Of a stretch of DNA of 64,000 nucleotides, positions 1 through 64,000 are shown in pieces. Location of the stretch: NCBI GenBank assembly GCA_000004985.1, contig GG738845.1; one strand, given 5' to 3'. The number at the start of each line of letters is the position of its first letter. Within the stretch, counting starts at the first letter, position 1. The DNA comes from Naegleria gruberi (taxonomy: Eukaryota). The position numbers and the translations under genes are program-made. The notes below the pieces were generated by a model. The model searched no databases and was not told where the DNA came from. It saw only the letters and a program-made list of their open reading frames with translations.

Positions 1-45
1 TGTAAGTATAGTTTCCTTGCTATCATAATTATGAATTTGGAAAAG

Positions 46-1240
46 TGCTAAAAATCAAGAACAAAGAAAACGTAGATTTGCCAATGTTTCCAGTTTGATG
101 GCAAGTCCAGGAACTTTTTTCATGTTTAAAATTTGCCAGGAGATTTATAAATGGGCAGATGATGTGTTCTATTCACATGCCACAAAGGGAGTAGATATTA
201 AGGTGGAATTTTCTGATTGTTTCGTACCTGGAGAGGGTGAAATTAAAATTTTAGAGGCTATAAGAAATAATCCAAATTGTAGACATGTTGTCTATACTAA
301 GGATAGTGATTTTGTATTGCTCTTATTGACATCATGTGAGGAGAATATCATTCTTGTAAATGATTATCAGAAAATAGAAAAGATTATTCTGGTAAAGAGA
401 GTTAGAGATCAGTTTGGATTATTTGATAATCAACAATATAAGGAAAAATTGAATAGCATACTGTTGGATATGGTATTTCTATCAATAAGTTTTGGAAATG
501 ATTACTTGAAACCAATGTCACACGAACAAAAATTGTTAAACCTATTATTGAGATACAAGAAAAAGAAGCAAAAATATCCAGAAAAGTCTCTCGTTCATAT
601 TGAGAAGAATACAATTGGACTAGATTTGGAGTTTTTCACCAAGATTTTAATTAAATCGAAGGATGTACAACCCTCCATGAAACGATCAGAGGAAGAAACT
701 CTTTTAACGCTTAATTATTTGAAGAGTTTGTTGTGGTGTATTGGCACTTATGAGAGTGGAGTCTGTAGAAATTACTCACAATTCTCACATTGCACACCAC
801 CAGTACTTTTGTCTCAAATGATTCAAGATATGAGAATTTTAGCGAAAAGGGATAAGATATTAATGTTGCCAACAATTGGTGATTCAAGCTTGTTACCAGT
901 TACATTTTTAATGTCCATAATGCCTTTCACTGTATTTAGACAGGCGATACCAAAGAATATCATTTCATTAATTGAGTCGGATAGGTCTCTAATTGTAGAG
1001 TATCAGAATCACTCTTTAAAGCCATCAAGTTTCTTCCAATTGAAAACAATTGAACAAAAGCTACAGTCCTCCATCTCCAAGGAGAAAACAATCCAAGAGG
1101 ATGACCAGATTTGGTGTGAAAAATTACTCTATCCACCCAATACAGTGTTCAAAGTTTCGAAAAATAGAATTGAGGATATCTATCTCAGAACCAAAAAAAT
1201 AGCTAAAATCCTTAAAAAGAGCAAGTCAAATAGTAAATAA
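46..1240 (+). CDS. 5'-3' exoribonuclease (XRN-family)-like protein, 5'-partial; upstream exons lie before the window
   Basis: The translation carries 'FSDCFVPGEGEIKILEAIR', matching the XRN 'PGEGEHKI' motif, and 'KDSDFVLLL' aligns to XRN 'LDADLIML'. 'FGNDYL' aligns to 'VGNDFI' and 'QEQRKRRFA' to XRN 'NQQRGRRFRSA'. Window positions 2-7 are GTAAGT (an intron donor), and an acceptor AG at 44-45 opens the frame from 46. The track ORF 95..1240 starts at an in-frame TTG. Stop TAA at 1238-1240. Confidence 0.55.
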
Positions 1241-1393
1241 TTTGAATGTGCAAAATTGTATTTATTTTGGTTGCGAACAGACTTGTCAGTGACTTTAGTT
1301 ATTTTACAAAGTTGTGCTTAGAAATTGGCTCGTGCCAAACCTAGATTAGTATTATTAATTGGTATCTCAAATAGTTCTTGAAATTGGAAATAT

Positions 1394-1993
1394 CTAGTCA
1401 TCCCACGACGACTGTTGTTTTGGAACATTCTCAAAATCTACTTCCTTATCATACTCATATCCCTCATCACCAGGTCTGATAACGTTGAATTTCTTGTCCA
1501 TCTCTGCCTTTACTCTCCTTAGGGTGACATCATCTAGCTTGTTCAAGTCTTTCTGTTGTGTTTCACTGTCTTCCTCATCCTCGTCAAAGTTATCGTCATC
1601 ACCTTGGTGATGGTACTTAGAGGTTGTATTATTGGTATTTGGGGAAGGTTTACTTTGGTTTTGTATAGATTGAGGCCTATTATCTGGAGGTAAAAATGAT
1701 TTTGTAGTAAAATCGACCAGTTTTCTGATCATTTTTGTAGTTTGATTTTCTGGAATGTGGGAGGCTAAATTCTTATGGTGCTTCATCAGGACATTAGACT
1801 TGATGTGTTCAACCAATTCATCTTCCTCTAATTCCGGATAGTTTTGTACAATGTAGTCTTCCAAGTAAATTTTTCGATGTCTGAGTTCCTTCTTTCCTTT
1901 CTTTGAAATTGTTGTATATTCAATTACGAGAGCACATAATTTCAATCTAATTCCAATTCTTAAAACATTTACATCATCGTTATTTGAGGGCAT
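1394..1993 (-). CDS. CEP19: CEP19-like centrosomal/ciliary protein
   Basis: The C-terminus 'DLNKLDDVTLRRVKAEMDKKF...YEYDKEVDFENVP...SWDD' aligns with human CEP19 '[21 protein letters not shown]...FVYDIEVEFPQDD...GWD'. The N-terminal 'KKGKKELRHRKIYL' block is also shared. Single 199-aa ORF. Confidence 0.6.
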   Translation of the reverse strand: MPSNNDDVNVLRIGIRLKLCALVIEYTTISKKGKKELRHRKIYLEDYIVQNYPELEEDELVEHIKSNVLMKHHKNLASHIPENQTTKMIRKLVDFTTKSFLPPDNRPQSIQNQSKPSPNTNNTTSKYHHQGDDDNFDEDEEDSETQQKDLNKLDDVTLRRVKAEMDKKFNVIRPGDEGYEYDKEVDFENVPKQQSSWDD

Positions 1994-2171
1994 TTTTTTT
2001 GTAGATTTTTGGAGGCAAAAATTTCGTTCAAATAAGCTTCAGTGCTACATTAAGGGAGCCTAAATATGGTAAAAACAATTCTTGTTTGTGGAAAAATTCT
2101 TCTTCTTGAAACCTATAACATGCAATATGTGTTGTTGATACATCCTACAAAGTAGTGAAACATGCTTGTTA

Positions 2172-2867
2172 TTATTCTCTCTCTGTATTATTCAATATGT
2201 ATTTTAAGGAGAGAGGATAGAAATTCTCAAAGAAATCATATTTTCTATAATCTAGATAATTGTGGGGCCACTTATCAATTCCAATCTTTTCCTTGATCTG
2301 ATAAAATTTTCTTTTAAGAGTTGATAAACTACATCCAAGAACATTGCATGCTTGCTGTTGAGTAAGATGCAAGAGACGTATCATCTCATCATCTGTAATA
2401 CTATCCACACTTCTTTTTCCTCTTTTTCCAATCATGGATGCATCGACTCGAATTATGGAAACATGTTGATCCTTTGAATAATTAAAATATGAATTCTTAT
2501 GAACATCTACTGGGCTTAACATTTGATTTTCCATGAATGTATAAACAACTTGTTCAAAGGGTTTTTCGCTAGTATTCGAACTATTGGAATCTCTATTCTT
2601 CATTTCGTACTTTCTTTTGATTTTTTTAGTTTTTTTCACTCCACCAATCCTGAATTTCGACATGTATTCGAATTGTGAGTTGGATGTTAAGCATGTGTCA
2701 TCAACATCCTCATGCACATGCATGCCATCCGTTGTCACATTAGCAGATGTGTTGTACGCAGATTCTGGTGATGGTAATCTCATACTATTGTTGTGTTGGT
2801 GTTGTTGTTGATTTCCCCTATTAATGTTTAAATAGATGTTATGGTTTGATGTTGTTTGATGCATCAA
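2172..2867 (-). CDS. RWP-RK domain transcription factor-like protein
   Basis: The C-terminal 'ITDDEMIRLLHLTQQQACNVLGCSLSTLKRKFYQIKEKIGIDKWP' matches the RWP-RK domain consensus (...LGVS.T.LKR.CR..GI.RWP.RK). The N-terminus is Q/N-rich and low complexity. Confidence 0.6.
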   Translation of the reverse strand: MMHQTTSNHNIYLNINRGNQQQHQHNNSMRLPSPESAYNTSANVTTDGMHVHEDVDDTCLTSNSQFEYMSKFRIGGVKKTKKIKRKYEMKNRDSNSSNTSEKPFEQVVYTFMENQMLSPVDVHKNSYFNYSKDQHVSIIRVDASMIGKRGKRSVDSITDDEMIRLLHLTQQQACNVLGCSLSTLKRKFYQIKEKIGIDKWPHNYLDYRKYDFFENFYPLSLKYILNNTERE

Positions 2868-3894
2868 GGCTGCGGAGGAGGATGTTATATTGGCTAGTGT
2901 TGAGATTTGTAGATGGATTCAAAAGCTCTGAGTACTCCATTGATGTGAAGTTGTGTTTTTTGTTGGTTTTTAATGATGGCAATGACTAGAAGAAAGAACA
3001 TAGATGAGCGAGTAAAGCTCGTCAGTGTAGATCGTTCGTTATTGGTTGGGAAGTTTTTTTGTTGTGTGTTGTTGGTGGTTCAAGGGTTGATTTCTTTGGA
3101 AAGAATAGACCTTTACTGGCCCAATTTATTATCGTTGCAACACTGGTTGAAGACAGAGAGTGTCCTTGACAATTCCATCGATTATCTTTTGGGTAATGGT
3201 GTTTTTGTGGTTTGAGATAATTTTGTTTAAGAAACTAACCAATCACATTATTCATTGTAAAATACACAACAAAAATTGAACCCAAATCATGTTTCAGATT
3301 TCTTATTATCAAGCAATGTGATATGACAGAACTATTTATTAATAATTTACATAAAATGTGATTCAAAATTTAAAACTCAAGAAAGATATTCTTCATAGTC
3401 TTCCTTCGAACTGTTAGAGAGGGATTAATTTAGAGTGATGAGGAAAAGCTATAAACGAAATAAACAATCAAGCTAATGATGGAGAGGTAAATAAAATCTA
3501 TTTAACAAGTCCGATTATTAATTATTAAAATATAATTGTTATTAAATTATCAATATCAACAACAACACATACTCATCAAAATAATTTCCCACGGTTCCAA
3601 CATGTAGTTAACACTCATAATTTGATAGTGTTTGAATTTTCTCTGAAGAAAGCCGATCATCTTGTTGCAATTTTTTATTTGATTTTAATGTCCTTGCTGC
3701 GAAAGGCAAACAGAAAAGTTATCGTTGAAAGTAATATCCTCTATCACCCTTCAACTAATTGGATGATAGAATTGTCGGTTCATGTAAGGAACGAGTAATA
3801 AGAAGAGCAAGATATAAGTAATTGGAGGAAACAACATTAAATAGATGATAAATATTTCCCGCCAAGTGTTATTTACGAAAAAACATCAAAAAAA

Positions 3895-5295
3895 ATGAGC
3901 TCAAACCGAAGACCCAACAATAATAACACAGCACCTCCCCAACCCACAACAGCCGCTGCTAATCCAGCTGATGCTAAGAATTATGAAGAGTTGAAGGCGG
4001 AATTGGAGGAGACAAAGAGAAATAGAAATTACTACCAATTGGAAAGGGATAGAATAAATTCCTTCTGGGATATTACAAAGAAGGAAGTGGAAAATCTCAA
4101 GGGCGAGGTAAGGAACATGCAGAGGGAGATGGAAGAAAATGAAGAAAGACATCAGGTAGAATTAAAAGTGTACAAACAAAAAGTTAGACATCTTCTCTAT
4201 GAACAAAAGATCACCATTGATAGATTAAAAATTGAAAGTGAGAATGCTTTAAAGATCCAAGCTGATGAATTTAGGCAAAAATTAGCTCAATTGAAATCGG
4301 ATAAGAGAAAATTAAAAAGAGAACTCCACTCTATGGAAATAGCTTACCAAGAAGAAATCAAGGGGCTTAAAACGAATCAAGACAAAAACTTGACAAAACA
4401 AACTGAGACATTTGCAAGAAAACTTAAAGAGACCCAACTGAAATATGAAATGAAAATGAAAAAATTAAGAGAAGATTTAGAATTGAGAGGGAGAAAAGAA
4501 ACTGAAGAAATTGAAGAAAGAAAAAATACTCACATCAAACAATTAATGGAAAAACACAAACTTGCCTTTCAACAAATGAAGGATTACTATATAACTATTA
4601 CTAGAAATAACTTGGAATTAATCAAAACTCTGAAAGATGAAGCTGCACTGATGAAACAGGAAGAAGCAGACAATGAAAAACTCATGTTGGAAATTGCTCA
4701 AGACAATAAGAGATTGAGTGAACCTCTTGTTAAGGCTCTGGCAGAAGTTAAAAAGCTCAGAAATGAATTGGCCAACTACCAAAAGGACAAGCTATCTCTC
4801 AAAAATGCCAAGAGCAGGCTGGTCATGATGGAAGATCAATTGAAGAAATTGAAATGGGAACATGAGATTTTAGAACAAAGCCATAAGCAAGTGCACAGAG
4901 AACGTGACGATCTTTACGATAAGTTTGAAAAAACTATTCATGAAGTTCAACAAAAAACACTGTTCAAGAATCAAGTTCTTGAAACAAAGGTTTATGCACT
5001 TCAAGAAACTTTGGAAAAGAAGGATGCCCAAATTCATGAAATACTCAAAGCTTGTAACATAGATGAACACACAGCCGAAGAAATCTCTGAAGGTCTTGAT
5101 AATGTCATTGAAGAAAAGAACAACACGATACGAGAACTCAAATTTGAAATTGAAAAGATGAAGAAGAGTTATAATGATTTGATACGAGTAATTAATGCCA
5201 AGATGCAACAGTATGGAATTGAGGATGAGTTAGGTATTGAACCAATCGCTAACGTTGTTGATGAAGGTGTCCCAGGTAGAGTATGGGTAAAATAA
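3895..5295 (+). CDS. GAS8: GAS8 / dynein regulatory complex subunit 4 (DRC4), axonemal
   Basis: The 466-aa coiled-coil protein is collinear with human GAS8 (478 aa). Examples: 'ERDRINSFWDITKKE' vs 'ERDKIHTFWEITRRQ', and 'EERHQVELKVYKQKVRHLLYE' vs '[21 protein letters not shown]'. 'LKWEHEILEQ' and 'FKNQVLE' are also shared. Single exon. Confidence 0.85.
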   Translation: MSSNRRPNNNNTAPPQPTTAAANPADAKNYEELKAELEETKRNRNYYQLERDRINSFWDITKKEVENLKGEVRNMQREMEENEERHQVELKVYKQKVRHLLYEQKITIDRLKIESENALKIQADEFRQKLAQLKSDKRKLKRELHSMEIAYQEEIKGLKTNQDKNLTKQTETFARKLKETQLKYEMKMKKLREDLELRGRKETEEIEERKNTHIKQLMEKHKLAFQQMKDYYITITRNNLELIKTLKDEAALMKQEEADNEKLMLEIAQDNKRLSEPLVKALAEVKKLRNELANYQKDKLSLKNAKSRLVMMEDQLKKLKWEHEILEQSHKQVHRERDDLYDKFEKTIHEVQQKTLFKNQVLETKVYALQETLEKKDAQIHEILKACNIDEHTAEEISEGLDNVIEEKNNTIRELKFEIEKMKKSYNDLIRVINAKMQQYGIEDELGIEPIANVVDEGVPGRVWVK

Positions 5296-5350
5296 GTAGC
5301 ACTAAATTCAACAAACACTAGGTTTTTTATCTTGTAAATAAAGTTAACAA

Positions 5351-6209
5351 TTGTTATTGATTGACTATTTGCAGAATAATTGTTTTTCTATTATTAAAAA
5401 AATGACAATACATCATACTTCTGATGGTATCAGAGAGGGTTATCAATTTAAAGATCCCTATATTAAAAATCTATTTAATATGATTGCAAAACAATCACCT
5501 TGTTTTCCAATTGAACCTGATCATGTTCAAGTTATCGAAACACCATCACAATTTTATGATGATTTATTGGAGGGAATTAAACATGCAAAAGACAGAGTTG
5601 TATTGAGTAGTTTATATCTAGGAACAGGAGAACAAGAGAAGAAAATTATTCAAGTCTAAGGACTCTTCTATAGCTCTCACTAGCGCCTATTTTAACTTTA
5701 CAGATGAATATATGGAAAGAGTATTGACTACACCATGTACAGACATTTCAATACTCACTGCCTCACCGGCTGCAAATGGATTTTTTACAGCAACTGGCAT
5801 TTCAAAGAATATTCCAATGGCATATGATACTATGGAGCAATCATTTTTTTCTGCAGTTGAGAGAAATCAAAAATTGGGATCCATCAAATTATTCGAATAC
5901 AATAGAGAGAAGTGGACTTTCCATGCCAAAGGATTGTGGCTCTATTCTCCAAACAAAACTATTAATGCACCATTTCTAACCATGATTGGAAGTAGTAATT
6001 TTGGACAACGATCAACAGAAAGAGATGTCGAATCTCAAATAATTTTAATGACTGAGGATGAAAAGTTAATGCAAACATTAGAGAAGGAGAGACAAGGTCT
6101 CGCCAATTACTCCAAACTTGTAACAAGAGCTACTTTTGCCTCTCCTGAGAGAAAGATTGGCAAAGTTTCACAGTTTTTAGTTTCCAAGTTTTTCCATAAA
6201 TTCCTTTAA
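5351..6209 (+). CDS. PGS1: CDP-diacylglycerol--glycerol-3-phosphate 3-phosphatidyltransferase (PGS1, PLD superfamily) - apparently internally deleted or mis-assembled
   Basis: ORF 5351..5659 'VQVIETPSQFYDDLLEGIKHAKDRVVLSSLYLGTGEQEKKII' matches the PGS1 N-terminus ('VRVLSSPAEFFELMKGQIRVAKRRVVMASLYLGTGPLEQELV'). ORF 5712..6209 'ILTASPAANGFF...EKWTFHAKGLWLY...TMIGSSNFGQRS' matches the PGS1 C-terminus including the second HKD motif. The roughly 230 residues between them, including the first HKD 'HIKVYLFDN', are absent. The two ORFs are in different frames, and no intron of this size could supply the missing sequence. Confidence 0.55.
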
Positions 6210-6212
6210 TTT

Positions 6213-9200
6213 TTATTCCAAATCTTTGAAATACTTTTCCATCTCGGCACTAGCTTTGAGATTCTTTGGATTTAATGGATAAGGATACAAATCGCCCTTA
6301 AGAGTCTTTCTCAAGTATTTATAACCTTGCTTTCCATCAGCTTTAGAAATGATTACTTTTGATAAAGTACCTTCAGGTAAGCACATTGAAGTAATTACGT
6401 GACCTCCTCTCTTGAGTGGAGTATCAGTAATACGAGGCCATCTAAATGATTGAAGAGAAAATTCTCTTGCATAACCTCTCAATTCCTTTCTAAGTGCAAT
6501 TTCCTTTTCCACAACAGAATCTGGAAGTTGCTCTCTTATTTGTTTCTTTCTCATTTCTTCTTCTTCTTCTTTTTCTACTTGCTCTCCATATTTAAATCCA
6601 TCAAGTCCATGTCTCTTGAAAGCAATGAATGAGTAATTTTCATTTTCATATTGTTTTTTAGCTTGCTTGGTCAACTTTTGGAATTCTTCGCGCTCCACTC
6701 TTTGTGCAAAGTGACACCATTTTGGAGTGCCGGCCATTGGACAAACTGAATCATGAGGGCATGGGGCCAATATTGTTGGCTTATCATTAATGTTAATGTA
6801 TTTTTGTGTGAGTACTGTTGATCTAGCCTCTCTGATAAAATCAAATCCAACAGGTGTACCTGGTTCAATAATTATCAAAACACCAGATGTTAGTTTCCAC
6901 AGTGCCTTTACAATTCTTTCTCTTTCTTGAGAGTTAGACAATTCATTCATTACAAATGAGGCAACAACAAGGTCATATTGCTTACTAGAATGTTCATTCA
7001 AAAAACGTCTCCATGTAATGTGTGGTTTGTTGTTCATATATTCGAATAATCTGGAAGCAACGTCCATCATTGCAGTAGACGGTTCAACAGCCATCACTTC
7101 TTTCACACTTCCTCCAAAAGCTTCATGAGCTGCCCAAATGGTAGTACCTGGTCCAGTACCAAAATCAAGCATTGTCTTTGGTTCAAAGTCAGGCATTCTC
7201 ATTACAGCCTCTGAAAATACTCTATATGATGTACCATAGATGGCAGGAAGTCTGTGGGCAATATATGCAGCAGATTCCAACTCCTTATAAATAATTTGAG
7301 GATTATAAGTTCTATTAAATTCCTCTTCACTATCCTTTTTCATCTTTTCAATATCAATAGGTCTCTTCTTTTTTTTTGAGGTTTCCTTGTAACTTCTCAA
7401 ATGTTTGAGAACTTCCAATTGTTCCCTGAATAATTCATCTTCAGGACTTTCATCCTTATTCAATTTCTTTTCTTCATCAGATCTGCTGAAAACTTTTGGA
7501 TTCTTATCCAAGCCATTAGTTCTCAATCTAAAGGCAGCACTTAGAATTTGAGCAGTTCTTTGAATCAAATTCTTTGGATATTCAGATACAATCTCAGATA
7601 CACCCTCAACAAGTTCTGGAGGAAGACTAATAGAACCAATACTCATATTGGCTATTTCCTTTCTAAGCTTATCCTCGTTTTCTTTTGTAGATTTCTTCAA
7701 GTATGGGTGTATATCCTCTGAAAACATTGCATATTCTGATTTGGTTTCATATTCAGATAATAGTAAATTCTTTTCTTCCAACGATTGGAAAATTTGGTTT
7801 GGGTCATCATCCCCCAAGTATTCATCCAAAAGATTCGAAATTGGTGTCTCATTCTCTTCATTTTCCAATTCGTCTTGCAGTTTATCATAAGCTGTAGTTT
7901 TTTCTATTTTTTTAGGTTGAGTTTTTTCCTTCTTCTTTTTAATGATTTCATCATCTTTAAGAATGGTATTAAGATCTGAAATATCATATCCATATTCTAA
8001 AAAGTAGTTTTTAGCATCTATCAATTTCTTCTCCAAATCTCTCTCATCAAAATTTGAGCTTTCCAAATCTACCTCATCCTTGGTACTTTCATCAACTAGT
8101 AAATCTCTTAGAGGTATTCTTCCCTTTGATCCTGCAACTATAAGTGGTTTCGTTTGGTCCTTATTGGTGGCATTTTTAACCTTTTCCACAACTTTCTTTG
8201 TATTGGTTCCAATTGGGTAGAGGATTAATATTTTTCTACCATGATTGTTTTGTATTACTGGTGAGTATCCCTTTAATTCCCATTGTTTGTTAAATTCAAC
8301 TGGATTTGACATGGCATTACTATATTGTTCATCTGTTAAATTCAAGATGGTTGTGGAGAATGTTGGACTAGATTCATTTTGATCCACTTCTGGTTTTTCT
8401 TTACTTGAGTCCATTGTTTCTTTGTGAGCTAATTCTTCATAACTAGATGGTTTCTTATTGACGGTGGAGAGTCTTTGGGATAATTTTTGGAGATCGGTCT
8501 TTTTGTGAGGTTTTGAGGAGAGCTTATCACTCTCAACAATTTCAATATTCTTTGGCAATTGTTTCTTTGGTCTTTCGACATCCTCTTCCTCTTCCTCAGT
8601 AATACTATTTACAAATTGTTTGAATGAAATATCTTCTTTTCCTCTCTTCTCCTCCTCTTCCTCTGGTACAGAATTCACATAGTCTTCGTATGCTTTTTTG
8701 AGTTCTGCCTTCTTTTTCTTTTTTTCTTCAATTTCCTCTGGTGTACTGTCCATGTCAGGGAGAAGAATATTTTCCAAATTGTATCTGACATCATGTTTAA
8801 TACCCCATTCAACAACTTTCGAGATGTCATCCTCAGTGTTTACCTTATTTTGTAAGAGGTTTGCAAATTTCTTATCTTGTAATTTAGTTGTTGTGTATTC
8901 TGCAACAGGCATTGAGCTTGTATCTATTTGATCTCGTTTAGGTTTGTTAACAAGAATTTTGAATGATGATTCATCTTTCTTTCTAGATTCCTCCTTTTTC
9001 TTTTCTAGTTCCTTTGCTTCCTTCAACCTGGATTCTTTCATCTCTTTCCTCAATTTTTGAACAAGTGCTACAACATCCTCTTCCTCCATATTATTTTTTC
9101 CATCAGTTACCTTTTGATTTGTGATAGTAGTGGTATTTGGTTGTTGTGGGTTGGATAATTTTGTGGTACTTTTTGGAATCTCTGAAGATACCTTCTTTTT

Positions 9201-9452
9201 CGTTTTGTTGCTGGCTTGTTCTATTTTCTTATTGTTGGATTTAGTTGTGTTCATTGGTTTGTTGTTACTATTCTTTTTAATTCCCGATGATTTTTCCATG
9301 GATGAAAGTAGAGAATCAATAGAAGATTTCTTCTCTAGAAAAAGTGTTGTAGAGAATAACCTATTGTTATTTCCAATCAGAGGCAATTTTCTAGAAAGAG
9401 GCAATCCCGACAAGGAAGCTACTACTGATGACTTTCCAACGAATCTCTTCAT
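6213..9452 (-). CDS. Rsm22/METTL17-like mitochondrial methyltransferase with long K/E-rich N-terminal extension
   Basis: The C-terminal roughly 450 aa carry 'MLDFGTGPGTTIWAAHEAFG' (a SAM-binding G-x-G-x-G) and a cysteine cluster 'APCPHDSVCPMAGT...WCHF', typical of the Rsm22 family. The N-terminus 'MKRFVGKSSVVASLSGLPLSRKLPLIGNNNRLFSTT' looks like a mitochondrial presequence. About 600 aa of low-complexity K/E/S-rich sequence lie between. Stop is 3 bp from the convergent PGS1 stop. Confidence 0.5.
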   Translation of the reverse strand: MKRFVGKSSVVASLSGLPLSRKLPLIGNNNRLFSTTLFLEKKSSIDSLLSSMEKSSGIKKNSNNKPMNTTKSNNKKIEQASNKTKKKVSSEIPKSTTKLSNPQQPNTTTITNQKVTDGKNNMEEEDVVALVQKLRKEMKESRLKEAKELEKKKEESRKKDESSFKILVNKPKRDQIDTSSMPVAEYTTTKLQDKKFANLLQNKVNTEDDISKVVEWGIKHDVRYNLENILLPDMDSTPEEIEEKKKKKAELKKAYEDYVNSVPEEEEEKRGKEDISFKQFVNSITEEEEEDVERPKKQLPKNIEIVESDKLSSKPHKKTDLQKLSQRLSTVNKKPSSYEELAHKETMDSSKEKPEVDQNESSPTFSTTILNLTDEQYSNAMSNPVEFNKQWELKGYSPVIQNNHGRKILILYPIGTNTKKVVEKVKNATNKDQTKPLIVAGSKGRIPLRDLLVDESTKDEVDLESSNFDERDLEKKLIDAKNYFLEYGYDISDLNTILKDDEIIKKKKEKTQPKKIEKTTAYDKLQDELENEENETPISNLLDEYLGDDDPNQIFQSLEEKNLLLSEYETKSEYAMFSEDIHPYLKKSTKENEDKLRKEIANMSIGSISLPPELVEGVSEIVSEYPKNLIQRTAQILSAAFRLRTNGLDKNPKVFSRSDEEKKLNKDESPEDELFREQLEVLKHLRSYKETSKKKKRPIDIEKMKKDSEEEFNRTYNPQIIYKELESAAYIAHRLPAIYGTSYRVFSEAVMRMPDFEPKTMLDFGTGPGTTIWAAHEAFGGSVKEVMAVEPSTAMMDVASRLFEYMNNKPHITWRRFLNEHSSKQYDLVVASFVMNELSNSQERERIVKALWKLTSGVLIIIEPGTPVGFDFIREARSTVLTQKYININDKPTILAPCPHDSVCPMAGTPKWCHFAQRVEREEFQKLTKQAKKQYENENYSFIAFKRHGLDGFKYGEQVEKEEEEEMRKKQIREQLPDSVVEKEIALRKELRGYAREFSLQSFRWPRITDTPLKRGGHVITSMCLPEGTLSKVIISKADGKQGYKYLRKTLKGDLYPYPLNPKNLKASAEMEKYFKDLE

Positions 9453-9582
9453 TTTTTTTGATGTGAATATTGACTTGAAGAAATTATTGTAGAAAGTATC
9501 ACTCTAGGCCTTTATTGTCTTTGTCACATCTACTGCAAGGTGGAGCAGCTTGATAAAATACACAACACTGTTAATTTACAAT

Positions 9583-11382
9583 TTAAAGATCTCCATCGTT
9601 TGGATCTTTTTGATTCTTATATTTGTGGAATAATCTCAATGTTTCCAGTGTTCTGGCAAATCTTTCTTTGGGATCTGAAATATGTGGACCATCAGATTCA
9701 TTCTCTCTTTCTGGAGATTTAGATGGTGAAGGTTCAACCTCTTTCTTTGGAGACCAACTCGTGTTTGGAATGTCAGTGTCCAATTCATACTGCTTAATAA
9801 TGGCAAAAATTTGGTCATCTGTCAAACTAAAGTTACTGTCAGAAGTACCTGCACTAATATTGTCATCATCTCCAAAGTAAGAATCATCATCCTTATGGAT
9901 AATACCTTGGCCTCTTTTTTGGTAAAAATTATGAAGGAAAGTTTCTCTGAACTTCTCCTTCTTTTCGAGACCTTCTAGACCTTGCTTATATAGCCTATCA
10001 CCGAAAGGTTCAGATCTTTTCAAGTTGGAAGCCTTACTTGTGATATTAGGGTTGTGTTGGGCTTTCTCTTGCTTGATGTAAGACTCTATATATTTTCGTT
10101 TCTTATGGTTTTTGATGAACTCCCATTCGTAATTCCTCTCAAAAACGTCGTTTGAGGTCTGAAATGTGCTTGGTGTCTTTTTTGTTTGTTCTGCTATCTT
10201 TCTGGATCTACTACTTAAATTTGGTCTGAATGTACATCCATCAACTTCCTTTTGTTTAACTTGATCCTTTAGGCTTTTGAGGCGTTCTTTCTTTTCTTCT
10301 CTCCAATTAAGAAGAACTGTCACATCTCTATTCATCTTTTGAGACTTTTTAGTTATTTCAGGTTTGAATTTTAGCTCATTCTCCTCAATTTTGGAAAATT
10401 CTTGTTTCTTCTTTTCAATATGTTTCATCTTTTCTACTACAAAGGTGGATACTCTGTCGTCAAGTGTACTTCCTGGAGAGATCAATTGTCGTGATCTTTC
10501 ATTGATAACTGGTTGAAATGTATTATTCTTACAATAGTCCTCCTCTCTTTCATTAACAATTTTCTCTATTTTCTTTGCCTTTTTTTCGTATGGTCTATTT
10601 AATCTTTGCGCCAACTCGTCCCACTTTTCTTGACCAACTTCCTTCTTTGGTTTCTCTTCATTGATTTCACTGTTTATCTTATTCAATATGTAAATGGTTT
10701 CGTTTGGATCTTCTGTTTGGTTTAAATGCTCTCTAAAGGCGGATATAGATCTTTGCATTCTTGACTTAATGCTTGGAGCGACTGACTCCCATACGGGGCC
10801 TAACACAGCATCCTTCTTAGGTGAATCTTCCTTGTTTTTAGAATGACTCTCTAGATAACTTTTAAAATCTACAACACTACTGTTCATATTTTGCAATCCT
10901 ATTTTCGATAAATTATGTGAAATTCTAGAGTTACTAATCTCCAATGCCTTGCTATTATTTAAATCTGTATCTCCGAGAAGCTTTACCAATTGATTCACTG
11001 CTAATTCAAATTCATGATCACCAACATCAACTTGATCCGAATTTTCTTCCATTGTTGAAAGTTTCTGAACAAATTCATCATCAGACATGTCTTGGTAAAG
11101 TCCTAGCTGTTGAAATAACCTAGATGTATTCTTAGGGGAGTCTCTTCTCTCTGATAAAGGATTTCCTGGGCTTAATTGTATTGTTAAATTATTCTTATTA
11201 ATAGGAGAGGGTGGGCTTAAGGCCTTATTATTTGTAAGCTCTCCATCAGACTCATAATTCCTAACTTTTGATAAGGCGTTGTTACGAACGCTTAGTTTGA
11301 ACAAATCGGTCTGATTATGACTCATTAGCGTAACGGTATTTTTTTTAAGGTAATACTGTGCAATGTTGTAACTTGGTTGCAA
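9583..11382 (-). CDS. hypothetical protein (599 aa) with repeated T-F-x-P motifs and coiled-coil/K-E rich segments
   Basis: A long ORF, charged and low complexity, with repeated 'NTFQPVINERS' and 'CTFRPNLSSRS' motifs. I recognise no confident family. Confidence 0.45.
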   Translation of the reverse strand: MQPSYNIAQYYLKKNTVTLMSHNQTDLFKLSVRNNALSKVRNYESDGELTNNKALSPPSPINKNNLTIQLSPGNPLSERRDSPKNTSRLFQQLGLYQDMSDDEFVQKLSTMEENSDQVDVGDHEFELAVNQLVKLLGDTDLNNSKALEISNSRISHNLSKIGLQNMNSSVVDFKSYLESHSKNKEDSPKKDAVLGPVWESVAPSIKSRMQRSISAFREHLNQTEDPNETIYILNKINSEINEEKPKKEVGQEKWDELAQRLNRPYEKKAKKIEKIVNEREEDYCKNNTFQPVINERSRQLISPGSTLDDRVSTFVVEKMKHIEKKKQEFSKIEENELKFKPEITKKSQKMNRDVTVLLNWREEKKERLKSLKDQVKQKEVDGCTFRPNLSSRSRKIAEQTKKTPSTFQTSNDVFERNYEWEFIKNHKKRKYIESYIKQEKAQHNPNITSKASNLKRSEPFGDRLYKQGLEGLEKKEKFRETFLHNFYQKRGQGIIHKDDDSYFGDDDNISAGTSDSNFSLTDDQIFAIIKQYELDTDIPNTSWSPKKEVEPSPSKSPERENESDGPHISDPKERFARTLETLRLFHKYKNQKDPNDGDL

Positions 11383-11557
11383 GATTAAATATTTGGGATA
11401 AAATGGTCAAGTCTTCAAATACTCCCCTATGCATCCTTTTGGTGATTTTCAACTTTTTTTGACCAGGTAATGTTCTGTTAACAATAAACATATGATGTTA
11501 TTATGTTTCAAATAATAAATAATATTATCCAATGGAACAAATAACATTAAATAAAAA

Positions 11558-12340
11558 ATGGACAGAAAATCATCATCAATGATGTTCGATCCAATCATCA
11601 CAACAGACGTCGATGACTTGGTGGAGGAAGAAGAAAACGATCAATTATTAGCAACAAAAACATGGAGAGATGAACTCTTCTTACGTTTTAGACCAATAGT
11701 TAATGAGGATACAGCATTGGAGTATTTTTGCAATAGATCAAACCCTTTCTATTCGAAAAAGTCTGTCAATGAAACACTCCGAATGCAACAAACAGGAGGT
11801 ATCATTGATAGGAATGCTCTCCTAGAATCAACAGAGGGTATTCGATATTCTGTTGACTCTAAACGATCAAAACCTCCTTCCCTCTTCATCATTAAAAAAG
11901 AGAAGGTGGAAAAGAAGGATAGGAATGCTCCAAAATTATTGAATTTGTACTATATAGCTGCGGAAGCTGGTGTTGTTTATCAGTCACCTTCTGTTTATGA
12001 CGTGATACAAGCAAGATCTTTTAATTCTCTTTCTCTGTTGAATCAAACTTTCAAGGAAATACAACCTCATGTTGAATACACAACAAATGATGTGACTGTT
12101 CTCTCTAGTCCATTAGCAAAAAAGGATGGAAACAAATCGGAGGAAGAGGATCGTTTTGTTGTTGCCAACTTACCTCCTTATTCTGTAGAGATGCAAAACC
12201 ATGTTTCCCGACTTATCGACCTGTTAGATATTGACACAAACACATTGATACAAAACAAACAAAACAAGAATGCCTTCCAAATTCAACCATCAATAGATCC
12301 AAATTATCAACAACCTGCCACAATAAAGGAAGAGCATTGA
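11558..12340 (+). CDS. MED6: Mediator of RNA polymerase II transcription subunit 6 (MED6)
   Basis: 'TALEYFCNRSNPFYSKKSVNETLRMQ' matches human MED6 '[25 protein letters not shown]'. 'SLFIIKKEK...LLNLYYIAAEAGVVYQSPSVYDVIQARSFNSLSLLNQTFKEI' matches 'ILFIIRKQQR...[38 protein letters not shown]'. Confidence 0.75.
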   Translation: MDRKSSSMMFDPIITTDVDDLVEEEENDQLLATKTWRDELFLRFRPIVNEDTALEYFCNRSNPFYSKKSVNETLRMQQTGGIIDRNALLESTEGIRYSVDSKRSKPPSLFIIKKEKVEKKDRNAPKLLNLYYIAAEAGVVYQSPSVYDVIQARSFNSLSLLNQTFKEIQPHVEYTTNDVTVLSSPLAKKDGNKSEEEDRFVVANLPPYSVEMQNHVSRLIDLLDIDTNTLIQNKQNKNAFQIQPSIDPNYQQPATIKEEH

Positions 12341-12385
12341 GAATTGAATTATTAATTATTTGAAATTTGAATAATACTTTAAAAA

Positions 12386-12868
12386 ATGTCACCACAAGAG
12401 GAAAGTGTGGAGGATAATTCTGATGATAATAGTGTTGATGATGATAATGCAAAGTCTGACACAACACACAACAGCAATGACACTATTGGAGGTGATGATA
12501 CAACTACCAATCAAGAGGATATCCATAGAAGAAATGATCGCTTGATGGCTAAACAATTCCGAAAGTCAGCCATCGAAACTATTGACGAGAAGAGAGAATT
12601 ATTTATTGAATATAAGAAGGAACAAAAAGGAAGAATGATTTCTTTTCTCACATGTATTTTAACAGATCCTCTTACCCCAATATTTAATCAATTCTTTAAC
12701 GAATATTTGACTCCGATCAACTTTTCAATCTTTGAGGGGATTCAAGCTGAACAAGTTAAGAAGCTCATAGTATCCCAAGAACAAATTGAAATGTTGCAAC
12801 ATGCCTTTCAGAAAGGGGATGAAGAAAAGAACATTTTTCAAATTCAAACAAAACCTAAAATGGAATGA
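12386..12868 (+). CDS. hypothetical acidic protein (160 aa)
   Basis: Single ORF, D/N/T-rich N-terminus, no recognisable domain. Confidence 0.3.
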   Translation: MSPQEESVEDNSDDNSVDDDNAKSDTTHNSNDTIGGDDTTTNQEDIHRRNDRLMAKQFRKSAIETIDEKRELFIEYKKEQKGRMISFLTCILTDPLTPIFNQFFNEYLTPINFSIFEGIQAEQVKKLIVSQEQIEMLQHAFQKGDEEKNIFQIQTKPKME

Positions 12869-13127
12869 TACAATTTTTCCCCATGGAAAAATAAGAGTTT
12901 TGTCAAATGTTGATTATATGAGATATTTAACAAGGGTATTATTTAAATCTCAAAAGGAAGAGATTGAAATCAATCATATTGTATGGACATTGAGTTTCAA
13001 TAGTAGTTACTGAAGAGTAGAGTACAAGAAAAAACCTCAAACAATCTTGAGAAGAATTATAAATGTAATAATTTTAAAATCCCGCCAAAATTATTACATT
13101 TTGCACAAACTTTGACAAAAAAAACAT

Positions 13128-14291
13128 ATGGCCATCGCTACCTCTCCAAAGTCTTCAGTGCTAAAAGCCACAAACACAAGCACGGGAGCAACCTCAACTC
13201 CACCAACATCACATACATCCCCGAAGAGAAATAATAACAACAATAAGGATGGACAACAAGTGTTGAGGAAGATTTATAGGTGCGACTCTGAAATTAAACG
13301 TATGAAGGAACAAGATGAAAAGCAACTACGAATAGAAAGATTAAAACAAGTCAGACAAATGGCTATGGATATTGCAAAAAACAAGACAAAACAATATGCA
13401 CAAGCAAAGGAAAAGGAAAATCAAAGTAATTTGAAGGTAATCAAAAAAGCATGGGAAGAAAGAAAGGAAGAAGAGATTGATCAACTCCAAACAGAGTTGG
13501 ATTATGCTAGAAAAAAAGCTGGTGAAGCCAATAGGAATGCACTCCAATTTAATAAGGAATTCCATCTTCAACAACAGAAGAAACATGAGCAAAATAAGGC
13601 AAACGCTTTAATAGCTCAACAGAGGTTTGATAAATGTGTCAGTATTGTCAAACAAAGACAGGTCGAGAATCAAAAGAAAAAGGATAATCTCTTTGAAAGA
13701 ATTGAAAAATCAAAGAACATGGAATATCCAGAAATTGAGCCTGTCCACAATGGATATGAAAAGTTGTTTGCAGTTCCATCTCGTGACCTGAATGATGTAG
13801 TGGCTGGTTGGAATCCTACCAAAAAGAGAGAAGACCAGGGAATTTACGAGACGACGTTTAATCACCAAATGGTTTTAGAACCAACCTCACCAGAAAAGCA
13901 AACAGCTATTAAAGTTAATCAACATGTGGTCAAACATTTTGATAAACAGGCTGGTGTTGATGTAAATAATGAACAAGCCGAATTGACCTTAGAGGAAAAA
14001 AAGAGGACAGCTTTGCAAAGAGCATTTTCAGAAAAGAGATTTGCAAGAAAAGCCGCAGAAAAGGTGCGAAATGAAAAATTTAATGAGATTATTGTTGAAG
14101 AATTAGAACGAGTATCCAAAATTGATAGACAACTTAAAGTTGAGTCCATACAGAATCCTTCTAGAAATACTCTGGCAGACAATCAATACAAGAAGAAAAA
14201 GCAAATGGAACTGGAAAGAAAATTTGAAGAGCTCTTCAGAAATAGGGTCCATTTTGCAGATAAACCAGAAGAAAAGAGCAGTTACTTTTAA
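13128..14291 (+). CDS. hypothetical coiled-coil protein (387 aa)
   Basis: K/E/Q-rich heptad-like sequence throughout. Stop TAA is 4 bp from the stop of the convergent SDHAF2-like gene. Confidence 0.4.
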   Translation: MAIATSPKSSVLKATNTSTGATSTPPTSHTSPKRNNNNNKDGQQVLRKIYRCDSEIKRMKEQDEKQLRIERLKQVRQMAMDIAKNKTKQYAQAKEKENQSNLKVIKKAWEERKEEEIDQLQTELDYARKKAGEANRNALQFNKEFHLQQQKKHEQNKANALIAQQRFDKCVSIVKQRQVENQKKKDNLFERIEKSKNMEYPEIEPVHNGYEKLFAVPSRDLNDVVAGWNPTKKREDQGIYETTFNHQMVLEPTSPEKQTAIKVNQHVVKHFDKQAGVDVNNEQAELTLEEKKRTALQRAFSEKRFARKAAEKVRNEKFNEIIVEELERVSKIDRQLKVESIQNPSRNTLADNQYKKKKQMELERKFEELFRNRVHFADKPEEKSSYF

Positions 14292-14295
14292 TAAA

Positions 14296-15006
14296 TTATT
14301 GTTTTACAAATTCTCCTGAATCAGTTTGGTCGTAATCTTCATTGAAAGTTGCATTGCCCTTATTGGAAGTAGTTGGTGCAGCTCTCACTTGCTCATTGGT
14401 TTCATAATACTTGACAGCTCTCTTGGAATCAACATAATTGAAAAGTCTTTCCATAATATCAGAATCCCTCCATCGTTCTGGTAATTTTTCTTTCCATTCA
14501 GGATCTTGTCTATCAGTTTCAGTTGCAATAAGCCAATTATACAAGTCACTGTCATGTTCACAGAGTAAATCATAAAATTCCTCAAGATCTGACCATTGAG
14601 TCATCTTTGGAACATTCTCTCTAGCAAAACCACCCAAGAAGAGTTCAGTTTCAACACGACCTCTATTTCTACAATACATGAGGATACGACGTTTTATATT
14701 GTCCATAAAAGCTTGTTCCTCTACTGGTGTCATATCTTTGATTGATTTTCCTTCTGTTACTGCCTTTTCTAAAATTTCATGAAAATATGGTGGACGGAAG
14801 TCTGGAATACTCTTGATAATCTCTTCATCAGTTAAATATTCTTCTTGTTGTTCATTTTCGGAAATGTCTTCTTCCGCATTATTATTTGAAAATTTAATAC
14901 ATTGTGTTGAAAAACGTGCCAATGAGAGATGATTAAAATTCTTGGTGAGAGGTATGTGGTTAAATTTCTTGATTGAGCAAAATTGATACTTGATTAAACG
15001 ATTCAT
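14296..15006 (-). CDS. SDHAF2: succinate dehydrogenase assembly factor 2 (SDHAF2/Sdh5, flavinator)-like protein
   Basis: 'RRILMYCRNRGRVETELFLGGFARENVPKMTQWSDLEEFYDLLCEHDSDLYNWLIATE' aligns with human SDHAF2 '[58 protein letters not shown]'. It has extra N- and C-terminal regions. Confidence 0.7.
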   Translation of the reverse strand: MNRLIKYQFCSIKKFNHIPLTKNFNHLSLARFSTQCIKFSNNNAEEDISENEQQEEYLTDEEIIKSIPDFRPPYFHEILEKAVTEGKSIKDMTPVEEQAFMDNIKRRILMYCRNRGRVETELFLGGFARENVPKMTQWSDLEEFYDLLCEHDSDLYNWLIATETDRQDPEWKEKLPERWRDSDIMERLFNYVDSKRAVKYYETNEQVRAAPTTSNKGNATFNEDYDQTDSGEFVKQ

Positions 15007-15160
15007 TTTTTTTTTAAATTGATAGTAAAATTAATTGAATATTTAATTTTCATTCTCCGAAATTTATTGGGTTAAATACAAAATCAAGAAATTGAAAAGA
15101 ATAATAAAGAGAATGAATTAATAAGGTTGGTGGTTAGTGTTTTATTGGTACAATTTATAT

Positions 15161-15628
15161 TTACTTTTGCATCATCATCTTGACGAATTCAGTATAGTTG
15201 ATTTGGTTATCACCGTCAATATCGGCTTCACGAATCATTTCATCAACTTCTTCGTCTGTGAGTTTTTCACCTAGGTTGCACATAACGTGTCTGAGTTCTT
15301 GAGCAGAAATGAAACCGTTTCCGTCCTTATCGAAAACTTTGAAAGCTTCCTTGATTTCTTCTTCGTTATCAGTATCCTTCATCTTCTTGGCCATCATTGT
15401 CAAAAATTCAGTGAAATCTATTGTTCCATTACCATCAGCATCAACTTCGTTAATCATGTCGTGGAGTTCTGCTTCAGTTGGGTTTTGTCCCAATGATCTC
15501 ATAACAGTTCCCAATTCGCTTGTAGTAATAGTACCATCACCGTCCTTATCGAACAGAGAGAAGGCTTCCTTAAATTCAGCGATTTGTTCTTCAGTTAATT
15601 CGTTATTGCTAATAGCTTCTCTACTCAT
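15161..15628 (-). CDS. calmodulin (155 aa, 4 EF-hands) with short N-terminal extension
   Basis: '[75 protein letters not shown]...' is near-identical to canonical calmodulin plus a 6-residue N-terminal extension. The ATG at 15626-15628 (minus) is the first ATG adjacent to the EF-hand 1 helix. The track ORF extends further upstream in frame. Confidence 0.9.
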
Positions 15629-16257
15629 TTTGTATACAAGGGTCTTCGTTAGGGATTTTTTTAAGGTTATGTTTTTATTCGGTTGATGTATTGGCCAATT
15701 TATTGTAACTACAGTATTTTTTGGCGCCAAAGATTTACAACGTTGTTTTCGTAGGCGAACTGGTTAGAAAGCGCGTCTTCTAGATTAATTGGCCTTTCAT
15801 CGCTAATCACACTCACTACAAAATTCAGAACCACAAGAGATGAGCGCCAAACAAGTGCTATCAGTGCGACAATTAGGAAAATAGCGAACCCTTAATGAAT
15901 GGAAGGTTATTATCTTCTCATAAACAATGATCACTTTATAAACCAATACTTTTTCTCATCAGCATATATGGTTTTAACATTGTTTTTTTTGAAATATGTC
16001 GTAATGGGTTATGGTTGAATACAGGTCCTACTACTAGTTCCTTATTGGATGTTTCCCTCATGTGGAAGTTGTGCCCCATGAGTTGAACTTTGTTAAGGTA
16101 CTTTGTCATCCCTATATTCACAACTTTTGAAGAGTGACCAATTGTTATCTTTGAGTATTGGTGGGTTTAAAAGGATGATTTTTGTTCGAACACGCTCATA
16201 CAATGGTTTCATACAAATGAATCAAAGAAGTTGGTTTTGTATGCAACAAAGTAAAAA

Positions 16258-17285
16258 ATGGCCACAAACTACTTGATGGAAAATTATACAATTATTGAGA
16301 AGATTGGTGAGGGAACATTCGGACAAGTATTAAAAGCAAAAAGGTAAGTAGTAAAAGGAAGATAATGATCTTTAATATAATTTAGGAAGGCTGATGGACG
16401 AGTTGTGGCCTTAAAGAAAATTAGAATTAGGAAACAAGAATTTGAAGACTTTCCGAAAAATGTAATTAGAGAAGCAAAAAGTCTTCAACATGTGTGCCAC
16501 AATAATGTCATCAAGTTGTATGATGTCTTTGTGAATGGATCATCTCTTGTTCTCTCATTAGAATTTATGAAAACAGATTTGGCAAGAATTATTAAAGCCC
16601 AAAGGACACCCTTCCTTGAGTCTCATATCAAATGTATAATGCTAATGATGTTAAAGGGTCTCCACAATTGTCACACCAATAGTATCATGCACAGAGTATG
16701 TAGGAAAGTGTAATTATTTAGAAATTAATTATGTGGAATTATTAGGACATCAAACCTGCCAACTTACTTTTCAATCACAACGGAGAGTTAAAACTGGGAG
16801 ATTTTGGATTGGCTACGTTGTATCTTGGAAAGAATGAATCTTACTCACATCAAGTTGCAACAAGATGGTACAGAGCTCCAGAACTTTTGTATGGAAGTAG
16901 ATCTTATGATTGTAAAGTAGATATTTGGGCAGCTGGTTGTGTCATGGCAGAATTGTACAATCTTTGTCCCTTATTCACTGGTGAAAATGATATTGATCAA
17001 TTATATAAGGTACTTTCACTTTTGGGAATTCCTTCAGAAAATAATTGGCCAGGAGTTTCCAAGTTGCCAGATTTTGGCAAGATAACCTTCTCGAAAATTA
17101 AAGTGAGAACGATCAGTGAACTAGTTCCAGGAGCTCCTGATTTGGCTCTTGATCTTATGTCACATCTATTAAGATTTGACAATGATGAAAGATATAGTGC
17201 TGAGGAGGCCTTAAGACATCCATACTTTTTTAGTGAACCTTTGCCTTGTGATTTTTCAGAGCTTAAATTGCCAAACAAGATGTAG
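16258..17285 (+). CDS. CDK20: cyclin-dependent kinase 20 / cell-cycle-related kinase (CDK20/CCRK, LF2-like), 3 exons
   Basis: Exons 16258..16343, 16386..16695 and 16746..17285, with introns 16344..16385 (GTAAGT...TTTAG) and 16696..16745 (GTATGT...TATTAG). The protein '[43 protein letters not shown]...HRDIKPANLL...DFGLATLY...[38 protein letters not shown]...' is collinear with human CDK20 ('[38 protein letters not shown]...ALDLLGQFLLYPPHQRIAASKALLHQYFF'). Confidence 0.8.
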
Positions 17286-17357
17286 TCGTACTTTGAGAGC
17301 TTTGAGAATAGCTAATCATTTCTTTTTTCAGGATGTATTGATACATTTTATTTACAA

Positions 17358-18620
17358 TTATTCTACAAGGGCTTCAAACTTATCAATTGGATCAGCATTG
17401 ATTGGTTCTGTATTGGAATTCCAATCAAACTTGAGAGAGACATACACTCCCTTATTATTACAAACGAGAATGGATTCATCATTAGTCTCAAAAGTACAAA
17501 CTGACACACCATCAATATTTGGATATTTAAATGTGCTAGTAGGTGTAGTTTCAAGAGGTTCATAAATTGTGGTTGTTACATAGCTCCAAATTGTTGATAG
17601 ACTAGAATTGGCAGAATTTTCAGTGTTGCTTGCTAGTCTGGCTTTCCACTCTTTAAAGTCTACTACAAACACATGGAGTGTCTCTCTAGAAACACACGAT
17701 ATCAAGTCTCCCTTATGATTAAAAGTGAGAGAATAAATTTCCTTTGCCAAATTACCTCTTCTGAATTCATGAATTTTCACACCTGTATCAATGTTGAACA
17801 CTCTTACCAACGTTCCCTTCTCAGAAACAGTTGCCAACATGGATCCATCCTGATTCAAGGCAACACATCTTATTGAAGATTCATGAGCTCTAATTGTAAT
17901 TTCAGAAATTATTTCATAATTTTCGTGGCCAATGGTAACAACCTTTACCTCTCCAACTTGTTCATCCAAAATAGCCAGCAAGTACTCTTTCTTTTGCTTA
18001 TTGTAAATAAAGGTGGATATACCATATGAATTGAGGGTTGTCTTCCATGAGTGTACTTGTCGTTTGGTTTGTAAATCAAAAATATACACCATATCCTCAG
18101 CAACAACAGCAAATCTGATAATTCAAGTTTGATTATTACAATAAATCAATTAAATATAATTAAAATCAAATAATAAACTTACAAATTCTTCTTTGAATGA
18201 ATACTTATAATATTCCTTGGGCAAATCAACTCATTTGTGACCTTTCTTTCTTTATAATTGTAAAAAACAACCTTATTCATTGCAAATGCTGGTCGAGAAC
18301 CTCCTCCGACAAGGGCAACTGTGCCCTTATCCTCATCCATGAAACAAACAAATGAAATTCCTCCATCAATAAATTCTAATGTTACGATGATGATTAGTCT
18401 AATCAACAATTTAAAACTCACTATGATCAAATACCCTCTCACAAAATCCGTAAGCACACGAAATAATTCTAAACCCTTGATCCTTTCCGTAGGCTAACAT
18501 TGTAGAATCTTGGTTAAATCCGATGAATAGAGTATTATTATTATTGGTGTTGCTATTCGATTGCTCTCCAACAGCATTGTCAGAACCAACATTACTTCTC
18601 GGAACGACCACAAAAGACAT
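17358..18620 (-). CDS. WIPI/Atg18-type WD-repeat phosphoinositide-interacting protein (PROPPIN), 3 exons
   Basis: Approximate exons (minus) are 18423..18620, 18183..18376 and 17358..18114, with introns of about 46 and 68 nt (GTGAGT...TAG and GTAAGT...CAG). The PROPPIN hallmarks are 'ALVGGGSRPAFAMNKVVFYNY' (cf. 'LALVGGG...NKV') and the FRRG-type motif 'IHEFRRGNLAKEIYSLTFNHKGDLISCVS'. Total 1149 nt = 383 codons. Confidence 0.75.
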
Positions 18621-18874
18621 TTTTTACTTTTAGTTGTTTGAAACGTGTTATAACTAGATTTAAAAATAGGAAGGAATTGGAAGCAGTAATAACCATATGT
18701 TTAATTGATAAGAAAAAGGGAGGTTACATTTGGAGAGAAGGAAGAAAGGCAGTCCTCAATATGCAGATGAGACTTGGATCTTTGTAATTGAAAGAATGCT
18801 CTACTCTATTGTTTTAATTGTTTTAAAATGATGAAACGGTAACTTTTAAAAGAAACAATCACCATTTTAAAAAA

Positions 18875-20455
18875 ATGTTCCACAACACCTTAGACGTTGT
18901 TGATAAGCCTTACATTCTCAGTAAAAAAATTAAATTTGATGAGGACGACGATAGTGAGGAGAATAGGGATGATTCCGAGCAGGATTATTCATCAGAGGAT
19001 GACTACTCTTCTGAAGAGTCTTCAAATAATCAACAACAACAGGAACAATTAACAATTCATACAGCTCTTCCACAACCAGAATCTAAGAAACCCACCAAAT
19101 CCAGTATCACTGATGTGTTGATAGATAAATTCTATTATGAAACAATGATAGAGATGAATATTAAGGATATTAACTCCAGTAACGGACACTTGCCTGACTT
19201 TAAAGCAAATATTAACAATGTGAATAATGCCAAAAAGAAGTCCCTAGAAGAAATTAATGAGGATGAAATAACGAGTAAAGCCCTTTTGCTTTCCCTGAAG
19301 AAGGATTTGGAGAATGAAATTAGATTTGCAGAGAATGATCTTAGTGATCTCAATGAACAGGAAACCATTTTGTTGATGGGAAATTCAAGATTACAATCGG
19401 AAATTAACTTTAACAAAACTCTTGCTGAGGAAGAAACATCAAATATTTCAGATCTTGGAGAGTTGTCTAAAATAGTGGAGATGGAAGTTGAAAAGAAGGA
19501 GTCTTCAGAACAGAAAAAAATCATAACAAACTTGGAAAACTCAGACAATGACGCTTTTACAAACTCATCCATTGCTTATAACATGTTGAAATTACAATAT
19601 CAAATAGAGGATGCTTCTAGGAAATTGGAGGAAGTAAATTCCATTCACAATCAACATCTCATGGCAAAGAGAAGAAGGATGATAGAAAAGCTCCACCTCA
19701 AAGAAATTAATCAACAAAAGTTAAATTTTGAGAAGAGGGTCAGCGCAGAAACAAAGAGAATTGAAGATAAACACAATCATGATCTTCAAAAACTATTGGA
19801 AGAAAATAGAAAACTCGAAGAACAGGAGCAAATGTTGGAGAGTAAGCTAGAGTTTGTTGTAAATGAAGATGGTGAACAAATTATGAAAACTATGGAAAGG
19901 GTAATGTCAATGTTAAAAGGAAGAGAGGAACTTCCAGATGGAAACTATATTAGTGTTTCCAGAGCAATTGGGTATTATTCCCAATTAAAAGATGCAACCG
20001 AGAAAAATCAATTCACGGTCAAACTCTTTAAAAAGTTTTTAAGGGAACACAAAGAATTCGGCTTTTTCGTATTTGATTTTGAAGACTTTTACGCAGCAGC
20101 CAAAGTGGAGGGTAGCAGTCTTCAATCAGATCAATTAATGACAACCAGTCGAAACATCGAGGAACCTATTCCACAAAAGGTCATTCTCGATCCAACAGAA
20201 AATTTGTACAATAACAGAGAGGAAATGCCCAAGTTTGTCGAACAGGAAGTGCCATCACAACAACGAACACCCTTGCTTAGAAAGAAATCAATTGGAAACA
20301 ATTCAATGTTGACACGATCATCCAATAATACCTCCAATCAAGGCACCAATAGATCGCTCAATAAGAGTGAGGGAAATGCAACAGCACAAGATGTGCTTAA
20401 AAGAAGTATGGGTGTGCTGTCAAAAATCAATCAGATCAAAAAAAATAATAAATAA
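18875..20455 (+). CDS. hypothetical coiled-coil protein (526 aa), acidic N-terminus
   Basis: Long single ORF. D/E/S-rich N-terminus, K/E-rich coiled-coil in the middle, S/N-rich tail. Confidence 0.4.
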   Translation: MFHNTLDVVDKPYILSKKIKFDEDDDSEENRDDSEQDYSSEDDYSSEESSNNQQQQEQLTIHTALPQPESKKPTKSSITDVLIDKFYYETMIEMNIKDINSSNGHLPDFKANINNVNNAKKKSLEEINEDEITSKALLLSLKKDLENEIRFAENDLSDLNEQETILLMGNSRLQSEINFNKTLAEEETSNISDLGELSKIVEMEVEKKESSEQKKIITNLENSDNDAFTNSSIAYNMLKLQYQIEDASRKLEEVNSIHNQHLMAKRRRMIEKLHLKEINQQKLNFEKRVSAETKRIEDKHNHDLQKLLEENRKLEEQEQMLESKLEFVVNEDGEQIMKTMERVMSMLKGREELPDGNYISVSRAIGYYSQLKDATEKNQFTVKLFKKFLREHKEFGFFVFDFEDFYAAAKVEGSSLQSDQLMTTSRNIEEPIPQKVILDPTENLYNNREEMPKFVEQEVPSQQRTPLLRKKSIGNNSMLTRSSNNTSNQGTNRSLNKSEGNATAQDVLKRSMGVLSKINQIKKNNK

Positions 20456-20473
20456 TATCAGAGGAAGAATGTA

Positions 20474-21126
20474 TTACTCTTCATCGCTTTTTGTTTCAGA
20501 TTGTTGAACTTGTTTGTTATTCTCCCTTACTTGACTAACCTTTTTAGAAATGGAAGAAAGAAATGCATCTGCAGACACATTTCCTTTATCATTAGTTGAG
20601 GCAAAAACTCCTTGTTGGGAAACTTCAGGTAATTCCTCTCCTCTTTCAATTCTCCTCTTTTTTTCATTTTCTCCCTATTGATATGTTTTTCAACAATTTA
20701 ATGATAATAACAAATTATTTTTACAATAAATCCACAAATTGAATCCACACTTACAACATAATAAATCAATCCAACAATAAATCCAGCAACAATCATCACA
20801 TTACCCAAATTTTGTGCCAATTTAATTCTTTCTTCTTGTTTTTCCTTTCTCTTACTACCATCCAATTTAGCAGTTAAAAATTCAGATAATTCTCTTTTAA
20901 TATTATACATCTTTTCTTGTGCTTCCTTTCTATCCTTCTTTCTTTCCTCCTCGACATCATTATTCAATAATTTATTCCAAGTTGAAAATGATTTTCCAAA
21001 TTCTTTTCCTGATATTAAATAGTGTTGTCTAAAAGTATCATTGTTGCAACAATTATGTGTTTTAGTTACGATAGTTGCTCGGATTATTCTTCCTTGATTG
21101 AATGCACTTTTTGATTGTTTAATCAT
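20474..21126 (-). CDS. hypothetical small membrane protein, probably 2 exons
   Basis: Exon 1 is about 20755..21126 and ends after the TM segment 'VMIVAGFIVGLIYYV'. The intron 20675..20754 runs GTAAGT...CAATAG. Exon 2 is 20474..20674 and encodes 'GENEKKRRIERGEELPEVSQQGVF...SDEE*'. Structure is inferred from splice consensus only. Confidence 0.3.
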
Positions 21127-21183
21127 TTTTTTAGTAAAATTAATTATTTATCAATTAACACAATAATTTACATATGAACAATA

Positions 21184-22999
21184 TTGAGAATAATAAAAGA
21201 AAAAATGAATGAACAAGTATTATCGAGTACACTTTCACATTTTGAAAGTCTATTCGAAGTTCTTTTAGAAAAACAACAAGAAACTTCTGAACAATTACAA
21301 GAAATTATTTCCGAAAGAAATTCAATATGGCACGAAAAGATTATTCCCAAAATTGAACAATTGTATTATAAAAAGAGAGAATTTCATTTAAATAATGAAT
21401 TTCTCTCGTTAAAATCCAATAGGATGGATTCTCTTGTAAAGGAATTAATCGGAAGAGAGGATGAAAAACAAAACAGATTAATTGAGACTAGAAACATTGT
21501 TAAGGATAAATTTCAAGACTTGTTTAAATTGATAGGGATGGAAATGGATTATTTACATAATTTATCTAACTCTTCAAAAATTGGAGAGGATGCCAAGATC
21601 TTTCTGAAAATTCCAAAGAATTTGGATACTGAAGGGAGAATTGATTATTTATTGAATAATGTAGAGGAAAATATTAGAAACGAGTATAAGGATAAAAATC
21701 AATTGAAATATTACGAGATTGGGAAAAAGTTTGTTGAATATTTCAATCAGAGGGAAAATGAAAAAATTAGGAAAAACAACAAGATCGTCCTCAAGGAACA
21801 AAAGGACAAGCCAATGAATGAAAAATTGAACCAGCTGAGAGGGTTCATTGAAGACACATTCCATTTCAGTACAAGAAAAAAGAGTGAGTAATTTAATTGA
21901 GAATATTGATGGAATATTAATAGTTATCCAAAGTGCTAAATATGTATTATATTGCAAGATTAAATTCAATTATCATTACAATTTTCAACAAATACTGAAT
22001 CAGGAATCAACCATAACAACATTTGATGCTTGGTGTGATAAATATTCAATACTGGAACGGTTCAATAATGAAATAAGGGAAGTATATTACAAACGACAAT
22101 TATTTTCCAATAGTGAGGAGTATGATTTGAATATTCTCAAACCTAGTGTTGAAATAACTAATCATTCAACATTCAACCTCTCCAGAAAAATCTCAGAACC
22201 AAGAAATAACAATCCTATGAAAACTATTCTAGGTCTATATTTATTTTCCCTAATACTTTCAGATCCTATTCTACTAGGTCAAGACGAAACAAAAGTACAA
22301 AGCCTAAGAATATTATTTATTGAACTTGTAAATCGAACGCAATTCAAACATTTTTCTCGGTTGTTGCCTGATATGAAATTGTCAATATTAACAACTAATC
22401 TCGTAAAACTGAAAAGTGAAAAACAGAGCTATTTAAGGTACTTAATTAGCAAATATCAAACATCTCCTCAAGATGAAAAACTACTAAGATTAATGTTTAC
22501 TCTACATAATTGTGGAGTCAACAAGCTTTCTCAAACAAAAAAGAGGGAATTGGAGAAAATTGCAATGTCCATGATATTTCGAGAAGCTGCCAATTGTATT
22601 TCCATTAATGATTTCATGGTCATGTCCAAACTGTATAATATTGAAAATATCATTTCACCTTTATTAGTGGGTAAAAATTTGGAGTTTATCCCTACCGTTT
22701 CAAACCAGAAAAATCATGTCGAAGAATTGTTCCAATTATGGGACATCTTCAGTGAGTTGTTAGAAACATTTAAACAGAACCAGGTTGAAATGATTAAAAG
22801 AGCGAGAATGGAAATAACAGAGAGTATCAAATATATTTGTCAAAAATTGACATCACTTGTGATTTCATCTCAAGAGGGTTCCCTTTTACTTGTAGAAGAA
22901 ATGTTTTCACTTTTGGAATCTTCATACCATTCCCTTAAACATTTTCCTGATCTGCAAAATATGATTGAGCACACCCTTCAGTCCATAATAAAACTGTAA
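21184..22999 (+). CDS. hypothetical protein (about 590 aa), 2 exons
   Basis: Track ORFs 21184..21891 and 21848..22999 join through a 40-nt intron 21884..21923 (GTGAGTAATT...TATTAATAG), giving '...FHFSTRKKIIQSAKYVLYCKIKF...'. No recognisable domain. Confidence 0.4.
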
Positions 23000-23196
23000 T
23001 TCTATTATGATTTCACATTTATTCTTAATAATTATCAGAGTCTCACACAAGTTCTTTAGCATTTCTATAGATTACAAAGTTTAATCACTATTTATCCACA
23101 TAGTACAGATATTCTCCGAATCTGTGATCTATTATGAAAATAGCTAGTGTATTTTCTTACTCACCTCTTTCAGGATGGTAACATCATGATAAGGTG

Positions 23197-24723
23197 TTAT
23201 TGAATTTGTTGTTGGAAAGTCTCAACCTCATTAGAGACAAGTATCTTGATATCCTCAGTTTTAATATCCTCACTGAATTGATAATCAAAATTAGCTTGAC
23301 AAAAGTAAGTATTTTCAGAAGTGTTTGGATCGGTATTATATTCATCCTGATCGAACATTTCTTTCAGATAGGGATGTCTAAGAGCATCTCTAACTGTTAT
23401 TCTCTTTTCAGGATCCCATGTGAGCATTCTTTCAAGCAAATCAATTGCTAATTGATTCGTAACATGTGAAAAGATTTGACCGAAATTCTTCTTTTCATAT
23501 GTTTGCTTAAAGTGAGTCTTCATAAATTTAATTCCTTCACTGCAACCTCTAATTTCCTCATCCTTTGGAGTACCAACCAAACGTAAAATCAATTCCAATT
23601 GATCCTTAAAATCTTTGCCAGGAAACAAAATAGGTCTTCCATTTTTGTGAAGTGGTTTCACTAAGAGTTCCTATTAAAATGACTGTTATTAGAAAGAATA
23701 AAATTATACACATACAGCAAAAATACATCCAATTGACCACATATCCATAGCAGCATGCAATTTGTTCCAATACAAAATCTGATGCAACTATTTAGAAAAT
23801 ACATGTAGATCAGTACTTACAACTTCTGGACTTCTGTACCATCTTGTCACAACATATTTGGAATCTTCTGGATAATCTTGACCAATGGCTCTACTCAAAC
23901 CAAAATCACATATTTGTAAATCCAAATCTCTATTCAGCAGAATATTGCTTGGCTTTAAATCTCTGTGAATTATATTACTGCTATGCATGATATTAACTGC
24001 TTTTAAAATTTCATGAAGAAAGTATTGGATAGATTGTTCACTAAATGTCTGATTACTTGACAAGAGTTTTTCCAAATCAAAATCCATCAAATTGGTGACA
24101 ATATAAATACTTCCAGGTTGATAAGGATCAAAGAATAAATCCTTAAGTAATACAACATTATGGGCACTAAATTGTCTGAAATGTTTCAAAATTTTGATTT
24201 CTCTTAAAATTCTCTTTTGATAATTTCTATCTCTTTCATAGAGACTGGATACTTTTTTAATGGCAACTCTTTCATTATTCTTATTATCCAATGCACTCAC
24301 AACACAACCAAATCCACCAGCTCCTTTTACACCATCCATTGTATATCTCTTTGGTAATGAAAATGTGTTTCCATTTACAGAATATTGTACATATTCCGGA
24401 GAGGAAGTTTGTCTACTTGCTTGTTGACCAGTAAACATTTGATTATTATTCGGATATGATGAATTTCCTCCATTAAATAATTGTTGTTGTTGATTATAGT
24501 ATTGTTGCTGTTGTTGTTGATAGATATCATGTTGATGAGCCTGAATGAATGAAGCTTGATCGGAATATTGTTGTTGAGTATTGTAATTTGAACCATTGTA
24601 TTGCGGTTGTTGTTGTTGTTGATTTCCCATCACCATGTTCATATTGTTCAGTTGTTGGTGTTGGTAGGAATTATTGTTGTTGTGGTGTTGTGGAAGCATT
24701 TTTATTATTTTAATATTCTTCAT
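23197..24723 (-). CDS. MAP-kinase-like CMGC protein kinase with Q/N-rich N-terminus, 3 exons; activation loop S-K-Y instead of T-x-Y
   Basis: Exons (minus) 23821..24723, 23716..23787 and 23197..23670, with introns 23788..23820 (33 nt) and 23671..23715 (45 nt). Kinase motifs present: 'GAGGFGCV', 'VAIKKV', 'HRDLKPSNILL', 'DFGLSRA', '...SKYVVTRWYRSPEV|LHQILYWNKLHAAMDMWSIGCIFA|ELLVKPLHKNGRPILFPGKDFKDQLELI'. The MAPK 'TEYVATRWYRAPE' position reads 'SKYVVTRWYRSPE'. Confidence 0.7.
24440..24670. repeat. imperfect (TTG)n / (CAA)n trinucleotide tracts encoding the poly-Q/N region of the kinase N-terminus
   Basis: Runs such as 'ttgttgttgttgattatagtattgttgctgttgttgttg' lie inside the coding sequence. 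Confidence 0.6.
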
Positions 24724-24915
24724 TCAGGAAATGAATCCGTGATGAGTATTTAGGGTGATGTTGAAGGCTTATTGTTGATGTTCACACAAATCAGAATGCT
24801 CACCAAGACCCTTATTTAAAATCTTCCGAACACATGATTCAAGTTGAGAAGTTCCCTTATGAGGAAATATTTTAAGGTTAAGAAGGTGTTTTATTGACTC
24901 ACTCCGAAACTTTGG

Positions 24916-26058
24916 TTAATTAACCAATAATTCAGATCGAATAGAGGATGTAATTTCTTCCCAATTTGAAGCAAAGTGTGGAGAGGGAATGAGAGTTGTT
25001 TGAACTTGTTGAATGCTGCTAGCGGCATTTTGAGGGAGCTTTGAGAGTGGAATGCCCAATCTTTTGAAGAGGGATAGTATAGTTGTTTCCTCATTATTTC
25101 TCGGATGATAAAGTATGCCATTAGTTTCTAGAATGCATCTCAAATCATTGACAGAGTCGCCAATGTATATTGTCTTACTGGTATCTCTACTGATGAAGAG
25201 ATGATGTCTGAGGGACATGAGTTTGTCCATTGAGGTGACACATTGCTTGGAAGAAAATTTTCCAGTTGAAATTCCATTCTCGTTAAATTGTAAATCATTC
25301 GTGTAAATGTAAATGTTTGGAAATGAGCTATTCTCTACACTCCACTGAGTAGGAATGGTTGGAATTACTTCAGGGTTGGTAAGAGTTTCATTAATTCTAT
25401 CTACTGAAAATATATTCAAATGAGTATTTACATGTTTTTGAACATTTTGTTTGATAAATGATTGAATGACATCAAAAGACCAATTACTGGATATAATACA
25501 AAGCTCAATATTTTTCTTCTTTCCAAACTCATAAAGTAATTCGAATAATGACTCACATTGAGGAGCAAGCTCAGTGTGAAATTTTTTTGGCAACTCTTCG
25601 AGATCTTTCTTAGAAAGACCCTCCAATAGATTATTTTGCTCTACTGAATTTACTCCAAATAACTCTACATGATCCATTTCATTCAAGAAATCAGATATAT
25701 TTGACATGGATATATTTCCTTCATATTTTGACAGAATAGTCTCGTATTTCTTTAAAAAGTCGTTTGAAACCATTTCCCAAGCTTGATTCTTTTCTGGATT
25801 TTTTAAAAGTTGTGGAATTAATGTGCAAGTATCAGATTTAGTTATGGTAGAATCAAAATCAACAAATAATCTCAAATTGCTTCTGCTCTTCCTTCCATTA
25901 TTCATTTCGGAATATGAATTATATTTCTTGATTGCATGAAATTTTCTGCACAAATTTTGACCAACTCTGTCTAATGATAACATTTGAGAAGAAGGTCTTT
26001 GCAACAGATGATCAAAGATTATTCTTTTCATGATGAAGGAGTCAAGGTGTGGAGGCAA
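24916..26058 (-). CDS. HAD-superfamily hydrolase/phosphatase-like protein
   Basis: 'LFVDFDSTITKSDT' is the DxDxT motif I, and 'IYIGDSVNDLRCI' is motif IV (GDxxxD). 380-aa single ORF. The true start may be the internal 'MKRIIF'. Confidence 0.5.
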   Translation of the reverse strand: MPPHLDSFIMKRIIFDHLLQRPSSQMLSLDRVGQNLCRKFHAIKKYNSYSEMNNGRKSRSNLRLFVDFDSTITKSDTCTLIPQLLKNPEKNQAWEMVSNDFLKKYETILSKYEGNISMSNISDFLNEMDHVELFGVNSVEQNNLLEGLSKKDLEELPKKFHTELAPQCESLFELLYEFGKKKNIELCIISSNWSFDVIQSFIKQNVQKHVNTHLNIFSVDRINETLTNPEVIPTIPTQWSVENSSFPNIYIYTNDLQFNENGISTGKFSSKQCVTSMDKLMSLRHHLFISRDTSKTIYIGDSVNDLRCILETNGILYHPRNNEETTILSLFKRLGIPLSKLPQNAASSIQQVQTTLIPSPHFASNWEEITSSIRSELLVN

Positions 26059-26356
26059 TTTTTTGGATATGTTTTCTTCTCTAGAATTTCCGAGAATGGT
26101 CCGTAAGAAGTAAGGATTTTATTTTCCGCACTTTGGAAAATCTCCAATTATTCGTTTGAAGCTTAAATTGAACGTTCTTGTAAGAAATTGTTGAATTTTC
26201 AATAGAATTAGTAAGGAAGTGACAAGTATTCAACGTTAAACAAGGTTCGAATTAAGGTCGATTGGTTTTGGTTGACCAATTCCAACAGACAAATTATGAT
26301 CGATAAAAATTATCATTTTTGAACAGGAAAATTGTTGTGAAATAATTATTGATAAT

Positions 26357-27358
26357 TTATTTCTTACGTCTAAGATTAGCAACGAAACCTTGCTTAACAG
26401 CTTGCACAGTTCTTGAAGCTTGGCAGTTAGAACAGTGAATAGAATAGAGACGAGTTGTGGAATCACGGTTGAGTCTAGTGTCCAAACTATTACAAATCTT
26501 ACAAACAACATATTCGGTAATGTACTTTCTCAACAAGTTTTCAATATCCTTACTCTTGAATGCACCACGAATAACAAGTCTGTTGCTACCATCCAAGTTA
26601 CCAGTTGTACCCAATTCGGCGAACAAGTAGTCCAAGACGTGTTGTTCAGCACGATGTAAGTTGGCACAAATTTCAGTAAAGTTGATAAGAACAGTCTTCT
26701 TTGGACCGTCTCTGGCAACTTGTGGAGTTTTAACCTTGATTGGCTTTCTCTTACCACCACCCAATTCTGGGTTGTTCTTCTTGAGTGTATCGAAAATACG
26801 TTCTAAAAGTTCTGGGTACTTGTAGTCACGATCAGACTTGTTCCAAGCGAGTGGACCATGGTCTTCATCCTTGGCCAAAAGTGAAGCCAAATCTCTTCCA
26901 GAATTTTCCATATCACCTTCACCTTCCTTATCTTCACTCCAGTAGGATCCTCCAGTGCTTTGGGATTGTTGTTTCTTGCTGAGAATTTGAGCAACTTCGG
27001 TACTCTTCTTTGTCTTTAACAAATCAATAATTTCTGATACTTGTTCATCATCTTCAACATTAATATCAATGTCTTGAGAGTTATCAGTTGGAAGAACCTT
27101 TTCCAAAGCTTCCTTGAAAAGTTTGGCCTATTTTAAAATATTAATTTAATAAATTGATGATGATTAAAAACTTACAGCATCCTTGAGAATGACTTGCAAT
27201 TCTTCGGAGTCTACCTTATCTTCAGAGGATTTCTTCTTCTTTTCGGTTTTTTCAGTCTTTTCTGTCTTTTCAGTCTTTTCAGCTTTTTCTGATGACTTTT
27301 TTGTGGTCTTCTTCTTCTTCAAGTCGAGACCGAGGGCCTTTTCGTCTACAACGCTCAT
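26357..27358 (-). CDS. eukaryotic translation initiation factor 2 subunit beta (eIF2-beta), 2 exons
   Basis: Exon 1 is 27176..27358 and encodes 'MSVVDEKALGLDLKKKKTTKKSSEKAEKTEKTEKTEKTEKKKKSSEDKVDSEELQVILKDA' (the K-box region). The intron is about 27128..27175 (GTAAGT...AATAG). Exon 2 is 26357..27127 and encodes '...LINFTEICANLHRAEQHVLDYLFAELGTTGNLDGSNRLVIRGAFKSKDIENLLRKYITEYVVCKICNSLDTRLNRDSTTRLYSIHCSNCQASRTV' (the C2-C2 zinc ribbon). Confidence 0.85.
27240..27300. repeat. short tandem repeat (approx. TTTTCWGTC)n encoding (EKT)n in eIF2-beta exon 1
   Basis: 'ttttcagtcttttctgtcttttcagtcttttcagctttttc' is visible on the plus strand. Confidence 0.6.
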
Positions 27359-27750
27359 TTTTTTATTCAATTTTATTTTAAAATTTTAAAATGTTTTTGT
27401 TTTTTAATATTCTTACAGGTGTAAAACGAGAAATGTACCTCTATTTTTATAATTGTGTTATCATTAAATTCAATGTGAAAGTGTATCATATTTTGAGATT
27501 TTCAATATTTGTGTTTCATTTTCTTAGTGTATTTTTAATAGCTCTTGTTTTTTAAAAATTGTTTTGCACTGTAATTTGGAACAGTAATTGTGAATTGAGT
27601 CAATGGGTCTTTTCAAATCTAAAGTAAATTGTACGATTCCTATGAATGTACCAAGTTACACTTGTGGAACTTACCAAACACGCAAAATACAAACGGCTGA
27701 TATTACATTAGAAACGATTTCTGAGGTTTCGAAGAAACTAAGTAAAAAAT

Positions 27751-29124
27751 ATGTCCTTCGCCAAAGGCTGTCTTACATACATTCTGGTCTCGTTACTCAT
27801 ACTATCGCTTCTATTGAACTTTTTTCTCACTATAAAGCATTCAAGAAAGGAGACGAAACGAGCCGAATCCAAACCATCATTTATTGATAAATCGGAAAAT
27901 GAAACACTTCCACCTTCTTCACGTGAAGAAGAATTAATCGACCATTCTGATAAGCTATCATCATCATCGGCACTACTTATTAATAATACAAATAATACAA
28001 CAACCAATAGAACAACAAAGTGTCCCACTCGCTTCGGAAACTTTATGAAACCTGAAGTATTTGAACAAGAGAAGAAGAGAAAGAGGCTACCACCCAATGA
28101 ATCACCCATCGTAACACTACCAACCTTTATTCCGATGGAAGTTAAGAAGGATAAAAAGAGGTATGCCATTCTGAATGAATATTGGATACCTAAGGATGAA
28201 GAGTTTGATTTGATTGTATTAATGCCAACTATGGCTCGTAAAGATAATGGAACTGATACACTACTCACCTATTTGAATAGTACAATTTATGGATATTATC
28301 ATCAGTTGAGGGTTGAGCCAGATCCCATCATTCAGGGAAAGAAAATTCTATTCATTATTCAAGCATTTGTCAATGAGATGGAACATGAATTATTTTATGA
28401 ACTTAGGGAACAGTATAGTCATGTGAAGGAGTTTGTGTTTTTTGTTCCACCTTTCAGATTTACTGATCCATATAGAGATGTTCCAAAAGTTAACTATAGA
28501 GATCCAAATAATCCATATCCTGGAAAGATGGCTCGACAACAAACGTGTGATATTGCCTTTCTGACAGATTTCATTTTGAGAAATTTCAAATTCAAATATT
28601 TAATGTATACAGAGGATGATTTTGTTCCATGCAATAACCTTTTAAAAACCACATTCGAAACTTTAAATGATATTGAATGGTTCTATTCTGAAGAGAATGC
28701 GGATAGACAAGAGTTTGATAAGGGATTCTGTTCATTGAAATTGGCAACAGGATTGGGAGGATTAATTCTCAGCCCAGTTTCTGCTGAAATTTTTCTGAAA
28801 CACATTAAGGATAACATTCAATTAGAACCAATTGACATTCTCGTTATATTTGTACTTTATAGCAGAGAAATGACATCATCATATGATACCTGTGTGAGAA
28901 GGGGTCTCAGCTCCTATGTCTATCGTAAAAGTCAATTGGAACACATTGGAGGAATTAGTAATTGGGTCGAGAGAAATAATCATTCCAAGTTTGGTAATCG
29001 TTTATACTCTTGTGGATGGGGTTTGGAAGGAGGTGTCTTATGGGATGTTGGACATGCCAATAAGTTTAACCCAACTCACAGAAAATGTCCAAGGAATAAT
29101 CGAAAGCTAGTACCATGTGTTTAG
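27751..29124 (+). CDS. type II membrane protein, glycosyltransferase-like (signal anchor plus DxD-containing luminal domain)
   Basis: N-terminal hydrophobic anchor 'CLTYILVSLLILSLLLNFFLTI', an S/T/N-rich stem, and 'YLMYTEDDFVPC' (a DxD-like motif). Family unresolved. Confidence 0.4.
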   Translation: MSFAKGCLTYILVSLLILSLLLNFFLTIKHSRKETKRAESKPSFIDKSENETLPPSSREEELIDHSDKLSSSSALLINNTNNTTTNRTTKCPTRFGNFMKPEVFEQEKKRKRLPPNESPIVTLPTFIPMEVKKDKKRYAILNEYWIPKDEEFDLIVLMPTMARKDNGTDTLLTYLNSTIYGYYHQLRVEPDPIIQGKKILFIIQAFVNEMEHELFYELREQYSHVKEFVFFVPPFRFTDPYRDVPKVNYRDPNNPYPGKMARQQTCDIAFLTDFILRNFKFKYLMYTEDDFVPCNNLLKTTFETLNDIEWFYSEENADRQEFDKGFCSLKLATGLGGLILSPVSAEIFLKHIKDNIQLEPIDILVIFVLYSREMTSSYDTCVRRGLSSYVYRKSQLEHIGGISNWVERNNHSKFGNRLYSCGWGLEGGVLWDVGHANKFNPTHRKCPRNNRKLVPCV

Positions 29125-29258
29125 TTAGAGCTGTTCTCAAATCTTTAAGAAATCTTAATAAAACACAAACGAACAAAACACGAACATTGTACCAATTTCA
29201 ACAATATTTAATGCATTTCATTGTGAACTCATATTAGATCAAGCAAGTTGTAAAAAAA

Positions 29259-30518
29259 ATGGGTAATTCATCTTCGGGTGGAGGAGGTTCCTCTTCAACA
29301 ACCACAACCAATCCATCTGCAAGTCAAGTTGCTGATTTAAAGATACAATCAACAGAGTATGATTTTGCATCTAAATTGTTCAAGAGCTTGATTGGAGTGG
29401 CTGGACATGGTAATAATTTGATAATTTCTCCTCTATCAATTTTTGTTGCATTATCGATGGTTATGTGTGGCGCCAATGGTAAAACTCTTCTTGAGATGAG
29501 TAATGCACTTTCATATGGAGATTCTGATTTCTCTCAAGTGAAAGATAATCAATTGAAGCAGTTTATTGATGGAATTGTGGAACATTTATCTTATTCTGAG
29601 AATACATTATCATTGGCCAATAATATTTATATTTCCAATAGTATTGAATTACAAGATGCTTTTAAAAACACAATGAAGGAAATATTCAAAGCAGATTTGA
29701 AGCAGACAGATTTCACTCATTCAACTAAAGCTGCTAATGAAATTAATGAATGGGTTTCTGAAAAGACGGCTGAAAAAATTAAGGATCTCATTAATCCATC
29801 ATCCATTAATGCAAGTACGAAATTAATTTTGGTGAATGCCATAACTTTCTTTGGATCCTGGAAAAATACATTCGATATCAAACAAACAGATGAAGATGGA
29901 GAATTTTACACAGTGAATGGAGTGGTTAAGAGTGTGCCACTCATGAAAAAACGATTTGTAAAATTGCCATACGGAGAAGATGATTCTTACAAATGGGTCA
30001 CATTAGAATATTCAGAATATAATTTTGCAATGAAATTGTTTCTTCCCAAGACACCAAACACAAAAGTTTCTGATAAGGTAGAATCAAAATTTGATGAGTG
30101 GATTACTAAGAAACTATCTCAAAGATCGAATCTATCCAAATTTCCAACGAGTGAGAAAAAACTCGAATCGTTCATTCTTCCAAGATTTGAGGCTGAATAT
30201 TCATCCTCACTAAATGAAATTCTTCAAAAGGCTCCCTTTTCGATGACATCTGCATTCTCAGCAGGTGCTGATTTCAGTCAAATGGACAAGAATAATTCTG
30301 TAATGATTGATAAGGTTTTTCACAAAGCTGTCATTAAGGTTAATGAGGAAGGTACAGAGGCTGCAGCTGCCACTTATGTGAGTATGAGAGCGAAATCTAA
30401 AAAGGTAAAGAAAGAGGTTGTTTATTCATTTAAAGCTGACCAACCTTTCTTTTATATGATTACATATAAGGATCACATCTTATTCCTTGGCAAGACTAAT
30501 AATCCTAATAAAAAATAG
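29259..30518 (+). CDS. serpin (serine protease inhibitor) family protein
   Basis: 'LVNAITFFGSWKNTFD' matches the serpin 'NAIYFKG.W...F' motif. 'KVNEEGTEAAAATYV' is the hinge/reactive-centre loop, and 'DQPFFYMI' is the C-terminal serpin signature. The N-terminus 'MGNSSSGGGG' fits an N-myristoylation-like pattern (G2, S6). Confidence 0.85.
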   Translation: MGNSSSGGGGSSSTTTTNPSASQVADLKIQSTEYDFASKLFKSLIGVAGHGNNLIISPLSIFVALSMVMCGANGKTLLEMSNALSYGDSDFSQVKDNQLKQFIDGIVEHLSYSENTLSLANNIYISNSIELQDAFKNTMKEIFKADLKQTDFTHSTKAANEINEWVSEKTAEKIKDLINPSSINASTKLILVNAITFFGSWKNTFDIKQTDEDGEFYTVNGVVKSVPLMKKRFVKLPYGEDDSYKWVTLEYSEYNFAMKLFLPKTPNTKVSDKVESKFDEWITKKLSQRSNLSKFPTSEKKLESFILPRFEAEYSSSLNEILQKAPFSMTSAFSAGADFSQMDKNNSVMIDKVFHKAVIKVNEEGTEAAAATYVSMRAKSKKVKKEVVYSFKADQPFFYMITYKDHILFLGKTNNPNKK

Positions 30519-30543
30519 AAAAATATTTCAGATAAAGAGAATT

Positions 30544-31659
30544 TTAATATCTATAATCCCCTCCATGTGAATCTTGTCTCGAATGATGATGGTGATTGTC
30601 GTATGATCCTCGTTGATGATGATTATCTCTATAGTAGCTTCCACCTCTATCACGATCGCCACCAGATTTATAATAGCTTCCACCTCTCCTATCTGAATAT
30701 GAAGATGATCCACTCTGATAGCTGTTGTGTCTGTAATCTCTTTGAGTGTTAACGTTGGTTGATCCACTTTCTGATGAGGAACTGGATATATTTTCAGGTT
30801 TTTTAAAACTCTCAGGATCCTTTTCATACATTTCCAACTTATTTGTGAGATATTTGAAAGCGTCATTAAACTTTTTTTCCTCTTGTGGAGCAAGTCTAGC
30901 CACATGTTTAGCAATTGACTTTTTCGATCGGTTGACTTTAATTTCCTTATCTAGTAATTTAGCTCCTGATAACAAAATAGCCTTGTTGGCAGCTTCAATC
31001 TCTAAAAATTCAATAAATGCAAATCTACATGGATGTTTATCATCTCCAGCCAATCTTATGCAAGCAACTGGTCCACACGAACTGAAAAAATCCACAAGAT
31101 CATTATGATTAGCTCTCAAATTAATATTTCCAACATAGATCGTCCTCGCAATTTCTTTATCCTTTTCAACATCACCAGTACTATATACAAGATTATTATC
31201 TACATTTGGATCACCAATTTGTTGAATGAATGGATTTAAAGCCTTTGAAGATGATTCTTGGGATGCTCCAATCAAAATTTCAGCTGCCGTATTTCCACTC
31301 GACAATTGAAATGATGAAGATGATGAAGATTGTGCAGAATTATCATTCAATCCCGTTATTTGTAATTTAAATCCTAACATTGGTGTTCCATTTAATTTTA
31401 TAGCTTTTTGAGCAGAACTCTCCTCCATAAAAATTATTTTAAATTTTGTATCTGATGAAGAACTATTCGGAAATTATTATTACAAACATATTTTAAAAAA
31501 CATTAGAAATTAAAAATCACCACCATAAAATACATACTTTAATTGTTCCATCATTTCAATTTCTCCACAATAATTAAAAAATGTTTGTAGAGTACTTTCG
31601 GAAATGGTTGGGGCAATATTAGAGACGAGAACAGTTCTCTCTGATGTATGGCTTGACAT
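30544..31659 (-). CDS. RRM-containing RNA-binding protein with R/G/D/Y/H-rich C-terminal tail, probably 2 exons
   Basis: Exon 2 is about 30544..31422 and carries an RRM with RNP-1 'CRFAFIEF' and RNP-2 'IYVGNI', plus the tail 'SYSDRRGGSYYKSGGDRDRGGSYYRDNHH...'. A putative upstream exon at about 31537..31659 encodes 'MSSHTSERTVLVSNIAPTISESTLQTFFNYCGEIEMMEQLK' (an RNP-2-like 'VLVSNI'). It is followed by GTATGT and a roughly 115-nt intron ending ...TATGGAG. Confidence 0.55.
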
Positions 31660-32045
31660 TTTTTTTTTGTAAATTTAAAATTTTCAAAATTTGATCCTCC
31701 ACATTGTTGGCTGTATTGATTCTCCTCTTGCCACAAGAAGATGCCAAACTACCTGGAACGGGTTAAGGAACACATCATACATAAGTTGGATTGAATTAAA
31801 ATTTCATTTAAATTCTGAAATGCAACATTGTTTAAAAATAACCTTATTGTAAAAAACTGTTGAAATCTATTCTTAATTTCTCAATGCTATTATTTTTAGA
31901 TGGCTAACACCATACAAAGTAATCAGTAACATTGAAAATTACATCTATTCTAATAGAAATTTAAAATAAATACTTGCCTCCGTAACAACAACATTTTCAA
32001 AAAATCAAAAGAATTATCAAATACAAAAAAATTAATCGATTAAAA

Positions 32046-32951
32046 ATGTTGTCGTCATCATCAGAAAAGAAGGTTCCAGTGCCAGTGCCTGGACAAAGAA
32101 ATATTTTAATTACTAGTGCTTTACCCTATGTTAATAACTATCCTCACTTGGGAAATATTGTTGGTGCTGTTTTGAGTGCTGATGTATTTTCTCGTTATTG
32201 TAAACAAAAAGGATACAATACTCTTTATATTTGTGGTACCGATGAATATGGTACTGCAACAGAAACAAAGGCTTTCCAAGAAAAGACTACACCAGAAGCC
32301 ATTTGTGCTAAATATTATCAACTTCACAAACAAGTTTATGAATGGTTTGATATTGATTTTGACCACTTCGGAAGAACTAGTACAAAGCAACAAACAGAAA
32401 TTGCTCAAGACATTTTCTTAAAACTTCATCAAAATGGATTTTTGACTGAAAAGACTATTGAACAATTATATGATGAAGAGAGTAAGACATTTTTGGCTGA
32501 TAGATTTGTCAAAGGTACTTGTCCAACTTGTTTATATGAAGATGCTCGTGGTGACCAATGTGACAAATGTGGAAAATTGTTGAATCCTACTGAACTTATT
32601 AACCCACGTTCAACAACTACCGGTTCTGTACCAATCATCAAGGAAACAAATCACATTTTCATCAAGTTACAAGATTTGCAACACAAAACAAAGGAATGGT
32701 TCCAAAATAATAAGGATACTGCTCAATGGACTACAGTTGCTCGTTCAATTACTCAATCTTGGTTTGATAAGGGACTTGAGGAAAGATGTATTACCAGAGA
32801 TTTAAAGTGGGGTACTCCTGTTCCACTTGAAAAGTTTGCAGACAAGGTTTTCTATGTCTGGTTTGATGCTCCAATTGGTTACATTTCTATCACTGCTGAG
32901 TTCTTTGATTCATTGGGTCAAGGTGATTTGATAATATTGATGAAGAATTGA
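32046..32951 (+). CDS. methionyl-tRNA synthetase, N-terminal catalytic portion only (HIGH motif plus zinc-knuckle CP domain); gene appears truncated or internally deleted
   Basis: 'ILITSALPYVNNYPHLGNIVGAVLSADVFSRYCKQKGYNTLYICGTDEYGTATE' is the class I HIGH region of MetRS. 'GTCPTCLYEDARGDQCDKCGKLL' is the MetRS zinc knuckle, and 'WFDAPIGYISIT' is conserved. The frame stops at 32949-32951 with no KMSKS motif or anticodon-binding domain. Confidence 0.65.
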   Translation: MLSSSSEKKVPVPVPGQRNILITSALPYVNNYPHLGNIVGAVLSADVFSRYCKQKGYNTLYICGTDEYGTATETKAFQEKTTPEAICAKYYQLHKQVYEWFDIDFDHFGRTSTKQQTEIAQDIFLKLHQNGFLTEKTIEQLYDEESKTFLADRFVKGTCPTCLYEDARGDQCDKCGKLLNPTELINPRSTTTGSVPIIKETNHIFIKLQDLQHKTKEWFQNNKDTAQWTTVARSITQSWFDKGLEERCITRDLKWGTPVPLEKFADKVFYVWFDAPIGYISITAEFFDSLGQGDLIILMKN

Positions 32952-32961
32952 ACTTGGATAG

Positions 32962-33573
32962 AGTCAAGGAGGTCACAAGATTGGTGAACCAGTTGGTTTG
33001 ATTAGAAAGATTGAAGATGCTGAAATTAAGGAATGGAAAAAGCGTTTTGGAGGTGGTGAAGATGAAATCTTCCAATTGGATTTGCGTGTTGGTCAAATTG
33101 AATCCGTTGAATTACACCCAGAAGCTGACAAGTTATATGTCTTTAATGTAAAGATTGCTGACACTGTAACTAGAAAGATTGTTGGTGGTTTGAGAGAAGC
33201 TTATCCAGAATCTGAAACCTTAATTGGTAAGAAGGTTGTTGTTGCTTGCAATTTGGCTGTTGCTAAATTGAAGGGTGTTGAAAGTGAAGGTATGCTCTTG
33301 GCCTCTAAGCAAAATGATGGAGTGACCTCATTGCTCACACCTTCAGGAGAGGCTCCACTTGGTGCTCAAATTTATCCAAAGGGTGCTGCTTTCAAACCAG
33401 AAAAGGTGTTGAAGAAGAATCCAACAAAGATTATTTTGGATTCTATCAAGATTGGTGAAAATAATGTCCCACTCTATAAGAATTTACCTTTGGTTGTTTT
33501 CGATAGTCAAAAGAAGGTAATTGCTCAAGTTGCTACTGAAAAGGACATTGCTCAAGGAAGTGGTGTTTTCTAA
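32962..33573 (+). CDS. EMAP-II/Arc1p/Trbp111-type tRNA-binding (OB-fold) domain - likely the C-terminal appended domain of the MetRS gene, or a stand-alone fragment
   Basis: The frame is open from the acceptor AG at 32960-32961. 'LDLRVGQIESVELHPEADKLYVFNVKIADTVTRKIVGGLREAYPESETLIGKKVVVACNLAVAKLKGVESEGMLLA' matches the Myf/EMAP-II tRNA-binding domain consensus. There is no ATG at its 5' end; the track start is a TTG. Confidence 0.6.
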   Translation, partial: SQGGHKIGEPVGLIRKIEDAEIKEWKKRFGGGEDEIFQLDLRVGQIESVELHPEADKLYVFNVKIADTVTRKIVGGLREAYPESETLIGKKVVVACNLAVAKLKGVESEGMLLASKQNDGVTSLLTPSGEAPLGAQIYPKGAAFKPEKVLKKNPTKIILDSIKIGENNVPLYKNLPLVVFDSQKKVIAQVATEKDIAQGSGVF

Positions 33574-33733
33574 ATAAATTATTTTTGTACAACACTTTAA
33601 TAATTTGCTAGAGCATCCATAGCACTCTTGGCATCTTTTCTTGTTGCCTTTTTCCTCTTCTTTTTGATCATTTGCACTTCTCCAATTCCAGAAATAAGTG
33701 AGCTATCTCTCTTTTTGGATTCCTCACTATTGA

Positions 33734-34390
33734 TTATTTCTTCCTCAATGGTAACTTTTGGTTCATCATCTCTTCATCCTCTAAATGCACTCGTTTCTGT
33801 TTATAAAAATCATTAATTTCTTCCAACTCGTTCTGTGTAAATTCCTCTTTAGTTTGTTCCTCTTGTTCTTTTTCTTCTTGTAATTTTTCTAGCAAGTGAT
33901 CAGTCGATATCTTATTTTGTAAATTTTTAATTGTTTTTATAGAATCCAATACATCCAAATCTTCCAATTCTTGCTTACTATCGAGTGTTTTACTTTCCAA
34001 TTTTTTCATTGCATCTTCATCTTCATTATTATCATGTATTTCATCTGATCCATTATGCTTTGGTGGAAACGATCGAACACAATTATGTTCAGGAACGTAA
34101 CCACTATTTTTTGGATCAGTTTTAAATGTGACTTCGCTAGCACATCTAGTACATCTAATATAAAATCTAAATACTTTTAATCCTAAATATTCCTCTCCTT
34201 GAACTGTTTCCTTTCGGGAGTTGAATTTTTTTCCCTGATACATAAATTCTCCACAAACAGAACATTGTACCGTCATTGGCAACATCATTCTAATTTTGAC
34301 TTGGTTAGTCACAGCCACTTTCCTTCTCGGAATTTGGCTTGGATCAAACTCTGGGTGATAATACTTTTGAATAACTTTTCTTTCTGCCAT
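33734..34390 (-). CDS. YJU2: splicing factor YJU2 (CCDC94/CWC16 family)
   Basis: 'MAERKVIQKYYHPEFDPSQIP...CSVCGEFMYQGKKFNSRKETVQGEEYLGLKVFRFYIRCTRCASEVTFKTDPKNSGYVPEH' is collinear with human YJU2 '[21 protein letters not shown]...[60 protein letters not shown]'. Confidence 0.85.
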   Translation of the reverse strand: MAERKVIQKYYHPEFDPSQIPRRKVAVTNQVKIRMMLPMTVQCSVCGEFMYQGKKFNSRKETVQGEEYLGLKVFRFYIRCTRCASEVTFKTDPKNSGYVPEHNCVRSFPPKHNGSDEIHDNNEDEDAMKKLESKTLDSKQELEDLDVLDSIKTIKNLQNKISTDHLLEKLQEEKEQEEQTKEEFTQNELEEINDFYKQKRVHLEDEEMMNQKLPLRKK

Positions 34391-34641
34391 GGTTTTATAA
34401 TGATTCTATTCCGATTCGATTGATTTGATGGTTTTTATCCAGGAGACTGTTTCGAGTTGTTGTATTTTTTTTTTAGAAAATAATAATATGAATTGTTTAA
34501 TGCATTTATTAAAACTTAAAAATCAACTCCATTAATACAATGTAAAATTTAGTTTAAATATAAGAACAACTAGAAAATACAAAAACATGTAAAATATTAA
34601 TAAAAATAAATTAAAAATAAATTAAAAAAAAACAATTAAAA

Positions 34642-35214
34642 ATGAGTTCTGCTAATCGTGAAGATTTGACCCTCCCTAAACAAACCATTGTCAAAATTAT
34701 CAAGGAACATTTGGGAGAGTCGATCAAATGTGCTGCCGATACTAGAGAATTGATCGTAGAGTGTTGTGTAGAGTTTGTACAAATGATTGCTGCTGAGTCG
34801 AATTCTATTTGTGAATCGGATAAGAGAAAGACTATTGCTGGAGAACATGTTACAGAGGCTTTGAGAAGATTGGGCTATTCTGAATATTTAGGATTGGTTA
34901 ATGAAGCCCACAACCAACACAAGGTTGAATCCTCAAGACATAACAATGCTTCAAAGAAGTTGAAAAATTCTGGTAAAACTGAGGAAGAATTAATTTCGGA
35001 ACAACACAAATTAATTGCTCAATCCAGAGCAAGATTGATCGGTAATGGTGGTGCAACACAAACACCAACCACAGCAGTTAGTACTAATTTTCCAACCTTT
35101 CCACAACAACAACACTATCAACAACAACAACAACCTAATTATTATACTTCTCCTCTAGTTCCTCCTCCATTGGCTAATGCTCAAAGAGGAGAAATCATCC
35201 CATCAAATATCTAG
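34642..35214 (+). CDS. DR1: negative cofactor 2 beta / Dr1 (histone-fold transcriptional repressor)
   Basis: 'DLTLPKQTIVKIIKEHLGESIKCAADTRELIVECCVEFVQMIAAESNSICESDKRKTIAGEHVTEALRRLGYSEY' aligns with human DR1 'DLTIPRAAINKMIKETLPNVRVANDARELVVNCCTEFIHLISSEANEICNKSEKKTISPEHVIQALESLGFGSY'. Q-rich tail. Confidence 0.8.
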   Translation: MSSANREDLTLPKQTIVKIIKEHLGESIKCAADTRELIVECCVEFVQMIAAESNSICESDKRKTIAGEHVTEALRRLGYSEYLGLVNEAHNQHKVESSRHNNASKKLKNSGKTEEELISEQHKLIAQSRARLIGNGGATQTPTTAVSTNFPTFPQQQHYQQQQQPNYYTSPLVPPPLANAQRGEIIPSNI

Positions 35215-35463
35215 TATTTTAAACTTCTTTTAAAATTGATAGAGGATCAAAATACTTGACAGGATTGAAAATTGCTATTAACCATAATTTGGAATATAAT
35301 TTGTAGTAGAGAGAGGTACCTTTAATTGGAACTATTTTAGACTATTTCTCTCAACAATGTGAAATACTCGTGTAACACAATGATAATAATCTATTTATTT
35401 ATCAGATAATAATGGCATAATTGATGTATAATTTTACAAATGATGATGATTGATACTTTAATA

Positions 35464-35898
35464 TTACAATCCTTGAGAAATTAAGAATCTTGAAAAGTTT
35501 TCACAATCCAAATAACACTCCGCTGGTTCGTTTGAAATTCCATACATGACAACCAATAGTGCTTGATTTGTTTTAAATAAATAACATCCCTCCACTCCAT
35601 TCTTTCCACATAATACACGATCTTTTATCACATTAGTAACAATAAATTGTTTGTTCAATAATTGTACACTATTCTTGACAACATTTTGATCATTCAAAAT
35701 GTCAGGATTTTCAATAACATCCAAAACATTATCCAACCAAGCTGTTGAACATTCTTCACCTCCTAGATTAGGATCACTTGAAAAATTTGATGTTTTTGCC
35801 CAAACACCTCTATCCGAAATACTAACAAGAGCTCCGTGTGTTGCATTGCCGTTTTGAATAATTTCTTTTTCAATAAAATCCTTCCACTCTTCTGACAT
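35464..35898 (-). CDS. profilin
   Basis: The 144-aa protein 'MSEEWKDFIEKEII...GALVSISDRGVWAKTSNF...' has the profilin N-terminal helix and the GxxWA motif. Size and C-terminal pattern '...LISQGL' are consistent with profilin. Confidence 0.75.
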   Translation of the reverse strand: MSEEWKDFIEKEIIQNGNATHGALVSISDRGVWAKTSNFSSDPNLGGEECSTAWLDNVLDVIENPDILNDQNVVKNSVQLLNKQFIVTNVIKDRVLCGKNGVEGCYLFKTNQALLVVMYGISNEPAECYLDCENFSRFLISQGL

Positions 35899-36053
35899 TT
35901 TTTTTTAATCTACTTGCTTGTCAGTTTATCATTCTTTGACATGTTTTTTGTTAAAAAATTAATAAGAAACTATTCAATTCGCAATTTTTAAACTTTTACT
36001 CAAATCTATGAATCAAACAATTACATGAAACTCTTAAAAACTGAACAAAAAAA

Positions 36054-37826
36054 ATGAAGAGAAGCAATTCTGAAATTAAAGAGAAAAAGAAGTCAACAAC
36101 AACCAACAATGAAAAGAATACACCATCAACATCATCATCATTGGTATCGGAAAAGAAAATAATAGATAATAATAATATATCATCACCACCACCATCAAAA
36201 AAGAAGAAAATTTCAAAAGTTTCAAATCCTCTTCCTACCTATGAAGGATACATTTCGCAATTGGATGAATGTATTAATCAACAACAGGCACTTTCTCATG
36301 CCATTTCTTCTCATGATGGAGTTATTGTTCCACCACAATTTTCATCTTCATCACAATTGGCAAAATTAGTACACATTACCAATTGTAATAATATACATGC
36401 TAGTGTAAAGAAGGATTTATTAAATAGAGATAGTGAGGAAAATGTCTTTCTTTCCCTTACACAAAGTGTAGTATTTAATGAAATTTTAGGAGGAAAGGAT
36501 TTAATTTGTGAATATTGTGCTGTAGGAAGTGTGTTTTCAAAGATGGACGCTTTATTTGAGGATTGTTCTCTTTCATATTTAATTCCACTTGTCACGAACG
36601 TTTACAAGGCTGTTAAATTTAAGAGAAGTGGTTGTTTGGCATTGATTCTAGTTGATTCTGATAAAAAATTAGAAAGACTTAGAGATGATATTTTGGTTAA
36701 TAATTTACCATCAGCTATTGAGGATGATTTGATTTCAATTGTAGATGGAGAAGAAATTGAACAGACTCCAATTGTTATTTCAACATTGAAAAACATTATT
36801 CCAATTTTGAAGAAACAACCTGATTTATTTAAGATTAGCGCCAAATGTGTAATTTTCCACTTGGGAGAGGATACAATGACTTATTCATATGGATCATCTG
36901 AATTATTTGATCAATTGAAAGAGTTAAATGAAAATTATCTTCCAAATAAGAGTAGTAGACAAACTATCTTTTATTCCAATTCCATATCGAGCAAAACTAC
37001 AGCATTTGTATTGAAAGAGCTCACTAGGGCCAATCCACCATTTATCAAATTGAGTGATGTTATTGCTGAAGAAGCTATTATTAAGCAATCTATTGAAATG
37101 GATAAGAGTAAGCAAGAGCATTCATATTTGCCTGTTAAATTCCCACTCAAACTAGTTTATTTATTTTCTCTCCTTTCATTCTTGGTCAAGTATAGAAAAT
37201 TCCAAACAGTTTACATTTACTTTCCAAGTGCTGAAATTTGTGAATATTATGAAGTATTATTTGAACATACCAAAGACTTTAAAGCAATCTCTAAAAAATC
37301 ATCAATGTACTTTGTTTATGATGGTATGATTGATATTCCAACTTCATCTGATCCTTCCAAAACAGCTGTCATTCATTTTGAGATGCCACATGACAATTCT
37401 ACATATCTTCAAAGAATTGGTAATAACAGAAGATCTATAGCATTATATACAAAGGGTCTATCAGATGATGCTGACGTATTATTTAAAGAAAAGGCTGACC
37501 ATTTGAAATTATATGACAAATTTTCAAATGAGGCTCATTGTGACTTGTCGATTCAATTCCAATGTGAAAAAGCTGTGGAAAAGTACAATCAAATTAGAGA
37601 TTTACTTAAAGCTGCTCTCAAGGCCTATCGCTCAACACATGCAAAATTCCTCGATAACACCAGTTTACAAAAACAACAAGACAAACTCAAATCCCTCAAA
37701 CACAAAAAGAAACTGTTAAATATTGAACAATTCTTACAACCATTTGCAGTAACTGATGTGAACGTAACCCAACAATCATGGGAATATTATTGTAACATCT
37801 TGGTGCCTCAAAACTTTGATGAATAA
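36054..37826 (+). CDS. DEAD-box helicase-like protein with degenerate catalytic motifs (pseudo-helicase; Utp25/DEF-like is one possibility)
   Basis: Q-motif/motif I region reads 'FLSLTQSVVFNEILGGKDLICEYCAVGSVFSKMDALFEDCSLSYLIP' (expected '...GxDvi..A.TGSGKT.af.lP'). The C-terminal region 'TAVIHFEMPHDNSTYLQRIGNNRRSIALYTKG' occupies the slot of motif VI 'VInyDlP.....YvHRiGRtgRaG..G.ai.f', but the H and arginine-finger residues are not conserved. The basic K/S-rich N-terminus suggests nucleolar or nuclear localisation. Confidence 0.45.
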   Translation: MKRSNSEIKEKKKSTTTNNEKNTPSTSSSLVSEKKIIDNNNISSPPPSKKKKISKVSNPLPTYEGYISQLDECINQQQALSHAISSHDGVIVPPQFSSSSQLAKLVHITNCNNIHASVKKDLLNRDSEENVFLSLTQSVVFNEILGGKDLICEYCAVGSVFSKMDALFEDCSLSYLIPLVTNVYKAVKFKRSGCLALILVDSDKKLERLRDDILVNNLPSAIEDDLISIVDGEEIEQTPIVISTLKNIIPILKKQPDLFKISAKCVIFHLGEDTMTYSYGSSELFDQLKELNENYLPNKSSRQTIFYSNSISSKTTAFVLKELTRANPPFIKLSDVIAEEAIIKQSIEMDKSKQEHSYLPVKFPLKLVYLFSLLSFLVKYRKFQTVYIYFPSAEICEYYEVLFEHTKDFKAISKKSSMYFVYDGMIDIPTSSDPSKTAVIHFEMPHDNSTYLQRIGNNRRSIALYTKGLSDDADVLFKEKADHLKLYDKFSNEAHCDLSIQFQCEKAVEKYNQIRDLLKAALKAYRSTHAKFLDNTSLQKQQDKLKSLKHKKKLLNIEQFLQPFAVTDVNVTQQSWEYYCNILVPQNFDE

Positions 37827-37890
37827 AATTATTGACCTGCTAATTTTATTAAAAAACATGTTTCAGAATCACATGTGCCAAAACTATTTG

Positions 37891-39368
37891 TTACATTTTC
37901 GGTGTATAATATTTGAATTTGATCGATTTCTTCTTTTTAACAAGTGTACCCTCATTAATAAAATCTCCATACTCATTACCAAGAATATTTACAACCGTGA
38001 CAGGTGTTTGTGGACTCTTTTTGATTTTTGATGGTTTGGAGATTTTCTGAATGGGTTGAGAGTTGTAATTTCTTTGAGGAGTAATAGCGCATTCATCATG
38101 TAAAGATACATCATTCCAAGCATTGTTTTGATTGGACTGAAAATTTGGAACACTTCCAGCAGAAGATACCACTGTTGTGTCTATCTTTGTTATAGATCCT
38201 CTTCTTGTTATATTTCTCGTACTATTTATGACCTGATGTTCATGCTTATCAAANNNNNNNNNNNNNNNNNNNNNNNNNNNNNNNNNNNNNNNNNNNNNNN
38301 NNNNNNNNNNNNNNNNNNNNNNNNNNNNNNNNNNNNNNNNNNNNNNNNNNNNNNNNNNNNNNNNNNNNNNNNNNNNNNNNNNNNNNNNNNNNNNNNNNNN
38401 NNNNNNNNNNNNNNNNNNNNNNNNNNNNNNNNNNNNNNNNNNNNNNNNNNNNNNNNNNNNNNNNNNNNNNNNNNNNNNNNNNNNNNNNNNNNNNNNNNNN
38501 NNNNNNNNNNNNNNNNNNNNNNNNNNNNNNNNNNNNNNNNNNNNNNNNNNNNNNNNNNNNNNNNNNNNNNNNNNNNNNNNNNNNNNNNNNNNNNNNNNNN
38601 NNNNNNNNNNNNNNNNNNNNNNNNNNNNNNNNNNNNNNNNNNNNNNNNNNNNNNNNNNNNNNNNNNNNNNNNNNNNNNNNNNNNNNNNNNNNNNNNNNNN
38701 NNNNNNNNNNNNNNNNNNNNNNNNNNNNATGAGCTATTATTAAGGGATGGACCAAAACGACATGTCGAGCTTGAGGATGGGGAGTTATTAAATTGACAAT
38801 TATTATGTTGAGGGTATTGGCGAGGTGGACTGGAATGGTGGAGAAGGTTATGTTGACTATTCAAATGTATGGAGTGAGCCTGACTTGTATTTGAATTTGG
38901 TGAGTGGAGATCTCCTGAAGAAGGTTCGCTATTGCCATTATTGAACATATGGACTTGAGGTGGAGAGGAAGTATTAAGGTTGTGGAATGAATGTTGTTGG
39001 TGGTGGTAGAATTGGGATTGATTTACATGTGTGGAGGAATGATTAGCAGAGCATGGTGGATTATTGACAGCATGGTTTGACCAGGAGGATGATGATGGAG
39101 GAGTATTAATAGCACTGGAATGTTGTTGAGGATTGTTATGAGTGGATTGGAATGTATTGGTTGGAGACACACAGTGGAACGAAGTGGCTCCTTGTGAGGC
39201 TTGTGATGAAAAAGAAGTTTGTCGTGTTAGTACTGAAGCATTATTGCTGCTCGACGTCGAGAACTTTGTAGTGCTATTCTGAGGAGAAGATCTATGACTG
39301 TAACTGTAGATACTTGTTGTTTGCTGATTAATAATATTATTATTATTATTAAGGTGATTCATTTTCAT
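37891..39368 (-). CDS. low-complexity S/N/H/Q/P-rich protein interrupted by an assembly gap (partial model)
   Basis: Track ORF 38226..39368 (-) 'MKMNHLNNNNNIINQQTTSIYSYSHRSS...' runs into the N-run. ORF 37891..38172 (-) on the far side is compositionally similar. Frame continuity across the gap is unknowable. Confidence 0.3.
38254..38728. other. assembly gap (475 N)
   Basis: Uninterrupted run of 'n' characters in the sequence. Confidence 0.99.
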
Positions 39369-40053
39369 ATATAAAAACTTGACTATACTAGTTTGTTAAA
39401 TGTATATTGAAAGCTAGTTCTTGCTTCTTTGCTCAAAGGACCTTAATGATATGCTAAATAACAAAGTATTATTAAAATAGTCAATGTAGTGTTGTTTTTT
39501 TGGAATGAGTGCATCACGCAATCCACACAAGGAAGTACTTCATCCAACAAGAGTCACATGTTCTTCTCTTCATATCAAAAGAATGTGGAGTGATTCATTT
39601 GAGGCGTGACCTTCTTTTTTGCAAAGAGAGAGATGACCCAATAAAGAAAGAATAGCTTGTATAGGATGTGATGAAAATTTGGTACAGATACGTGTAAGGA
39701 AATCATGACCTGCTAATAAGGTTATATAATGGTGTAAATATTAATTGTGTGGTGGCTTTACATATCTGGGTGTGTTGTGTACCTTTCCAAGAAAATAGAG
39801 CGGCCCTACCTCCTCCATACAATATTAAGGAGAAATGAAATACCCATACAAAGGCGTTTGATATTTCCTTATCTGGGCCTTATAACTGAAAATCTGGCTT
39901 GTTTGGATTCTAGTGCCAAGTTCTGATTTTTGTATTTGGAGATGAGCTTACAAATACGGTTCATTGTTTTGTTGTGCATTATTTATTGTCTGTGTCCACT
40001 TCAAAATAACAATGTTAAATTTCTTATATTGCTCAAATGAACGAATTTAATAT

Positions 40054-41946
40054 TTATTTCTTCTTTTTAAATCTATCATTGACTTGAATCTTTCCACCAC
40101 CAACAGTTGTTCTACCTGCAAGTGATGAGGCTGATCCAATATTTTCCTCCTCTTCAATGAGAGGATCTACAGTAGATTGAGAATTATCGTTTGATTGTTC
40201 ATTTGGTGTTGGACTTGTGTCGATTCCTCTTGCTGTTTGCTTTCTATTTTCCTGTTGTCTCTTCAATTTGAAGAATTCTGGAGAGAGTTTGGTGTTGGTT
40301 TCGTCCAAACTCTCAATACCCATCTTTTTGAGAGCCAATAATTGTCTTCTCTTGATCTTTTTCATCTTTTCATCGTGAGATTCTCTTTCAAATTTGAATC
40401 GGTCTCTTTCACGATCGATATCCTTAAGGAGTTTTCTCTTTTCGTCGTCCAATTGCTTAATTTCATCATCTTCAGTAATGTCAGAGCTGGAGATTGAAAG
40501 TTTGAGCTTTTGCATCTCCTCTTCAAGTTCCTTCTTTTCTTGTTGCCATGCCTTGACAATTTCTTCCAATTCTTGTTGGGCCTTATCATATTCCTCCTTT
40601 TCTTGTTTATACTTTTGTTTCCAACTTTCCACATATTCTCTCCAACGATCTTGAATATCGGTAGCATCATCCTTCACATTATGCTCACTACTTGTTGTGG
40701 CAACAGTTGATGATGAGGAGGAAGTTGCACTATTTGTATCAACTTCCTTCCTCTCAACACCTGCCAAGTCAGCTACAGTGTTATTGAGGAATGAGTTGGA
40801 AGCAGTGGAGGCACCTCCCTTATCTCTCATCTTTTCCAAGAATGAGGCCAATGTATTACCACTCCTCTTCTCTTGAGAATCATCGGCTGTGAAACCACCT
40901 TCCAAAGCATTGAAATCATAACCTTGCAAGAAGATTTGTTCAAAGTTTTCCATACACATACCAATAATATTATAGTACAATTCTGCATTGGTTGATTTTG
41001 CAGTGATGGATTGATCCTTATGTTGTTGGAAGAGATATGGACCTATTGATAAGCTCAATACTCTACTATTCAATTTGTTCAAATGAGAATAATGGAGAAA
41101 TTCATTCAATACTTCAATAAGTTCACGAAAAACTCTTCTATAAATGTTATGTTCAAGATTTTTAAAAGCTTTCATAAATTCTTCTTGTCTCTTGTTTGCA
41201 TCACTCAATCTTGCAATTTCTAAAAATGTTGAAGTTGGATGAAGGAGTGGAAGTTGTAACTCTTTCAAATATTCCTTCAATAAATTAGCAACTATATTTG
41301 GATCTGTTGTATTATCAAATACAATGGAATTGAAATTTTCATTAGCTTTTTGTTTGGCGTTGAATTGTTGAACTAATTGCTGAGTTTGACCAACTGATCC
41401 TAGAATTCTAAATAAACCAACACTTCTAACTGCTCTATCACTTGTCAAAAATTCAAATAACTTGAATATAATTGGTGGTAACTTTAAATAACGTTTAGTA
41501 TTATTATCATCATCCAAATAGTAATGTTGTTCCAATCTACCACCAAAAACTCTATCTGTCACATCAGATTTTTCAGTTCTTACTTTAGGTTTTAGCATGG
41601 CATTAAATTTACTCTTGTTTGGAATCCAATAGGGTTTCATTTCCAAGTTTAATTGTTCCTTTAATAAATTTTTACATAGAGTTGCCCATGGAACGAGAAG
41701 AGATGGGTTTCCCATCACAAATATTACATGCTCATCTGATTATAACAAAGTTTATGTACATTCCAAAGTTATATTGTTATATTGTTGTGTAAATATATAT
41801 TTACCTGTACTTGGAGCAATGGTTTGGTTTTGGGAAGCAATTTTTCCCAACATTTCGGAGAGATCATCTTTTGGGTTGAGTGTAACCTCTTCTATTTGTT
41901 GTTCGTTGATTTTTAGTTTAATCGTCTTTGGTTTGCTTCCGAACAT
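40054..41946 (-). CDS. Rho GTPase-activating protein (RhoGAP domain plus C-terminal coiled-coil), 2 exons
   Basis: Exon 1 is 41805..41946 and encodes 'MFGSKPKTIKLKINEQQIEEVTLNPKDDLSEMLGKIASQNQTIAPST'. The 69-nt intron 41736..41804 runs GTAAAT...AATCAG in phase 1. Exon 2 is 40054..41735 and encodes 'DEHVIFVMGNPSLLVPW...VFGGRLEQ...LPPIIFKLFEFLTSDRAVRSVGLFRILGSVGQTQQLVQQFN...DPNIVANLLKEYLKELQLPLL', a RhoGAP with the arginine finger in 'GLFRI'. Confidence 0.7.
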
Positions 41947-42105
41947 TTTTTTTTATGAAAGTTGATGGCTAATGTCACCTAATCAATTTATTAACATTCT
42001 TCTATAACACATCGATCTCTTGTGAGTATTAATTTGTTGTTAAATTTATTAAGATCTAATCTCAATCAACTTTTTATATTTACAGTACTGTGTTCGAACT
42101 TTTTC

Positions 42106-42987
42106 TTACAAAATCAAGCAAAACTTCTTCTTACGCCCGTTCGGAGACTCCTTAGCTGGTTTATCTTTGAATTTCTCTGGGTTCAATACTGATGCAATAG
42201 CATTAATAAATACATCATCCAAACCCTCTCTTGTCTTGGCACTACATTCGCAATAAGTGACACATCCAGTTTGTTTAGCCATGTCTTCTCCTTCCTTTCC
42301 TTCGACCAATGAATCTCCTGCTTCCTTAACTGATCTTATAGTCTTTGGATCGGTAATCAAATCCTTCTTGAGTCCAATTAATATTATTGGAGTTTGCTTC
42401 TTACAATGTTCCTTGATTTCGGGTATCCACTTTTCTCTTACATTGTTTAAACTAGTTTTAGATATCATTGAGAAACAAACTAAGAACACATCGGTCTCAG
42501 AATAACTCAATGGACGCCTTAATGTTATGTATTGTTTAATATTGTTGAATAAGTATTAAATAGAAGGAAGAATTAATAAAACTTACAATGAGTCATAGTC
42601 TTCTTGACCAGCCTTTTTGAATTTGATTAATATAAATTAAAACTATTATAATTCTACATACAGTATCCCACAAACCAAGACTCACAGTTCTGTTTTCATA
42701 GAGGGTGTTGGCATTGTAGTTATCAAAGACAGTAGGCATGTATTCTATATGAATTTTCTTAAATAAGCAAATAGAACAATTTGAATCCACTCACCTTCCG
42801 GAAATTGGTTATTAGCATAACAATAGAGCATGCCTAAAATTCATTTAATTTAATGATGATAATTTCAAATAACATACAAGTTTTACCAACTGCTCCATCA
42901 CCGACAACAACAACCTAAGCGTCAAGAATTTCAAGTCAGTATAACTTGGCTAGTAAAAAAATTCCTTACCTTAACTGATGTATCCAT
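42106..42987 (-). CDS. Rho-family small GTPase (Rho/Rac-like, CAAX 'CLIL'), 6 exons including micro-exons
   Basis: Exons (minus) are 42970..42987 (MDTSVK), 42878..42914, 42795..42833, 42662..42744, 42587..42612 and 42106..42517. All introns are 44-69 nt with GTAAGG, GTATGT, GTGAGT, GTATGT and GTAAGT donors and YAG acceptors. Total 615 nt = 204 aa plus stop. The protein reads '[87 protein letters not shown]...[15 protein letters not shown]...KKKFCLIL'. It is collinear with RhoA/Rac1 ('LVIVGDGACGKTCLL...VPTVFENY...[25 protein letters not shown]'). Confidence 0.85.
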
Positions 42988-43142
42988 TTTTTATTTTTTG
43001 GGTGGGAAATGTGAACAAAGATTCTAAGGCGAATAATAACAGTCAAAATATTTCTCCATAACTATGTATAACTAACTTAATCGTTCTCTCCAATATATAT
43101 GAAGGAAGGAAAGCATTAAAAACTAGAAATTTTATGAGTAAC

Positions 43143-44489
43143 TTAGATGATACCTGGAATATAGATATACTTGACAGTGTTGCAATATGTGTCCCAATCT
43201 TCCTTATACTTTCTTCTACATCTCTCCATATCTCTGTGAGCTCTGTGAATAATCATACCAGTAAAGAAACAGAAATAAAAGTATGGAATGAAACTTCCAA
43301 ATCCACAGATAAGGCCCCATGACAAGGCCATAATAATATCGGCAGAGTAGTGTGGCTTTCTAGCATAGGCCCAAACACCATCAACCAACAATTCACTTCC
43401 AGCTTTAGTCTTCAATGCCTTGGCATTGTCTGGCAAGGTTCCCCATGGTAATTGTGGGAAGGTATTTCTAACTTGGAAAGTACCAGCCTTCTTCATACGG
43501 AATCTGTTACGTTGACTTTGAGAAACATCCCAAATGTAGTAAGCAAACAATAAAGCAGCAAATAGAATTGCAATGTACCAAATTGGGTGATCAATTTCAG
43601 TACCCTTCTTCAAAATATAAATAGAGGAATAACAATAAACGAAAGGAACACCAGCTAAATTCCAGAAAATCAATAACCAACCCCACTTTTCATAGAAAAT
43701 GTCCCAAGTTGAAACAATACATTCTTCACCCTTCATAATAGCATTACAATACAAGAAATGGGCAGTAATCATAAAGATCATTGGTCCTGTAATATAACCC
43801 AATTGTTCAAATTGTTTGGCAGCAGCAGAAATTGTCAACATGAATAATAAAACCCAAGAAATTCTGGCTTCGGTAAACATCTTCAAATCCAAAGGACCCA
43901 ATCTAGGGTTCAAAATGGCACCCATAAAGTAATCATAAATAAAATTACCAGACATACGATGTTGTCTTCCAATAGCAATAGTATAGAAATAAGTGAAAGC
44001 AGCAACAAGATTACTGAAAATCATGGCAACTGTTAAAACTGAAGCATAATTATCCAACAACATGGAAATTGGAGCAATACCAGTAACGTACAAGACAGCA
44101 ACAGTAATCAAAAGAATATACCAAGATTGAATAGCATTACAATTGTAAACAAGACGCTTATTTCCTTCATGCTTGAGTGGGAGACCATCATGGAAGTGAC
44201 CTGGAATCAACCAAGCCAACAATCCTTCAAAAGTAATAAATCCCATATAAATATTAAAAGCAGTCCAATTTGGCTTGGCAATAGCCCAAGCAGATTGCCA
44301 ATCAACATCCCAGAACCAAACTAATTTAGAATTGTTGAATTCCAAACAATACCAATAATAGTATGGGATTATATGAGAGAAAATAATTATGGCCAAACAT
44401 CCCCATGGTCCACCAAATTCTCTTCCTTCATCAACATCTTCGCCGTTATCTTTGCGATTAACGGTGGCCTCTTTAGCTGTTGTACTCAT
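43143..44489 (-). CDS. sterol reductase family protein (ERG4/ERG24/DHCR7-like)
   Basis: The 448-aa polytopic membrane protein has the C-terminal signature 'LLVDGVWAYARKPHYSADIIMALSWGLICGF...YFYFCFFTGMIIHRAHRDMERCRRKYKEDWDTYCNTVKYIYIPGII'. Compare DHCR7 '[25 protein letters not shown]...HREARDEYHCKKKYG..W..YC..VPYRIFPYIY'. Confidence 0.8.
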   Translation of the reverse strand: MSTTAKEATVNRKDNGEDVDEGREFGGPWGCLAIIIFSHIIPYYYWYCLEFNNSKLVWFWDVDWQSAWAIAKPNWTAFNIYMGFITFEGLLAWLIPGHFHDGLPLKHEGNKRLVYNCNAIQSWYILLITVAVLYVTGIAPISMLLDNYASVLTVAMIFSNLVAAFTYFYTIAIGRQHRMSGNFIYDYFMGAILNPRLGPLDLKMFTEARISWVLLFMLTISAAAKQFEQLGYITGPMIFMITAHFLYCNAIMKGEECIVSTWDIFYEKWGWLLIFWNLAGVPFVYCYSSIYILKKGTEIDHPIWYIAILFAALLFAYYIWDVSQSQRNRFRMKKAGTFQVRNTFPQLPWGTLPDNAKALKTKAGSELLVDGVWAYARKPHYSADIIMALSWGLICGFGSFIPYFYFCFFTGMIIHRAHRDMERCRRKYKEDWDTYCNTVKYIYIPGII

Positions 44490-44625
44490 TTTTTTTTAAC
44501 ACGGAACATGAGAAACCGCCCAAGATTTAACAATATCTCTTGTCAACAGCGCACTAGTCGGAAGTATTATCAAACAACACAAGAGAACAAAACATTTCAT
44601 CTAAACAACAACATGATGGAATTTA

Positions 44626-46213
44626 TTAAAGAGAGGCTGCTTTATTCCATTCATACAATTCTGGTGTCATGGTTGATAATTTGCTATCATGATATAGCCT
44701 CTCAATTTCATGTTCGATTTGAGATGGATGAATATTGCTTAGTCTGACCTTGGTTGAAGCTTGTTCCTTTCTTGTAGAGGGAAAATCTTTGGTTGTAAAA
44801 CGAATCAATCTCAATTCGAGGAGTGAAATAAAATTTTGGAAAACTACCTGATTATCTGTCTCAATCAATGTTCTTCCCTCTGAAAACAAGTGTTCTTGTC
44901 TAATATTGGATGATTGAGCTCCTCCAGATGCAAACTTCATATATAAATTAAAGAGTGTGTCAAAAGTAATATCAATGGAAGAATTCTTTGCATTGTAAAG
45001 AGATTCAATCTTCTTTACTGCACACAATAAAATCAATTGACATTGATTGAGTCTAGGAATGGAGGATAATCTTTCATTGTGCCTATTATTTACAAGAGAC
45101 AAGAAGGATTGAATAAAAATTTCTGGTGTGAAAATCTCCATGGTCGAGTCCACAATTGGGTATTTTTGAATTTTTTCCAATACTAGGTCAAAAATCCTTG
45201 ATGCCAAATTAAAGTAAAATGAGCAATTTGGATGTAAGACACACTCTTCCAATATTTGTACCACATCAGGATTCAGTAACATATTTTTTAGACTATTATT
45301 GTAGAACTCGATCGATGCATCTTCCGAGTTGTCTGTAATCCCTAAATAAAATTCCATCACTTGTGAAACTTGTGCTGCATTTCTTGGGAGGAAGGTATAA
45401 ATCTTCCTGGAAGAAAATCTACTCCTTACTCTTCTATCCATAGATAGGGCAATTGAAGAGCTTTTCGAAATTCCAATAATAATAACACTCAATTTGGATT
45501 CATGACAAGTATCAGTGATGGTGTATAACATTTTCCCTGAATATTTACATAGATTTTCAAATCCATCCAATACAAATACTAAACTTTGATTCGGAAAGTT
45601 TTTGAGAGCTTTTAAAAATTCCACACTTTTTGCTTGCTCATCAAAATCGTCATCCTCCTCGAAATATGATTCATTAGTTGTTGATGGTGATGATTCTTCA
45701 TCATCTGATTTACATTTTTCCAATTCTTGAAGTACACTTCCTAACAAGTGGGCATCAGTTGACACATTTGAGCCATCAATATAAACAGATTTGAATGAAT
45801 ATTTAGATGATTTTCTCAACTCATTCAATGTATATCGTATTAAATGTTTTTTCCCTGATCCACCAGGTCCAATAATCATTACCGAGTCATTCGAAAATGT
45901 TGTAAAAGCATGAGCCAAGAAAGATGACAAGGATTGGCTTGGTTGTTGTAAGAGTGGTGGTAAATAATTTTCAATATGATGAATTGGATCCAGTTGTTTG
46001 ATTAGTGAGTCTTTGATCGGATTTTTAGGTTTTTGATGTTCAATTATTGTTGGTTCCGATATTGTTGCTGGAGGTATGTCTTCAGGTATATCGAATTTTA
46101 CCACTTCATCATCTGTAAATTCTTCAACTAGTTTTTTACCACGTTCTCTACAATTCACAATATTTCACTTTTAAATCAATTTATTTCAAAATAACTCACC
46201 TCTTTCTTTTCAT
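44626..46213 (-). CDS. ORC4: origin recognition complex subunit 4 (ORC4), 2 exons with 14-nt first exon
   Basis: Exon 1 is 46200..46213 (ATGAAAAGAAAGAG) and the intron is 46148..46199 (GTGAGT...TTGTAG). Exon 2 is 44626..46147, giving 'MKRKRERGKKLVEEF...'. 'SVMIIGPGGSGKKHLIRYTLNEL' matches ORC4 '[23 protein letters not shown]', though Walker A here ends GKK rather than GKT. 'LVFVLDGFENLCKYSGKMLYTITDTCHESKLSVIIIGISKSSSIALSMDRRVRSRFSSRKIYTFLP' matches '[65 protein letters not shown]'. Confidence 0.75.
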
Positions 46214-46278
46214 TTTTTATTTCTAAATAATATTTTATAAATAAGAGGAAGAATTTTAATGGGAAACTCAGATAGTTA

Positions 46279-49194
46279 TTAAATACCACACTTGGCTTGT
46301 CTCATTTCTCTGTATAATTCAATAGCCTTCCTATCGAATGAAACAATTTTGGAGACTAGCTGAGAGAGGGGCTCACTGCTACTAGTATTGGTTTGCTGGC
46401 ATAGAAGTGTTGAGGTGTTGTGTTCAAGTTGTTCAAGTGTAGTGTGGAGGTGTTGAATTTCATCTCCAAAGTTCTGCATTGTCTTGATGAGTTCAATCAA
46501 TTCCTCTTTAGAGGAGAGTCTTGGATAGGTCTCTGAACCAAGTAACTCATTTCTATAGTGTAGAAAGTGTTGGAACTTGGAGAGAATGGAATATCGAGCA
46601 AGAAGAAGAGAATGAAAATCACTACCCTGAAGTAGGACATCGAAAGAGTGTAGAGTACGTGAAGAGGGAGATATTCTCAATTTCAATTCATGACCATAGG
46701 GAGTAATGAGAGAGGTGGACGATGAGAAATTATTGGAAGTGAGAGAAACCAACTCTCTATTCAACACATTTTTGGGTAAATCTTGGCGGAGTGGAATTTG
46801 AAGAATGGATTGCCAATTGTTGGTGAAATCTTCCTCCAATGGATTGAATCGAAGTTTGAACCCATGAGTCATGGATGGCATAAAATTGGAGAGAGTGGCA
46901 TAATTTGTCAATCCCTTATTCATTAGAGATTTTAGTCGTTGTTTTGAACTCTCTACTCGTATCAATCCCAAATTCTTTTTCATATTCACAAACTGAGGAG
47001 TGGATGGTTGAATAAGATCGATCAAATTAAATTCTTGTCTCTTAATTTCCAAAGAAAATTGACTCTCCGCATGACTAAAAGTCAATAAGAAGGTAACTTT
47101 GAATGGGCTATTGAGATTATTGATAGAGTTGATTAGGGAAATACTTCTCTTCCATGTATCTCCAGGTTCTAAATACATGATTGGATAAGAGAATGATTTA
47201 AATGGTGAATATTCTTGCTCCAGAACAATAATAATAGTCCACTGGTTGGTAATGACGAATTGGGATCCATTGAAAAGTGTGCATTCCAATAACATTTCCA
47301 AATTTTCCTTATTGGCTTTGCATTTCCAAAGTAGAGGTGATTTTCTTTCCTTGATCCTTCCACTCGTGTAGCAAATGCATAGCAATATTGAGAGAATAAA
47401 TTTCTTGATTCAGTTGCATTTCTCTCTCAGTTAAGGTTTGTAGTTTGGTTTGATTTTCATCCAATTTAACAATCATATCTCTGATACCTGTTTGCAATCT
47501 ATTGAGGATGGCTGTCCTACTCATAGATTCATCAACACTTTCATGAGAAGGTATTGACAAGTGTTGCAATTGACCCTCTCTTGTAAACACTGTACAAAAA
47601 CCTTTTGGCTTGGAAGGTATGGTTGGCTGTCTCTGATCAGATGCAAAACTCAACTGGGAGAGTGATACATCAAGATTGATGTTTGGATTTTGGTAAAGTT
47701 TCTGATTTTTCAATTCCTGAATAAATAAAATGTCAGTGTTGGAGGAAATTTCTCTGAGATGAATATTTTCTGGAATGATTAGTTGTCTAGAGTTCTTTGA
47801 GAATGAGAATGGATTATCACCTGTTGCAATCTTGGAGAATATATTTAATGAAAACATTGAACCAATCTGATTACTGAAAATTAATTGATCCTTATGTACG
47901 ATTGAGGAGACAATTTGTTGGTCAATGTACCAAGATCGATGAATTATTCTCTCAGAGTCGTGATATAATAATACAATATGTCCAAATCGTCTAAAAATTA
48001 TTATATCAAAAAATATCAATTTAAAACATACCCAATCAACAGTAAAGAGTTAAACTTTTTCACGGAGGAATCGGTGGAAATAATTATTGGAATAATGTTT
48101 TGTACAGGATCTCTAAGTTGAGTGATTTTTCTATGACAAGTGCTTTGGGTGAATCTCTGAATTACATTATGATTTGAGGGAAAACAGCAAACTGAGCCAT
48201 CATTACATCCAATAACACACACTGAGGAAGTTAAAAATACAAAATCTCTTCCAAATAGGCATTTGAATAGTTCTTCATCTGCAATAAAGCTATTCTGATC
48301 GAAAACTATTGAATCACTCTTCTCTTCACAATAGTATAGTGCAGTCATTCTACAAGAAGCGAAGCTTGGGAGTTTGGCATGTGGAATAATTGTTAAATCC
48401 TCAGAATCCTCTTCCTGATATAATTTGAATACACGGTCCCCTGACAGCAAAAGTATATGTTTACCAGAGTTGGATTTTTTAGATTCGTCATTGATGAGTG
48501 TCTTGAGTGTCTCTGATTCAACTGATTGAATTTGAGATACCACCCCAACATTGGACACACTCGTTAAAATATCACCATCTCCCAACTCTTTCACAATAAT
48601 TCCATGACTATTTACAATTTCATCTTTCCAATCCAATTCGATTGATTTAATTTTATCCTTTGAAACTTTTGTAAATTTAGAAGGTATTTTAGCATTAGTT
48701 TGGTTTGGTTTGTTAAATTCCTTTTTCGATTTTCTCTTCTTTTCTTTTTTTAATATTTCGAATAAATATACATTTTTATCAGAACAACTAATCACTATTG
48801 AAATCTTTTTCTTTTTTCTCAAATAAATATGATGACATGAAATTGACAGATTAGGCTTACATAAAATAATTTGTTTCAATTCATAATTTACCAAGATGTG
48901 AATTATCGAATCAGACGAATGAATAGAAGTGATTACTCTTTCCATATTATCCTCCTTGATAATTATCGACTGCATCCGATTGGAGAATGGTGAATTATTT
49001 TCTAGAGTATTAAATTCCTGATGATCAATTACTCCTCCACTCCAAAATTTAATTGTTTGTGAATCCTCTCGGAAATTAATTCTCATAATTCGATTAGAAG
49101 AATCGGCACCATAACTCGTCCCAACACTAGGAATTTGTGGAGAGGAAAAACCTGGGGATGCATCAAAATTGATACTAGACATTTTTTTTTTCAA
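46279..49194 (-). CDS. large hypothetical protein (about 990 aa) on three track ORFs; one clear intron plus one unresolved frame break
   Basis: ORFs 48016..49194 and 47309..48019 join via a 41-nt intron 47991..48031 (GTATGT...TTTTTAG), giving '...LLLIGRFGHIVLLYHDSERIIHRSW...'. The shift between 47309..48019 and 46279..47385, an overlap at 47309-47385, has no convincing GT...AG and may be a sequencing indel or pseudogenisation. The true ATG is likely about 49182, after an A-run. No recognisable domain. Confidence 0.35.
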
Positions 49195-49999
49195 ATACCT
49201 TTCTATTGCATCGGAAGTATTAATAATTGATCATCAATCCATTGTAAGTATTCCTCGTTGTAATAGTATACCAGATTTTTATTATCTCAAATTCCATCTT
49301 TATCTGTTGCATTTTCTCAAGAAGAACTAAACAACGTTTGTATCAAAACGATAGGAATTTAAATTGGAACGGGCAAGAATGTTTTAAAAACATGAACTTG
49401 CTTCCATCTCTCGCTCTGTTAGCGTCTGAACTTTTATAGTAGTCCCTCCTCTCCTCCTCAAACCCAAATCAAACTCGGGCAAATTTTATGCATACAAACT
49501 ATTTGTGTTCATCGATAGAAAAGCATTCAAAATTGCCTTCCTTAGCGATGCTAAGAGAGCTTTTTTCATGGCCAAGAATCGGCGAAACAGCCAATTTCCA
49601 AACAAATTATTCATCAAGCTCAATCTGGTAAGGACGGTTAAAATGAATATTTTAATTTCACCATGGTACAACTTTCTTCCAATACTCCACGCAGCAACAC
49701 AAAGAGAGGAGGAACGCATTCCTCTATCGAAACAATTGTTAGCAATTCAAAAAAACAACAACACAACCAACACAAGGAAGAGTACTCTTCAAAATAAATA
49801 GTAGTAATAATAGTAATAATAATCATTTTCAGCATTAAACGCCAGGCCACCATCTTTCTTGGGTGAATTGATTATCCTGTTAGCACTACCAAGAGAGCTA
49901 TTGAAATAATACTCCTCTCATCATCCTCATACAAAAAGAAGAGAATATTCTCTCTCTGAGAAAAACAAGGTAATCCGAAAGACAATCAAAATTATCAAG

Positions 50000-52210
50000 A
50001 TGAATTCAGCTGACCCAAACAGTAATAACAATAACAACAATAATACTGAACAGAAAATTCAAATTAATATAATGAATACACCAACACCACCCTCTCAATC
50101 ACAACCAATCCTTCAAACAATAACTTCTGGATCTACAAACTCATCCAGTACAGATTCCAATGAAATCACTGATGCACCAATCCTTCAATCACAACAAACA
50201 CATGCACAACATCAAGGAGCACAGCAATCGGGCAAGACATACTCAACAATTGCTTGTCTTTTATGCAGGTAAGTAAATAATTGATATTATTTCATAACAA
50301 GTTGATGACATCTTTATAGAAAGGCTCATCGTAAATGTGACAGAGTGTATCCTGTCTGTAGTGAATGTAATTGTAGGGGACTTTCTGATAAGTGTGCCTA
50401 TCAACAACCAAAGAAGAGAGGACCAAAGAATGCCAATATCAATATTACTACCACACCTCCACTCACTAAAATACCTCCCACTTGTTCAATCCCAACAAAT
50501 ATGAACAGTATTTCTATTGGCGCAAATGGTGTCAGCAATCTACGAAAGAATTCTCCATCAAGAAAGAATGCACATCCACAACAAGTGATTCATACCCAAT
50601 TTTCATCCATTAATGAACCAGTCAATTATGATGTTCCTCCTCCTTCTCTAAATAATAATTATTCGAATCAACCAATGCATCAAACACATGCACCACAAGC
50701 ATCCTCAAGTAATCATTATCATCCTCCTCAACAAACTCCTCCACAACATCACTATCCTTCCAACTCTTATGGTAATAACAACTCTTATGGTAATAATAAT
50801 AACAGCAACTATCCACATTCAATCGAATCTAACACTAGACATTCTAGACATCCTTATGCCGATTCTGCATCACCATCTCACAATTACAGATATAACCCTT
50901 ATCCATCCACCCAACAAACTCCACCACCACCACCAATGAATGCAATGAATACAATGAATACAAATCAAGCAACTTCCTCTTCTCCACCAATGCAAGATCG
51001 TTATATTTCAAAGAGAGAATTGGCAACAAGTTTGTCCACGCTGAGAAATATCAATTCTTTTGAAGCATTCGACATTGATATGCATGCTCATCATGTTATT
51101 GACCTCTACTTTAACAGATACATTATGGGTTATCCTCTCATTAAAAGAGAAGATTTGGAGAGTATCATTTCAAGACGATTGTCCAGAAATTCTAGAATTC
51201 CTCCAATTTCAGACGAAAAGGATGAATACTATATTTGTTCATTCTATTGTGTGTGTATGCTGGTATTCCAACGAGTTGGAAAGAAGGGTATTGCTCATAC
51301 CTTTTATTCCAGAGCTAATCAAATCAGCTCAAGATTACTCTTCTATGAAGAAGAAGATGGGCCAGGCAATGCTAATAAGGTTGGTTTGAATTTTGAATTG
51401 TGTATGATTCTTTCCTTGCTATGTATATACTCAGTTGGTAATGGTGACTTTAGGAAGGCATCTGTCTATTACAATATTGGTATGAGCTTTATTCAACAAG
51501 TGAATTTGTTGGGAGAATCTGAGCGAGGTTTTTTGATTGCATACTACGGTTTTTGCGAATTGATGCTTTTTAACGAGACTAGGGATCAAATCAAGTGTTT
51601 TTCAATTATTGTAAATAAGCACGTGAAGGGAAATTTGAATTTCATTCATAGTTCTCAATTCCAAACACTTGATTCTTGCTTGGATATCTTGCAAATTCTT
51701 CATGATAAGCAAAAAGGTATTATGCAACCAAAGAATTTTGATATACCTGAAGGATATGAATCTGTTCTTCAAAATAGATTTGACATTATCAATACTCATT
51801 TTGACTTTTTAAGACTAGGATTGGAAATTAAGGCCATATTAACATTCTCTCCTAATTATGATGAGAGGCAGAAACAGTTGGCTGACTATATTCTCAGTCT
51901 TACATCCTCTGTATCATTTGAAGATGCTTCAGCACTCATTGTAGAGCCAGTGGTGTTGGCATGTAGAATTATTCTTAAGCACACCGACTCATACTTTGAT
52001 CCAAATAGTGTGAGAGCTTGTTTATTATCTCTTCACAGTCTTGATAAGAGATTCTCCTCTGTGAGAAAAGTTTATGGAGATATTTTTGATGCTATCGAAA
52101 ATAGATATCTCTACTATAATAATAATACTACTACTACTACTCCTAATAACAATGTTAGTGGTAGCTCTGTAAATAATGCTCTTCCACATTCCAATCCAAA
52201 GATGCAATAA
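50000..52210 (+). CDS. Zn(II)2Cys6 (GAL4-type) binuclear-cluster transcription factor, 2 exons
   Basis: Exon 1 is 50000..50268 and the 51-nt intron 50269..50319 runs GTAAGT...TTTATAG. Exon 2 is 50320..52210. The spliced protein carries 'ACLLCRKAHRKCDRVYPVCSECNCRGLSDKCAY', which fits C-x2-C-x6-C-x6-C-x2-C-x7-C (Cys spacing 2-6-6-2-7; cf. GAL4 '[31 protein letters not shown]', 2-6-6-2-6), followed by a basic 'QQPKKRGPK' linker. P/Q/N/H/Y-rich region and a long C-terminal domain. Q/N/T-rich N-terminus. Confidence 0.7.
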
Positions 52211-52247
52211 ATTGCTAGTCTCTTATTTATTAATTCAAAAAAAATAT

Positions 52248-53612
52248 TTATATACTGCTACTAGCTTGATGTTCAGAAGTATCAACATTAGTTGTTGGTG
52301 TTAACGAATTCAATTCAACAATGGAAAGATTAGAGTCAATAGTCAACATTTGTGGTTGAGTCGAATTTTCTGGTAATTCAACTATTTGACTTTCGTCATC
52401 CTTCAATTGAACAGAGTGGTTAGGATGGAGACCAACCATTTCCTTTGCTTTGAATTTCAATTCTTGTATTACAAATTGTAAAGGTTCAGAATTAATAATT
52501 GGCAATTTGTAAGGCCAAAATATCAAACTCACACATACTGCCAAAGTACTATAAGGAATTAATTTGGCAAGAGGATACATAATCCAGTTAGGTGCTACAG
52601 TACTAATAGCCACACCAATAGACTCAATGACAACACCCACACCTATAATTGCAACTCCACTTGTTAATTTGATAATTGTTTGTTTTTGCATTTTGTAAAC
52701 TTCAGAATCTTCTGGATGTAATCTATTAGCTCTCTTCAATGCACTCACAATAATAGCCACAGCAATAATACTCATGAAAAAGACAATGGCAGTCGATGAT
52801 CCTAACAAGGGAGTTGTAATTGCATACGAGAATAAACTTCTGTATCTTTCACTGTCGAATGTAACATTTGGATTCTTTTCAATTACCATTGCAACAATTG
52901 CAACAACAATGACAGGAATTAAACCTAATATTGCCAAAATATTACACACAATCAACAATACGTAGACAATCCATGTAAGAATGAGTCTCTTCTTCTTATT
53001 TTCAAACCAAATAATGCAAACTTTTAACCAAATTGGAATCATGAGTGAATAGTTCAATAAAAACCAATACATTCCAATATAATCCAATATTCTTCTAACC
53101 TGAAGACAAATTATAAATTCATCATATCTATTCATCAAATCAAAAGTGTGTTGTAAAATTGTTTCTGCTTCCACACCTATCCGAAAGATAACAAATGCAA
53201 TGGTAGAATGAATAAGAATGTAAAAGAAACCTTTTGAAGTTTGTTGTGTTGATTCATTTCCACAACATTTCTTTAAATTTTCCACCATGTTCTTTACAAT
53301 TTTAAATGACCTTCTCTTGAAATAAACAATTAAACATGGCATTAGAACTAAACACATGATAGTAATGGAAACTCCATCAACAACAAGATTTGCAATACTA
53401 TCTCCATATGGATTGAAGGCAACTGTTTGATTTCTTGTTGAGGTGGATTGATTACTGGCTTGAAGTGAGGAAAATATTTCATCTAAAATATATGGTGGTG
53501 ATGGTATGATGGTGAAGGTTGTGATGGGAATTAATGCATGGGCAGTATTTGTCATCTCTGATGACATGTTTGATGTTTTTTTTTTATTAAGATGATGTTT
53601 GAAGCGGTACAT
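52248..53612 (-). CDS. seven-transmembrane membrane protein (putative GPCR-like receptor)
   Basis: Seven hydrophobic segments, e.g. 'VSITIMCLVLMPCLIVYF', 'FFYILIHSTIAFVIFRIGV', 'IGMYWFLLNYSLMIPIWL', 'LILTWIVYVLLIVCNILAILGLIPVIVVAIVAMVI', then three more. Hydrophilic S/T-rich C-terminal tail. No family assignable. The real start is probably the internal 'MSSEMTNT'. Confidence 0.4.
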   Translation of the reverse strand: MYRFKHHLNKKKTSNMSSEMTNTAHALIPITTFTIIPSPPYILDEIFSSLQASNQSTSTRNQTVAFNPYGDSIANLVVDGVSITIMCLVLMPCLIVYFKRRSFKIVKNMVENLKKCCGNESTQQTSKGFFYILIHSTIAFVIFRIGVEAETILQHTFDLMNRYDEFIICLQVRRILDYIGMYWFLLNYSLMIPIWLKVCIIWFENKKKRLILTWIVYVLLIVCNILAILGLIPVIVVAIVAMVIEKNPNVTFDSERYRSLFSYAITTPLLGSSTAIVFFMSIIAVAIIVSALKRANRLHPEDSEVYKMQKQTIIKLTSGVAIIGVGVVIESIGVAISTVAPNWIMYPLAKLIPYSTLAVCVSLIFWPYKLPIINSEPLQFVIQELKFKAKEMVGLHPNHSVQLKDDESQIVELPENSTQPQMLTIDSNLSIVELNSLTPTTNVDTSEHQASSSI

Positions 53613-53765
53613 AACACATGAAGTTCATATTCTAATGCTAATTAAAGAAAGCACATACGGTGGTATTAATAGTGATTTCTTGTTGCCATATTGGAAATTA
53701 TGATAATGAAATTGTGGTTGATGAAATGCATTTTATTCCACTTGTAATAAAATTGTTGGTATAAC

Positions 53766-56525
53766 TTATTGTTGTTTACTCTTGGATTGAGGAGTGGCTG
53801 TTGAGCTCTTTTTTGTTGGTGTAGCAAATGATGCTGAAGAATGGCCATTTGTGGATATCTTGTCTGATGAATGTCCATTATTACTTGTTGATTCACCTTG
53901 ACTCTTCTTTGACTTGATAGATGGTGGGGATGATGATTGGAATTTTTCAGCAAGGGAAGTAAACATTTCCTTATGTTGAGAGAGTTTCTTAACTTGATCT
54001 GTAAAGGCATCCTTAGCTTGTTTCAATTGTAAAACTCTATGACCCATTAATTCTCTCAACTTATCAGAACCCATATTCAAGAAATGAACTCTAATATAAT
54101 TATCCATATTTGTAAAGATTGGATCCAAGAAGAATGCATTAAATTTAGCTCTAATATACTTGACAAACATTGCTCTTACTCCTGCAAAAAGTTGAGCTGC
54201 TACCTTCTTAATCTTTTCACATTTTTCCTCAGTTAATTCTCTTCCTTTAAATTGTTCAAATGCAATATAGAGTGAATCATTGGAATCATCAACAGTTTGT
54301 TTAACTCTTTCAATAGTTTCCTCTTCTTTTGGATGGAGTAAGTCATATTCTAAATGTTTCCTTGGTGCTTGTGCAGAAATTAAATCCCAATCCATAATTT
54401 TAACAAATGTTTCAAATTCATCTGAGGTTTTTGTTCTTACATCCTTTAGTACTGAATCAATAAATTCTTCACAAACTTTGAAAAGTTCATTTGAGAATGC
54501 CTTATATCGTGAAGATAGAGAATTATTCTTAACCATATATTGAATAACCAATTTGAAAAGTAATTTCATAACAAACTTGCTTCTTTGAAGTAGGCATTCA
54601 ATAAGAGGTTTAAATACCATTCTACATTTCTTTTGAGCTAAATCTGTAACACCTCTAATATAATCAGGTGAAGTATGAATTGGATTTACACCAATAGATA
54701 CAGCAACTTCATCATTAGTTGTTTGTGGAAATTCTTGTGCATGAGAAACAACTTCAAATTCTGAAAGTAATCTTTCTAATTGAGCACCACCATATAATTT
54801 AAAGTTACGATTTCTAATTGGTAATTTGTCTTGTAATTGTTGTGGAAATCCAGGCCAATTTTCATTACCACTCTGACCTCTTTCTTCTTCAAGAGTTAAA
54901 CCATTTTTAAGAGTATCAAATTGATTTGTACCATTCAAAGCTTTTGTTACATTATTTACATAGGCACCAATCATATGTGTAATTTGAGATTCAATATTTT
55001 CCTTTTCAATTTCATCTAATTCTGAAGTAATTTTTTCAAGTTGAATTTTTCTCTTACTCAATAAATTTTCAAGTGAAGTTAAAACAGGTGAAATATTTTC
55101 AACATATTTCTCATTCAAAAGTTTTTCTAAATATCTCTTTAAATTATAAAAACCTAATTGAGACTTATACTTTTGTTCATCAAACCCAACCTTTGTTAAC
55201 TTTTTAAAATCTTTGAGATAGGTATTAACAATTTCATTCTTAAATTCTTCTTCTGCTATATTTCTTGTACCATGACCAGAAGGTAATGAAATATAAAAAA
55301 CTTTAGATAAATCTTGAATATTTCCATCAGTTGAAATATAATCATTTGCTTCTTTACCATCTCTAAATTGATTATTTCTATTATTAAATTTAGTTATAAC
55401 AAAAATTGTTCTTTCAAAATTTGGATCTGCCTTCTTAATGATAGGTCTTACTTGAGTATTACACCATTCAACAGTTGATTGTTCTAATGCTACAATAATT
55501 CTATTTTGTGGTTTGATTAATCCCATAACTGTTTTGTGAATTCTTTCACCAAGAGGATCAGTATCACCTTTTCTAAACCCTGGTGTATCATAAATTGTTA
55601 AATTAGCACAATACTTATATTTTACACGAAGTACAATAGGTCTAGAACTAACACCACCTTTTCCACAAACTTCATCTGTTCTTCTTCTAATTTCTTTTTC
55701 TAATAATGGTACAGGTGTTGCTTCTTCTTCAATATCAGAAGGTGATGCTTCTTTGAAAAAGTGACATAATGGTTTTTCAGATGAAGGATCATTTACCATT
55801 TGTAAAATGAGTGGTCTTCTTGTACCAATTTGTGTATCAACAGTATTGAATTGAAATCCTAGAAGTGCTTCTACAAAACTTGATTTACCATCAGATTGCA
55901 TTCCAACAACTACTAATTCTGGTGCTTCAAACTTAAGTTTGTGTTCATTTGCAACAGTTTGTAAATTATTAAAGGCTTCATAAAGTAACTTATTCTCTTT
56001 AGAATTTCCTTGAAGTATTGATGTCAGTAATTGTCTTTCCTTTTCTACTTTTTCTTTGAGTTTTTGCTTGTCAATTGTTGATTTTACGGAAGGCTTTTTT
56101 TGTGCAGAGTTAGATGTTTGATTAGAATTACTAGTTGATTTTCTAGAATCAGTTGATGATGGTGTTTTAGTTGGTGATGAATGTTTTACAGGAGATGATG
56201 GTACACTAAAGCCTTCAAATTCTTGTGAACTTAGTTCTGGAGCATAATTACTACTTGTAGTTGCAGGATTGGTCAATGTCTGACTAGCAAAACCACTATC
56301 ATCTAAATTGGTTGAATCAAGAACAACTTCACCACTTTCATCAACCATACTATTATCAAGATTTTGTGAGAGGGTAGTTGACTCATCAAAGCCTATAGAT
56401 GATACATTTCCTGCATCTCCGAAGGATCCATGAGGTGGTGAAAATGTTAACTCTTCCTCATAGTATGATTGTTTAACCTTCTTTTGTTCGGCGTTACCAT
56501 TGGATGGATGTTCCTTTCTCTTCAT
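53766..56525 (-). CDS. dynamin-family large GTPase with long S/T-rich N-terminal extension
   Basis: 'FEAPELVVVGMQSDGKSSFVEALLGFQFNTVDTQIGTRRPLILQMVND' is a dynamin G1/P-loop (cf. 'LPQIVVVGSQSSGKSSVLE...G.GI.TRRPL.LQL'). 'LTIYDTPGF' corresponds to 'LTLVDLPG', and 'FVITKFN' is a G4-like N/TKxD region. The roughly 200-aa N-terminus is S/T/N-rich. Confidence 0.7.
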   Translation of the reverse strand: MKRKEHPSNGNAEQKKVKQSYYEEELTFSPPHGSFGDAGNVSSIGFDESTTLSQNLDNSMVDESGEVVLDSTNLDDSGFASQTLTNPATTSSNYAPELSSQEFEGFSVPSSPVKHSSPTKTPSSTDSRKSTSNSNQTSNSAQKKPSVKSTIDKQKLKEKVEKERQLLTSILQGNSKENKLLYEAFNNLQTVANEHKLKFEAPELVVVGMQSDGKSSFVEALLGFQFNTVDTQIGTRRPLILQMVNDPSSEKPLCHFFKEASPSDIEEEATPVPLLEKEIRRRTDEVCGKGGVSSRPIVLRVKYKYCANLTIYDTPGFRKGDTDPLGERIHKTVMGLIKPQNRIIVALEQSTVEWCNTQVRPIIKKADPNFERTIFVITKFNNRNNQFRDGKEANDYISTDGNIQDLSKVFYISLPSGHGTRNIAEEEFKNEIVNTYLKDFKKLTKVGFDEQKYKSQLGFYNLKRYLEKLLNEKYVENISPVLTSLENLLSKRKIQLEKITSELDEIEKENIESQITHMIGAYVNNVTKALNGTNQFDTLKNGLTLEEERGQSGNENWPGFPQQLQDKLPIRNRNFKLYGGAQLERLLSEFEVVSHAQEFPQTTNDEVAVSIGVNPIHTSPDYIRGVTDLAQKKCRMVFKPLIECLLQRSKFVMKLLFKLVIQYMVKNNSLSSRYKAFSNELFKVCEEFIDSVLKDVRTKTSDEFETFVKIMDWDLISAQAPRKHLEYDLLHPKEEETIERVKQTVDDSNDSLYIAFEQFKGRELTEEKCEKIKKVAAQLFAGVRAMFVKYIRAKFNAFFLDPIFTNMDNYIRVHFLNMGSDKLRELMGHRVLQLKQAKDAFTDQVKKLSQHKEMFTSLAEKFQSSSPPSIKSKKSQGESTSNNGHSSDKISTNGHSSASFATPTKKSSTATPQSKSKQQ

Positions 56526-56794
56526 GATGATGACTTGGGTTTTTCAAAAAGGCTTTTTTAAATCTAGATTGTGTGTGACGAAATCACAGAGAGAGAGAAC
56601 ACGAGTGGGTGTTTTTTTTTGTTGGTTTTTTGTGTCTTAAAATAAAGCCTCCTGGACTTTCCACCCACTAGAAGAAGTAAAAATTTCCAGCGCCAGGTAG
56701 AAAACAAAAACAAGCCTAAAAATGAAATACAAAAAATAATAAATTAAAATTAATATTTTATTGTTGCAAAGACTCTTTGACATAAATTTGTGGA

Positions 56795-58704
56795 TTATGG
56801 TTGAACTATAGGTGTATGTCTACTTTCATCAGTTCTCTCCATAATATTTCCATGCTTACCAAGAGTTCTATCCACATGTTTAATACCATTCAAAGGTTGC
56901 CAAACCAAGCGATAGTACCAATATTGTATTAATGACCAACTAGATTCCAAATCTTCCAAAGTTTTGGCAAAATAAGAGTAGTAGCATTGATCGTATGGTC
57001 TCAATACATTATCATGAATTTGATAGTACATGAGTTCAGAATTGAGGAGAATGGATCCTCCAATAGTTTGAATGAAAGGATCAAATTCTTCATTGAAATG
57101 GTAGGCCTTTCCTTTCAAACTCATTATCTTTTCAATAGCATCATGAATGGTGAATTGAACCTGATAGTCATCAATGGAGAGTTCTTGTATGGTTTTGAGA
57201 TTTTTCTTTTCAGCTTTCTGAAGTGCAATATATCTGGCTGCTAACAGACAAGCCATATGGAGTTTTCTTTCGTAATGATCTTTTTCTCCATCCAAGTAAT
57301 TCAACAAGGATTGATTCGCAATTCTATCAAGTTCTTGTTTTTTTGTTGATTGATTTTCTACAAGTGATAATTGATGTTTCATTAATTCTGGCGTGAAATA
57401 TTTTTCATAAAATGTTCCAATCTTGGATGGGTTTCCTCCAACAATGTCATGAATAGTCTCAAAACTACAATCTTCAAATAGGTTACCATATTGAAGCTTT
57501 GACTCAAACATTTCATCCTCAATTATTTCAATGAATTTCACCTGTTCAGTGTCCATTTTCAACTCGGGTATCATTTGATAATTATAATAATTACCAGCCA
57601 CTTCAATAATTGTTGGAACAAAAGCATCCAAGTACATGGCAGTAATTCTCAAAAGAACCATATCATGTAAGTTGGCTCCCCTTTCATCACTTGAAAATAC
57701 ATCTTCAGGAATGTCAGATTGGTATTGACGAATATCACTTCTTGACAATAGTGCCACAGATTTTGAAAATACATCCAACAGGTTAAATCCATTAATAAAT
57801 AGTTTTGGTTTGACACCAAAATGTGGTTTGTATGCAAAATATTCCAATGTAGAGAATAAGAATGAGAGTACCTCAATTCCAGTTCTTTGTTTTTTACCAC
57901 TCCCCAACTCTCTAAATGTTTAACTAAAATTAATATTATTTAAAAACTTGAAACTTACATGAACGCTAATAAATCTATTGAAAATCTAACTGCATTCGAA
58001 ATTTTACAATCATAATAGGGAAGTTTTTCACTAATTTTCTCAATCAACAGTAAAATGACCTCTTGTGAATGATCACTACTCAATTTTTCATATAATTTTT
58101 TGATTTCCACACTCGATTCCACTATAGATTTAATCTCATCTCTTGTTGAGATGAACTTTTCTAAAAAGTAATAATTTATATTATTTCGTTCTGTTAATAT
58201 TTTCATCAGGTCTGATACTCCAAAATCATTACTTGCCCTCTTTACACACTTTATCAATTCTTGAATGCAAATCTGATCCAGACAATACTCTGCAAAATGA
58301 TCAAAATCTATCGGAAGTTGTGTATTATTAATTTCCTCCCTTGTTTTTAGAAAATATGTTTCAAAATCCAAATAAATAGGAACTCCAACATTTTGTGTTA
58401 CAATCTTTTCCATAACTTGCAGCATGGTTTGTGTCTTTCCACATCCATCTGGTCCAACAAGAAATAAACACCTCCGTGATGTAGTATCCTCACTCAATAA
58501 TCGTTGAATTTTAGAAATGATGAGTCTTTTCCTAGCAAATTTAAATTCCCTTCTCTCGTTATTGGTCACTATAGATTTCAAAACTCCAAAACTATTATGA
58601 AATAATCTTCCTTGAGCAATTTGATTAATAGTTGTGGTGACTCTATTTTTTCTGTTGAAGGAAGAAATTCCTCTTCCACAAGTCGTCTTGATGGCTTGTT
58701 TCAT
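56795..58704 (-). CDS. origin recognition complex subunit 5 (ORC5)-like protein, 2 exons
   Basis: Track ORFs 57955..58704 and 56795..57907 join through a roughly 47-nt intron, about 57913..57959 (GTAAGT...CATTTAG), giving '...SIDLLAFIELGSGKKQRTGIEVLS...'. The N-terminus 'RKRLIISKIQRLLSEDTTSRRCLFLVGPDGCGKTQTMLQVMEKIV...PIYLDFETYF' resembles human ORC5 '[44 protein letters not shown]...VFVNCVECFT'. The C-terminal 'ERKLHMACLLAARYIALQ' resembles ORC5 'YSKFILIAAYLASYNP'. Confidence 0.45.
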
Positions 58705-59102
58705 TTTTTAAATATTTAATTCATCAACATAATAATTAATCTTTTTTTTATTGTTCTTTTTCTTTTCATAGTGATAGGCAAATTTAGTTGGATTAAAGAT
58801 AATCCTCTCTTTTGATAATTATTTTTACTATTAAATTCATTCACTTGTTGTAATCTTTCTTGATATTTTGTAATTTCAATAATTCTATCCCACATTAAAC
58901 ATCATTCTATGAACAAAGATAACAATGTGTAATAATAGTACGTAAGAAGATATTGCTAACTTTGTATCACAATTTATGATACTGGAGCACAAAAACTCAG
59001 TTGCTGTTGCAGTACTGTACTTCTACTGGGAGAGAGAGTGATGTATGCACAGCTGTGAATCTTCATCCTTAAAAAAATTCAAATAATAACCTGCAACCAG
59101 AG

Positions 59103-60275
59103 ATGTTGTCTCGTCGTGCCAACATAATGTCGATGAGTATGGGAAAGGCCTTGATCCTTACTGTATTGTTGGTATTGTCCTTGTGCGTTTTGGGTTCGAC
59201 TGCTCAAGATATTTCATCCCTGTTGAGTGCCATTAAGCAACAAACCTCAACAAGTGGTGGCAGTGATTCATCCTTAACCGCCGAGGAAATTAAGAAGGTC
59301 TATGATGAAAAGAGGAAGAATTTGGAAACTCTCAGAAAGACTGAAGTTTCCCTTCTTGCCGTTGAGGAAGCCATCAGGAAGTACGGAAGTAATAATTTAT
59401 TATACAAACAACGTTTGGAAAAATTGAATGAAATCGCTGCTGTTAAACGTGTCCTTCAAAATGAAGTTGCGTCTTTAATGTTCTTGTGTGAGGAAAAGAA
59501 GTGTAATGCTGTCAAGCCAAAGGAGGAACCAAAGCAAACTGTTCAATTGGCACCTGCTGTACCTCCAACTGTCACGGCTCCACAACCTGCTGTTCTAGGT
59601 CAACAAGTTGTTTCATCAGTACCAATGGCTACAATGACTATTGGTCCTATTCCACTTGATGGAGATAGACCTCATCGCAAGAGAAGTGCTCCACCAGCAA
59701 TGAAAAAGGATGATTTCATTGATAGAAAGCAACAAGAGGAAGAAATTGAACAAATTTTCAAACCACCAGTCTCAACACTTTCATTTGGAGAAGACTTCCC
59801 AGGGTTTGATGAACCTCCAATGCCTGAAGAACCTTCCATTCCAGAACCATCTATTCCAGAAACAGGTTTTGGGAAGAAAAAAGTCTCAGGGGCTGTATGG
59901 CCTTTTGAAGAACAAGAAGATGAAATTGTCAAATATTCTTCTCCAACAACTGAATCTGGCCAAACACCAAGAAAATCAAAGAAGGAAATCAGAAAACCTA
60001 CCAAGAAATCAGTTCAAAAGAGACGAGGCAAAAAGGATTATGCCAAACCAGTACAAAATAATTTATTAAATCTATTGAAAAATAAGAAGAATGGAAAGAA
60101 GAAATTCACAAGAAAGTCATCTGGTGGAAAGAAGAAGTCATCTGGAAAAAAGGATCTTTCTCCAAAATCAGCAGGCAAAAAGTCAGCACGTGGAAAGCAA
60201 GTAAAAACTAAATCCACCGAAACTGCTCAAAAAAAAACCAAAAGTGCCAAGAGAAATGGTAAGGCAAAGAATTAA
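59103..60275 (+). CDS. secreted protein with predicted signal peptide and lysine-rich (H1-like) C-terminal tail
   Basis: 'MGKALILTVLLVLSLCVLGSTAQ' is a hydrophobic leader. The C-terminus is 'KKSVQKRRGKKDYAKP...KKKFTRKSSGGKKKSSGKKDLSPKSAGKKSARGKQVKTKST...AKRNGKAKN'. No homologue recognised. Confidence 0.4.
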   Translation: MLSRRANIMSMSMGKALILTVLLVLSLCVLGSTAQDISSLLSAIKQQTSTSGGSDSSLTAEEIKKVYDEKRKNLETLRKTEVSLLAVEEAIRKYGSNNLLYKQRLEKLNEIAAVKRVLQNEVASLMFLCEEKKCNAVKPKEEPKQTVQLAPAVPPTVTAPQPAVLGQQVVSSVPMATMTIGPIPLDGDRPHRKRSAPPAMKKDDFIDRKQQEEEIEQIFKPPVSTLSFGEDFPGFDEPPMPEEPSIPEPSIPETGFGKKKVSGAVWPFEEQEDEIVKYSSPTTESGQTPRKSKKEIRKPTKKSVQKRRGKKDYAKPVQNNLLNLLKNKKNGKKKFTRKSSGGKKKSSGKKDLSPKSAGKKSARGKQVKTKSTETAQKKTKSAKRNGKAKN

Positions 60276-60822
60276 CAAGTTGTCTTGACATAATACTACC
60301 TTTGCTCTCTTCCGTACTTTCTTGTGTACACTGTTATCCACAATGAATTAATAAAGATGTGTTGAAAGTGGAGAAAGAAATATTAGGTTTAACGCTATTG
60401 CAATCATTACCAATTCCATTAGCAATTGAAGAAATATTTATTATTTAGAGGTTAATTAATACCAATATTTATAATATTGTCATTATATTAGTGTGTTGAA
60501 GTGGTGAAAGGTTATTTAATAACATTTGAAACTACTGTAATTATTTACAAAATCTTTACACAGTGGTTTGATAAAAATTGTGCGACACCACCAGAACATT
60601 AATAAAAATGGAATCTATCCTGTTCCTCCTATTCTGCTAGTCAACCACGATTGGGATGGCTAGGAGCAACAGCCAATGGCTGTTTTATGGTGATAAAATC
60701 ATTTCACCAAGGTTAATTTTTCTGATGATCCTCAATAAACTAATTCCTCTCTCTACTGTTTATTCGTATGAATTTAAAGAATATTTCGAGTGTGTGCACT
60801 TAATCATCAAAAAAACTAACCA

Positions 60823-62104
60823 ATGACCACCACAAGTACTGATGATTCGAACAATGATTGTCAGTGTGGTGCTGATGACGTTTGTTGTGTACCACCTCAA
60901 TCCGAAATAAATGTGGAAAAAGAGATGATGATTCATGCATCTACAACAACATCTCAAACATCATCTCAAAACTATTTCACAAAAGAAAAGGAAATTGAAA
61001 AATTGAAAAGTGAACTCTTGCATTACAAACAACAACATTCTGATTTTAATACAATTATTCAAGCTTTGAAACCACATCCTCCACAACCTACATTTCTCTC
61101 ACCTGCCATGGTTTTGAACAAGATGAAGAATGATGGTATTAGAAAATCAAAATTAACAATTGACCAATTAATAATTCTTTCAGTCATGTCTGGATTATTT
61201 ATTGGATTCGCAGGAACTTTTGCATTGTTTACTGCTGGCAATTGTAAAACAATGGAAATTGATAATCCAGGTTTAAACAAATTCTTTTTTGGAGCGTAAG
61301 TTTAAATCATTCTTTAAATTGTCAAGTGTTGAATGAAATTTTAGAGTCTTCCCTATTGGTTTGATATTGGTAATCATGTTGGGTACTGAATTATTCACTG
61401 GAAATAATCTTGTTCTTCTAATTGGTTTCTTCTCAAGAAAGTGGAGAAACAAAAAGATAGGTCTTCACTATCTACAAGTCTCTAAGAACTTACTCATCTC
61501 ATTCGTATTCAATGTGTTGGGAGCTGCATTATTTGCCTACTTGTTTGTCTATCTTGTTCAACCAACTAGTGATGCACATTGGGTTACAACAGTGAAGAAT
61601 ATTGCTGTGGCTAAAGTTGCCAAGTCATTTGGTCAGATTGTCTTGTTGGCAATTGTTTGTAACATGATGGTCACTCTGGCCGTGTTTATTACCAATGCAG
61701 CCACAACAGTTGAAGGTAAGATCATTGGTGCCTGGCTACCTATCATGGCGTTTGCTGCTACAGGTTTTGAGCACTCCATTGCTAATACATTCTTCATTCC
61801 ATTGGCAATGATGTATGGTGCTGATGTTACGGCCTATCAATTCCTAATTGATAACTTGTTACCATCAACGATTGGTAATATTATTGGAGGATCCATTGTG
61901 GTTGGTTGCTTCTTCTACTATGTTCATGATTTTAGAAGTAATCATCCTAGAATTGTGTTCAATTTAATTGAAAAGATGTATGCCAAGTTGAAGATGTGGT
62001 TTTTGAAGAGATTGAGGCAAGAATTACCAGTTGTGGATGAGGAAAATAAGGAACAAAGAGAAATTGAAATGCAACAAGTGGATTCTTCGGCTCAGATGGT
62101 GTGA
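60823..62104 (+). CDS. formate/nitrite transporter (FNT) family channel with long N-terminal extension, 2 exons
   Basis: Exon 1 is 60823..61295 and the 49-nt intron 61296..61344 runs GTAAGT...TTTTAG. Exon 2 is 61345..62104. The spliced protein contains 'FFFGAVFPIGLILVIMLGTELFTGNNLV' and 'ATGFEHSIANTFFIPLAMMYG', the two FNT signature loops (GxELFTGN and GFEHSIANMF). Confidence 0.8.
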
Positions 62105-62246
62105 GTGCCTGTTGGGAGTTTTACCATGATGATTTTAAGTGGTGGTGATTTTCAGATACATTTCAAATTAGTTCACACAAGCTAATAAAGAACCTTGCGA
62201 AATTGTGAGGTGATTATATGAATTAGTGCATAACATCATCCTACAA

Positions 62247-64000
62247 TTAAACATCATCTTTATTTTCAATGATTGAAAAGAGAAATGGTGCTATTTGTAC
62301 AAGAAGATTCCTATTTCTTTCAAACTCCTTTTCAACTTGTTCCAAACGGGATGCTGATTTTTGAAAGTTTGCTTGTGTTAGCTCTTGACTGAGTAGATAA
62401 ATAATTTCACACAATTGAGTGCATTGATCAAAAATAGTATAGATTGGTATCATGATTTGCTTCTTATTGAGGAAACATCTTTGATGTATCTTTAGGATGG
62501 CATTGGTATGTATTTTTCTAGCTGTCTCAAAGTCTTTGGTTTCTGTGGAAATTGACTTTTCCATAGCCATAAATTCGCTATCAGTAACTTCTGTATGTAA
62601 ATAAAATTGTAAATTGTACATGAAATTTGACATTTTAGACCTCAACACTAGTGTCCAAGAAAGCTCTGGGAATGGTTTTGAAGATCTACTTCTAGTAAGG
62701 GGTAGCCACGAGTTGGAGAGTTTCAATTCCATTCTTTTACAAGTTAACATGAATTGGAAAATATCATTGTAAAGCTCAATAATATCTTCTGTAAAGAAGA
62801 GATTGAGCGGCCAACCAACTCTGAATTGCAGAGAAATTTCATTAGGCCAATGTTTGGATTTGAGAAGGTCAAATTTGGTAGAATCCTCCTTAAGAATTAT
62901 CTTTTCATAGCTTGGAGTAAAGATGTTCAAAAACTTTTCACCCTCAGCTGAGCTCTTTGATGAAGCTTGTTTGAAAATATTTTTCAAATCCTTTTGTAAA
63001 TGTTGTGGTGTATAGTGTTGTGAGAATATCTTTTCTAAATCCTCGATCAAATAGAGGAAAAAGTCTCCCATTCCCAAGAAAAAGTAGTCCCTAATTGACT
63101 TGATATGGCCCAGCAAATCACAATCCGACACTACCAGATTCCACAAATGACCACCAACAGTCATGCGTATCTTGTCAATCGTAAACTCGAAATTAAATGA
63201 ATTGTATCTCTTTTTAGTCTCATGTATGTTCATGGCTTGTTTAAATTCTACCAGCTCGTCATTTGGTAGCTTGTATTGATTATGTGTATTTGATATGGTG
63301 TTAAATGTTTGCAGTACCTTTATGGCCTTCCCTATGAATAAAATTTTATGGGCAACTCGAAGTGAAATATATGATGGAATTTCATCAGTATTGAGAACGA
63401 ATTGCTTATTCCAATTATCTCTGTTAGCATGAGAGGATGAAATACTTTCATCCAAATTAGAATTATTCAAATTAGATTGATTATCTTCATAAATAAAAAA
63501 CTCGCTTTGATTAGATATTATTCCATAAATCATCCATGCTGATATTTGTTTCATCAATACTACATTGCAGTGAAAAAGTAATTTAGTTATAGTAGCCTCA
63601 ATAATAGGTATTCCAGAAAATGTAGAATTATGTAAAAAATCTAACAATCTGGCTCCAATTAAATTTTCACTTTCAACTTGTTGAATGATATCTAGTAATT
63701 TAGGGAAAATAATTTCATAATCTCTTAGTAATTGTTTTAAATAGGTGAGTGGCATTATATTTTGTATTGTCTCACTTTCAGAATCATCTTCAAATACACA
63801 AAACTCTTGTTCAGCTTTTGTCAAAATCCTCAGATATCCTTCCAAAATTTCCTGCAATCCCTGTTTAAAAGCCATGATATATAACGATTTACTATTGGTT
63901 CTCTCCAAGAAATCGGAAAGCTTTTTATAATAAAATCCAATATTACACACTTGTTGTATGATTTGTTTTTCCGATTCATGAAGAAAGGGTAACTGATCAT
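62247..64000 (-). CDS. gamma-tubulin complex component (GCP/Spc97-Spc98 family), 5'-partial; N-terminus lies beyond the window end
   Basis: 'HIKSIRDYFFLGMGDFFLYLIEDLEKIF' matches the GCP GRIP2 motif ('LRDYLLLGQGDFI..L.D.L'). The track start at 63950 is a GTG, and the frame stays open upstream to position 64000. Confidence 0.7.
   Translation of the reverse strand, partial: DQLPFLHESEKQIIQQVCNIGFYYKKLSDFLERTNSKSLYIMAFKQGLQEILEGYLRILTKAEQEFCVFEDDSESETIQNIMPLTYLKQLLRDYEIIFPKLLDIIQQVESENLIGARLLDFLHNSTFSGIPIIEATITKLLFHCNVVLMKQISAWMIYGIISNQSEFFIYEDNQSNLNNSNLDESISSSHANRDNWNKQFVLNTDEIPSYISLRVAHKILFIGKAIKVLQTFNTISNTHNQYKLPNDELVEFKQAMNIHETKKRYNSFNFEFTIDKIRMTVGGHLWNLVVSDCDLLGHIKSIRDYFFLGMGDFFLYLIEDLEKIFSQHYTPQHLQKDLKNIFKQASSKSSAEGEKFLNIFTPSYEKIILKEDSTKFDLLKSKHWPNEISLQFRVGWPLNLFFTEDIIELYNDIFQFMLTCKRMELKLSNSWLPLTRSRSSKPFPELSWTLVLRSKMSNFMYNLQFYLHTEVTDSEFMAMEKSISTETKDFETARKIHTNAILKIHQRCFLNKKQIMIPIYTIFDQCTQLCEIIYLLSQELTQANFQKSASRLEQVEKEFERNRNLLVQIAPFLFSIIENKDDV

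Follow-up and report, generated by a model that had tools for sequence, protein, structure and literature searches.

A probable recent internal deletion in the reference copy of the Naegleria gruberi PGS1 gene

Introduction

The phosphatidylglycerophosphate (PGP) synthase PGS1 catalyses the committed step of the mitochondrial pathway to phosphatidylglycerol and cardiolipin. It is a two-domain enzyme of the PLD superfamily, and the HKD motifs of both PLD-type domains form one active site. Phosphatidylglycerol is used by the PLD-type cardiolipin synthase. Protein searches with PGS1 provide hundreds of named matches from animals, fungi, and amoebozoans. Among the relatives of Naegleria gruberi, an intact two-domain PGS1 is found in Naegleria lovaniensis (477 aa), Willaertia magna (494 aa), and Acrasis kona (486 aa), and the N. 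fowleri protein FDP41_008210 (480 aa) falls in the N. lovaniensis PGS1 cluster. A search that started from P0039, the closest full-length relative, also matched Naegleria-like metagenomic PGS1 proteins. Two PLD domains are present in all the orthologues found, and the N. lovaniensis gene is one intronless ORF of 1434 nt. PGS1 is non-syntenic within Naegleria: the gene that follows GAS8 is an L51_S25_CI-B8 gene in both N. fowleri and N. lovaniensis, and the N. lovaniensis PGS1 is flanked by a 718-aa gene and a protein kinase gene. N. gruberi itself has been scored with a PLD-type cardiolipin synthase (PMC3378450, Table 1) and as Pgs_pld-positive, in the latter case without an accession (PMC5573378, Table 2).

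Comparative studies of mitochondria and of lipid pathways commonly take the N. gruberi reference as their free-living heterolobosean. In this study, we analyzed a stretch of 64,000 nt from contig GG738845.1 of this reference (the whole of which is referred to as the window), where a PGS1 locus is found in a broken form. The initial annotation had ascribed the break either to an error of the draft assembly or to a decayed gene whose functional copy resides elsewhere.

Results and discussion

Two conserved parts of PGS1 abut in different reading frames

Two parts of PGS1 lie on the plus strand of the window. The N-terminal part comprises 84 codons (MTIHH...LYLGTGEQEKKIIQ, also given as MTIHH...VVLSSLYLGTGEQEKKIIQ) and extends from the PGS1 start codon, the ATG at 5402, to 5653, as delimited by blastp, by alignment, and by the independent contig L001 described below. 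The first PLD domain begins within this part, and the LYLGTG motif is found at 5612..5629. The C-terminal part, delimited by blastp and Pfam, occupies 5655..6209 and comprises 184 codons and the stop codon (6207..6209). It covers the whole second PLD domain: the first strand of this domain, SAYFNF, is found at 5682..5699, the second HKD motif, HAKGLW, at 5922..5939 (the family pattern being WTFHAKGLW...IGSSNFGxRS), and the motif IGSSNFGQRSTERD at 5985..6026. The Pfam match of this part to PLDc_2 (E = 9e-6) has a score of 26.0 bits, slightly below the cut-off of 27 bits.

The conservation of both parts is clear in the blastp comparisons. Against the N. lovaniensis PGS1 (P0187), the N-terminal part is 66% identical to residues 11–80 (E = 1e-34), and the C-terminal part is 80% identical to residues 295–477 (E = 2e-111); the corresponding identities to the N. 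fowleri PGS1 (P0298) are 59% and 79%. Judging from these alignments, the homology of both parts is far above chance, and the presence of two conserved PGS1 ends, as had been claimed in the initial annotation, is borne out. In the 84 + 184 = 268 retained codons, neither a stop codon nor a frameshift was found, while the wrong frames hold 4–14 stops per part.

The two parts had been placed at 5351..5659 and 5712..6209, about 50 nt apart. These positions are correct as the limits of the ORFs, but they do not delimit the parts of the gene: the N-terminal part starts at 5402, and the C-terminal homology begins at 5655, ahead of the ATG at 5712. Frame 0 is open from 5622; it reads SKDSSIALTSAYFNFTDEYMERVL... 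from 5655 up to the stop codon at 6207..6209, and the stretch SKDSSIALTSAYFNFTDEYM is open in this frame before 5712. The two parts are thus not separated by 50 nt but abut at 5654|5655, with the single base G5654 between them. The frame changes by +1 at this point, in agreement with the earlier description of two parts in different frames. At this plus-strand breakpoint (5654..5655), what remains of the lost Glu codon (GAA in L001) is its first base, G5654, and T5655 opens the C-terminal part. Past codon 84, the frame of the N-terminal part reads ...IIQ V and then stops (...CAA GTC TAA). According to the sequence and the ORF list, this premature TAA (5657..5659, plus strand) is made by the junction, and a continuous frame joining both PLD domains is absent.

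An intron linking the two parts was rejected, as had been the case in the initial annotation, because there is no sequence between them. Of the candidates inspected, the GT at 5654 combined with the AG at 5702–5703 gives the wrong frame, and the sole in-frame GT..AG pair, at 5654..5660, spans just 7 nt, which makes no plausible intron.

The ORF 5712..6209 is open and holds the second HKD motif. It could be imagined that this single-HKD C-terminal domain is translated from the ATG at 5712 and functions as a homodimer, like the single-HKD proteins of the PLD family. However, this ATG is located downstream of SAYFNF, the first conserved strand, there is no space for a promoter upstream of it, and all the orthologues found are two-domain proteins. 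A functional half-enzyme is accordingly almost inconceivable to us.

The middle of the enzyme is absent from the window

Relative to the 477 residues of the N. lovaniensis PGS1, the window copy retains the equivalents of residues 11–81 and 294–477, and homology over the full length is absent. Residues 82–293 are missing, as was found by blastp, tblastn, and alignment; this corresponds to 212 codons, rather than the approximately 230 previously estimated, and the claim that the middle with the first HKD motif is absent was verified. In the intact N. lovaniensis protein (P0187), the first PLDc_2 domain identified with Pfam covers residues 52–199, with the HKD site at 159–181, so that most of this domain is deleted. 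In the alignment, the LLDYLRGTR strand and the region of the first HKD motif (GVQHMK...SGANLSDWYFVDRQDRY) are absent from the window gene.

The whole window was also searched by tblastn. Full-length homologues (five in number) match only the two parts described above in the 64 kb; for example, residues 4–62 and 258–414 of P0010 are matched, and its middle has no significant match there. The first HKD motif (GVQHMK...SGANLSDWYF...RQDRY) was not found anywhere in the window, nor was a second PGS1-like sequence. With the five homologues, nothing significant to the PGS1 middle was obtained elsewhere in the window, the vicinity of its run of Ns included.

This run, at 38254..38728, is the only one in the window, and its presence indicates that the window is a scaffolded draft. 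The gap that had been pointed out in connection with a possible misassembly therefore exists, but it lies 32 kb away from the PGS1 junction and is not involved in it; no Ns are found within 32 kb of the junction. The GC content of the window is approximately 33%. The 2 kb around the N-run (38001..40000) show the lowest GC content (0.28) and a spike of the GC skew (+0.32).

Directly upstream of the PGS1 remnant, the GAS8/DRC4 gene is located on the plus strand (3895..5295; Pfam GAS, E = 4e-72). Its protein is identical to N. gruberi XP_002683213.1, which is encoded on a 1.56-Mb scaffold. On the downstream side, the remnant adjoins a gene for a mitochondrial Rsm22-type methyltransferase (6213..9452) on the opposite strand. 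The two genes are convergent, and their stop codons (6207..6209 on the plus strand for PGS1 and 6213..6215 on the minus strand for Rsm22) are 3 nt apart, leaving practically no space for separate 3′ UTRs. Because PGS1 is not beside GAS8 in N. fowleri and N. lovaniensis, the orthologous loci of these species could not be used for modelling the deleted DNA.

An independent contig continues with the expected PGS1 sequence

When the GAS8 protein was looked up by exact match, a single additional sequence with the same GAS8 gene was obtained. This sequence, L001, is a 5731-bp contig of ENA ERZ929261 (run ERR1078381, project PRJEB11402), and the sample is labelled as a metagenome. L001 aligns to positions 1..5654 of the window, and the alignment ends at window position 5654, which corresponds to L001 position 5632. 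Over 3787..5654 (approximately 1.87 kb, containing GAS8 and the whole N-terminal part of PGS1), the two sequences are 100% identical. Past 5654, the window reads TCTAAGGACTC..., while L001 reads AATTGGAAAAGGCTCTTGAAAGGGAAAGTACGTTGG.... This independent assembly of the same locus thus disagrees with the window at the junction.

The next 27 nt of L001, gAATTGGAAAAGGCTCTTGAAAGGGAA, encode ELEKALERE, in which all nine residues are identical to residues 82–90 of the N. lovaniensis PGS1. In the PGS1 frame, L001 reads ...EKKIIQ ELEKALERE, and the aligned N. lovaniensis sequence reads ...EQKIVD ELEKALERE KDLQVVILLDYLRGTR. Since nine of nine residues agree exactly at the point where the window breaks off, chance is ruled out as the origin of this continuation. 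By this comparison, the true continuation of PGS1 is that of L001, and the deletion in the window begins at 5655. Only 99 nt of L001 follow the breakpoint; the missing segment beyond them and the 3′ breakpoint lie outside the contig.

These data lead to the following picture. The deletion at 5654|5655 removes no fewer than 212 codons, or 636 coding bases, together with any intron between them. It shifts the frame by +1, and the N-terminal ORF ends after 85 codons. With the deletion, the first PLD domain and its HKD motif are lost, and the second domain is left without a start codon upstream of its first strand. As written, the window copy is predicted to be non-functional and to give only an N-terminal peptide of 85 residues. 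The defect appears to belong to this copy, and a loss of PGS1 at the level of the species would not be the case, because a near-identical assembly at the same locus continues with the expected PGS1 sequence. The sequenced organism presumably has a working copy, and an intact form of the locus studied here is the most likely source of its PGP synthase; the mitochondrial location and the PGP synthase activity of this protein are presumed from orthology. Taken together, a recent internal deletion in this reference copy, with a working PGS1 kept by the sequenced organism, is a very probable explanation of the locus.

The general idea of the initial annotation, namely, a defective copy in the presence of an intact gene, is supported by the continuation of L001 at 5654 with ELEKALERE. 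The specific form that had been given to this idea needs revision in two respects. One is the term "decayed", which does not fit 268 codons without a stop codon or frameshift that are 66–80% identical to N. lovaniensis. The other is the location of the functional copy, which had been sought elsewhere; the intact form occupies this very locus, where it follows the same GAS8 gene. An old pseudogene accompanied by a functional paralogue at another locus might be suspected from the non-synteny of PGS1 among Naegleria, by which the gene has moved in evolution. Nevertheless, the clean reading of the 268 codons, in sequence of 33% GC, and the intact 5′ continuation at the very same locus in L001 make this explanation very improbable. 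The conservation of these codons to other Naegleria at the level of a working gene and the near-identity to L001 indicate that the lesion is very recent, or is no biological event at all, and is not an old pseudogene. Because the intact form is at the same locus, an artefact has to be weighed against a null allele or haplotype, rather than a pseudogene plus a paralogue.

The tail of L001 suggests an intron

After ELEKALERE, the sequence of L001 is no longer that of PGS1: it reads A|GTACGT..., and a stop codon occurs 17 codons further on. Based on this structure, L001 5660..5731 is a candidate for a phase-1 intron that follows ...GAAAGGGAAA|GTACGT and splits an AAR codon. This phase fits, because the next residue in N. 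lovaniensis is Lys (AAA). N. lovaniensis, whose gene is intronless, lacks the putative intron that follows ...ERE (GTACGTTGGCC...), and this could reflect an intron gain or loss between the two species. No significant match of the L001 tail was found within the window, where the matches stayed at the level of chance. A short intron within the tail was also considered, since its frame 1 contains SNLNIILNL, which resembles the expected NLQVVILLD. It was rejected because only two AGs precede this stretch and they give an intron of 18–22 nt, and the resemblance was treated as a chance product of AT-rich sequence.

Other differences between the window and L001

Apart from the junction, the window and L001 differ by 3 substitutions in approximately 5.5 kb and by indels of 27 nt, 129 nt, and three of 1–2 nt. 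A minus-strand CEP19-like gene is shorter by 27 nt in the window, around position 1592 (L001 1671..1697). The missing segment is in frame and corresponds to nine codons (DIDEEDFDD, an acidic run); 7-nt direct repeats (ATCGTCA) lie on either side of it, and such a deletion is a signature of slippage or microhomology. At 2945..3075, the window has 131 nt where L001 has 2 nt (net 129 nt). This difference is located approximately 80 nt upstream of a gene for an RWP-RK-domain protein on the minus strand, has GGTT/ATTGGTT repeats at its edges, and looks like a complex rearrangement. The intergenic region 3076..3895 accounts for all three small indels and for all but one of the substitutions. As a whole, the differences look like natural variation under selection and not like random error. 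Since L001 has 3 SNPs and 5 other indels relative to the window, it is another haplotype or strain, and so it is no proof about the sequenced clone itself.

Artefact or null allele

Two causes of the deletion were rated about equal. One is an artefact of cloning or assembly, in which the DNA is intact on all copies, and the Sanger draft lost approximately 0.7–1 kb or more. A plasmid clone may have deleted the segment in E. coli where the coverage was thin, or contigs may have been abutted across a gap without Ns. The window is indeed a Sanger-era draft with an N-run, and the independent L001 disagrees with it exactly at the breakpoint, where it carries the expected sequence. The remaining differences between the two sequences look filtered by selection, being intergenic or, where coding, in frame, and a frame-breaking deletion in a conserved mitochondrial enzyme is an outlier among them. 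However, the junction is free of Ns, the nearest N-run being 32 kb off, and no repeat that could cause a collapse is present at the visible breakpoint, the L001 tail matching the window only by chance; the 3′ side of the deleted segment lies outside L001. Moreover, the indels of 27 and 129 nt look real and make structural differences between the window and L001 common. On balance, an artefact is quite possible, at somewhat less than an even chance.

The other cause is a real null deletion allele that is confined to one haplotype or specific to a strain. In this case, an intact second allele would shelter the null allele, and the assembler would have chosen the deleted haplotype. The junction is clean and free of Ns, and the window and L001 represent two different haplotypes or strains, separated by several mid-size indels within 5.6 kb; both points are consistent with such an allele, as is the deletion of 27 nt from the window between 7-nt direct repeats. 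Naegleria has been described as a mainly heterozygous diploid with clonal propagation (PMC9928731), and an organism of this kind can shelter recessive null alleles. Nevertheless, the deleted junction is shown by the window alone and by no other contig in the public collections searched, and a null allele of a gene conserved throughout Heterolobosea is unexpected amid variation that looks selected. We estimate the chance of a null allele to be nearly even.

A true loss is improbable

The sequenced axenic clone (NEG-M) might also be homozygous for the deletion and be devoid of a functional PLD-type PGS1. The protein searches did not provide an intact N. gruberi PGS1 protein, and there is no second copy in the window. 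Exact look-ups of the N-terminal ORF and the C-terminal ORF of the window PGS1 and of Rsm22 gave no match in the public collections. Among the JGI metagenome contigs, no relative was obtained with the peptides of the C-terminal part, and no match with a 34-nt DNA pattern. A chimera of the N. lovaniensis middle and the N. gruberi C-terminal part had no match either in a word-index protein search, which also misses the N. lovaniensis PGS1. Because this 80%-identical orthologue was missed, the absences from the word-index search carry zero weight. The exhaustive protein search shows only representatives of 50%-identity clusters, the best of which is 53% identical, and N. gruberi copies are invisible in it. 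In the literature searched, neither the lesion nor the project PRJEB11402 is mentioned.

While the absences from the protein searches are for these reasons weak, several observations contradict a true loss more directly. An intact form is found at this locus in a sequence that differs by 3 substitutions per approximately 5.5 kb (L001), the retained parts do not show decay, and the PLD-type cardiolipin synthase of N. gruberi (PMC3378450) needs phosphatidylglycerol. A homozygous loss is thus quite improbable. If it were true, a free-living eukaryote that depends on its mitochondria would be without a PLD-type PGP synthase, and phosphatidylglycerol and cardiolipin would be made by an unrecognised route or another enzyme, or their absence would be tolerated.

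Implications for annotation and comparison with known systems

Biologically, an internal deletion that is specific to the reference and affects a well-known gene is ordinary, and the main value of the present finding is practical, as a caution for annotation and comparative genomics. A broken PGS1 locus without a usable gene model can be misread as the loss of a pathway, or a truncated protein can enter alignments; the exact breakpoint, 5654|5655, is now available. Should the deletion be real, it would be a modestly interesting case of a null allele sheltered in an amoeba that has long been propagated clonally.

The closest known systems are the PGS1 genes of N. lovaniensis and N. fowleri, which are orthologues of the window copy and have in common with it the C-terminal ...SKFFHKFL, the LYLGTG motif, and the second HKD motif. 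They are intact and encode two domains, whereas the window copy lacks residues 82–293 and is frameshifted, and their gene neighbourhoods are unlike that of the window. The eukaryotic PGS1 enzymes, including yeast Pgs1/Pel1 and human PGS1 (PLD superfamily, EC 2.7.8.5), belong to the same family. Unlike them, the window copy encodes the second domain only, and enzyme activity would not be expected of it. Among the solved structures, those closest to the intact Naegleria orthologue are of the bacterial PLD-type phosphatidylserine synthase (PDB 3hsi and 8yr5), which align with it over nearly the full length (E = 4e-16 to 7e-12). They share the two-domain CDP-diacylglycerol phosphatidyltransferase architecture of the intact PGS1, but their sequences are distant from it, and the acceptor is serine in the bacterial enzyme and glycerol-3-phosphate in PGS1.

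What the first reader, a model, noticed from the sequence alone, without database searches (positions are those of the whole stretch)
32046..33573. Methionyl-tRNA synthetase lacks KMSKS and anticodon-binding regions, with an EMAP-II-type domain directly downstream
ORF 32046..32951 encodes a convincing MetRS N-terminal half (HIGH region and Zn knuckle) and then hits a stop. Eleven nt later an acceptor AG opens a frame at 32962. That frame encodes the appended EMAP-II/Arc1p-like tRNA-binding domain found at the C-terminus of many eukaryotic MetRS. About 330 residues are missing: the second Rossmann half with KMSKS and the helical anticodon-binding domain. No phase-compatible GT donor exists near the stop to splice the halves. 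This is the same pattern as PGS1, so it is either a systematic assembly artefact or a real internal deletion.
Basis: partly seen in the sequence, partly recalled or inferred. Interest (0 to 1): 0.6.

Follow-up and report, generated by a model that had tools for sequence, protein, structure and literature searches.

The report
Assembly-broken Naegleria MetRS gene
The "truncated" methionyl-tRNA synthetase is the ordinary Naegleria gruberi gene from which the draft reference sequence has silently lost 721 bases plus one more, so it is almost certainly a sequencing or assembly artefact rather than biology.

Summary
ORF 32046..32951 encodes the first 295 residues of a MetRS and then stops. The C-terminal tRNA-binding domain follows in another frame.

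The window is the Naegleria gruberi reference. Its annotated model XP_002683222.1 (487 aa) bridges the break with a 64-nt GT..AG "intron" at 32900..32963.

An independently assembled contig (ENA ERZ929261, L001) covers the same locus and encodes an uninterrupted 749-aa MetRS. Re-inserting 721 nt after window 32930 and one T after 32963 reproduces that protein exactly. The lost residues are 296-536, which is 241 aa rather than about 330. They include KFSKS and most of the anticodon-binding domain.

N. fowleri and another Naegleria have the same intronless 747-749-aa gene beside the same convergent Yju2 neighbour.

Over 1.94 kb the window differs from L001 by two substitutions, eight small indels and the deletion. 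Every coding difference breaks a frame, including a 2-nt insertion that truncates Yju2. That pattern fits sequence error, not allelic variation.

PGS1 at 5417..6158 shows the same kind of silent loss, about 216 aa.

Verdict: artefact of the draft assembly, and low interest. A real heterozygous null allele is not excluded without reads.

The parts
32046..32930 (+). MetRS codons 1-295: first Rossmann half with HLGN at 32145-32156, and the CP domain Zn knuckle CPTC at 32520-32531 and CDKCG at 32559-32573. The open frame then runs into out-of-frame sequence and stops at 32949-32951.
   Evidence: 100% identical to P0001 aa 1-295 (tblastn). Pfam tRNA-synt_1g positions 1-265 of 391. Motif coordinates.
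32928..32933 (+). Silent junction. 721 nt (L001 1095..1815, codons 296-536 including KFSKS) are absent between 32930 and 32931, and there is no N run.
   Evidence: blastn of L001 against the window gives two blocks, 1-1094 = 31837-32930 and 1813-2663 = 32928-33779. The reconstruction reproduces P0001 exactly.
32933..32965 (+). Surviving codons 537-547 (NIDEELNLDRV) of the anticodon-binding domain, in a second reading frame.
32963..32964 (+). A 1-nt loss relative to the intact contig (GAGTTCAAGG there, GAGTCAAGG here). It shifts the frame again.
   Evidence: Alignment. Inserting one T after 32963 restores P0001.
32965..33573 (+). MetRS codons 548-749 plus the stop codon: the end of the anticodon-binding domain, then the appended tRNA_bind / EMAP-II-like C-terminal domain.
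   Evidence: 100% identical to P0001 aa 548-749. Pfam PF01588 and the tail of PF19303.
32900..32963 (+). Spurious 64-nt GT(TCTT)..(AT)AG 'intron' of reference model XP_002683222.1 / NAEGRDRAFT_77798. It is made of coding sequence left on either side of the break.
   Evidence: It is the only single-intron model that reproduces P0002; accession. The same bases encode EFFDSLGQGDL and NIDEELNLDRV in P0001, which are conserved in N. fowleri P0003. Two real introns seen in the window start GTAAGT and GTATGT.
31946..32036 (+). A cluster of five small indels and one substitution relative to the intact contig, just upstream of the MetRS start codon.
   Evidence: Alignment.
33597..34390 (-). Convergent neighbour Saf4/Yju2. 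The window ORF stops early (33734..34390, 218 aa) because of 2 extra nt at 33772/33774. Removing them gives a 263-aa ORF with the conserved C-terminus.
   Evidence: The Yju2 neighbour is conserved in N. fowleri L002 and Naegleria sp. L004.
5417..6158 (+). PGS1 with the same kind of silent internal loss. Homologue residues 22-99 lie at 5417-5650 (one frame) and residues ~316-481 at ~5665-6158 (another frame). About 216 aa, including the first HKD motif, are missing within about 15 nt.
   Evidence: Pfam PLDc_2; tblastn with P0122, P0123, P0130 and P0290.

Best explanation
The locus is the single, orthologous, intronless cytosolic MetRS gene of Naegleria gruberi. Its real product is a 749-aa enzyme. 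It has a Rossmann fold with HLGN and KFSKS, a Zn-knuckle CP insertion, a helical anticodon-binding domain, and an appended EMAP-II/Trbp111-like OB-fold that helps bind tRNA in cis.

The draft reference sequence, which this window reproduces, has lost 721 nt of the gene without leaving an N gap. It also carries several 1-3-nt miscalls around it. I infer that a poorly covered stretch was joined through low-quality read ends, or through a clone or read carrying a deletion.

The annotation pipeline then invented a 64-nt GT-AG intron to bridge the break, which produced the 487-aa 'MetRS' XP_002683222.1.

Shown here: the identity of the locus, the exact lesion, an intact version of the same locus, and the origin of the annotated intron. 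Inferred: that the lesion arose during cloning, sequencing or assembly rather than in the cell.
For: 1. The window is the N. gruberi reference. P0002 (XP_002683222.1, on a 1.55-Mb contig) equals window 32046..32899 + 32964..33573.

2. L001 is an independent megahit contig from ENA ERZ929261. It matches the window through the upstream intergenic region, both gene parts, and on into the neighbouring gene, and it encodes a 749-aa MetRS. Adding back 721 nt and 1 nt to the window gives that protein exactly.

3. N. fowleri (749 aa, 2250-nt single exon) and another Naegleria (747 aa) are collinear with P0001 and have the same convergent Yju2 neighbour. The missing segment is as conserved as the flanks: 79% against 81% and 71% identity to N. 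fowleri.

4. Error signature. Over 1.94 kb shared with L001 there are two substitutions, neither a clean coding change: one lies upstream of the ATG and one is at the junction itself. Against these stand eight small indel events. All coding differences break a frame, including a 2-nt insertion that removes the conserved C-terminus of Yju2.

5. A second conserved gene 27 kb away, PGS1, has an analogous silent loss of about 650 nt with a frame change.

6. The bridging 'intron' is built from conserved coding sequence. Its donor GTTCTT is unlike the GTAAGT and GTATGT donors of two real introns seen in the window.

7. Cytosolic MetRS is indispensable (established knowledge). No other N. gruberi cytosolic-type MetRS appeared among the listed hits.
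Against: - No sequencing reads of strain NEG-M could be examined, so the junction is not directly shown to be unsupported.
- The provenance of L001 is unknown. The run ERR1078381 / PRJEB11402 is labelled 'metagenome' and no paper was found. It could be another strain or haplotype.
- The same assembly does mark another gap with 475 N (38254..38728). So the assembler evidently believed it had continuous sequence across the MetRS junction, which implies that at least one physical read carried the junction.
- The flanks of the lost segment share only short imperfect similarity (GGTGATT / GGTGTTA; TTGTGGAAGAATTG / TTGATGAAGAATTG). That neither explains a repeat collapse nor excludes a genuine slippage deletion.
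Confidence: 0.82

Rival explanations
1. Real heterozygous null allele. Strain NEG-M, a long-cultured and probably polyploid laboratory strain, truly carries a 721-bp deletion in one MetRS haplotype. The assembler happened to pick that haplotype, and an intact allele supplies the function.
For: - The junction carries no N run although the assembly marks other gaps, so some read probably spanned it.
- There is short imperfect similarity at the two breakpoints.
- An intact version with identical flanks exists, as expected for a very recent deletion.
Against: - The same 1.94 kb also carries a frameshift in Yju2 and a further frameshift in MetRS, yet no synonymous or other clean coding substitutions. 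Natural haplotypes normally differ mostly by substitutions.
- A second conserved gene in the window, PGS1, has a loss of similar size.
- The intact haplotype's 721 nt should then also be somewhere in the assembly. However, no N. gruberi protein of up to about 420 aa containing it was found, and it is not elsewhere in the window.
Confidence: 0.13
2. A genuine truncated MetRS-like protein. The 64-nt GT-AG intron is really spliced, and a 487-aa protein is made that fuses the first Rossmann half to the EMAP-II-like domain. It would act as a non-catalytic paralogue, while another gene provides MetRS activity.
For: A phase-compatible GT..AG pair exists and is used by the reference annotation.
Against: - The locus is the syntenic orthologue of the single full-length gene in N. 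fowleri and Naegleria sp..
- The 'intron' is conserved coding sequence in P0001 and P0003.
- The flanks show no divergence from the intact gene.
- No second cytosolic MetRS from N. gruberi was listed.
- The product would lack KFSKS and nearly all of the anticodon-binding domain.
Confidence: 0.03
3. The missing middle is encoded elsewhere, as a split or rearranged gene, and is joined at the RNA or protein level.
For: None beyond the absence of the segment here.
Against: - No trace of the segment appears anywhere in the 64-kb window, by blastn or tblastn.
- No separate N. gruberi protein carrying it was found.
- The intact contig shows the segment in place at this very locus.
Confidence: 0.01

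Closest known systems
Naegleria fowleri methionine--tRNA ligase FDP41_000217 (P0003, 749 aa) and the full-length N. gruberi protein P0001 from ENA ERZ929261
   Same: The architecture is the same: tRNA-synt_1g, Anticodon_3, tRNA_bind. The window pieces are 100% identical to P0001 and about 81% / 71% identical to P0003. The convergent Yju2 neighbour is the same.
   Different: The window lacks codons 296-536 and has an extra 1-nt loss.
Eukaryotic and archaeal-type cytosolic MetRS with an appended C-terminal EMAP-II/Trbp111-like tRNA-binding domain (plants, Dictyostelia, red algae)
   Same: All top hits carry PF09334 + PF19303 + PF01588 in the same order. From general knowledge of plant MetRS, not tested here, the appended domain acts in cis to strengthen tRNA binding.
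   Different: Nothing differs once the lost 722 nt are restored. As written in the window, the gene has no KMSKS loop and almost none of the anticodon-binding helices.
Gene-model artefacts at unmarked breaks in draft Sanger-era assemblies, where predicted introns bridge missing sequence
   Same: A homology-guided model (XP_002683222.1) jumps the break with a minimal GT..AG pair made of coding sequence. PGS1 shows a second unmarked break.
   Different: A break like this is usually marked by an N run, as at 38254..38728. Here the contigs are fused without one.

Membership tests
Class I methionyl-tRNA synthetase (Pfam tRNA-synt_1g) | HIGH signature in the first Rossmann half | tested here: met
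   HLGN at aa 34-37, window 32145-32156. The Pfam match starts at profile position 1.
Class I methionyl-tRNA synthetase (Pfam tRNA-synt_1g) | Zn-binding knuckle in the CP insertion | tested here: met
   CPTC at aa 159-162 and CDKCG at aa 172-176.
Class I methionyl-tRNA synthetase (Pfam tRNA-synt_1g) | KMSKS loop in the second Rossmann half | tested here: not met
   Absent from the window sequence. The Pfam match ends at profile position 265 of 391. It is present as KFSKS (aa 353-357) in the intact contig of the same locus.
Class I methionyl-tRNA synthetase (Pfam tRNA-synt_1g) | Helical anticodon-binding domain (PF19303) | tested here: not met
   Only profile positions 122-151 of 152 survive in the window. 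The full domain spans aa 434-579 in P0001.
MetRS with appended EMAP-II/Trbp111-like domain | C-terminal PF01588 tRNA_bind OB-fold following the anticodon-binding domain | tested here: met
   PF01588, E 2e-25, full profile length. It is at aa 587-681 in P0001.
Processed or decaying pseudogene, or truncated paralogue | A separate locus from the functional gene, with accumulated substitutions | tested here: not met
   Same neighbours as the single gene in N. fowleri and Naegleria sp.. No coding substitutions against the intact contig.
Spliceosomal intron at 32900..32963 | Non-coding sequence, absent from the orthologous coding sequence, with the species' usual splice signals | tested here: not met
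   The bases encode conserved residues in P0001 and P0003. The donor is GTTCTT, against GTAAGT and GTATGT in two real introns of the window. Orthologues are intronless.
Assembly or sequencing artefact | The junction is unsupported by the bulk of genomic reads of the sequenced strain | not testable with these tools
   No reads or trace files are available. The support is indirect: the intact independent contig and the indel-only pattern of differences.

The most novel reading that the evidence does not exclude
Strain NEG-M really carries, on one haplotype, a block with recent inactivating lesions in several essential genes: the MetRS 721-bp deletion, the Yju2 frameshift, and the PGS1 deletion of about 650 bp. 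That would mean a polyploid asexual laboratory amoeba tolerates a degenerating haplotype.
Probability: 0.08. Interest if true: 0.35.

Novelty: not a real feature. Interest (0 to 1): 0.1.

Why it matters
Its value is mainly practical.

- The public protein XP_002683222.1 / UniProt D2UYH8, named methionine--tRNA ligase, is a 487-aa chimera. It has no KMSKS loop and almost none of the anticodon-binding domain, which could mislead comparative studies of aminoacyl-tRNA synthetases or inferences of domain loss in Heterolobosea.
- Two unmarked losses of about 0.65-0.72 kb, plus a frameshift in Yju2, occur within one 64-kb window. This suggests the draft N. gruberi v1.0 sequence has silent breaks that an N-gap filter will not catch.
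- Gene-absence or truncation calls from this assembly should therefore be checked against the newer long-read assembly.

Tried and rejected
- **Exact-product look-ups.** I looked up the 301-aa ORF, the Yju2 ORF, the serpin ORF, the ERG24 ORF and P0002 to find further independent contigs. None is on record. So divergence between the ENA sample and the reference could not be measured elsewhere in the window.
- **JGI metagenome scan.** A scan for a 22-mer just left of the junction, present in both the intact and the deleted form, found nothing.
- **Literature.** Searches for PRJEB11402, ERR1078381, ERZ929261 and for the protein accessions returned nothing. The 2010 genome paper is not held.
- **Search with the missing 241 aa.** This was meant to find a stray N. 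gruberi fragment elsewhere in the assembly. The best hit was 56% identical. The tool did not return P0001 itself and listed nothing longer than about 1.75 times the query. So it excludes only short fragment models.
- **An intact N. gruberi or N. fowleri PGS1.** None was found by either protein search; the best hits were 50-52% identical. The PGS1 break is therefore defined only against distant homologues.
- **Repeats at the breakpoints.** There is no long direct repeat (the best is 12 of 14 nt) and no inverted repeat at the breakpoints. Repeat collapse and hairpin-mediated deletion are not supported.
- **Other apparently split genes.** The MAPK-like kinase at 23200-24723 and the Rho/Rac-like GTPase at 42109-43000 have ordinary short introns and are intact.
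- **Overlapping ORFs without Pfam matches.** The pairs at 21184-22999 and 46279-49194 could not be resolved.

Full report
**What is in the sequence.**

ORF 32046..32951 (301 aa) is a convincing N-terminal part of a methionyl-tRNA synthetase.
- It matches Pfam tRNA-synt_1g from profile position 1 to 265 of 391 (E 2e-106).
- It contains HLGN (aa 34-37) and the Zn knuckle CPTC...CDKCG.

The frame opening at 32962 carries a full tRNA_bind (PF01588) domain. Before that domain it carries the last ~30 profile positions of the MetRS anticodon-binding domain PF19303. The downstream frame is the true C-terminal end of the same MetRS, not only an EMAP-II module.

**Which genome and which annotation.**

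A protein search returned 'predicted protein [Naegleria gruberi]' as P0002, 487 aa, on a 1.55-Mb contig. Its accessions are XP_002683222.1, EFC50478.1, NAEGRDRAFT_77798 and UniProt D2UYH8.

An exhaustive test of single-intron models shows that P0002 equals window 32046..32899 + 32964..33573. The reference annotation therefore bridges the break with a 64-nt GT..AG intron at 32900..32963.

**An intact copy of the same locus.**

The best hit was P0001, a 749-aa protein from an ENA assembly (ERZ929261, run ERR1078381). Its 2663-nt contig L001 aligns to the window in two blocks:
- L001 1-1094 matches window 31837-32930.
- L001 1813-2663 matches window 32928-33779.

The match covers 209 nt of upstream intergenic sequence and continues downstream into the neighbouring gene on the other strand. 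L001 is therefore the same locus, not a paralogue.

Inserting L001 1095..1815 (721 nt) after window 32930 and one T after 32963 gives a 2250-nt ORF that translates exactly to P0001. The window lacks residues 296-536, which is 241 aa. These cover:
- the rest of the Rossmann fold, with KFSKS at aa 353-357;
- most of the anticodon-binding domain. In P0001, Pfam places tRNA-synt_1g at aa 20-418, Anticodon_3 at 434-579 and tRNA_bind at 587-681.

Codons 537-547 (NIDEELNLDRV) survive at 32933-32965 in a second frame. The 1-nt loss then moves the remainder into a third frame. The missing segment is not anywhere else in the window.

**Relatives.**

N. fowleri (P0003, 749 aa) has an uninterrupted 2250-nt MetRS gene in assembly GCA_008403515.1. 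A Logan assembly of another run shows the same gene. In both, a convergent Saf4/Yju2 gene follows. A further Naegleria from an ENA metagenome (P0004, 747 aa) has the same arrangement. The window has the same Yju2 neighbour at 33734..34390 on the minus strand.

The segment missing from the window is conserved about as well as the flanks. Identity to N. fowleri is 79% for the missing part, against 81% and 71% for the two flanks. The ancestral and functional state of this locus is thus one intronless gene of about 749 codons.

The bases of the annotated 'intron' encode EFFDSLGQGDL and NIDEELNLDRV. Both align with conserved N. fowleri residues. Its donor GTTCTT differs from the GTAAGT and GTATGT donors of two genuine introns seen in a kinase gene of the window. 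It is not a real intron.

**Artefact or real deletion.**

I could not examine reads, so this step is an inference. The pattern of differences between the window and L001 is informative. Over 1.94 kb there are:
- two substitutions, one upstream of the ATG and one at the junction itself;
- eight small indel events;
- the 721-nt loss.

No synonymous or other clean coding substitution is present, and every coding difference breaks a frame. Besides the two MetRS lesions, the window has 2 extra nt at 33772/33774. These cut the Yju2 ORF to 218 aa. Removing them yields a 263-aa ORF ending in KKKRKKATRKDAKSAMDALANY, which matches the conserved C-termini of the N. fowleri and L004 proteins. Five further small indels cluster at 31946-32036.

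Natural haplotypes or strains differ mainly by substitutions, and frame-breaking indels in conserved genes are selected against. An indel-only pattern is what low-quality consensus sequence looks like.

A second conserved gene in the same window shows the same kind of silent loss. PGS1 retains homologue residues 22-99 at 5417-5650 and residues ~316-481 at ~5665-6158, in a different frame. About 216 aa, including the first HKD motif, vanish within about 15 nt.

Cytosolic MetRS is indispensable, and no other N. gruberi cytosolic-type MetRS was listed. Taken together, I put about 0.8 on an artefact of the draft reference. The exact route could be low-coverage read tails joined falsely, or a clone or read carrying a deletion. 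That route could not be determined.

**What argues the other way.**

- The same scaffold marks another gap with 475 N (38254..38728). The assembler therefore believed it had continuous sequence at the MetRS junction, so some physical read probably carried the junction.
- The origin of L001 is unknown, and no paper mentions the project or run.
- The breakpoints share only short imperfect similarity and no inverted repeats. This neither explains a collapse nor excludes a slippage deletion.

A real, recent, heterozygous null allele in the laboratory strain therefore remains possible, at about 0.1. A functional 487-aa spliced product or a split gene is very unlikely.

**Comparison with known things and verdict.**

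With the 722 nt restored, this is an ordinary member of the cytosolic and archaeal-type MetRS family that carries an appended EMAP-II/Trbp111-like C-terminal domain. All top hits from plants, Dictyostelia and red algae have this architecture. As written in the window, it fails two defining features of the family: the KMSKS loop and the anticodon-binding domain. That failure belongs to the sequence record, not, as far as the evidence goes, to the organism.

Interest is low. The useful outcome is a flagged mis-annotation (D2UYH8) and a warning that this draft assembly contains unmarked internal losses.

Noticed in passing
window 5417..6158 (+): PGS1 (a PLD-type CDP-DAG--glycerol-3-phosphate phosphatidyltransferase) is broken in the same way as MetRS. 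About 216 aa, including the first HKD motif, are missing within about 15 nt, with a frame change and no N run. No N. gruberi PGS1 protein was found in either protein database, so the reference may have no usable model for it.
   Followed up: partly
window 33597..34390 (-), lesion at 33772/33774: The Saf4/Yju2 splicing-factor gene is cut to 218 aa by 2 extra nt relative to contig L001. Removing them gives a 263-aa ORF with the conserved C-terminus seen in N. fowleri and Naegleria sp.
   Followed up: yes
window 31946..32036: There is a cluster of five small indels (3, 2, 1, 1 and 1 nt) and one substitution relative to L001 in the 100 nt upstream of the MetRS start codon. The surrounding 1.9 kb is otherwise identical.
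   Followed up: partly
window 38254..38728: The only declared assembly gap in the window is a run of 475 N. It overlaps ORFs on both strands (38128..38796 on the plus strand, 38226..39368 on the minus strand).
   Followed up: no
window 21184..22999 (+) and 46279..49194 (-): These are runs of long ORFs on one strand that overlap each other by 4-77 nt in different frames and have no Pfam match. No clear GTAAGT-type intron was found at two of the three junctions. They could be further frameshifts or unusual introns.
   Followed up: partly
one search hits P0013 and P0026: MetRS proteins from MAGs labelled Candidatus Bilamarchaeaceae and Candidatus Micrarchaeota are 61-66% identical to the Naegleria N-terminal part and have the same tRNA_bind tail. 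They rank among eukaryotic hits. This could be eukaryotic contamination of the MAGs, or close archaeal-eukaryotic kinship of this MetRS type.
   Followed up: no
(tool behaviour): the search for homologous proteins listed no protein longer than about 1.75 times the query (862 aa for a 504-aa query, 469 for 268, 421 for 241). With the 241-aa fragment as query it did not return P0001, although P0001 contains that query exactly. Negative results from fragment queries are therefore weak.
   Followed up: no
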